NCBI RefSeq assembly: GCF_000150275.1
Contig: NW_002060964.1
Location: forward strand, 108,720-172,719
Reading direction: 5' to 3'
Source: Trichoplax adhaerens
Taxonomy: Eukaryota > Animalia > Placozoa
Length of the DNA stretch: 64,000 nucleotides
Positions 1-64,000 of the stretch are shown in pieces (position 1 is the first letter of the stretch; each line of letters opens with the position of its first letter). The position numbers and the translations under genes were made by a program. The notes below the pieces were generated by a model. That model did no database searches. It worked only from the letters and a program-made list of their open reading frames with translations, and was not told where the DNA came from.

Positions 1-44
1 TGAATCGTTATTGGATAAATGATTTAATAGTTAAACTAACTACC

Positions 45-525
45 ATTAATTATTGTCCAGTTTATCCTTTCTTCTTACAGTAATGTCATATCCAAAATCA
101 ATTATATAATTATTTAGTAAGTAGTTCAAATATACATCCATTACTATTTTTAAATTTTTTCTTTCTTCTTATAATAGCTTTGAATCAGTACCAAATAAGT
201 TATTTTAATATTCTAAGTGTCTATAGATTATTATTATCCAAGTTTTCCTTCTTTCTACGATAACTTTGGATCAATATTGAGTAAATTGCTCCACAATTCA
301 TTTTACTACCAGTTACTATAATTACAATTATTATCTAGTTTTATCTTTCTTGTTACCATAGCCTTGAATCATTGCTCTATAGTTTTATTCCACGATTTTG
401 AACTCTACCGATTATAATCCGTTATTCCAGCTCTCTTTCTTTTTACGGTAACCTTAAATCAATTTACTATAATTATATTGATTGTTAGAGCAATTGCCGG
501 CTATTATCACGCAATTTTCTTTCCC
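45..525. repeat. Degenerate tandem repeat, period about 90-95 bp, about 6 units
   Basis: Recurring ttattatccagttttatctttctt..ac..tagccttgaatca-like blocks near 50, 150, 232, 328, 421 and 502. Confidence 0.55.
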
Positions 526-3500
526 AATCTTTCATTAGAATCTTATTTATATAAAACTTTTTCACATATGTATATATCTATATAAAGTTATCAATACATA
601 GTAGCTGGCATTCATTATTGCAAAACACTTCTTCCATATCATTGTTGAATTAGTAAATCACCTTGCATCAGCACCTAAAGTAAATTATAAGTAATTATTG
701 GCATTATGAAATAAAGCAATGAAAAAAGATGTTAATTAGGCATGTTAAAATTGAGTGTTTAGTTAAATAATGTCATTGTTGGATGATCTCCACATTTACT
801 TGAAAGTAGAGCGGCTTTTTTGAAGAGAAGTATCCTTGGTTACTGGACTTAATAGTAGACTCTAATCATCAAGTAGGATAACAACTGTAATATTATTCAC
901 AAAGTCAACATTTTTTACAACGAATAATCTAAAGTGGAATTGCAATAATATCATAGTGGACATATCACTCAATGTCAAAGAATAATGTAAATTTATTACT
1001 GCTTTTAATTACTGTTTCTAGCTTGCTGTTCAATAGGGTATCGTTTTTAAAACAAATTCCACTTAAAATCGTCTCTACATGCCTATTCTTAGATCTTTCT
1101 TTCAAATATATGTACTGTATATTCATTATTTGTTATATCGCTGATTGAATAGTATATATGTATATGTTATATACTTAACAAGGTAGAAAAAGATATAAAT
1201 CGTCTAATTGATTCTTTCGTTCTACTTGTTTAAAGTGCTTTTGAAGTTATCACTCATTTTAGGATATTTTTCAATTCTTTCTGTTGATGATTTATCCATC
1301 CGACGATTACAGGTGCAATACTAAAGAATATTGTGTTATTTATGTAGGAAGCTACCATTTGAACTTTTCCCAGGTCCTACATCGAGTATTGATACGTTCC
1401 ATTGGCCACTTCCTTATTATGCACGATCGGCAATTTCAATTACCAACTATAGACAGTTTACAGTAGATTTCCTTCAATCGAATAGATTACATCAACAGAT
1501 GCTTTCCAAAAATAAATATTGACTGATATAATCTATTGCAGTGGTTCACGTCTAATTTGTTCAATCCGTCAGTTAAAATATATAAAAGGTTACGTCTATT
1601 TTAGCGAAATAGTGTTCATCTTGAATTGGCTGAGGCTTAATTTTACGACTTTCATTTCTAACCAAAAGGCACTATTTATTACCATGTCTACTTTTATCCA
1701 GTGCCAATACTACAGTAATAAAGCTATTTTTAAGTGAGTAACCTTAATATCTACTTTACTCAACATGTAAACAAAGTGAGTGAGTCAAGTATAGACTTCC
1801 GAGCTACCTGACGCTGAAAGAAAATGGTGGCTTTGGATAAATAAATTCTCATGTATTGACGACACTTTTTATCCAATTTTAGCACCCTACTAATTATGTA
1901 ATGATATGGATAACGCCAAGATTAAAACAAACCAAGATAACGATAAGAATTTTCAGTATTGCGCCATAGAGGAGCCGTATTTATACTATTACACATCCAT
2001 GAACGAGATTGAACTCAATACTTGTGCCAATATAGACCATAAATTATTCTATCTTACCTTAGTAGGATGGATTAGTCCATGTAATCGTATATACCAATAT
2101 TGCCCGGATATATCGCTTTAAAGATATATATGGCTGCCTGTCTATATAGGGAATCCTGTTGTCTTTTCTATAGACGTCCTTAGAATCCCATACTCAATCG
2201 ATATAACTGCTTATTATGTAAGGATTTAATGCTTCCTATGTCAGGATAATAGGGGTCTGTACGCATCTGTAGAGTTGGTAATTTGTTCAAAATTAGTTTA
2301 TACTTCATAATTGATTCATTTTCACTACCGGTTAATCAACTTGACGTTCATCTTAGGGTGATTCTAGTTGAAATTTCCAAGATTTTATTTGTCTATGTTA
2401 AGGTTAAAATCGATAGCATACGTTGGATATTAATAATATCACAACAGATGCTCATGTTAAATTTCTGCTAGGTTAAGATATTATATATTGCTGTGGTTTT
2501 AACTCAAAAATTTATTACAGCAAATAAAGTCTATGATATCCATTACACTAGCCTGAAATAAAGCAACTCTAACGATACAGAAGACGTCATATGAAATTAT
2601 AGAATACCTTCTACAGCGTAATAAGGAACTTTATGTAAAGACAAAGTAACCTACAAATACTTCTAATTCATAGATAGACTTTGGATAGATCGATATTAGG
2701 GTAATAAAATTGTCTACTTATTTCTATAAAGGCGATGTATTTTCTGTCAAAAATCAAGTGATCGTCATGTCTATCAACAGCCTGCAAGGAATGAATGAAT
2801 GATTTGATATCAATTAATATTATAAATAAGGAATAGGCATTAAGTCAAGATATTGTTGAAAACTAATAAATGAATTAGTCAAGTAGACAATAATGTCCTC
2901 ATTGTTGGTGAATTGACAAGGCTATAGTGAAATTTAGAACTACTAAAGGACGATATCCTTACAGACGAAATATCCATTAGAAAACAAGAAAGGTATAAAT
3001 AATTATACCATGATTGTTCCAAAAATATAAGCAAAGATGCTACCACTTAGGCCGATGAATCAATCAGGCCAACAAACTAAACTGCTTATGCTATCATTAA
3101 ATCATATTACTCCATTTCTGATTATGATTTTGTTGGAATAGATTTCCTCTTATAGTGCCCATGATTTTGTTAATGCCTTTTAAATCGATGTCAACCATTG
3201 TTTAAATTAGCATTATTATCAAAACTACGCTAAATGTTTGCTAATCATTTCCAGTTAGCTAATGTACCATAGGCAATAAAAACATGATTGCCATAAATGA
3301 TTTAATTTGAGCCTAGGTAGAAATAAAATTGAATTTTAAAGGTACTATAGCGTAACCTACCGTCTTATAAAACAAGTATTTAAAATGTGTTTTGTAATGA
3401 CAAAATATCGAGGAAGAAGTTCCTAGAAATACTGAAGTGATGATGACGAAGGCGTAAAAAAATTGATAAAAATTTCATTATCTTGGGAGAATTGTATGAT

Positions 3501-4799
3501 GATGAAAGAAGATAATTGTAATAGCCAATAGAAAGGGTTTTTATCCGGTTTACACTTGCCTTAACAATACGGTTTAAGATTGCATTTAGGATAATCCACG
3601 CGCCCTAAAACATTAAAATTCTACTTTCTTTTTCTCTTTAGTATTTCATTATGCTTATTAAATTAACGAACGATTCGGTCTAAACTTCGATTTCAAGGCT
3701 TACTTCCGTAGTAGATTATACAATTTCAATACCTCTATACACTACTAGTTTTTAATAATAGTTACTCATTATTTATTCCAAATTTTGGTAAAATGAGATA
3801 ATGTATTACCGGAAAAGGATGACTCAGGATGTTAAAGATATTATACGACCAATATGACCCGACGTGCTACCGTAAATCTCCGAAATACTTATTTTACGCT
3901 TAAAATGAGTAGTATGTACATTTAATATAGAATATTAATATATTAAAACAGCCTCTTTGGAATTAGTACCTACTGATAGACTATATATATGTTTCATGGA
4001 AATTTTTGTAAAGAGAGAGGCTTTATTAGTAGAAAAGCGTAATATTAGATATTCCTGTTATTATTGCATTTTCTATGATAAATTAAAGACGGCAGTGCAA
4101 TTTCATCCTCAAGTTACATTATAATGTCCGAGCGTAGTTCGATTTCAAAGAATGGTACAGTATAATGATAGATAACACTGTAAAAGTATTTGCCTGTCAT
4201 TTCTATATGAATAGTTAAGCTTAGAATTTTGGCTGCATATCAGACTGGCTCGGACTTCGTTCTAGCTGCGTTTGGTTTTAGGTTATTAGTGCTCCTAGAT
4301 AGCTACTAATGGTTTGAATTACTTATTGTAAAAATTTTTATTTTATTATAGAGCCTTAAATAAAAATTGACTTTCACGGATAATGAAATATTTTATTTTC
4401 GGAGGAACGATTCTGTACACACAGATAGCATTACACCTCCAGTTGTAGTTTACAATTTGTCCAAATAGCCTGAAGCATATTAAATTTTATTAAGTAATCT
4501 AAATTAATTGATAAACTAGATTGAGGAATGATATGGCTGAAAATAACTTTTGACTAATACGATACTTCGTAATCCGTATACAGATGCTAGATAGTAGTAA
4601 TGAATGAGCTTATGACAAACCTTGTCGACATATTGATTAACAAAATAGATATGAAATGAATAATTACTTAATTAGCTTTAGGAAGCGTATGTATTGGTTG
4701 TTTATATCGTTCGATTTGGCATGATAGATAATAATCGTCCGGAAAACAATCATAAAGGGTAATATAATATGATTTCAATTGTATTTATAATTGATATAG

Positions 4800-7700
4800 A
4801 AATAAAATCTACAGTTGCTAGGATAAAATTAAGATGATAAGAATGTTAAAATCGCTTAGTCTTTGTTTATCTACTCCATCTGCTCTGACAAGAGTCCATC
4901 GCCGATTATTTAGATATTTTGAATTATTGGAATGTTCCATCCTATTTGGTAATAATTTCTTTATTAAACATGAAGGCATGGATTTGAAGCTTATAAAAAA
5001 CCTATTGCATGTTTTATCAAAAATGATAATGCTTATAATACCGCATATATTCTCGTATTAATGTATGGTCTAAAGACTGACAATACCGCTTTTAAGATCA
5101 GTAGCTTCAAGGATTTTCTAATTAACAGGAATGAATTAATCTTAACCAGATGATGAGGTATATAGGGATTAATTAGACGATTTTTGGACTATTTTGTATA
5201 TGTTGAATGGAATAGCCGAAAAATAATGCCAGAATTGTATAGAGGCAGTAAAATGGCAATATTTGAAAGCCTTTGTATTTTATTTCGAAGATATCTAGTT
5301 ATCCAGATACGCATCGTATCATCAGAGATACTCTTAATGATGCTGAATATATTAATTGGCTTTTGAAAGCCGCAATTATTATAGATATTGTAAGAATCGA
5401 TGTCATTCTTAGCAATAATATTGAAATATCAAAGTCTGCTCATAATATTTTGTTACTGATTCTAATTTCATAACGATAATTTTTTTTTCGAAGACATTGG
5501 GTTGTGTGGAGACAAGTTACGATTAAAGCTATCCTTAATAATACAAAAAGTTTTATTAATTTGCTAGCAAAACCTGTTATTGTTGTAGATATTGAAAAAT
5601 TAAACTCAGCTGTAGCAACAATGTTGCGGTATCATGGCTTGCCCGTGGAACTTTGAGATTAATTCAACACGCATCTTTATGGTTTCACCTACTATATTAA
5701 TCTTTAAAAGATTTTAGTTATGCAGATTTCCAGTTATAACTTAAGATACTCTCAATTAATAAAATTATTTATTAGTGATTTGTAAAGGTTGTACTTATTG
5801 TAGAAACTATAAGATTTGATGCTGGTCTTGATACGAATATTGAATTACTGAGCTAACGGAACTTGCCTGCATAATTATGGCTGTTTTATTAGTGATACGA
5901 GTATTATGTTGATGTAGACAACAGGATACATCCAAGAATAATAGAATATATCAATATTAAACTTTGTCAATCGAGGTTTCCCCAAAGCTGTAAATAATTG
6001 ACTTCTTATTGATCTAAATTTATAATTGTTTATGCACCAATGCATGTAAATACTTGCTATACGCGTATTTGATGAAAATTGATTTAATTTCAGCGCGTTT
6101 GAAACCTTTACCTACAGTTAAATCCACATAGACGTGATTAATTTTAAATAGGTACCCAAAAGACTTCTTATACTCCTAGAAGTTGTTATATTCGTAATAT
6201 TAAACGTATTATATCTTTGTTTTAGCTCTCTTTACTTAATTTATAATTTAACATAACCATTAAGTCTAAAATTAAATTTCCAATCAGTAACGTAGCTAAA
6301 CATGCCATAACTCCTCATATCTTCTTATTATATAAAAATATTAATTTCATCCTATAAATTACGTTTAATATAGATCTAGCCGTAAACACATTTTATAAAT
6401 ATGTTTAAACCCTTACAATTTGACGTGGTTTGATTATATAAAATATTTGCCTATACGACAAATAAGTCATATTTAATTTTTGTTGAATTTTAGGCCGGCA
6501 TATTAGCTGCAAACTCCAAAAAGATCTTGATACGAACCCGTATGAACATTTAAGAGCTAGTTCTAGTTGTTTTAATCAACCTCAACTTCGATAATGAACT
6601 TGCTTTTATGCTATTAATTTATAGCATAAAATGAAGACAATGATTTTCATCTTATTCATCTACATGGATGTTTTTTTGTGCCTTTCCCCTATATATTAAA
6701 CATGACAAATTACAACATCAAAATTTATATGGTGACTAAGAGCGATGATCATAAATTTGTTAATATGCCAACACTTGCGAATCTATGAAAGAGTTCCTCA
6801 TGGCAGATCATCAATGTATTCGGATTTGCATCGCATAAATTCGGCGATATAGGTGATAGATTAATGTAACGCAAAATTAATTGATGACTCTAATCGTTAA
6901 GGAATAAATACGATTACATAATCATCAATAGAAAAAAACTTAGTCTATTTATTATAATAGCTACGGCAATAACATTGATTGAATGTATTAATTGAGTTCG
7001 GTCCCATACTATTCATTAGCTGCTGATATCCGTAAGCTTTAAGATCCATCCTACTGTTCTTATTGGAAATATCGCTAAAACTTTTCCGTATAATGCGTAC
7101 TGCTGGTAATACAGTATACTTATTTTTTTCAAATCAGACTACTAAAGATCATTGTTGCCGGTATCAAATGAAATTATTCGCATATTCTTTATGTTAAAGT
7201 GAATCTGTAGTTGTAAAATGTTTGTTTGATTATAATTATTATTAAAATTGTCAGAATTTGCATAAGTTTACGATTATAGCTTATTATTAAATTCTTACAG
7301 TTGTATACCAGCCTAAAAAATTATATATTTTGAGGCTGGTCTGAAGCAGTAAGAACTTAATAATGATAATCGTTTACACTATTCTTCATTAGATTGATCG
7401 TTATCAACCGTTGATATATTGCCATCTTTACGAAATTTTACTGGTGATTATGATAAAATTATTGCTTGACTTTTAATTATTTAGATCGCTGTAGATATTA
7501 ATTAATTAATAAGATCATTCTTTATGGAAATTTAAATAATAAAGAAAGTTTTTGGATTCCTTTTTAAACAATAATAACCTTCCAGATGTAATCACGTAGA
7601 TGTGGTTAATTAAACATAAAATTGCAATGATTATTGTGGCATTATCTGCCTCTGATGATGCAGTTTATTTCTCTCACCGATTCCGGTCACCACCGGTTCA

Positions 7701-8100
7701 TTATGATCTTTACTTTATATCACTAACTTCATTAAGATAGTTTTTAGTTTTGGGCTATAGTTCATAAGTCATTTATGTAAACTAAGAAGTTTTCAAATAT
7801 GAAGAAAGATAATAATCGACTATAATAATTAGGTTAAACTTAGATTGAAAAATTAACTAACAATTATGAAATTTTTATCGTTATTGTTTTCCTAAGAGAC
7901 TATCCAAGTTTATACGTGTTGGTATTACGATTCCATTACGAGATTCTTTAAGATATTTTGCCTGTATTTACAGAAATTCTTACTGATTTCACTTGGGCAG
8001 TTTTTAATGTTGGCTATAGACTTAAATATTAATCGTTTACTGATCTGAATATGCTAATATGTTTACGTAAGATTAGCATAGCATGTAGTGGAGTGCATGG
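4800..8100 (+). pseudogene. Possible heavily decayed LRR-GPCR (LGR/RXFP-like) relic
   Basis: Broken LRR-like strings (LFRYFELLECSILFGNNF) followed by hydrophobic TM-like remnants (LAIDLNINRLL, compare LPINSALNP). Many stops; recognised by eye only. Confidence 0.25.
7271..7372. mobile_element. Short fold-back, MITE-like element of about 102 bp flanked by TTTA direct repeats
   Basis: Left arm cgattatagcttattattaaattcttacagttgtataccagcctaaaa versus reverse complement of right arm cgattatcattattaagttcttactgcttcagaccagcctcaaaa. TTTA at 7267-7270 and 7373-7376. Confidence 0.55.
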
Positions 8101-10119
8101 AGACAAAATAGGATACTTGGACTACTCAAGAAGGCGATAAGGCAATGTATGGACTACTTAGATAGTTAAATGTTGTGCCCTTAAATTAGTAGAATCTTTG
8201 AAATTACGGAAGCTGATAAACATAGATCTACTAGGACTACTACTGTAGAGTTATGTACGTACTGGTTGGAGACAACTGCTGGTTTCTTCAATCCCTGTGT
8301 AGAGCTATGTACTTCTCTAATTTCAATTAGACTCAAAGAAATTTTTTGAAAGAAATTTAAATTATGGATAATACTAGCTCTTGCCTTTGAACGTAGCGGC
8401 GACTGCATGAGTGCATATTGATTTAATTGTGTTCAACTTTAATCAACAACACTTTTTGAAAAATAAAAAAACGAATGGTAACTGCGATAGCAGTTTTCTT
8501 CGCCGATCTTGATGCGATATTTTTTAATATATAGTTATTGCGATGACAAAAGGACACCTACATTTGATATGGTAAACAGTCATGCTTAGTATATTTCTGT
8601 TGGGGTCAGTTTGAATAATTATTTAGCTGGTTTAAATAGTTTTATACAAAATTCGAGAATTTGAATTAATTTAATTACTCTTGTAACAGCGTATGCAGCA
8701 CCTAAACGCAACGATAACTTCCACATTTGAAGTCTATCTGGTTATTAATTAAATCGTATTATTGGCAATAAGGATTTGCATATATAACTATACGAAGTTG
8801 GTATCTTGTAAAAAATAACAGATGCTTCTGTATGGATTTATGCAAACCTTACCGATTATATCATTTCAACTAACTCCGTCATTTCTACATCTTAAAGAGA
8901 TAACGTTAGTAAATTATCCCGATTAACATTTTAAATTTTAGTACCCTTACTATGCTGATTGACAATATTGTTGTCAGGATAACGGCGTAATTTTATTATT
9001 AGCATCAAAACGCTAACTTGACATTGATTTAGCGATTGATTGAAGCAAGATAAATGCAGAAAAATTCGACATTGATTGCTCGGTGGTTTAAAATATTATT
9101 CCGTAACATGGCCTTGTTAATGTTAACAATGGCTTACGAAAGAAGTTTCGACATGAAATAAAGACAAAAACATTAATAATAAGTTCAGATATGATATTAA
9201 TAGTAATTTAAACTAGTGCGATATACTATTTAATTTTAAATACACATGGCATTAATTGAATATAAATTACAAGATCATGGCATCGTTATAATCAATAACT
9301 TTCTATTTCAGAAATGTGACTACGTGGCATAAAGTCATTTAAAGTAATCGAAAAAATATAATGGTTATTCATGTTATGATAACGTGTTGTAAACAAGGTA
9401 TTATGCTAGATTCTTGCTTAAAATACATAGCCATCTACGTTAGATACATTATGTTATTAAAACAAGCATAATTTTATGCTACCATTAAACCATTAAAAAG
9501 TATTGACATTATAGGTTTGATTCGAGATATGGTACCTATCGAATGAGGTAGAATTCCAACAACTAAATTTTAAATCAGTTTTACTTGAATCGTTAGAAAT
9601 AATAACATTAAGGTAGAATAACAAAGTGATTGTTCTAACCAATTATTACAATGTAACATGATTTTTTGCAGAACATGTTGATTTTATTTGTTTCTCTTGA
9701 CATTATTTAATAATTGACTAATCAATAGTAGTTGTACTGGTATAGTAAATCGGTAAGATTGATTAACTGATTTTGTTATACAATAATAATGATCAGGCAG
9801 TTATCGCATCTCATGCTTTGATAACGCGAATAACATAATTAGGATCGGTCTATTCCATAGCTATAGATTACTGTTTTAACCCTACAATTATAGTGATCTC
9901 GATTTCGTGTCAAATATTGGTATAACAATCTCCTGACCTTATCGGTATTGACAGCTCAAGAAAATTAGATCGATTATTCTTATATCTCCATAATCTATCA
10001 GATGCTACTTAGATAGTGATATTCAAACCCTTTATATACCAAACTTTCGGAAGAATACATATTCAACAAGCTCGAAAGGAGCTGATGAATAATTACATAA
10101 ATATATACATCTTTTACAG

Positions 10120-12258
10120 TTATTGACCAATTTCAATCCTTTCGTTACAATTGACACGTTTATCAATTTCGAGTTGTGCTGCTGCTACCTGATTTTTAAT
10201 CTGTTTGACCTTTAACAGTACACCCTCTGACGGTAATTAGTAAAAGAAATTTAGACAATCAATTGAAACTAATAAATTTTCGGATTTATTTTAAGTAAAA
10301 GTTATATCAGTGATAATATATCAGTACTAAAAGAAACCTACCGGCTCTTGTAATAGCTTCTACAAGTTGTTGGCGAGCCTGTGCATTTTCTTCTTGTAAT
10401 CTTTCGATCGCTTTTTCCTACATAGATAAATCATAACAATGACGCATGAGTAAAGAAAATTAAGAAATGCAGTTTACATTCAGTCAAGTAAGAAAATACA
10501 TTATCAGTTTTAGAAGAAAAGTTATTATTTTATTCTTTGAAATTATCCATTTTAATTTTAATGATGGTTACTCTCCGTAGTATTTCGGTTACAATGTAGT
10601 AGACTACTTGTGCCATTCATTGTGAAAAACCCTAAGCGCTTAGTTCCAATTATTAAATTACGAAATGGATTTTTAAGTTTATAGTCATAATCATTGTCAT
10701 ATTCAACTCTATCTTTGTTTGATATTGGTATCAACTTCTGCTAGCTGACGACAACTTGATTTTAGCAGTGCTTTTGTATATATATATATATATGACGGTT
10801 ATGATTTGACGCATCAGAGTGTTACAGATGTTTTTACATGGAATTGGATTACATTATGTAACAGTCGATGAAGAGGATATCATTTTCGTTGCTATTCTGG
10901 CTCTGTCCTGCTTTATACGTATTTGGTTGAAATTTGTTTAACCATTATTCATTAGTAATAGTGGACGTAGAGTAAATGACGGCTTTAGATGCGGCCTGTC
11001 CTGTCTAAATCAGTAACATCAACGAATGCTTGCAATGCAAATACCTGATTTTGTTGCGAGACACGAATATCGGGTAAGGAAGTAATAATGTAGTCGATAT
11101 CTTGAGCGGTCCGAGTAATCAAGGTAGCAAAAACGTCTAAATTGTCTATCGTTATAGCAAGAAAGAATGTTTTAGTTGAAGGTCAAGTTGAACTTCATAT
11201 ATCTACACTCTTCTAGGTAGATTAAATATACTTTGTGTCATTTCATGACAGGAATTACAGTATTGGCATTAATCATACTGCTTTTAAATGATTCTTTATC
11301 ATGATACATTACTTCTTTTACTTCGTAATTAATTTTTTATACGCAACTGTGGTACTGTATGGCAGGAATTTTAATAATGAGTGCAGATAGGTAGCACAAC
11401 TTACTTTCTACATTTTCACCATTCGTAGTCGGATTGTGAACGGCTAGATAGGATACCGTGTTTGAATAGAGAATTTGGTTAGTTTGCATCCATTGAATAC
11501 TTAATAAGCCTATAAGCATAGTCTAGAAATTCATGAAAGTATTTTATACGCATACAGTCATCGACGATCAAAAAGACAGTTTGTAGAAACAGTTGGGTTA
11601 GTCGACGTCTGGTAAATTCTTAATCACTTCATATAGTACTGAAGGCATACAGTAGATATCATATAGGCTGTTGGTCGGATGATTCAACATCCCTGGAAGT
11701 ATTCTATACTATTCATTATCAAAATCACTTTTGCATTCTAGGGTTATATTAAGTAAGAATCATCATCAATCCATTTTGTATGATACGCAGTATGCACAAC
11801 TGTCTATTGTATAGCCAACTCAAGTAGTCAGAGTAAGGCTATACTTATTTTATGGTCAGACTAAAAGTAGAAACGCTTCTAGCTTAGCTATGAAATACCA
11901 GTCGATAGTTACTATAGGGTTGAATATGATACACGTATACTCTATAGAGCCTACTTATGGATTTATTCGTGGAGATATAGTACTACTCAACTGACTATAT
12001 CCTACCTCGGTCGTGGCTTTCAAATTCATCAAAATAACTTAACGGCGCCGATTGTTGTAGAACTCCAACGCTGTCGCAAAGATGTTGAGCTAGCTGTTAT
12101 AATTATGCATAGTATACAGAAATAAAAGGTAGAATTAAAGCTAAAATGATTTACAAGATAACTTGATGAATATTGTTCAATCTACTTGCATGGATCAATC
12201 AATCTAATCAACTTACTTGGTTGACAGCGTCTTGTAACTGCGATAATCTGTCCGCCAT
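10120..12258 (-). CDS. MED21: Mediator complex subunit 21, 6 exons (12217-12258, 12006-12093, 11405-11443, 11045-11145, 10342-10417, 10120-10226)
   Basis: Manual splicing with GT-AG sites and consistent phases gives [31 protein letters not shown]...FATLITRTAQDIDYIITSLP...ERLQEENAQARQQLVEAI, the MED21/SRB7 signature. Confidence 0.93.
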
Positions 12259-12613
12259 GTTGGTATGTTACTGTCAATCAATTGTAGTCCAGGCATGCGT
12301 GCAAGTGGTCCAGTCTACAGTACTTTATACACTACCAGAGTTATAGTATGGAAACCGGACGCGGAGCCGTACAACACAGTACAGTATGGTACACTGTATA
12401 CTGATTATGACCATGAGCATTGCGGGTACAGTGTACAGTACGCTGTACTGTAGGTGGAAAGGCGAGCGTGGTTCTGGATAATGCCATTGTTTTACTACAG
12501 TAGCAAGTGACAATACTACAGTATCTAAGGGTACTGTACACTGTACAGTTGTTGTACTGTACAGTAGAGTACAGGACACCACTTGATTTAGGCCTTTCAA
12601 GGTCAACAACAAA

Positions 12614-15058
12614 ATGGCTCAATTTTTAAAGGTAGTTGCCTTGAGACGTTTACCAGGACTCTATCCTAGCGTTAGGCTAGTACATGCATCCAGGTAGAGT
12701 TGTCACTTAGTTTGCATAGTAATGAATAAATTGTAATGGGTTAGCCATAACTATACAATCGATTTAATTTTGATGATGGAATTGTTCAAACATGATTTAT
12801 TAATCCTTTTGTGCAGAATGATGAGGAAAATGATAGATTGAATGATAATTACAATTCATTGCATAAGTTCTAATTGAATATCGAAAAAAGTTAGCCATAC
12901 CTTTAAGGTCATATTTTATCATTTCTTTTGTAGTGCCTTAATGAAAATGAAAATTTACACCAAAACTGGCGATAAAGGTATACAGTACTACGCGTATGAC
13001 ATGTAATGTTTGTTGATAGCGATAGACGAATGATGGCGTAATACTAATTGTTGTACAGTACAGTATTGGATTTCGCTTCTTGCAATGACAAAATTTCAAC
13101 GTATTTTATTGAATTGAATTGAATTAAACTGTTGAGACTGCATCGGTATCACTAGTTGTAGCCAATCAATTTCAAGTGTTGCTTTCAAGAATATTGCTAT
13201 TGGATGATGCACACCGACATTTGCGTTTGACTAGTATATTGCAATCGTAAGACTATCCTAATTTAAGCAATTGCTATTTCGCATTCGTTGAACAGGCAAA
13301 TCGAGCTTATTTACTGGTGAAAGGCGACTAAAAGATGATACTATATTTGAAGCTTTGGGAACAAATGATGAGCTGTCATCAGCAATAGGGTAAATCAATC
13401 ATACTACTGTACTATTCCCAAGATTTGATTCTATCTGCAAAGCTATATCGTTCGTAAAATATGGTCTTAATTTTATGGTTTAATCTTTCAATATCTAAAT
13501 ATACTAAAAGGTGATCGCTAAAGTAGCTTGTTTCATTTTTCTAACTTATTATATTACACTCTAAATTAATGTAGGCTAGCTAGAGAATTTTGCTTGCAGG
13601 CTGGACAGAACTTTGTCGACAAGCTAGAACAAGTATTTCATATCTTAATGATGTATATCTAGTAAAATATTGATACAACACGTTACTACTGTTTTCTGAC
13701 TTGATAAAGTGATTATACTGTATTGGAACTGTGTTTCCGTCTGCTATTTTTATGAGTTATACGTATAATATACTTCGTTACAATTTCTACGTTTAAGATT
13801 TTAATATTTACTATACCACTATTTATCCACTTCAAACGGTAAAATTACGCACAATTCGTATTATACTGTAGATTCAATGTCGCTTGCAGGACATCGGATC
13901 GAACATTGCTACACCGCGTATTCAAGCTGATGAGGATAAATTAGGTTCTCCTATAGTAATAAATCTATAAAAATGTAGTAAGACATTATTTATTTGCATT
14001 GGAACATGCTGTCGTTTCCACTAGGCGTTCAACCTAACATGGCTTAAGGATACGACAATGTTAATGTTTATTATTTTAAACTAATTAATATATACGCGTA
14101 TCATCCAGGCAGCATTTAACGAAATTAATTTTTTATTTATCTAGTTCGAACAGAATTTAGTTCATCTAATGTCCAACAATTGGAATTATGGATTGATGAA
14201 ATGGATGAACAATTACCACCATTAAAAAATTTTATCTTACCGGTGCGTATATTCATAAGCAACAAGATATTCAATAGAGTGTTTCAATGCTATCTCGTGA
14301 ATGCTAGCAATACTGAAATATTTGAAGGTGAATTTTGTTCAAAATTACCAATTCTTTTCGTTCGCAGTCTGGTGGATTATCAAGCAGCTCTTTGCATGTG
14401 GCGAGATCAATTTGTCGTCGAGCCGAAAGAAGGTACTGTTATGCTATTACATCTTATGTAATACCTAAATTCAAATCAGGTGCAATTCAATATACAGTAT
14501 TGTATTAGATACTAATAGAATATCATCATAATATCCTATAACTTGACCAGTATCCCTAGGGGATACAGCTGATCTATTTATTTTCACTGCAACTATCGTC
14601 AATGTAGGGTTGTACCACTTGTTCGTGAAAATGCTGTTGACCCTGATGTTGCAAAATACTTAAACAGGTTCACAAATTGCTTCTTGTCGAAAAATGTTCC
14701 TTCACGAATATATTACTTGCGTCCTTTATACAACACTCGTTACAGTAGAAATTGATCCGAAATTCTTACACTAATCTAATTGTAACGTATTCGCGCACTC
14801 GATAGACTTGGCTATATTCTGATTTCTACTAGAAGTACAGATTAATTAATTTATTTCAATCGCATATGACTACGCTATCTTGCTAATTCTATTGAAAATA
14901 CCAGTAAATCTAGCGAAACAATTTCGAAGTTGTTAATTGTCATGCTTTCTAATCATTTGAATCCATTAAGGCTCAGCGACTTTCTATTCACTGCTGCCCG
15001 CTATTCCGCCATGAAGGAAGGCCGTAGCGAAGTTATCTATAGAAAAAGCGATCAGTAA
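12614..15058 (+). CDS. MMAB: Mitochondrial cob(I)alamin adenosyltransferase (PduO type), 9 exons (12614-12693, 12934-12977, 13296-13389, 13575-13632, 13872-13944, 14145-14242, 14368-14432, 14608-14667, 14971-15058)
   Basis: [43 protein letters not shown] and [14 protein letters not shown] motifs. Exon 1 ([26 protein letters not shown]) is Arg-rich and acid-free like a transit peptide and splices in frame. Confidence 0.95.
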
Positions 15059-15229
15059 AAAGGTGTAAAGCTGCCTGTTGTTTTATTAATACTCAAAATA
15101 AGTTGTAAATTCTTTACAGTGTTAAAATTTAAATGAAAAAGCGACCAGTAAAGTGGTGCAAAGCTGCCTGTTGTTTTATTAATACTCAAAATAACTTATA
15201 AATTCTTTTACAATGCTAAAACTCAAATG
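15042..15229. repeat. Tandem duplication of about 93 bp covering the MMAB stop codon and proximal 3' UTR
   Basis: gaaaaagcga(t/c)cagtaaa..ggtg(t/c)aaagctgcctgttgttttattaatactcaaaataa... occurs at 15042 and again at 15135. Confidence 0.9.
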
Positions 15230-16329
15230 CTATCCTATAAAAGTTTTCTTGCTATAATTTCTTGATAAATGAAATGAATATATACGTATACATCTAGTCC
15301 AATTTTTGCGTTCCAAGACTTTGCGCTCACATTGTATAGCTTTAGCATTTATATAGTACAGCATTCTGAATTTTGAAATAAAATACCTAACTTTCTCTTG
15401 TATCGTGCCAATATATATGAACGTGACCGTAGGCGAAATCGGTCATTTTGCAAATGAGAATACAACTTATATGATAGACAGGCGCTCGCCGCGGAAATTT
15501 ACTTGTTATATCATGCGCCACTGTTAAAAGGTGCAGGAGAGCTGTTAACGATACTGTTGTGGTACTGTAGCACATCAATTAACGTTCCGTTAGAAGCCTT
15601 ACGGAAGATTTTGTTGGATATCCGAAATCGCTTTATTAACGAATCTCAACTGCTACGGTAACGGAAGTAGTGTGGTCACTGCCTATAATTATCCATGCTG
15701 GGTGTATAACCCTAACCCTAGCGATACTTGTTTATCAATACTGGATGTGTGATAAAGGACAATTTCCGAGGTATTACGATACTACAAAATGCGGTACTGT
15801 ACAGTATATTCAAATTCAACGATTTAACAATCGCGCAAGTTAATCAGTTCAGACATATGCAAAATACAGCACTATATATTAAAAGCAAATCTATTCATTT
15901 ATTAATTTTTACCAATGGAAACTAATTTTAATATCACCATTAAAAGGATTTAAACCACAACAACAGACGGGTAATGTATATATGATACTGACTGCATTCC
16001 AGTATGAAACGTGTACATATTTGCTTCTGGTATAACAACTGACTACAGTTAACATCAACAGCCAAATTAAAGAATACTAAAAATTTACTAGGTGATTGTC
16101 GTACGACAATGGTCTTTACTACAATACAAAAACAAATGTTAGAATTCACAGTAAATTCTCTTCGGCATCAAAGGATGTGCGTAGCAAGCAACGTTATTTA
16201 ATCTACTAAAAATATTTGATAATTCTATCAGCTTTCGGTAGATGTAAAGACTGCGTACTGTATCTTTTATCATAATTCTAATTACAACTGCTGTATAATA
16301 CTCTGATAAATTCATTTCTATCAATCGTT

Positions 16330-24543
<8,214 letters not shown>

Positions 24544-24747
24544 GACTCGTTACTTCTATGAGGAAAGGGAAAAAAACACCCAACTGTCAGTCAAGTCGTG
24601 GTTGATTTGCAAAAGCTTCTTCCTTTCCCTCTGGCTTACCTCTTTCGCGGTGCGCCACCCACAATTCCGCCGAGTTAGCAAGGGGTAAATGATGGTTGAA
24701 AAAACCCCTTATGTACAAGCATGGCCGATGACGTTTCTTTTTCTTGG

Positions 24748-24779
24748 CCAATAGGCGGGCCTTTAGCGTGGTGACGTCA
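24748..24779. promoter_or_regulatory. CLTC proximal promoter elements: CCAAT box (24748-24752), GC-box-like AGGCGGGCC, palindromic CRE TGACGTCA (24772-24779)
   Basis: Canonical motifs clustered about 200-240 bp upstream of the CLTC ATG in a locally GC-rich stretch. Function not shown. Confidence 0.5.
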
Positions 24780-25429
24780 TAGCGTGAGCAAGGATTGAGC
24801 GCGTGAGAAAGTGGAGGAAGAGAGATGACCGGTGGTGGGACAGACTTTTGTGCGGCTCGAGCTAGCAAATCAGAGTGGCAGGTGGGATTTTATCATTCAA
24901 TTGCTGTACAGTACAGTACCGAGTCCATGTACTGGTACTGTACCAGGCGAATACGGTACGGAACTTCACCCGTCATGACGACTCATCACGACGATGGAGA
25001 ACCGCCACACGTGACCCACTGTACTCAAGAGAGTGTCCATACTGTACACTGTCGTGAAGAAGAGGTCGGTGAAACACGCCCAAATTGAACACGGCACAGT
25101 CGAGAGCATCAAGTGCCAGTCTGTGTTCGTGGTTCATGCACATGATCCATGCAGGGACAAAAGGGATGAGCGTTTTCACTGGGTGGGATTGATTGGACGA
25201 TACTGTACTAGACTCTACACTCAGTGACGGTGTACAATCGAGTACAAGAGTATTGTTCCTGCATCCAATTGTTTGTCTACAGTATGGTGGAGTTTTATCG
25301 TGCGCCTGCGGTCTCTCTTTTTTCGCGTTGACATTTTTTCCTTTGAATGCTGCAGTTTCTTCTACGTGTATGCGATGATTGATTTGTATTTTCATTTTTA
25401 CCTCTGCAATATGAAGATATTGAAATGCA

Positions 25430-25530
25430 GATAGTTTACTATGAGAGCGGATGTCTACGGCATGCCTACAATGCATTTGGATAGTTTACTATGAGAGCGG
25501 ATGTCTGCGGCATACTTACAATGCATTTTG
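25430..25530. repeat. Tandem duplication of about 51 bp (gatagtttactatgagagcggatgtct...acaatgcattt)
   Basis: Two adjacent near-identical copies. Confidence 0.9.
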
Positions 25531-26043
25531 ATTGACTGGCTATACATACATACAGTAAATGCAGACCAATCGTCCAGTTTTGGCGATGGTGTGGAGAGAA
25601 TGGACGCCGATCGTTGAGTACCGTACACTGTAGGCAGTGTAGTGAATGGTAGTAGAGTTTAAGCAACCTGTAATCACTCGGTTGGAACCGAACCTTGGAC
25701 AGGTCTATCTACACTACAGTAACTCAGATGAATGGAGAATCCACATTTCAACACACGTTGATCAACTATCGAATTAATTCATAAACAATTCGCACAGTAA
25801 ACTATTCACTACCAGGGGTAGCAAACAAACATTTTTTTGTCCCGTTTCCTCTTTTGTCAATATGATTTTATTTCACAAGTCCCAGCAACTGTAAACGCTA
25901 ACCCGTGCCGCTGTCGAACTACTGTAATGACTGCTAGCAAACTACTGGACTATAAATCATACTCAATTACTCATACAGTACAGTCTGCATACAGGATATA
26001 CAGTACATTACTGCACACAGGTGTGCAGTATTGTACTCGCACT

Positions 26044-26581
26044 GAGAATTCGTCTACGCGCACTTGTCCGGTTGTCTCGACTTCCGATCCTACTGCTCGA
26101 TCCGACAGTTTACAGTACTGTATGTACAGTATAACATACTGTATGCATTGTACTGTACACTGTACACGTATTGAGAATTAGTCAGCGGGCACTTGTCCGG
26201 TTGTCTTGACTTCCGATCCTACTGCTCGATCTGAATGTACAGTTTACAGTACTGTATGTACTGTACAGTATAACATACTGTATGCATTGTACTGTACACT
26301 GTACACTGAGTACACGTATTGAGAAATGAGAATTAGTCAGCGCGCACTTGTCCGGTTGTCTCGACTTCCGATACTATGGCTCGATCTGAATGTACATTGT
26401 ACAGTTACAGTGCAGCAGTCAAAGCGCACTTGTCCGGTTGTCCCGACTTCCGATACTACGGCTAGATCTGAATGGACTGTACTGTACTGTACTGTACAGT
26501 GTACAGTAGACTTACTGAGAACCAGTCAACGCGCAATTGTCCGGTTGTCCCGACTTCCGATGCTACGACTAGATCTGAATG
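26044..26581. repeat. Five-copy interspaced repeat (core CACTTGTCCGGTTGTCYCGACTTCCGATMCTACGGCTCGATCTGAATG) separated by TACAG/TACTG-rich spacers
   Basis: Cores start at about 26061, 26190, 26345, 26427 and 26534. Most are preceded by a GAGAATTAGTCAGCG-like sequence. Confidence 0.9.
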
Positions 26582-27978
26582 TTGTAGTGTAGAGTAGAGA
26601 CCCTCTAGTGTAGTGTACAGTACAGTGTACTGTATAGTAGAGATGAACACCGTATCAAATTGTTACTTCACTTTACAGTACACCTGTCGATGGTTTGCTT
26701 ATGGTACTTCAATACCATCGGAGTTGATACACAGCCAACTGTGTAACAGCAACTTGCGAAAATTCTCTTTAAAGCCGTGGAATGGACGTAGCTGTAGTTA
26801 TTTCTTATGAGAGATGGGTTTTTTCTTACAGTGCAGTACACTGTACAGTACAGTACAGTACTGTATAATACCGTTGAGTACTGCTCTCTCTTTTACTGGA
26901 CAGTATTGGATGAATGCTCGACGTCACGACGAGTGGACGATTGCGCGCCAGAACTTTCCGTACTATTCACTGTGGGCAGGATACAATGTACTGTAGTCGG
27001 GCTCCTACAGTACTGTAGGCGGCCAGGCTAGCCGTTACAGTCAAGTGTTTTTTTCCAAACTGGATGGGCTAGCCATACGTATTGTTTTGTAGAGGAGTGT
27101 CGCTGCCGTGTATGACCAACACTATGGTCGGAGTACTGCAGGCATTGCACAGTCAATGTGCTATACGCCAGTTTGACCTGTCATGATCGTCAATTGGGGG
27201 GGGGGATAGAGAGGGAGATTCCAATCATTGAGCCATCCATTGGAGAAGCTTGAAATGTTCTGCAGCTGCAAGCCTTGAAGTTTCAACATCTATTTATTAG
27301 CAATCGACATGGTAGAAGTTCATTGTAATATCCAATAGATTGAAAGAGTTGGCCAGATGTCGTATAATGCTGGTGATAGCGCTTCCAAACGGCATTTACA
27401 GCAGGGACGTTCAGGTTGGAAATTGTTGGTGAAGGGATTTTTGACTAGGCTTGATCATGACAGTAGTAATAGTAGTCAACGCTGGACTATCTCATCCTGC
27501 AAACTACCAGCTACATTATCCATCGTGTCTTTCAATACCGGCCTATCGCTTGGTTGAAAAACACTTTGGCCTAAACTATTTCAGTCTTTTAGCCTATTTT
27601 TCCTCTTTCAAAATCCTTCTTACCATCTTATTAGTCTTGTAGACAGGCATTACTAGACAGTACAGGAGTTTGCAGCGTATTTTCATCATCATCGCCTTTT
27701 AACTACGGCTATACCAACTCCTATTGTTGAATGCATTGTCTACGGTAATATCCATCCACCGTAGTAGATTCAATCCGTTCTTGTAATATGCAGAGTATAG
27801 GCCAAAATAGTCCTGTTGGTCAACTTGAAAGGCTTCAATAACATGTCATGATGTGAAAGATCAACGACTAATAGCGTCTCTTTCTTGTTTTTTTTTCATG
27901 ACTTGATTTTCACTATGGTCTTTCGCACTTTTTCCATTCCATCGCTGTCAATGGCAACAATCATGGTGGAACGTCTTC

Positions 27979-30900
27979 ATGGTATGGATAGCATCATCTT
28001 GCCACAAGCAACAAAATCAAAGCAAAAGTAGCAGCAATCATCATCGTCATCGCCACGATTATAAGTTATTAATTGATCCGGCATTGAATTCCACGCAATC
28101 CAAGAAAGTCTATCGCTACAACGGATGCGTTAACGAGGTACTATCTTATACTGTACAGTAGTCAACTAAGATTAAACTCAGTGACGGATCGATAGGTAAA
28201 ATGTACTGCAGCTCTTGAACGACTAGTCCCTAAAACTATTGAATAGATAGATGTGTATTTCTGTAAATGACTTATCAACATATCACTATAACTTTCAATT
28301 CCACCATGGATTGATGCTTATTGATACAGTAAATGGTACAACATGCGTTGTCTTCATTGCAGTACAACTGTGTATCAAATGACGGCAAAGATTAACCCCG
28401 TTGTTATTGTGATTGGAAAGGGTACACTAAAAATGAGCTAGCCCATGAACTTGACTACAGTCTTGAATACATTCCATTCTCGTCTGCTAAAGAAACATCA
28501 ATAGCCCATCTTATTAACTCTAGTCAACACACATAGAATCCAAATTCTAGTTAGGATATTGATGAGGAAAATTTTTTATCAATTTATTTTTAATTTGGAT
28601 TCATAGCCAAATAATCCGACTCTGTTTTGACCATGTGATCTTGTATAGGATGAGCCCTCCATTCAAGTGCAAGATCCACGCTTACACAAGGAATACTTAT
28701 CCAAAAGTAGGCCCCAAATTGAACTTTTAACGACGCGATTTAAGGTAAGTTAGGACTTGAATGATAATTGAATAGCAAGAGACGGCCAAATGATATTGTA
28801 TTGCTATGCTATCGGCCCTATGATTGGATATAGAACGTGTGCCAAGAGAGCCATAAAGTACAACGTACTCTGTCGTCTTATGCGTACTATCGCCTTAATG
28901 TAAACATGATGATTACTTTCGTTTTTCCAACAGCATGTTTTAATACAGTATACAATCAATATGCTTTATGCTGTAAACTTCAATAAAGTAGACATGTCAA
29001 TTATAAATAGAGGTAGCATGCTACTGATAGATTCAACAAAAACTTATTTCCGGATCGATATTTCGCCTTACTTGATTCATCTCTTTTTTATAACTATATC
29101 CTATGATGAATGTCATTGATGCCACCGGTATACTTGCACAATCGCCTTCCTTAACAATGATCGACATGAACTATAGTATGATGAGGCTTCGGTTGGTGAT
29201 CCGCCGGCCAATTCTATCTTCATCGCTAATTTGAGTAGTACAATTGATCAACGTGATTTACAAAGCTACTGCAAAGTTTATGGTAAGATTGATACACTGA
29301 AACTTTATCGCCATCCAAACAATCGATCTCCATTGGCTGCTCGTGTAACCTACGTCCATTGTAAAGATGCCAGTAAAGCGGTTCGCGGTTTAAATAATAA
29401 GATAATTAAAGAACAAGCTATGCGCGTAAGCATCGATCCTAAAGGTTGGTTGAAGAGAAAATTGACCAATTTTTTTTTTGTAAAGTTGACAAGTATAATG
29501 TGGATTACAATTTTCTTTTACTGACCATAGCGTTTTAAGTCGTACACATTGACGCGCTACGTAATGACATCGTGAGTAATGAACTACTCAATTAAACCCC
29601 AACATTGTCATTAGTAATGGCTACTTGCACTTTTCACAAAGTAAACGTATCATTTTCCATGACGATGATCACGTTGACATTTGGTCATAGTACAGAAGAA
29701 TCGAATGCCACTAATTGTAGTAGTGATTCTAATCACTCAAAATCACTAAAATATAGCTTTTCAAGCAACATAATTATCACATACACACCGAAGCTTCCGT
29801 AATCTATTTTCATATTCTGAGCTGTTGTCTGCATAAGGAGATTGATATGGTAAACGTGAACTTTGCTTATTTTTAATCTTGCCTTTTACTTTACTATAGC
29901 AATTCTTCAGATACCAAAATAACGTTATTTCATAATAATTAGGATCTTTTGAAGCCTTGGTCATGCTAACAAGGTTTTAATTAAAATGCATTATAAATTA
30001 AATTAAAGTAGAGGAACTGTAGTGTAGTTTTGACCAAAACAGTGACCAACCCTTTAATAATAATATGAGTGGAAAATAATTAATCAAATTGTTACCGTAA
30101 GCATAATAGATGGTCAAGTGTATAGGATTGGATTGCTCATTATACGCGGACTGTTGTAGAATTTATTACCGACACAGTTATCTACACTCTAAATTGTAGA
30201 TAGCATCATGTCTTCTTGTCAAACTTGGAACTGATAAATGTCATGAGATTATGATAGAATTACTGTGTAGTTTTATTTATTTAAGTAGTACAATTCTCTA
30301 ATCATACAGTATTATTATCAGTTACTCAAGATGGCAAACGAAACATGAAATGGCAATTACCTGGACATAATTATTTTCTAAATAATTTTGGATTAATGAT
30401 CTTGAAAGTATCGTACAGTGATTGATTGTTTAAGCATGATGAAAGTGAAATCTTTCGTTTCATTCATTCAGTAATATAGTGAAAAAACCGTTGTACATAT
30501 ATGATACACTTGCGTTTAAAGCATTAAAATAAGTTAAAAATAATAATTAGCGCGATTACTAGTGACTGATGAGATGGGTATTGAGATATTTCATACTTAC
30601 AGATCTGTAAACTTTGACGATAGCTGAATATTTTCAGTCATTAAACTACGATAACAATAGTGAATATTTACAAACGCTACGTACCGATGAAGATACGGGT
30701 ATGTAAACAGTAAATGCTAGTAGTTCTACAACTGTGAAATCGAATAATTTCCGTGCCTTTCGATATCACATAATAGGTTAGGAAATCAACACAGGATTAT
30801 GAAATGTAACTTTGAAGTACATGTTTGGCAATTTCTGATTATAGCGGTCTTAGCTTTAACTTTAAAATTACACACCTTGAATGATACTGATAGTGTACCG

Positions 30901-33900
30901 ATTGTTATGTTTTTAGTTGTCATAATGGATACATTATGCATACTGTAGCAGTCCACGAGCAGACATGTAATTGTTATTAATAATATTGACAATTACTGAT
31001 TGTACGATATGAGAGCCCCAATGGTTCTTGCAAAATAATAATCACATAATTAGTTGTAAACATTTTCTTCTCTTAATTAAGGGACAGTAGTCAAAAGGGA
31101 CGTTTGATTGGATACCTTTTCTGATCAAATAGCTTAATCAAATTCGAGCTTAAATAATGTGTATACTCGTATTTGCACTTTAATTACCGGAATTAGTAAA
31201 TATGATCGTTTATCTGAATAAATGTTCAAAATTAACTTCATATAATTACACTTTTAATGAAATCTTTTGAATGGAGCTAATCGCTTTGGATTAATTTTCG
31301 TAAACTTATTTTTTTAATCTGATAACAAGCTTGAGTGTAATCGTAGCTGTTGATCAGAATTGAGTAGGTATTGTCGTACAGAACATGTTTATCATACTTT
31401 TGAAATTATGGTTCGATTTAATTTAAATGATTATCAATATTTTAACATATTCTAAATACTATATGTCTAAATTCATCCATACGTTTTCGTTTCAAACATG
31501 GACTACTAGTTACGTATGATGGCAGCTAATGTTGTACTAGTACAATAGTAACTACATTACTGACATATCGGTTAATGAATTCAAATTCAACTAATAGGTG
31601 AATTATTGCAAGAAGCTTTAATTCCAGTATTACCAAACCATGAAACACAGCAACAACGATGGAAAAAAATTCGACCTGCAAATGTACACGAACAAATTGA
31701 AAAATTACGCAAATATTACGAAAGACACAAAACATCGAATCCTTCTGATAACTATTACGCTACAAATAATCATCATGCTAATGATAAAAAGGAAAGTAAG
31801 CAATCGTCATCCAAGTTAGATAGTAGATTAGAACAGTTACTAAAAAATCAAAGCGCATGTGAACTATTAATGAGCAAAGGCTTTAATGCACGAAGTATAC
31901 CGCCGCCGTTGCCAATCATCTCACCTCCGACAGTAGCACCACCGCTACCGTCGTCACCTGTTCCACCGCCTGCGCCTCCTCTACCAGTTGAAAATTACCC
32001 CGCTGCTCCGCCACCACCTGACATCAACGAAGTAGCAATGGATGAAACTAATTCAGATGATGATGCTATGTCATTATCGCCAATCAGTTCCAACGATGAA
32101 TTTGAAGTTGCCACCACTAAGCCTGTACCAATAATATCACCTTCATTCGGTTACAGCGTTCCTAAATTAATAGCAAGTAAACCACCGCCTCCAGTGGATG
32201 TATTGCCAAAAAATGTACATTTGTCTAAAATTGTTAGTCCTAATACGTCCTCAATATCAATGACGCCTCCTTATAGTAATACTATAAAACCGTTAATGTC
32301 AACACCGCCGAAACGATCTACTGTTTTAAATATAACTAATGCGATACCGAAAAATGCCGTACCCATAAAGACCCCAACGTATCCTGTCTCGCCGTCGGTA
32401 CCTGATACGCGCTTAAATTACACCATCGGCGACGTTAAACCAAATTATCATACAGGTGATGTTAAGCCAAAATACCATGCCGCTGATGTTAAGCCAAATT
32501 ATCTTGCTAGTGATGCTAAACTAAATTATCATGCTAGTGATGTTAATCCAAATTATCATGGCAGTGATGTCAAACCAAATTACTATGCCAGTGATATTAA
32601 ACCAAATTATCATGCCAGTGATATTAAACCAAATTATCATGCCAGTGATGCCAAACCAAATTATCATGCCAGTGATGTCAAACCAAATTATCATGCCAGT
32701 GATATTAAACCAAATTATCATACCGGTGATGTTAAACCGAATTATCATGCCGGTGATGCTAAACCAGGACGCCATACAGCACCAGAGCCTGCACCTCACA
32801 AGATTCAAGGGTTGAAACTAAATAATATACCTACTCAGGTGTCAAGTTGCATAGATGAACGCTTAAATTTTCGCTTCATTGTGGATGATGTAGTTGCCAA
32901 AGTGGCTACGGAACTTAAAAGTATTGTCAAGCGGGATATTTGTAAGAAGCTAGTAGAAACGGTTGCGTTTAAAGAGTTAGATGACTGGTGGGATAAACAG
33001 TCCGCTAAAAATGTAAGATTCTGTATCTTTAAAGTTTACTAAATTATACGGTGATGCAATAAGCATGATTTCGAGTGATAACTGTACTGCATTCTCTGAT
33101 TTACATTGTTTTATTTATCAGTCGTCCGGGCGGATCGCCCAGCCTTTCGTTGCAAAGACCGAAAGTTCGAATGTTGCCGCTGCTTCAACAATGCTTAGGT
33201 GGTCATCGTTTGGTGATAAGGGTTTAAAGGCTACTTTGCCCAAAATGCCATCTTTCAAACGACCCAGTCAAATCCAACAGGAACGCGAATATGAAACAAA
33301 ATCTTCAATGAAAAGGGAACGTAGTGATAGTAGTGTTGCACCATCGAAAAGGGTTAAAGTAGAAAGTGATATTGAAAGAATAGATGTAACACCAAGTTTA
33401 ACTGATTCCGAATCAGAAAGTGATAATATATCAATTACATCGGAATCTGATCGAGTATCGTTGTCAGAATCCAGTATTACTATTACGCCTGTTACTTCCG
33501 ATGGTGAAGAAGGTACCGGCATCAGATATCTTGTATTTGCTTTATGTCTTTTATTGCAAAAAGACCCTATGTGTTTATTTTTTCGTTACTGATTAATTTA
33601 TATTTCGATTTCTACACACAGATGATTACAAAGAGAACTCGCAGTCCTTATATCATAGATTATACTCTAGTAGCAATGAGGAGGAGGATGCCACACTTAA
33701 TGATGCAACAAATGAAGCTGTTATTGATGTATGCCCTCAGGAAACCAAAGATGCCGGTAGTTTAAACTTACTCAAAATTATCATATGATCTAGGACATTT
33801 AGAGACTAAACAAGATGTAATTGATAGGAGGCACTAAACAATCATGTAATTGTGTAGGTGAAAATATGGAGATTGCTGTTGAAAATGGTGTTGCTGATAT

Positions 33901-35316
33901 TGAAAATAATATTAGCGTTGAACCGAAAAAAGAAGAATTAGAAGTTGAGGTAGCCGTAGAAATGCCGGTTACTGGCAAAGTAGACGACCGTAAAGAAGTT
34001 CCTTTGCCGACATCTAAATTCAGGGTTAGGTCGAAAAATGAAGAGGAAGAAATATTTTGGTCATTCTTTCGTAAAGGATACGATCTGGAAGATTATCGTT
34101 ACATCAGGAACTCTTTCTTTGACTTACATGAAAACGATTCAGAATTTGCTAAAGAAATATTATGGGCTTCTTGTCCGAATATCCTTTTATACTATATATA
34201 CTTATTGAAATTACGTAAAAGTGTTATAGCTAGTAAATCAGTAAAACTTAATGAAACAGGATACTAGTAATCTACGCTTTTAACGCTTTGCATTTCTCAA
34301 ATCATGTTATTATATTCATTAACGAATTGGTACATCAGCTACCGACGGTCGTTTCGGAGAAATTGGCTCATAAGACCGGTTGCGCAAGATGCGAAGGATA
34401 CTATCGAATTGATAAAGCTGACAAGGCACGCCATGTGCAAGATGCTGCTACTGCTGCCGCAGCTGCTGAATCTAACGTAATTATTTGTACTTATGTTTTG
34501 CATTAATTGTTTAGTTATCATGTCACTGAGCTAATAATTGCGCAGTATCAGTACTAAGAAGTAATCCATGACGTTTGTATTAGGAACCTTCAAAGGGACG
34601 ACAAGTTTCTCGAGAGAATCGCGCTAGCAATCGACGCATTATCTCATTCTTTCAGGCTTCGGATGCTGGAGATTTATTAAAACTCAATCAATTAAAGGTA
34701 AGATCTAGCTGTACTAATATTATTACGTGAGAAAATCAATTTCTGCTACGTTGTAGTGATATTTGACTTACTTAATGTTATATATTGTACAGACTCGGAA
34801 GAAGCAGCTGCGATTTGGAAGATCACAAATTCACGAGTGGGGATTATTTGCTAGAGAGCCTATCGCGGCTGATGAAATGGTTATTGAATATGTCGGTCAA
34901 ACGATTAGACAGACTGTCGCTGATGAACGTGAACATCGATACGAAAAAATTGGGATTGGTAGCAGTTATTTATTCCGTATCGACGATAATTACATTATTG
35001 ATGCTACCAAATGTGGAAATTTAGCTAGATTTATTAATCATTCGTGCTCGGTACGCTAGTATTCATTTTTTTATTTCTTTATATTGAGGTTAAAACATTT
35101 TTAAACAATATCTATATCTTTTCAATCTGCTTTTCTTTGCAGCCAAACTGCTACGCTAAGATTATTTCACTCGAATCCCAGAAGAAAATCGTTATTTACT
35201 CTAAATACGATATCCAAGTGAATGAAGAAATAACCTACGATTATAAATTTCCTATCGAAGATGTCAAGATACCATGTCATTGCGGAGCGTTACAATGTCG
35301 TGGGGCTCTCAATTAG
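27979..35316 (+). CDS. SETD1: Histone H3K4 methyltransferase SETD1/Set1; exons 27979-28137, 28650-28746, 29177-29443, 31598-33012, 33122-33512, 33622-33756, 33858-34178, 34334-34476, 34584-34697, 34793-35050, 35143-35316 (start codon uncertain)
   Basis: N-terminal [17 protein letters not shown], an RRM exon, [21 protein letters not shown] motif [26 protein letters not shown] domain ([30 protein letters not shown]) and post-[13 protein letters not shown]. Confidence 0.96.
32428..32766 (+). repeat. Coding 27-bp minisatellite, about 12 copies of the 9-aa unit [SG]D[VIA]KPNYH[AT], in SETD1
   Basis: Visible directly in the DNA (gtgatattaaaccaaattatcatgcca) and in the 478-aa ORF. Confidence 0.95.
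34179..34333 (+). other. U12-type AT-AC intron in SETD1
   Basis: 5' ATATCCTTT, branch site TTCATTAAC (34315-34323), terminal AC at 34332-34333. Removal joins [27 protein letters not shown] in frame. Confidence 0.92.
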
Positions 35317-35992
35317 TGAAGCCGTCTTTAAGTATACAGTATGTATGTTGTGTAGCATATTGTATGATTCAGATACATTTTTTGTACTATTGCTTTGTTT
35401 TTGACGTTGCATAGCATCGCACGGTAGTATCGAAAAGATTTTTGAAGCCCACGGATATTTGTAAATATGGCAGCTACCAACTAAGATGCTACGAAATTAG
35501 TAAATGTGTATTTTATGTAACGTTTAATCATTTTATTCTATTGACATATGTAGCGTTAAAATAATACTGTATGTAAATAGCATATACTTTCGAATGTTTC
35601 AGCAATACGAGTACAGTTTTTATGCAAGATTTATTTACGTTAGAATATCGTGAACGAAACTATGAAAGAGTTTCACAAGATACTAAAACTGAATATTTGC
35701 TACTCTATGACATAAGTAATGATATGATAATAGATTATAATATCATATGTTTTCATATGTTTAAGCTAATGTATAACTCTTATGATTTATATCTTGCCTG
35801 ATAAAATTAGTTATCAAAATGACAACTGGCAGCATGTACGTATCTACAGAACATTACAAAAATGAATGTTTGATCTAAAATTGATGATTTTGATACACCA
35901 AATATCAACAATTGCTTGCACAGATGTAAATGTTATGCCCGTGACTGTCCATACGCATCAGCAGTGAATTAATAAATAAAATCCTACATTGT

Positions 35993-38900
35993 TCATACTA
36001 TATGTTTCACAGCTTGTGTCGCGTCAATGGTTGTTATAGTTGGTTTTGCAACACGGGAATCCATAACTGGTACAGACATCCTGGAAAATGATAAATTAGC
36101 AAACGGTGATATTAGAGTTCATTTCTTTACGGTTTAACTCACGGAAATCATTGTTAAAATTATTTTAACAAGTTTAATCGGTTGAGCAATAGCTTTTGTT
36201 GAACAAATTAAAGTTTCACTAATAAAGCGAATTAAAAAAGGAGATAGTACTAAATCCTGTACTTACGGAATGTTGGAGTGGCTATTGACGACAAATAATG
36301 GATTGGCTTTACTTAAAATTTCGTCGTTTACTGATACACCATCTAAGTATTGCTTTAGAATAGCTTTTAACCGCTGATTTTCAGCCACCAATTTGCCTTT
36401 TTCCTTATCAATTGCTAATTTCTCTAATAGTACCTACAAGTAATAAAAGTGTTAAATATCTGGTATAGAAGGATGACGTAAAATATTGAACTGGGATATC
36501 TGGAAAGTACAGCACTTGTACTTACAGTAATAATGTAAAATATGAAATATTTATTTTGGAGTATGGATCTAATATACCAAACATGATATCAAGATGTGAT
36601 ACACTACCTTATTATAACGTTTCCAAAAGTTATCTAAGCTGGTATAATCGTGAAGCATCTAAGTGAAAAAGATTCGATTAGTTGGTGCTGGTAATTATCG
36701 TACTGGATTAGTCAACTCAGTTATACTGTGAAGTATAGTATATACTATTTAGCAAATAAGAAGCATTACATCTGCAAGTTTTTCAACTGAAGGTTCCGCC
36801 ATAGCTGCTTCGATATCATCTTCTTCTTCCTTTGTCAGAGTAGACGGATAAAATGGTAAAACCTATAAAATCAATGATGAGTTTTGATTAGATTTAAAAA
36901 TTTTCATGATAGTCCATTCTGTTAAATGTGAAGAAGATCTTTCATTACGATAATTTAATGTAGACCGTAATACTACGCTTAGGATTCTTCCTATCACAAT
37001 TTAACAAGTTACCTTTTCTTCTTCAGCTTCCAGTTTTCTACACATTTCAGCAATTTTTAAAATATGCTGACCCTTTATATTCAATGTAATAATATCAAAA
37101 AACATAAACAAGAGTAATAGCTAAAATCAGCTTTAGTGTTCGGGTGCAATTCAACATCTCAACCGGTCTACCTTAGTTTTAATCCTATCTAATTCCTTCA
37201 GAGTGTTATTGCTTTGAACTGTTAAAGTTGTTAACCTAGCTCTAAATAAAGATTGATATCCAAATTGGCGAAATTTTATAGTAGATGCTCAAAATAACAT
37301 TGCAATTAAAAATGACCTATACTGTAAATAAGATGAAAACCCTAGTACCTATCAGCATCGCGAAGTCTACCCATTTGAGTTTTAAGCTCTTGAAAATGCA
37401 CGAGAATAGATTCTCTTTCCTGTAAAGAGAATTACAGTTAAAATATAGATTTAATCATCCTTACATACAGTAGATATCCAAAATTGTGGTTATCTAACGA
37501 ATAACATGAATCTCAGACTGGTATGTACTTCTTTCAAAGTTTTATTGCGTTCATCACTTTCTTTAGCGGTGCTGGCCATTTTAGCTTTCAAAAATGATAT
37601 TTGATCCTGCCACAATAGTTTTTACGTAAATATGATCATTACTTTCAGTTAATTTTATTAATATTTTATTTTATTAGCATTAAATGCACGATGACTGGAT
37701 ATATAAAAACTTAAATAAGTATTGTTATCTTTATAGTTTGATCATGTCTACATGCGATTCATGCTTAACTCCTGAGATTTAGCATCATTAAACTTATATC
37801 AGAATCAAACTATAATAGTATGATGTTCTCTTCTATTCTTACAGTTAAGCGTTGTAGCTTTCTCATTTGTTGTTCAATTTCTTCAGCACTTTTTTCATCT
37901 TTTGCTTTTAGATTCTCGAACGCTGTTTTTCTGTCTGCCGTAGCTTGCGTATAATTAGTACGCGCCTAGCAAAGCAATTGGATACAAATGAAACGCTTTA
38001 TTGTTATTTCATGAAAACAACGCTGTAAAAGTAAATTCAACACAAAAATATAACTCAAATTATTTTAAAATTCTCGTTGTCCACTTACTTCTTCAAATTG
38101 CTTCCACAGATCTTCAACAGTGCCTTCCAGCTGTATGCGTAGGGCATGCTTTTCCTCTAAATTCTACATATTGATTAAAATAAGAGGTGTTTATTCATAT
38201 CACGACTGCTGTTACCGTACATTATAGAAATGGGTCGAATACATCAGTTATAACAAATCCTCACCCTATTTTTGATTTCATCTCGTACACTTTGAAACTC
38301 ATGGCGAACATCGCTTTCTCTTTCATTAAATTCTTGCTCCATTGCGAACATTATATCTGTCAATTCATCACATTCTTTCTTATTTTGATTGATCATAGAG
38401 GACCTGTACAGGTATATTTAAAACGGTTACTGCTATATCAGGCATAATTAATTAATAGCAATACTGATAAATAGATAAGTTAGTATAGCATAGCAAACTC
38501 TCTTATAGTTATTCTAGCAATGATATGCAAAGAAAATGGCATATTACAGTAATTGTTTTATATAATTTTAATGCTAGTAAATCATTTATTTCAGCAAAAT
38601 AATGGAAATAATTGCTTTGCACAATGTACTATCATGCACTACATGTATTGCATTTAGCTCACCTTTCGGAATCGAATTCCTGCTTTAGAATTTCTAGCTG
38701 TTTGTCATATTCCGACTTTACTGACGTTAATCGGCTATGTTGTAAAGCGATTAATTCATCCATATTTTGTAGATGACTCCTTAAAGCCATTTGATATCTG
38801 AGATACTTCAGTTAATGATATTCAACTTTAAGAAGTAGAAAATAATTGTATACAACTATCACTTTATTAGGCACTTTTATACTATCTAGGATCAATTTAA

Positions 38901-41900
38901 AAAAATATTAGAAAAAAATAGCTATCAAAGCACTATTATTATCATACGAATATAATGTTAAGATACTGTTCTTCAGCTTCTTCTAAATCCTTTCCTAGAG
39001 ACTTGACAATTGCATCTTTACGATCCACAACACGTTCAAATGTTTGCTGTAGGACTTCAATATCTTTAACTAAATCCTTCGCTTTGGCTATGGAAACCAA
39101 AACGTGTATATGTTTAGCCGGTATCGATCACAGTTAGCTGAATCATGTTATTCAAGGTGTACACGGCAAAACCGAGAGTAAAGTAAATGCAAGTGTGACC
39201 GATTTTCATTTCATCTTACACCTTCTCGTAACGTAGTAATCTTGCGTATCGATTGTATTCACCTCAGGCAAATACAATATGCAGTAGCAGTCGATGGGAA
39301 ATGGGCATTTTTGGCAGCATATACTCATTATTTATATTGGTATACTAGCAGTATTGCCATTCATTTATTTATGGATTGATCAAGGATATTACCGGATATT
39401 GGGATCCATCACTATGCCTCGAGACAACTAATCGTGTACCACTGTACTTCGATTTACTGTTTTCTATTTGATGGTATCGAAGAAAAGGCTAACGGGAGTT
39501 AGATGAGTAATTAATTCTCACGATAATGGACTGTACAGTACAGTACTAAACAAACATCCTCGATAGACTATGGCATTCATTTCCATTTTATTACTGTCTT
39601 TTTTAGAATAGTAGAAGCTCTGTGAAGAGCCTTCAAAAATTGCAACGCCGACTGTCGTTTAGACGAGTCGTCGTGCGGGATATTGGGAAAAGTTTTCAAC
39701 TAGCAATAACCGCGCCTCGGTAAAACCTCACTGGCTACGGTACTGCCACTGCGCAAAGTTATCGCTTCAAACTTTTCGAGGGTATATATATTATATTCCG
39801 ATTACTTTAATTATGGGATTAAAATTATGCAAATTAGTTCGATAGCTGTTTCTGCACGAAGGACTTCTGTACAGTACAGTACAGTACCATGGACTAAAGT
39901 ACTAGAAATAATACCTGCTGTAGTAGTAGTCTATGACTGTACTGTACTGTACATACTGTGGTTGTCCATATGGTGCATGATGCAGTACTGTACAGTACAG
40001 TACTGTGGAGTTTATTTACTGTAATTAATCAATGTACTGTACTGTAGGCTTTACCATAAATGCAGATAACTGAATGGGAAACTATCCTAAAGGTTGTATC
40101 AATTTGTATGCCATACTGTACTGTACGATGCTGTGCTGTAATTGTACACTCTTATGATCCATTTGGTTTTAGTTAACATTTGAAAATTAATTTAGGAAAA
40201 ATAATGTAGATATACGATATATTTAACGCAAATTATCATTATAGTTACGCTACAATATTTTACATCAATAATAATCAATTGCATTAATTCGATAACGTTT
40301 CATATTGCCTTAATTTCTTGCCCTATTTCAACAAAATTTGTCAATACGAGATACGTATCCTGATAAATTGAATTGAAGCTTGATTCGAGTGAAATTCCTT
40401 TACAACTACATGTTTATAATGTCTACTCTTTTGGATTGACTTTATCATTCATAATTGACTTTCAGATGAGCCGCTATTCTAGATTATCATCCAACTTTTA
40501 TCGTAAACGAATTTCAATTATATGCAGTAAGCAGAGTACAGGATCGTGTTAGCTAATTTATGCGTACGTGAATCTAAATATATTTTATGCTGTATCCACA
40601 TCCAAGTCTGACTGAATCAATCATAACAGGATCTTCTCTCGAGCAAGAGACTTCAGATTAAAGTAATAATATCATAAAATGCACGTAGCTCTTTAATATA
40701 TACTATTCATTACAACTCTAACTGAAGGCAATTACTGTATATTGCTTAGGGAGGATAATTCTAACACCCAATGAAGTCAAATCTACATCGCCACATTTTT
40801 TATCCTACATTAATGTCATGAATATTTCTAAGCATGGAAATTTAAAATGACTTCTAAAAAGTTTAAAATACAGCTAGACTAATTTTATGATAGCTCCAAA
40901 CTGAAAATACATAAACATGTAACGGTAATGAGAGCTTCTTTATCAGTCGATGTACAATCTTAATTACTTTATAGATCTTATGAAACTCTTATTTTACTAT
41001 ACCTTCTCGCATGATTGCTCGCCATTGATAATTTAACTTATTAATGTTAAATTTGGAATACTTTTCCTCTTTGCCAAGCTTTTCCTATTGGAAATCATCA
41101 ATGATTGCAACTTATAAGTACTCAGAAGTGCAAATATAATTTAATGATATTGCACAATTACATTTTTAAGCGTCTTTCTTATGAAAAATGTAATAGAATA
41201 TGGTATATTGGGGGGAGAGGATAGAAGTTGATACGTTTGTATTTCTAACTTCAAAGACTAATATCATTTATTGTGAAAGTCATCCTTTATCATGTGCTGT
41301 TCATATGATTAATTCTTGCGATTAGAAAAACGAACGTGTTAATGCATTAATTTAATATAATAAATCTTTCAGATTACTCATTCCATTACTAATACGATAT
41401 TTAATTACAGTCTGATGTTAGATATTAGTTTATTAACGACTGAGACTACTTCACGGTAAGGTGGCACTATGAACAGCTAAAACAAGGTATTCCTTCAATT
41501 TTTAATGGTGAAATTAAGTTTTATCCATAGCCGCACTAGTATCATCGTGATTGAATATGCGGTGTTATTTAGGAAAGCGATTGACGATGTTTTCGCTTGT
41601 CTACGTTATATGAAGCGTATCATAGGTAATCGATAGGCTAATAATATCCTACCGTACTATAGTTCGACTAACCTACTAGCTAGGATAACTCTGTATGATA
41701 TAACGAATAACTCGTGTAATAATCGAAGAAAAATATATTTCCTTTTAAAAACCTAATTTACCTTTAGAAATTGCGTCAGTAAATCTTCTTTATTTTTTCG
41801 CATTTCCTCTTCTGCCAACTGCTTCTGCTCGAGATAAAGCAGTCTTTCCTCTTCAGTCATGTTGGCAAGCTTTTTCTTTTTAGCACTTCCCTTCTTTCTA

Positions 41901-41908
41901 GGCGGCAT
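35993..41908 (-). CDS. CCDC65: Dynein regulatory complex subunit 2 (CCDC65), about 15 exons (first 41762-41908, second about 41002-41084, last 35993-36080)
   Basis: [109 protein letters not shown] and [14 protein letters not shown] match DRC2. Confidence 0.93.
38798..38966 (-). other. Probable U12-type GT-AG intron in CCDC65
   Basis: Donor GTATCTTAA, branch ATCATTAAC 13 nt from the AG, no polypyrimidine tract. Phase-2 join gives [11 protein letters not shown]. Confidence 0.6.
39616..39760 (-). ncRNA. RNU4: U4 spliceosomal snRNA, nested in CCDC65 intron 2 on the same strand
   Basis: Minus strand reads AACUUUGCGCAGUGGCAGUACCGUAGCCAGUGAGGUUUUACCGAGGCGCGGUUAUUGCUAGUUGAAAACUUUUCCCAAUAUCCCG...Sm site AAUUUUUG, then 3' hairpin GGCUCU-ucac-AGAGCU. 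Collinear with metazoan U4. Confidence 0.97.
39778..39817 (-). promoter_or_regulatory. U4 promoter: PSE-like CCCATAATTAAAGTAATC (-57 to -40) plus TATA-like TATATATACCCTC
   Basis: Position relative to U4 +1 (39760) fits a SNAPc-bound PSE; the sequence resembles the vertebrate PSE; the same block recurs at 57763. Confidence 0.75.
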
Positions 41909-42475
41909 TTTGGCTCAATATGATTTAGGCGTAGTTACTGAAATAGATTCAGTCAGGAATTTACAACTTGCTTGTTTTTATAGGCTACTAATATAGCACT
42001 AACTCAGTATTTTCTTACTGATTATTGCGAAAGCTAATATCTGATTTATGTGAAAGTTCAATGTACTTAAATGTTACTCTGCCAATTGTTGAGAGATATA
42101 CGTATGTAAATTTTTAATACTAAAATCTATGAAATGTTTAACAATTGTTGATCAAATCTAGTAACTCTCTTGCCTGATATGGAATTATAAATCTATTGGG
42201 ATGTTAAAGGCGAAATAGTTAAGGAAAAACGTATTCTGGACAGCTGCTGATACCTTGTACGTGTATTACTCGCAATACGATGTAATGTTAAAATAGACTA
42301 TGCGACCAATCACTAATACGTTAACAGTTACGGTGCGAAAATATACTTACTTTCTTATACTTTTTCCTTTATCAGAACCCCTGAAACAGTATGCTAGTTA
42401 TGATCTAAATGTAAATACCATTATAAGAATCCATTACTAAGAGTACAGCCAGTTACAACTTTTTTTTTGAAAGCT

Positions 42476-42503
42476 TGTAATGGTTGCCATAGCAACCATT
42501 ACA
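42476..42503. promoter_or_regulatory. RFX X-box GTTGCCATAGCAAC (42483-42496) within a 28-bp palindrome upstream of CCDC65
   Basis: Consensus X-box GTTNCCATRGNAAC lies about 130 bp upstream of a likely 5' UTR intron (41938-42350) of a motile-cilia gene. Confidence 0.8.
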
Positions 42504-45500
42504 CTTCCTTATATGCTGTACGTCATATGCGCTATACTGTATAGTACTCTATATGGACCAGACCAGCCGAGTGTATATATATAAACTGGTAGAAAGACAA
42601 CATCTGTGTAGATTATATGTAAATATAATTAGTAATAGTACACTATGGACAGCTTGATAATATAATCCATACCTTCTGGCTAGTTCATAACTCATACAGC
42701 TCTGAATAAGTTTTATTTTGTGCTAATAATTGCATATGAAGTTATGGGTACATTTGGCAAGTACTAGTAATAGTTCCATTGCCAGCTGAGATACAAAATT
42801 TAATATAGTAAGTTTTGTCGTGTTGCTGGGTGGAAGGGGATAATCAATTATAGTTTTAGTATAAGATAAGTACTACTATAAAATTAATTTATCGTACTCG
42901 TATAGGTAGATTATGATAGCGTTTGATCAGTGAATAACTCAGTAGATATAAAAGATTATCAGTAGACGTCTTCTTGCTTCCAATCTGCTGTATAGTTGAT
43001 GTTTGATGCTAGTTAGAATTTCTCAATTATGTTGAGGTAAACAATTTCATTTCATTGCATATCCATGATATTCTTGCATATAATATCGCCATATCTATTT
43101 TTCGATCTATAGTGCGATTACTGCTGTAAATTCCTATTGCCACAATTACTGTTTTAGCTAAGCTGTATTATAAATAAATTGCAATTGTGCATAATGACCA
43201 TATTTGGGCTTTAATTACATGATACGCGTTTTTATATTAAACATAATAGTACTTTTAATACCTTGGTATTTCTGGTTAAAGACTAAATTTAATTATTTTC
43301 AAAGGAATACTTAATGGAATTTAACTTTAGAATGATGTTTAATTTTTGATAGCATCCAGAAACATTTTTAATTACATGCTACGGAACCATAGCTCTTACT
43401 GGATGATAATTTTAATTTTATCATTAAAAATGAAAATTATCATTCAGGTAGTGGTAGGATAATAATTTCGAATCAGACATTGAAACTACCAAATTAAGCT
43501 TATCATCTACTGTAATTTAATATGATTTTCCTACACTTTGGATACATATTATTATTCTTCATTAATCTCTGTTTGTTATTTTCGCAATTAAATTTCATTA
43601 TATTAATAAATGCAACTGACAGCAAAATAATATGAATGTAATATGAGGTTACTTCACAATGAATGATTGCCAGGCCCAGTTGTATCAATCGTAATACTTA
43701 TTTAATATTGATAAATTCTATTACCACTTACTACTCAAAACTATAAATATGATTGAACATGGTATGGTCCCAGAGTTTTAGTATTATCTTAGCATGATTT
43801 GATATACGGTACTTTAATGCAGGTACAAAATTAGTGTAATGATCATAACGTTATCTAAGAATAATGTCATCATGACTTGAGTATAAAGGGCAATAAAAGC
43901 TAGTGAGCACAACAGTTTATCGCAATCTATGAAGCAAGCAATACTTTGAGATCATAGAATTAAATTAGTGTGTGAAGTTTATTTCATACCTTTTGAATCA
44001 ATGACGTCTTTAACAATCATCTCTAACCGTACCTTGAAATTGGCCTCTAGCTTTTTTACCTGGAACGATTTATATATTTGAATAGCGCAATGTAAAACTA
44101 TCAGACTGGACAATACTGACTGTGCCGTTCAAAAGGGCTAATTAAATCGCGACTCAATTGATCTTAATATAGATTATTAGATGAATAATAAGCAATAAAC
44201 AGCATATAATATAAATTCTGCAAAACTTCTTCATTTGCTAGTAGCTCATCATAGCGGCTAGGATCTTCAAATACATCTTATTTCATACACTAATTATTGG
44301 CAATGCAATCATTATCAAGAGCCAATAGTAATGGTATAGCTTTCTTAAGCTAAATTGCAGAACTTGAATTTGATTCCGTTTGCAATCAACCTATCAGAAT
44401 AACCCTATAAGCATCAATGCAGAAAAATTTCTCTAGTATTAAGAAATAATTGCCATCTACAGTCACTGTACACAAGATAATATATCTTAGCATAAAATAA
44501 AGTAAGGAGTATTTTTGCGTTCGAACTTTCTAGATTTTGTTCTGTAAGGAAAAATAACACAAAAATTTCTCCATAATGAGAGTCATAATTGATATTTACA
44601 ATATATTAAGAATATGCAGTTCTTATATATAGTATGTCTGTATATTGACTATATTGATATACTGTAGATTAAGGCACCTATCAGATTTATGAGCTTCTTA
44701 TAATTAATTAAATCAAGATATTTTAGGTAGTTTATTGTGTCTCTTAATTTCATCTTTGCTATTATCGCTTGATCGGTCGGGGTATAAAATCTGTTTTCTT
44801 TTTAAAAGTATTTCAGTAAACTATCATACAGTTATTATACTTCTTATATATTCAACTATAAGTTTGTATTAATTAGATAAAAATTAAAAGAAAATAGTAC
44901 TTTCCCTTAAAGATACTTTGGATCAAAATGATATTGGTGTTATTGTAAATTTAAAATCTTTTCTTCTAATATTCTGGTACTTAAGAACGAAATAAATATT
45001 AAGGAATCAACTGTGCATAGCTGTTACCATCACAGGATGTGAGTATAAGAAAAAGCTACCAGTAATCATGAAATTTATTTAATAGTTGTCATTACATAAC
45101 AACTTGTTGCTCAGACAGAAATATACAGCTATTAGAGGAGATTTACAGGGTGAATTTACATTACAATATGACCTAAGAGTCAGTAGTTTCTTTCAAATTT
45201 ACGCAGATAGATTCATGCAGTTTTGTTAATAGATTACACTTTTTTCATGCCTTAGTTTTTACCAAGAAATTACCTTCACGGTATGTGAGATAGACAATCA
45301 TACTATGATCGATTTAGATTAACTTATAGAAAAAATAAATTCCGCTACACAGATGTTGTAATGAAGGTTAATTATTGAAAGATTTTCCTGTGATATTTCG
45401 GAAGATTGTGTGTTAGTCGTAATTATAAGAATTTAAGACAATAACTTGGTAAAATAGTAATCTTTATTGCAGCTAGTTTGAGGAAAAAAGTGTAAAATTA

Positions 45501-46123
45501 TAACGTGAACAGTGACATGAAATGACCGAAGAGCTACAGTAAATTAGAATATAGGGAGATTTCTCTTACCTCTATGGTATAATTAGAATTTTACAGTACA
45601 GTATAAATATTAAAAATCAAAAGGTCATGCAAATACGGAGTTATACTACAGCGTAAAGAAAATTAACTTTTACCAAGAATTGGCTATACCGTATACAGAA
45701 GCATACACTACATTTCATTTAATAATTTGGTATAAGTTTACGAGATCAAATGATGTACGTAGAAATAGTAATTTGCAAAATGTTTGTAGCTAACACTGAT
45801 TTTAGTTTGCGATTGTCATCTACATCATCTCTATCAGTGTACGATCAACTAAATGAACATTATTCAAGTAGGATACTTTACGATCGCAAGTAAATCCGTA
45901 TTTATTAATTAGTTCTTTTATTGATTCAGATAGCTTGAGGTACATTCTGTTTAATACTAAAGCAGTATTAATCTGTTACTTTTTATGCGACCATGATAAC
46001 ATTTTTCATGGTATTTTATACGTCTGTAGTTCAAAATTGAATAGTGAGTTATTTTTCCCGTAAAAATCATATCTGATCAAGTGTATTTGTAGCTGAAGTA
46101 AATTAAAAATTTTCTTTCTATTA

Positions 46124-47254
46124 CTACAACCAAATATTTTCTGGATTCATTGGATAAAATTGATTCCGGCATTCTTCTACAACCTTTTCTACTTTCTGCC
46201 GCATTTCCGAACTTGCTTTTTTACTTAGTATTATTTGCATACATGAATATATTTTAAGGCTACCTTCTTCATCTAACTTTTCCACTAAGATATCGAGTAA
46301 ATTTTGTAATCCTCGTGGACTTCGATCCATAAAGAGATCGTTTGGCGATCGATGACCCAGAAATAAGATCATTTGCAAATCTTGTAGAGCTTCAGTATTA
46401 TCGTGTAATTCGTGATAACGACTAGGATTCCTGAATATATCCACGTACATCTTAAAGTTGTTTGAAAATCGAATAGCAGAAGTGTACGGTATGTCATAAC
46501 AGTTTATTCCTAGCCTATGACATGAATATCTAATCAGACTATCAGCAGATAACATTCGATATTCTTCGTCATTTGCAATAAAATTTTTGATGTGATTTCT
46601 AATAAAATAGCTTAATGCCATATTGCCATTTTCTTTAACAGCACTATGAAATAGTAGTGCGATACCGTCGTCGGTTAATAGATCTGTCACGATACTATCT
46701 AAAAGATTAGTGACTCCAGATCGACTATTTTTATCTGGAAGAGAAAGATAGTATATACCATGGATAAGATAGACAAGACGAAATCGATTCATCGATTGTG
46801 TAATCTCTTCCTTCGTATACAACAGCTGTGCCACATCAGATTTTAATAAATCGCCGAACGTAATTTGAAAATTTTTCAACGGGATAGTTTGATCACGATA
46901 AGCATTTGAAAGATTATGATAAATTGGTGGTACTTTCTCGTCATGTAGAATATTTTGGTTTAAAGAGACTCCGCTACCAATAAAATTGAAATTGTTGTCC
47001 AATCCTCTAATATCTAAACCTGACTTAAATTTAATTCCTTTTAAGTATCTTATAATAGTATCTCCTTCACCACACGCGATATCAGCCACTAAAGTGACTC
47101 GTTTATCGTCGTTTAGTAAACCTTGGTTTTGTAATTTATTTAAGAAAGTATGATTGACTATCGATCCATTTCTTTTTTCGTTACTTAAGTTCTTGTAGGC
47201 TCTGAAAGCTTTATCATATTCATAGACATCGGTTTTAATTGCAAATGGATGCAT
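46124..47254 (-). CDS. Class I SAM-dependent methyltransferase, histamine-N-methyltransferase-like, copy A (376 aa, intronless)
   Basis: Motif I VADIACGEG, IRGLD, and FRLVYLIHGIYYL / LLTDDGIALLFH parallel HNMT WDFIHMIQMLYYV / LLGTNAKMLIIV. An in-frame stop just upstream fixes the ATG. Confidence 0.8.
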   Translation of the reverse strand: MHPFAIKTDVYEYDKAFRAYKNLSNEKRNGSIVNHTFLNKLQNQGLLNDDKRVTLVADIACGEGDTIIRYLKGIKFKSGLDIRGLDNNFNFIGSGVSLNQNILHDEKVPPIYHNLSNAYRDQTIPLKNFQITFGDLLKSDVAQLLYTKEEITQSMNRFRLVYLIHGIYYLSLPDKNSRSGVTNLLDSIVTDLLTDDGIALLFHSAVKENGNMALSYFIRNHIKNFIANDEEYRMLSADSLIRYSCHRLGINCYDIPYTSAIRFSNNFKMYVDIFRNPSRYHELHDNTEALQDLQMILFLGHRSPNDLFMDRSPRGLQNLLDILVEKLDEEGSLKIYSCMQIILSKKASSEMRQKVEKVVEECRNQFYPMNPENIWL

Positions 47255-50200
47255 TATTATACTAATAGTTTCTTTTGTTAGCTTTTATTCCAATGTTGAG
47301 GGTAGACAGGAGATATCCTCATTAATTTTATGATTTTATTTCTTTTCTTTGCATATGTAGTTCACTACCGTACTTATGATTAAATACATTAGACTATATT
47401 ATCAATAGATGCAGCAGGGGGTAGGGCATGAGTATAAAATAACTGACTTTTGGAATCAAACTAGGAACTGCCTGAATAATTAATACAAAGCGAACCGGTC
47501 GTTGATCCCATCTGCTTATCCTCTTTAGTAGAATATTAATACAGCATTTCCATCGCAATCCAAAGGGTTACCTTTCACGATTGTAATTATTACTAAGATT
47601 TTATTTTTGTCTAACCAATATGGTACGTTAATCAAGCACTGTATGATGGCTGGTCTGGCATAAAATTGATATCCTATCGCTACGCATAGTATAAAGCATG
47701 CAAATAGCATAGTCAAATTATTAGGATATTGTTGATTAAACATGTCATACTGCTACAACGTACAGTATATCATATTTTTGAGTATGCTTGATCTGTTAGT
47801 ACCCATTTTGCAATCAATATCCAGGGATAAATCTAGCAAAATATGCACTGTACTCTTTCAAATATGTACAGTATTGGACAAAGTATATTACTAAATTATG
47901 ATATGCAAACGGAATATAGGGTACCAATTAATACCATCATTATTGCTATTCGAAATGATAAAAAATAACAACAATAAATGAGCTTTTATTTCAACTCATG
48001 GTGTCTAAAAAATGGTTAGCATCGGCCTGTAAATGAGGAATTCTGTGTATTGATGTAAGCACTATTCCTATTTGGTTATTAGCTTAAAAATCATTATAAT
48101 CTACTATGATGCTATGCGATAGTAATGAAGTCTTACGGCAAATTATTCTAATGAGCAATGTAACCCGCCTCGTTGCAAGCGGTCTCCATAGGGTTTCATA
48201 GTACTGTACGCTTAAAATTCAAGATGTGCGCTCAAAATATAGTACCACAGTAGCGGTAAAGTACTCAATAAGGATTTCTATGCACAATGAACAGTACTGG
48301 ATAACTTTAGATTCCTGTGCCAGAGACTACCAAAACTGTCTCCTTACATCATTGAGTGGAGCCCATCTTTATTATTTAGCTGAAAGTCAATTCATCAACT
48401 TTAACTGCTATTAAAACCTTTCTGCTGACTGTGCAACTTTTATTAAACCAATTAGGCTAATACTGTATTAACTCAAGTTGCACATGCTAATTATCAACTT
48501 TATTGCATAAATTCGATCCAGCCATGGCAAAAATACGATAACAGAATTACTATAGCATTGACCGATGATGAGGATGCGAGCTTTGTTTAGACCTCGCTAT
48601 CAAACGCCTAAATGTAGCTTTAATAAAACAGCTAATAACTCTGAAATAAGATTAAACTAAGATTTACAGGCTTTAATTAGATTAAAATGAATAAGTACAA
48701 TTGTCACCTAATTATTAATCATGTAATATACCGAAAATATACATTAAAAGTATGAAAATTACATAAATTTTTTATCTTGTAAACTGAAAATTAAGTTGAT
48801 TGAAGAACATTATGGATCTTTTTTATAATTCTATAAAAGCCGGTATCAATCCAAATGGCTTCCTTACTAGACTCATAGAGTAATTTATTTAATCCATTTA
48901 GAAATGCGTAACGTTGCCTGAAATTAAAGTACTTTTGTTAGATTCATAAAAGCCGACTTTCGTAATGTAAACATAGTTACGGCTATAACAAAGATCTTAA
49001 AAATGTCCATTGGCAAAATGCAAAAGTTGATCACCCAATCTTCTCGTAATCTAAACCCAATATATTTTATTCTAAGTGAAGCCAATTTGATTGCTAAAAT
49101 GAATACACTAAACTGAATTTTTCACTTTTCAATTTATTTGAAATATCAAAGCTAGTACCGCTTACAAGAAAGATACACTTGATTTAGTAGTATATTTATA
49201 CATTAATACGCAAGTTTTACGACTATTAACAGGTCTAACTAATTATTGGTGAAATTTGCCTGTTGTTGACATACCATAAACCTAAGATGATATCGTAATT
49301 CCGCTTTCCAACGAAGTGAATCATGGCTAATTCAAAATAAAAGTTATAAAAAGGAGCTACAATTAATTGATACACTTACGATTCATAGATTAACTATTAT
49401 TCGACCGAAGATGGTGTTGCAGCAATTTATTATCAGAGAAGCTGACTGTATTAAAATGCACAGCGCACACACCTACTATTATTAGGCGGTTCTATTCAAC
49501 AGTGAATAAACGACAAAAGCTTTATTACCTTTTTATTACCGATTATTTGTAATTACTCGTTCGCTGCTTTTACGGCATAGTCATCACTCATTAGAAGCCA
49601 TTATTGTCCATTTGGGGTACCATAAATCATGACATTAAAATAGATGTGTGTATATGCAATATCTCTCTGCAAATTTTGTTCTGTGATGCGTAGTAATCAC
49701 TTAATACTTTCAGGATTATTTTTTATTTTTCGTTTAAGGCCTATTAGGTGAAAATAATTAAATTAATTAAGCATTGTTCAAAGTTTTATTTATGATTTAT
49801 CGGGACATGCATACCCGCTCTTAATGCCTGTAGGCACAAATTGGTACATATTGGTAGAGAGGCCAAGGATTGAATAAATAGCAAAGAACTAGCTGCTATC
49901 ATTATAACAAATTGAATAATAAAGCAAAATTATGAAAGGAATACAGCCAAATAAGAGCTAACTCCATGACGACTGAAATTATTTTCTATGTTGAATGTCA
50001 ATGTTATAGTGATAATCAACTTTTAAAATTTGAATTCGTGTTCAATTCTCTATGAGAATTGACCCGTCCATTTTGATTGGAAGAGGGTGCAAACTTTTAA
50101 GACATCTCTTATAATGCATTCCTAGGAGAATTTTAATTTCCTATAGGTTGAGTGTGATGGACGATTCGATGAGTCGGACCTATTTGTTATGCAGAGAATT

Positions 50201-51526
50201 GCATAAAGATTTGAGTTGAAAATAGATACTTTATTGTAAATTTTAATTCGCGTACAATGTAGTAGTTAGTGTACTGCAACACTAGCAGAGTAGCATATAA
50301 GCTGCCACGAAACAACATTCTGAGGCAAAAGTAACGCATAATGAAAGCCATGAATAAGCAACAAAAGAACCATGATTTCTTTTATATCCTAATATAGTAT
50401 TTACAAAATGATTTGTTTGTTTTAGTCACGCTTCACAGAATGTTGGTGATATAGTCCATATCATATCATATAGGATATGATTATAATAGTTATTTGTATT
50501 GGCTTAATTCTGTAGAGCCAATACAAGCTGAATAGAAGCAACCTGCACCAAGTTGTGCTTCCATACAGAAATAACTACCTCAGGACATTTGGTGGTTTAG
50601 TTATTGCAGTATTTGTTACGGCTTCGTAATTATTGCTTATTGCTGGTACAAATCAGTAAACAGCCAAATCTATTAATCTATTTATTATTTACTATTGGCA
50701 AGAGTCACTCCACCTAAAGTCGGAACTACATTGATTTCGTTTCAATTTCTCTATCAATTAATAGTAGTATTGGTGGTCAAAAAAATAAAATTTTAGTAAA
50801 TTAAGTTAAACTACCAACAATTGAAGTCTAAACAAAATAAATTACCGAAAAAAAATAGTTTATTATAACTTTAACGACAATCTTAGCAAAAATTCTCAAA
50901 TGAATAAAAAAATAAGGGCAGAACGATTGCCCCAACCAACCAAACTATCAATTAATGAGATAACTCACAATTATCATAGACTTTTCTTGTCTTCTCTAAC
51001 TTCAACTGCATTAAACTATCGAACTACGCCATCTTTTATATGATATACAGAGCAGTTGGTGTTATTAGACTATCCAACTATCATTCTACAATAATCCAAG
51101 TTAAACTAGCAATCAAACACAAATGATAAGATAAACTATATCCTAGACTCTAGAAAACTACAAAATTAATACTAAGTATAACGGTAACAGCACAAATAAA
51201 ATGCTATTGATTAGCTACCGGTAATTAATTGATAAAGCTATCTAAGTAATAAATAGATAATTATTTTGTTGCACTATTTAAGATAGATCAAATGCTCTTA
51301 ATCAACTTCTTGGTGCAGTATCATGGCTTTCCTAAAAGTTGCTAGTATGTCGCAAACAAGATAGAATAACGGTATACCCTTAGTATCGTTAATATTCTTA
51401 GACGATAAATAAATAAGTACGAGTATCTAAAGCTATAGATCAAAAGGGAAGTGATCGTCAAATGACATAATATACGCGTATTAGTCTAATTACCAGCTAC
51501 GCGGATGTATAAATTGTGTTAGCTTC

Positions 51527-51680
51527 TTAGTTATAAAGCTTATTCTGGCATTCTTTTACGGCTCCTTCTATCTTTTTCTTAAATTCATCGCTTGCTTTTC
51601 GGCTCAGGATGATATGTATATACGAAAGTAAGTCAAGATTGCCATTCTTCTCAATAAAGTCTTCTACTCTACGAGTATAA
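51527..51680 (-). pseudogene. Orphan 3' fragment of the methyltransferase family
   Basis: Minus strand reads FIEKNGNLDLLSYIHIILSRKASDEFKKKIEGAVKECQNKLYN*, matching the C-terminus of the 59714 copy. Homology breaks upstream with a stop/frameshift. Confidence 0.85.
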
Positions 51681-54440
51681 ATAGAACGTCCGTAGGTACA
51701 TGATTCATTCTATCATTGTTCTAATCTTCCATTGACAACCCTATATGTGATGTAAAAGTCTTCAGAAGGAAGCAACTGCTCTGTCTTGTGTTCTAACATA
51801 CGATCTTCTACTTTCTACAAATAAGTATCCCTAAAACTAGAACGTATCTTTGTGACTAATACATCACAACATGCATATACTTGCATAGTGACTAATTTTA
51901 CACGATAGTAAATAAGACTGTACAGTACAGTAGCAGATTTAGTACCCGCTTTTGACTATGTTATCATAAGCGTATGCTTTGCTAAAAGAATATACGATGA
52001 AGTACTTGTAAAGCTCTACCGTCATCGCAATAGCTACCAAAGAAGAAGTTTTTTCGCTGATACTATCCTATCTACTCTAGTAATTCTTTATTGCTTGCTT
52101 AATCTATGTATAAAGAATTAGATAAGCAAAATGAACTTTTTACTATATGATGCCATCACGGGACTAGAATGTATTGCGCTTACAAACTAAGGTTTACAAC
52201 GCGAAAAAATACTAAAGAAGCTTATGCTTATAAGAGCTCTATCATTTATTTTGAGAAATCGCTCTTCACCCTACTCCCTCTCCCTCTCTTATCATTACAT
52301 TACTGTTCTATTTACTAATGAATGAAGTAGAAATAAAATAAATAAGATTATGCCGGGCTATCCAATCATGAAGCGACAACCTATCTAAATTTTCGTAAAT
52401 ATGATATCGTAATTAGTCAGCCAAACGTGTTCATTCTTGAATATACGAGTATGTAAATATTATCCGGAAATAATATGGTTAGTATTGAATATCGAGCTAA
52501 CTGTAAATAGTGTAAAAACTGAGATTTTATCTTTAAAATAAGATTCTATTATCATAAAAATACTTGACATATTATCGTTAAATAGAGTTTAATGATACTC
52601 ATCGAAATTTTTTAGATCGTATTTTGTCATAAGAAATTGCTATTTAATAGAACTTCAACAAATAATGATTTTAGCTATTAATCCATTATGCTTTGTAATG
52701 AAATAAGTAAATCGTCTATTTTCAGGCTTTGCAATAAAAAGAATCATCATTATATTAAAAGGGAGGTGGATTTTCAATGCAAAGTTATCAGTTTTAAATT
52801 AGCCAGTTACTAATTATTCAAATATGTACTTAAAAACTAACGTATACCATAAGTCGTGCTCGTAAAACTAAATAGTGTACCATGGCTTGGACAACTAACC
52901 ACGAAATATAAAGTATACATGTCTTGATCAATTGGTTTCGTTTGAAAATCTGCAGTTTATCCAACTTCTCAGCTATGAGTACAGTATATGTTATATTAAA
53001 ACATTAACTACCGTCATTGTAAATTCTAAAGCAATAATTATGGATGAATAATTATAGTTATTGAAACCAGAAACCACTATGAATACCAGCGTAAACTAGG
53101 CGAAAAATCAATTTATTAAATGCGAGTATATTTACTTCAAATCAATAATTTAGTAATATTAGGGAATCTAGTATGAGTCTTTCTGAACGTAGATAATTTA
53201 TTGTAAGATTAATTTAGAGCAATTTAGATTGATGATGCTTTAGTTTTATTCTATCAACTGCCATGAAGCGTAAAAAAGCGATGCAGTTCTACACTTTAGT
53301 AAAAGAATAGTAAAGTAACCAAGGAAGCTGTCAAAAAGTAATCTTGAAGTAGGATACTTTGTTTCTCCAATAATTAATCAATATAACAATTCTAGTTGGT
53401 TCTTATATTTTTGGGATAGTATAGTAGACTGGAACAGCATTAATGGCTTCCTTTTTACTAATATTTTTAAGAACACATTCTTGCTGTATTTTTGGCATTG
53501 TTGTTCAAGATTAAGATGGGGAGGTATTTTCCTCAATTAATTACGTCAAGCTAAAGTAATAATACCACAGTTTAATAAATTTAAATTTTCTTTCCTATTA
53601 TCTCTCAGATAGGTAAATTGAATCAGATGAATACAAGATGAATTAATAGTACTAATAACAAAATAAATATGGTGGAAAAATGCTATCCATATGCACTATT
53701 ATTGTACTATGTATGATAAAGCTGCCGGTAAGTATAATATTTAGAAGATAAGAATTAAGTGTAAGGTAAACATTAGAGTTTCTATTCATTACTGTTATGA
53801 TTTTGGTGCTTGTTGCCTAGAGTAGTAATGGAAGACCTCTAAGTGATGATATTTAATTTGCTAATCGCGATTGTAGTTAAAATTTCTGAAGTATCTTCAA
53901 TAGAGATCTCGTTGTTATTTTTGCAGCAATAATTTCTAACTTTGATATAGCTTTACTGTTGAACCACAGAGTAATATTATATTTACTGTTTTCGATACTC
54001 ATTTTAGTGGCAAAACAACAATATTGTGGCGTGCATTTTACGAATCGAAGGCGAGTGATTTTTTTCGCCTAGACAGCCAATACGATAGTATGTAAAATTT
54101 GCCAGTAACTATTCGAGTAGTACATTTTTGGGTTGATCATACTTAAAGATAATTCATTCATTTTGTCGTTAAAAGTAATATTTAATAGTAAATATCTCAA
54201 TCAATGTACGTTATTAACAAGTTATAATTTTCAATTTTGATGGTCATTATAAAATATAATCCTTAAAAAATAGTTTATATTCTGATCGATAGTGCAGGCG
54301 CAGTAATTATTAATTAGTATAGTTCTACAAGTAACTCATATTTCGTATGATTTAGTTTTATCAGAAATAATCTTGATGCATCTGATGTCGAAAATCATAT
54401 TAGTATATTACATACAGTTTAGGTTGTAGGAAAATACATT

Positions 54441-55577
54441 TTACAACATAGATATTATCTTTTCTGGGCTGATTTGAGAAAATAGATTCCGACATTCTTC
54501 TGCAACCTTTTCTACTTTCTGCCGCATTTCCGAACTTGCTTTTTTACTTAGTATTATTTGCATACATGAATATATTTTAAGGTTGCCTTCTTCATCTAAC
54601 TTTTCCACTAAGATATCGAGTAAATTTTGTAATCCTCGTGGACTTCGATCCATAAAGAGATCGTTTGGCGATCGATGACCCAGAAATAAGATCATTTGCA
54701 AATCTTGTAGAGCTTCAGTATTATCGTGTAATTCGTGATAACGACTAGGATTCCTGAATATATCCACGTACATCTTAAAGTTGTTTGAAAATCGAATAGC
54801 AGAAGTGTACGGTATGTCATAACAGTTTATTCCTAGCCTATGACATGAATATCTAATCAGACTATCAGCAGATAACATTCGATATTCTTCGTCAGTTGGA
54901 ATAAAATTTTTGATGTGATTTCTAATAAAATAGCTTAATGCAACATTACCATTTACTTTAAGAGAACTATGAAATAGTAGTGCGATACCGTCGTCGGTTA
55001 ATAGATCTGTCACGATACTATCTACAAGATTAGTGACTCCAAATCGACCATTTTTATGTGGAAAAGAAAGATAGTATATACCATGGATAAGATAGACAAG
55101 ACGAAATCGATTCATCGATTGTGTAATCTCTTCCTTCGTATACAATAGCTGTGCCACATCAGATTTTAATAAATCGCCGAACGTAATTTGAAAATTTTTC
55201 AACGGGATAGTTTGATCACGATAAGCATTTGAAAGATTATGATAAATTGGTGGTACTTTCTCGTCATGTAGAATATTTTGGTTTAAAGAGACTCCGCTAC
55301 CAATAAAATTAAAATTGTTGTCCAATCCTCTAATATCTAAACCTGACTTAAATTTAATTCCTTTTAAGTATCTTATAATAGTATCTCCTTCACCACACGC
55401 GATATCAGCCACTAAAGTGACTCGTTTATCGTCGTTTAGTAAACCTTGGTTTTGTAATTTATTTAAGAAAGTATGATTGACTATCGATCCATTTCTTTTT
55501 TCGTTACTTAAGTTCTTGTAGGCTCTGAAAGCTTTATCATATTCATAGACATCGGTTTTAATTGCAAATGGATGCAT
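54441..55577 (-). CDS. HNMT-like SAM methyltransferase, copy B (intronless, near-identical to copy A)
   Basis: Long ORF; the ATG at 55577 is homologous to the copy A start. The ORF track starts at an upstream TTG instead. Confidence 0.8.
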   Translation of the reverse strand: MHPFAIKTDVYEYDKAFRAYKNLSNEKRNGSIVNHTFLNKLQNQGLLNDDKRVTLVADIACGEGDTIIRYLKGIKFKSGLDIRGLDNNFNFIGSGVSLNQNILHDEKVPPIYHNLSNAYRDQTIPLKNFQITFGDLLKSDVAQLLYTKEEITQSMNRFRLVYLIHGIYYLSFPHKNGRFGVTNLVDSIVTDLLTDDGIALLFHSSLKVNGNVALSYFIRNHIKNFIPTDEEYRMLSADSLIRYSCHRLGINCYDIPYTSAIRFSNNFKMYVDIFRNPSRYHELHDNTEALQDLQMILFLGHRSPNDLFMDRSPRGLQNLLDILVEKLDEEGNLKIYSCMQIILSKKASSEMRQKVEKVAEECRNLFSQISPEKIISML

Positions 55578-57762
55578 TATTATACTAATAGTTTCTTTTG
55601 TTAACTTCAATCCCTATGTTAAATTAAGGGTAATGGCTCGGCATGTGTAATGAACTTGATTTGTTTGCTCTAGGTAACTTCTTTATCAATTGATAAGTAC
55701 ACTAGAAATCTCCGATTACCATCCCTTAAGGCAGCCAATGAATGTAAATGAGCCGACTTCTAGACTTATTAAATATGCAAAGCACCCCGATCGCTGATCC
55801 TATTTATCCATCGATTATTAGAATAATATGGTATGATGTACTCTAATCCATAGTTATTTATGACTGTAACCTGTACCTATGACCACCTCATGTAGCTTAA
55901 TTAATAAATTATGTTAATCAAGTATTGTATGATGAATGACTTAGTCTAGTATTGCTCTTACACGCTAAGCTATGCATACAGCAAGCATATGACCGTAGTT
56001 AACTTTACAAGTTATTCTAGATAACAGAAATACAACATCAATTAGTGCAGAATAGTGTATAATCGAGTCCATCATATGCTCTTACCATTACAAGCGGGTA
56101 CTAAATGGAACATTTGGACAATTTGTAGGGGACCTTTATTAATATCGTATAGTATTATTGCTTGGCTTGTAAACAAAATATTCTAAATATTTATAGCGCT
56201 AACATAAATACACTGAATTTATCATTTTATACAATAACAACAATTGTTATTGACGTCGTATATTCAATAAAACATGCTACTGGTTATGGTAGTTCGAACT
56301 TTTGAATTAAAGAACTCGTTTTGTACAGATAAATAAAAATTAGCACAAATCTTAAGTCTTGGATAAAGCAGAAGTGAAAAAAAAACACTCTACTGCAATT
56401 AAACGGTACTGATATGTTATTCGATAATAAGAACAAATTGATCGTGCCAGCGTTAACAACTAAGAGTAGAAACACAACAAGTGAGTTATTTAGCTCATTT
56501 TTTATATAATTATTTACATTTATATAGCCCACGCTAGATATGCCAAGTTATTAGAGCTTTATACTAAAGTGGGCATAGAATAAGCTCTGAAATGATCTAC
56601 TGTGTAAACATGTAGATATTAGAGGATATCCACCTTATTATGACCTACGGTATTAGTTATCTATATAAAGTTATCGACTAACTTTACCCTTTGTGGGTGT
56701 TAAACCATTGAAAAATTTTTGGAATGAATGATGGATTTAATTAAGATCTCACGAAAATCTTATAGAGTTTCAGTATTATCCGATGAAGTACTGTAAATTA
56801 TAAAATAACGGTTAAACTTCTTAATATCGGTGTCTTTTTATACTCATTCCAATTCTTTGAGAATGAGCTAATGAAGGGATGCAAAATTTTCTATCGAGTG
56901 AACGCATTCCGTAGAGTTCTTATCTTTAGATGATCTCATTCACTTGCATCTAAATGTTTAGTTACACTATCAAAATAATAATCTCTAGAATTATCTAATT
57001 GACCTATCATCTTTTCCATTACGTTTACATAAAGTGTTTTTATAATTACTAATACTTTATCATGCCGAAAGACATCAGTCTAAATTTGTATATCTCCATA
57101 ATATTCTTTACTTCTTTGTTGTCCAATTTATCTAAATATAGTACATAACGAGAGGAAAATCTTAATATGTAATTTGATTTTTTTGTGGATAACTGCTGTA
57201 CCACTTTTATAGGCAAGATTCTTTAATACTGGATAAGCTATAAACAGCAGACTACGGCAGATGATCGTTTGGCCATATGAAATCACATTCTAGAAAATTA
57301 CTCCAACACTAATTAGTCCAGGACTAAAATTCATCTATACGTATAAGCAAAAGAAAAACGCCTTTTTTTTAAATCTAATTAACAAACCGTTCCCATATTT
57401 TGCATAAACAAGCTACAGTAGATGAAAAATATAAACAACAGTAATTTAAAATATACTAGTACAAACTCACGTCGCTTTGCTGACGGTTTACGATAATGTA
57501 CCCATTTGTTAATAATTAACAGATAGTATTACCATTCGATATTATATATATCCCAGTAATAGCCAGGCACTACTATATTCACAGCTATGCTTGTAGAATA
57601 CTACTTTTCAATAATACATTCACGGATGAAATGCTATGAAATGCTATATTAAGATTAGTTAATGGTCCAAAGCAAATTATGATAACTAATGTACGGTGAT
57701 GGACAAACCAAGTTAAGATTAGCAGGTACTGTAAGAATCTTATACTGACCTATTGAAATGAA

Positions 57763-57802
57763 CCCATAATCACAGTCATCTAACAGTAGTATAAATACCC
57801 TC
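57763..57802 (+). promoter_or_regulatory. snRNA-type promoter (PSE CCCATAATCACAGTCATC plus TATAAATACCCTC) with no recognised snRNA downstream; predicted +1 at 57820
   Basis: Ungapped match to the U4 promoter: 15/18 in the PSE block and 12/13 in the TATA-CCCTC block, with identical spacing. Confidence 0.65.
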
Positions 57803-57945
57803 CTCGCTGCTCGTGTACAGGGTGGGTCGGTGGCATTTCATAATATAGAGGATAATTAACGCCATTCCCTACATCATCTACTACCGTATTCGATATATAG
57901 CAGTCAACGCCAACATTTGTACTGTACTAGCAATACTAAGCAATA

Positions 57946-58670
57946 CTAAGATGTTGCTATATTAAAATTTCTAGATGCTATCCAAAGGAAATTCGATACG
58001 CCGCTACTTAGTGACTTGTTACCAATTACCTTCTTCTTTAATTTAGGAGTGCTATTAAACAGTAGCACGATACTGTTATCGATTAATAGATCTGTCATAA
58101 CACCGTCAAAAAGATTAGTGATTCTAAACCGACCAATTTTATACGGGGAAGCATAGTACATGCTTCCCCATAAAATCGACCCATCGATTGCTTAATCTCG
58201 TCTTTCGTATATATATATACTGTATATACGGTACAGCATCTGTATCATATGAGATTTTAACAAATCGCCGTATATATAATTTAATAATTTTTCAATGGGA
58301 TAGTTTGATTTACGATAAGTACTTGAAAGAATATGATAAATTGACATTTTTTTCTCTTCTGCATCTACTGTTTTTGCTTACAGGGTTGCTGCTATCAATA
58401 AATTTAGAACAATTATCCCATTCCCTAGTGCCTAGACCTGTTTTAAATTCAATACCTTTAAAATACCCTAAAATAGTATCTTCTCCAACACATATCACAT
58501 AAATAATTAAAGTTACTAGATTGCTTTCGCTCAATGAATCTTGATGCCATAAAATCTTTAAGAGAGCGATAGACTAATGATCCATTCCTTTTTTCGTGAT
58601 ATAATTTCTTGTAAGTCTGAATGCTTTATCATAAGCAAAAATATCATTTCTATTGCAAATGTCTCCTTCC
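57946..58670 (-). pseudogene. Frameshifted, 3'-truncated methyltransferase pseudogene (homology may extend to about 57830)
   Basis: DIFAYDKAF, VTL..VICVGEDTILGYFKGIEFKTGLG and YYASPYKIGRFRITNLFDGVMTDLLIDNSIVLLFNS appear in different frames with stops. Confidence 0.88.
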
Positions 58671-59713
58671 TTAGCTTTTATCTACTTCCTATCATCGACT
58701 TTATTGCAATACGGTATGTTCTACTTTAATTTGTAGCTATTTAAGACATTAATACCTATGATTTTGTGTTTCTGAACAAATGTAATATGTTATTCAAGTA
58801 CTATGCTATCACTAGTTCGATATTAGATCGATGCTATACCACGAAGTTGCTCAGCAAGTATTCCAATATTACAGTCAATCTTACAGTACTGTACACTAAA
58901 TCCACAGGACAGAAAGCTCCGTGCTTCAAGTTAGGCCCAAGATGCGCCATTTAAGCTATTAGATTAGTGATTTCCCTTCGAAAAAGAGACATAAAAGGAG
59001 TCAGACATCATGACGCTGGCACTCAAAGGTTAGTAGTCTCTAGGGAATAGCCGCCTGACTACCGGACTCCATGATTATTATTAACATTACTGTTGAATGC
59101 CACTACTGGAAATTGCGTGGTAGATCAATCTTGCAAAGAAATCCACTTTTTCTACTCTAGTGTATTTATTTCAGCCATCCTATGCTGTAGAAGAAAGCAA
59201 ATGAACTATTATCCATTCAATTTGTAAAAGCAACTGCTGCAAAATGATTATTTTGGCAGCCATGCCGAATGTAATCCGTCAGTGATCTCGATGTGCTATT
59301 GAATTGACATGAAGCATTGTTTTGAGCGGCAAGAATTTTTTAGTATGGACAAGGGGTTGTCATTTCAATTCAATAGAACAAGGTTACTGCTAATTTTGTA
59401 CAGACATTTAGCCGTAGGTTACCTAAAGTCAAAATTAATGAATACAGCATTATTGAACACGAAGAATAGCTTGAGCAAATATTCTCTTATTATGATGATT
59501 TTATGCAGGCTTATTGATTCCAAAAAGAAAGAATAATTTTGCAATAGCAGTGGTGCTTTGTTTAAATCAATGTAGCGAAACATACGTATTAGCCCTTGTC
59601 AACTGGTTACTAACTGTTTGCTAAGGACTTGTTAGGCTGCAAAGACATCGGTTGCTTGTTAATAAACTGACATTGGACTTGCACGTGTACTAAAGAAATG
59701 AGCAGTAGAAACC

Positions 59714-60820
59714 ATGGAGGAACATGCAATTAGAACTGATATTTTCCAATATGATAAAGCTTTTCTTGCCTACAAGAGTTGCAACAATGATCATGAGAGA
59801 TTGTCTCGATTAAATCATACTTTCTTAAAACAACTTCAAGATTTAGGCTTGTTCTATCGTCAGGATCAAGTTACTCTAGTTGGCGATATCGGCTGTGGAG
59901 ATGGAGAAGCTACCATTACTTACTTAAATAATATTGAATTTAAAGGAGGATTAGATATTAGAGCAATGGATAAGCTTGCCCAATTCGCCGGTACACATCA
60001 GTCTTCAGTGAAGAATGCCACTTCAGAAGGAGAAAAAGGACTAGCTAACGAAACTTTCTCGAAAGCTAAACAATCACAGGTGATCCCGTTAAAGAATTAC
60101 CAAGTAAACTTTGGCGATATGTTGGAAGTTGATGTCGCACACCTGTTGTATACAGATGAAGAGATCAAAGAATCAATGAATCGATTTAATCTTGTCTATC
60201 TCTCTCACTCGGTCTACTACGCACGCGATCAACATAAAAATGGCCGATACGGTGTTACTAATCTTCTAGACAGTGTTGCTACTGATTTATTGGCAGATGA
60301 TGGTGTAGCAATACTATTCCATGCCGGTCTTGAATTTGATACAGTCACCTCAATTAGCTATTATACTAGAAGCCTAATTCAAGATATTGTTCCAACTGAG
60401 GAAGAATGCAACAGAATATCTGCTACTCACATTATCAGCAATTCTTCCCGTGAATTAGGGTTAACCTATTTTGAGATACCGTACAAGTTCGAGCTGTACT
60501 TTTCTAAGGATTGTAAAAAATACGCTGATGTATTTAAGGATCCTAGCAGATATCACGAATTACAGAATGATCCTGCAGCATTACAAGACTTGTATAAAAT
60601 CATATTTATTGCCCATCGCTCACCAGATGATCTCTATACAGATCATTCTTCTCGTGGACTAAACAATTTAGTGGATAAAGTACTAGATTGTATTAAGAGA
60701 AATGATAGTATAACTCTATCTGCAAGTATGCAAGTCATCCTAAGTAGAAAAGCAAGCGACGAATTTAAGCAGAAGATAGAAACAGCTGTTAAACAATGCC
60801 AGAATAAATTTGGTGACTAA
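59714..60820 (+). CDS. HNMT-like SAM methyltransferase, divergent copy C (368 aa, intronless)
   Basis: VGDIGCGDG motif I, IRAMD, FNLVYLSHSVYY and LLADDGVAILFH; collinear with copies A and B. Confidence 0.85.
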   Translation: MEEHAIRTDIFQYDKAFLAYKSCNNDHERLSRLNHTFLKQLQDLGLFYRQDQVTLVGDIGCGDGEATITYLNNIEFKGGLDIRAMDKLAQFAGTHQSSVKNATSEGEKGLANETFSKAKQSQVIPLKNYQVNFGDMLEVDVAHLLYTDEEIKESMNRFNLVYLSHSVYYARDQHKNGRYGVTNLLDSVATDLLADDGVAILFHAGLEFDTVTSISYYTRSLIQDIVPTEEECNRISATHIISNSSRELGLTYFEIPYKFELYFSKDCKKYADVFKDPSRYHELQNDPAALQDLYKIIFIAHRSPDDLYTDHSSRGLNNLVDKVLDCIKRNDSITLSASMQVILSRKASDEFKQKIETAVKQCQNKFGD

Positions 60821-61963
60821 AAGCTAGCATAATTGCTGTATCCTCATCTTTCTGCTTGTAGACTGAATTGTTAACGTATGACTCTGCACTGAGTGCTGTA
60901 GAATATCATCAACTACAGTAATCTTAATTGTTACAACTCTCATTAGTACGGCATAGTGTCCAGGTTCGTCCAGTTTTTAGTTAAGCTATTCTTCAAGTTT
61001 CATTTTACATTCCTAATACTTAAATAGAGCGAATTCTAGGTAATAATTGTGCTTAACGATACGTAGTCTAGTAAGGCTAAATAAGATTATAGGTAGTAAT
61101 CCTAGTTGTGGATTAGCATTTACAATGAATGTGAGTGATTAGGCAAAGATTTCACTCTTTCGCCAATCCTTCCCCTTTTAATTTATTTATAGTTAGTTTA
61201 TTTTATTATACGTCTACAAGAATTTACGATCACCTTCGTGTCTATTTATAGTGGGCTCTCAATATAACCGTCGTTAAAAACGATAGCGGTCGATAGTAAT
61301 TAAGCAAGTACATCTCGATATTTTTTAATCACTTCTTCTTGTTGGTTATAAATTTTTTTAATTATCTTACGTTCGTTTTCTGACCTCTTGGAGACTATAC
61401 TATCTTATTTAAATGATACTTTGGTATAAAATTGATCCTATACACATATTTAACCTTGTTTGGACTAACTATAACAAAGTGGACATTCATTAATTCAATT
61501 AATTTAATTTTCGCGCATAACTTTGATATTGATATCAAGCAATCTCATCATATTGTTGCACTAATATTTTGCTAATCTCATTCTCTCTGCTGTAAGCGTA
61601 TACACGTATTTTATATGAACTACTCAATCAAAGAGTTAGTAGACTATAATAAAGTTTAATTTTATTGTCGATGATAACAGCTTTTATTCGGTTTACAAAA
61701 AATAACTGGAATGCATTCCGTTCGAATTAATATTTAGATACGCTATGATAGTCTCACGAGATCATAATTACTGAAAATGCATCCTTTAGCTACTTTTTAT
61801 ATATGGTATATATATGATACATCATATATACTTCATCGTATATATAAGTAGGAGTACAGTACAGTACAAATGAACTATCATACCATCACATAGAATGGTA
61901 CTAAAGACTGTAAATAATTTTAATCCCTCTACGCATACATGTATTTGTATTAGCTAGCACGAT

Positions 61964-62059
61964 CTTGCACTCTATTTACTGTATATCCTCGGTAAATGCA
62001 CCATCAACTTGCACTCTATTTACTGTGTATCCTCGGTAAATGCACCATCAACTTGCACT
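61964..62059. repeat. 44-bp tandem repeat, about 2.2 copies, each with a small hairpin (atttactg..cggtaaat)
   Basis: cttgcactctatttactgt(a/g)tatcctcggtaaatgcaccatcaa repeated. Confidence 0.9.
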
Positions 62060-62171
62060 ATGAATTTACTAACCCTCATTCTACAAACGGGGTCAAACAA
62101 TGTCTGATATATTTAATAATATGCTGTACTGTACTGTAAGATTGACTATAATAATTATTTAAAAAAGATAG

Positions 62172-62221
62172 NNNNNNNNNNNNNNNNNNNNNNNNNNNNN
62201 NNNNNNNNNNNNNNNNNNNNN
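62172..62221. other. Assembly gap (50 N)
   Basis: Run of N characters. Confidence 1.
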
Positions 62222-62399
62222 TTGCATCACGATCAATACTACCCTTCAAAATGAAAACAAATCGCAACGGCAAATAAATAGATTATGGCTATCGAGTGCT
62301 TCCACTACGATCAAGCGCGCCTTTGATGCTATCATTGCAAGAATATCTTCATGAAATTAGTATTCATGACCTTGTACAGTTCAACACGTTTATTCTTTT

Positions 62400-64000
62400 A
62401 TTTACAAGACAATAGTCTTTCACTTTGCCCTTCCTTCCAGAAGTACTATGATTAATGTTAATATTTGATCTGTGTATTTTTCTACCTAATTAATAACGAG
62501 ATCATCATTCAATTGCTTTATGAAAGTGATGGCGCTACCATCCCTGCTGCGCTCAATGAATAACTCATTGATGGTTAGCAATCACTTAAGTTACAATGAG
62601 AGGAGTGATTGAATTAAGTGAAAATAAATGCCAATTGAATACTCTACTTTTTCTTGACAGCCAAATCACTATTGTCTCTAGCTGAAAAAAATAAAAACTG
62701 CAACAACAAGACTGGTTTTGATTAAGGTATTCTCTACGAGTAGACGCAATCCTATGGCGCTCAAAAGGAACGATTTTATGGCCATTTCCCAAGCAAACGA
62801 TTGATATACAGCTCTACATAAAATTATATACAAATAATGCATGATAATCATGAATTGTTCATCACTTTTTAAACATCTCCACTCCTTCATCAAGACATCA
62901 ACATTAGGTAAACAGCTGATAATTTGGACTTTATTCGAACGGACTATCCATCGAGCTAATAAGCTACACATGATGAAAACGTTTTCTCCTTCAATAACGC
63001 ATGATTAGCTCATTAGTGAACACAATCAGTAAAATTGATCTTATTATGAAAATTATTCCATGCGTTATTCTACTCAAGTATTTGGCTAGGCATGATGATG
63101 ACTCAATGTGACAATTGGTATCCAAAATAAACAATTTCAATTGGTAGAGTAGGGTAAATAACAACAGAAAGAAAACATCGGCGAGATGGATTACTTTCAG
63201 CGATGAATCGTGGCCATGTTGATTCAATATGAAATAAGTCAATTTTTTCCCCTGCTATTCGTTAAATTAATTGTAGAATAGCGCCTTGGTTTGCATTAAT
63301 AATGAGTCGGTAGACTAGGCCAATGTCTTTCAGATAAATTACTACGACAGGGATTGAGAAATTCAAAAACTGCTTACATATACTCGTATAAAGAAAAAGA
63401 GAAATCAAGCAAATAAGCTTTGGCACAGATACTAGCCCTCTTTTTCAAGTTTAATAGGGGTTCGCCAACTGCTATAGCTAGGATTAGAAACTGTGAATTG
63501 AGGAGCAGTTGAGAATAATAACTAGGAAATCAACATGGGTTACTAAATGTGACATTAGATCAGTAAATTTAAAACAGGAATTGAGTGTTGCAATAATTGC
63601 TTAGACGGAGGAAATAATAATTAATAAGAGAATGCTAGTAAATCAGTTTGCGTGAATATAAACCACAAGGTGTTTGTTTCAAATTTAAATTTTCATAACC
63701 TGCTATGACTCGGGTTAGAAAATGTAGCGATATGAGCAAAATAGGGGATAATAATTGAGAAATCATCACAGTTTTTGAAAGTTGCACCAGATCAGTAAAA
63801 TCGCTACATCAGCGACTAATTAATATAAAAATTACTTAGATGAAGAAGATGACAATCAACGAATAGAAGGGCATAAATTTTGGCATGGATACCAGCTCTC
63901 TATAGCAGGTTTAAATCAAAAAGGCTTCGCTATCTACCATAGCTAGGATTAGAAACTATGAATAAATAAGCAAAGTTAAGGGTAACTCTTAGAAAAATCA
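62400..64000 (-). pseudogene. Possible decayed GPCR (LGR-like) relic
   Basis: IHLADVFFLLLFTLL..SSSCLAKYLS..LIMRY (TM2-TM3-like) and KIVPFERHR..SCCCSFYF..LNSITPLIVT in shifting frames. Confidence 0.3.

Follow-up and report, generated by a model that had tools for sequence, protein, structure and literature searches.

A non-autonomous Helitron family of Trichoplax adhaerens carries a module resembling snRNA-type promoters at its 5' terminus

The window, that is, the whole stretch of DNA that was analysed, comprises 64,000 nt of the Trichoplax adhaerens genome (contig NW_002060964.1, positions 108,720 to 172,719 of the forward strand). U4 snRNA was the sole Rfam family member found in it. Three methyltransferase-like genes are located at 46124-47254, 54441-55610 and 59714-60820, together with a decayed pseudogene that shares ~37% identity with them and has lost its 3' third. 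The pseudogene ends ~70 nt from an internally deleted copy of a dispersed repeat, here assigned to the Helitrons, and does not resume on the far side of that copy. Within the copy, on the opposite strand, lies a PSE-like block followed by a TATA-like block, which the first-pass annotation had taken for the orphan promoter of an unrecognised small RNA gene starting at 57820. The coordinates of these features are collected in Table 1. Further along the window, at 59026-59159, 132 nt bounded by GT..AG are missing from a contig of run X8; the gap is either a strain deletion or an intron belonging to an unannotated transcript that would run on the plus strand upstream of the 59714 gene.

Table 1. 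Features of the window, in order of position, with the basis on which each was placed.
Feature	Position	Strand	Basis or remark
U4 snRNA gene, used for comparison	39618-39760	-	Rfam RF00015, 126.9 bits, E 1.5e-28
U4 promoter	39778-39817	-	PSE 39800-39817, TATA block 39778-39790
Internally deleted copy of a ~0.7-kb non-autonomous Helitron	57456-57835	-	BLAST to reference copy (L010:866-1568)
Helitron 3' terminus, CTAG	57456-57459	-	Host T next at 57455; same end at the L058 filled versus L037 empty site
GC-rich subterminal hairpin, 6 bp, ~11 nt from 3' end	57470-57486	-	DNA fold -4.4 kcal/mol
Junction of ~312-bp internal deletion (reference 288-599)	57727-57740		Overlapping BLAST pieces; between short direct repeats of TACTGTAAGA
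PSE-like block	57763-57780	+	18 nt; antisense to Helitron
TATA-like block	57790-57802	+	13 nt; 27 nt from PSE start to TATA, as in U1 and U4
G-rich variable terminus, complement of Helitron 5' end	57820-57835	+	Start site predicted by analogy with U4 at first base
Unique flank, body of the predicted RNA, outside the repeat	57836-57950	+	No similarity among the flanks of copies
Decayed methyltransferase-like pseudogene	57907-58651	-	tblastn; residues 18-258 of the paralogue at 54441-55610, with stops

Read on the plus strand, the 18-nt PSE-like block is followed by 9 nt, the 13-nt TATA-like block, a further 17 nt and a G at 57820. The spacing between PSE, TATA and +1 is identical to that of the U4 promoter. 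Ungapped alignment of the module with U4 yielded 27 identities over the 31 block positions and 9 over the 42 non-block positions, which comprise the spacer and the sequence on either side of the blocks (Fisher p 1.9e-8). Both the reading of the sequence and the U4 alignment thus bear out the block layout and U4-like spacing that had been described for this site. The accompanying claim, that the spacers had diverged as expected for functional elements, holds for the comparison of U4 with the transposon but fails among the transposon copies, in which the spacer is conserved like the blocks. When the whole 64 kb of the window was scanned, a PSE of such strength with a TATA box at the right distance occurred only in U4 and in the candidate.

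U1, U2, U5, U6, U11 and U12 were located in the same genome and their upstream regions were read for comparison with U4. In all six the core is (A/C)C(C/T)ATAA(T/G), with AAG-type positions after it. In the Pol II-type genes the TATA-like box lies 27-29 nt from the start of the PSE (27 in U1 and U4, 28-29 in U2, U5, U11 and U12) with +1 at 57-58 nt, whereas in U6 these distances are 33 and 63 nt. [quoted passage not shown] 2009 (PMC2655684). The module places its TATA-like block at 27 nt and the predicted +1 at 57 nt (-57/-30), as in U1 and U4. Using a PSE position weight matrix built from six snRNA genes, U4 being left out, the PSE of the window scored 11.2 bits, within the range of the real genes (7.1-20.6 bits, leave-one-out), and the variants found in other transposon copies scored 11.2-16.5 bits. 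Its score and correct TATA spacing therefore make the motif credible as an snRNA-type promoter module of the Pol II spacing class. PSE matches of at least 11.2 bits occur at ~3 per 100,000 random positions in the window, and because ~20 PSE and TATA pairs of this strength are expected per genome by chance, on a rough estimate, the motif taken alone is weak evidence.

The promoters of U1, U2, U4, U5, U11 and U12 (PMC2655684) and the module have four things in common: CCCATAAT as the core of the PSE, AAG-type positions after it, a TATA-like box at 27-29 nt, counted from the start of the PSE, and a distance of ~57-58 nt to +1. Unlike those promoters, the module has no snRNA downstream and no upstream octamer, is multi-copy and mobile, and is variable at one consensus position. 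The latter is position 11 of the PSE, which is A in 7/7 real snRNA genes and C, G or A among the transposon copies. The octamer or DSE, a ATGCAAAT-type motif, is present in U2, U4, U6 and U12 and absent from the element. A BLAST search of the element against the regions upstream of U1, U2, U4, U5, U6, U11 and U12 for a possible donor recovered only PSE and TATA words and ACAGT-type microsatellite words, with no extended homology. A metagenome scan for the module returned zero matches.

Several further features of snRNA-class loci were observed. Most snRNA genes (U2, U4, U5, U6 and U11; L032-L034, L061; window ~39870-39960) are preceded, at a distance of 100-300 nt, by arrays of an ACAGT/GTACTGTA microsatellite; the abundance of this microsatellite motif in Trichoplax was already known (PMC2871265). 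Two identical matches to the PSE and TATA pattern that do not belong to the transposon, at C1151:664-698 and C1403:185914-185948, read ACCATAAGTGAAGTAATC, 9 nt, TATAAATA, and look like a real snRNA-class promoter, possibly that of U4atac or another small RNA. Within 1.1 kb downstream of the U6atac gene (104.8 bits; C1402:438491-439592), in the same orientation, there are five partial matches of 30-50 bits to the 3' part of the U6atac model; they make up a short tandem array of truncated copies.

The whole assembly (105.6 Mb, 1414 contigs) was searched with a 35-nt pattern of the PSE and TATA blocks in which variable positions were left free. At least 127 matches were found, against 19 for a reversed-pattern control, so that the promoter-like sequence at 57763 is not the orphan it had been thought to be. 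The 9-nt spacer is conserved too in nearly all of the matches. Thirty pattern loci were fetched for comparison of their boundaries; copies remained similar over ~650 nt on the left side of the motif and ~70 nt on its right side, where similarity stopped abruptly, with unique flanks beyond. The repeat is therefore a discrete unit of ~0.7 kb with the motif ~70 nt from one end, and no conserved unit follows the module downstream of that end. All full-length copies carry both blocks within ~75 nt of what proved to be the Helitron 5' end, on the opposite strand. Among copies, which were ascertained by the motif itself, divergence from the majority base was ~3-7% everywhere and the module was not distinct. 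Blocks that are conserved no better than the spacer are what neutral decay after insertion would give.

The left end of the repeat reads A followed by CTAGTAC. The G-rich right end, the complement of the Helitron 5' end, varies in length and in most of the 23 tail-bearing copies finishes with GGGA and then T, a few copies having GGCA or GGAA instead. The idea that this terminus forms a G-quadruplex is weak, four G3 runs being present in only 2/23 tails and three in most. Variation within the family includes a longer subfamily (L038:777-1498, L039, L042, L005, L014, L021 and L027) in which internal tandem repeats of ~175 bp replace reference positions ~98-186. L004 (~1900-2500) contains two Helitron 3' ends that face each other head to head with a few bases between them. 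A loosely conserved motif, TTAATT(CTT), occurs 8-12 nt past the CTAG end in about half of the copies; it may reflect target preference, or the 3' end may alternatively lie slightly further out.

The copy in the window aligns to the reference in two BLAST pieces, reference 1-287 to 57454-57740 and reference 600-703 to 57727-57838. In the sense of the minus strand, a host A adjoins it at 57836 and a host T at 57455. Its 5' terminal dinucleotide is TG, a point change from the TC of the family, and its tail belongs to the GGCA/GGAA-type variants rather than to GGGA. The TACTGTAAGA direct repeat at the deletion junction is family D6 in a full copy. The subterminal hairpin of this copy is weak and not significant against shuffled sequences (z -0.79). 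An empty site corresponding to the window copy is unobtainable because the pseudogene is too decayed and has no continuation left of the insertion.

Read on the minus strand of the window, the family begins 5'-TC(CC...) and ends CTAG-3', and in 23/23 tails a host T adjoins the terminus. A paralogous pair of loci supplied the one empty site found. At the filled site (L058:2590-2670, a copy containing a 50-N assembly gap) the sequence runs ...CTGTAA / TCCC... ...CACTAG / TCTACTC..., and at the empty site (L037:8940-9000) ...CTGTAA TCTACTC...; insertion took place exactly between A and T, with no duplication. The host sequence around this pair is a second, unrelated dispersed repeat (L037:8916-9027, L041:5667-5781 and L058:537-618 with 2630-2712) that served as the landing site of one Helitron copy. 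Comparison of the flanks of copies for a target-site duplication gave results no better than mismatched-flank controls. The genome contains Helitron Rep domains (PF14214, Helitron_like_N). One contig, C1281 (L058), has a degenerate Rep domain (PF14214, 151 bits, E 4.5e-44) and a Pif1 2B remnant (PF21530) between arms homologous to the repeat, reference 430->205 upstream and 176->39 downstream, in the orientation that the TC and CTAG ends predict. This Rep/helicase copy contains stops and an intact RepHel partner was not found; a Rep fragment lies inside another copy (L056). Given the TC and CTAG ends, the hairpin, the flanking A and T, the association with Rep and Pif1 and the A^T empty site, the repeat is concluded to be a non-autonomous Helitron family whose sense strand is the minus strand of the window.

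Other classes of element were considered. The repeat contains no ORF, a search of a full copy revealed no terminal inverted repeats, and four full copies gave no match to Rfam at gathering or E-value thresholds. A MITE was rejected for lack of terminal inverted repeats. An LTR reading was likewise rejected, because a pair of copies in L037, on one strand and separated by 5 kb, has no ORF of more than 115 aa between its members, no duplicated flanks and no TG/CA ends. Truncation of copies is polar, 8 of the 11 copies identified by their 3' ends stopping at variable internal points without a tail, and a first-look count gave 470 3' ends against 127 module ends. This excess is the one feature that the canonical LTS-dependent Helitron model does not predict, and it raised the reading of the repeat as a SINE-like retroposon, made by target-primed reverse transcription of an RNA with the sense of the window minus strand and bearing the motif in its 5' region. 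That reading was rejected, as very improbable, on the precise A^T empty site without duplication and on the Rep and helicase remnants inside family members. The repeat, moreover, has no poly(A) or 3' microsatellite, no tRNA-like part was detected by ARAGORN and no tRNA, 7SL or 5S part was found, and non-LTR elements are nearly absent from the Trichoplax genome (PMC2871265). The many copies that keep a 3' end without a 5' end, and the assembly gap in the filled-site copy, were nonetheless counted against the Helitron assignment.

Insects possess repeats of the DINE-1/HINE type, which are short and non-coding and derive from Helitrons. The present family is alike in all three respects, and also in having a variable microsatellite close to one of its ends and, in one subfamily, tandem repeats inside the element (~175 bp here); it has no known sequence relationship to the insect repeats. 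A survey of Trichoplax repeats (PMC2871265) put the transposon content at 0.13% in all and counted 17 Helitron fragments. The present family is not described in that survey, to which the comparison was confined.

The similarity between copies ends at 57835/57836, and the RNA predicted from 57820 would thus consist of the last 16 nt of the repeat followed by accidental flank. The first-pass annotation was correct in finding no known RNA family here: with the covariance models of Rfam 15, nothing in 57400-58600 came near a gathering threshold. Its proposed 5' stem fared less well, the fold of 57820-57950 being worse than that of shuffled sequences (z +1.23). Read evidence was available at contig level, so that starts and strand are unreadable, and of the four runs one (X15) is on record as RNA, the other three being uncertain as to RNA or DNA. 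In X15, a small run of contigs, depth was zero at 57813-58216 and low at 58239-59194, over and beyond the pseudogene; depth over the repeat is summed over all copies and uninformative. Runs X3 and X8 covered the whole stretch evenly, behaving like DNA. The expression data give no support for an RNA from 57820 and are weak evidence against it.

A SNAPc-dependent small RNA gene with its start at 57820 would draw on the correctly spaced promoter-like module, and its novelty would stand given that no known family matches. Against it, the promoter is part of a repeat that has at least 127 copies, each followed by a different flank, there is no structure signal, no Sm site or terminator was seen in the first-pass annotation itself, and RNA depth in X15 is zero. 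The proposal of a new gene at this site is consequently unsupported and largely refuted, its probability being minimal. The fallback offered with it, a captured snRNA promoter making antisense RNA, was sound in its first half, the module being Helitron-borne and present in every full-length copy; for antisense RNA against the methyltransferase pseudogene there is no evidence.

The locus is probably best explained as a Helitron copy bearing a genuine snRNA-type promoter, either captured or kept under selection. The Helitron inserted between a host A and T without target duplication. Its module, on the antisense strand at approximately positions 20-75 from the 5' end, points outward; if U4 is taken as the model, initiation would fall ~16 nt within the terminus of the transposon and transcription would run into the flank. 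An active module would transcribe whichever flank each copy had landed beside. The DNA from 57836 is to be read as accidental flank and not as a small RNA gene. Capture by, or selection in, the Helitron lineage and any promoter activity are what we infer from the blockwise identity with U4 between randomised spacers, the exact spacing, a PWM score in the range of real genes and the habit of Helitrons of capturing promoters.

The alternative that must be weighed is that the same Helitron copy has merely a fortuitous resemblance to PSE and TATA in an AT-rich terminal region that binds no SNAPc and drives nothing. Such chance pairs exist genome-wide, given the frequency of PSE matches at this score, and the ~20 expected per genome were counted against the promoter together with the zero depth in X15, the missing octamer or DSE, the variability of the otherwise invariant PSE position 11 and the failure to find a donor gene. 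To these may be added the even conservation of blocks and spacer within the family. The pattern of identity with U4, however, extends to positions that are specific to U4 and go beyond the generic consensus, the distances match exactly and the predicted start coincides with the terminus of the element. Chance resemblance is accordingly the less favoured reading, possible but on the unlikely side, and a genuine promoter module within the Helitron is preferred.

The closest known system is promoter capture by Helitrons in bats. [quoted passage not shown] HelibatN3 of vespertilionid bats, which carries the NUBPL promoter, resembles the present family in being a rolling-circle element with 5'-TC and 3'-CTAG ends and a 3' hairpin, inserting at A^T without duplication. 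It is likewise a non-coding derivative present in more than 100 copies with a host-type promoter able to impose transcription on its flanks (PMC4778049, PMC4224331), an activity that is predicted here. The differences lie in the class of promoter, an snRNA-type (PSE and TATA, SNAPc-class) rather than an mRNA promoter, and in its location at the extreme 5' terminus in antisense orientation, with the predicted start inside the terminal 16 nt. Promoter class, terminal position and outward orientation would be what is new in the Trichoplax family.

The position of the module suggests a role in transposition, which we put forward as a speculation with a low probability. A placozoan Helitron lineage may have incorporated an snRNA-type (SNAPc/TBP) promoter into its own 5' terminus. 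Transcription initiated outward, precisely where cleavage occurs, would melt the duplex or leave negatively supercoiled DNA in the wake of the polymerase. Either would supply the single-stranded DNA needed by the HUH nuclease, a requirement left open in the case of Helraiser (PMC4778049). More than 100 outward promoters, able to seed non-coding transcripts, would have been scattered through the genome as a by-product.

A candidate for a new SNAPc-driven RNA is removed by these results and replaced by the end of a transposon. At least 127 promoter-bearing ends and, at a first look, several hundred 3' ends are comparable in order of magnitude to everything that has been reported as transposon content for Trichoplax (0.13%, with 17 Helitron fragments; PMC2871265). 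A single Helitron family on this scale indicates that the repeat annotation of Trichoplax is incomplete. Helitrons are known for capturing and spreading mRNA promoters; an snRNA-class promoter at the very terminus of the element would be new. If active, the module would furnish new Pol II small-RNA start sites ready-made, and might hint at how single-stranded DNA arises at Helitron ends.
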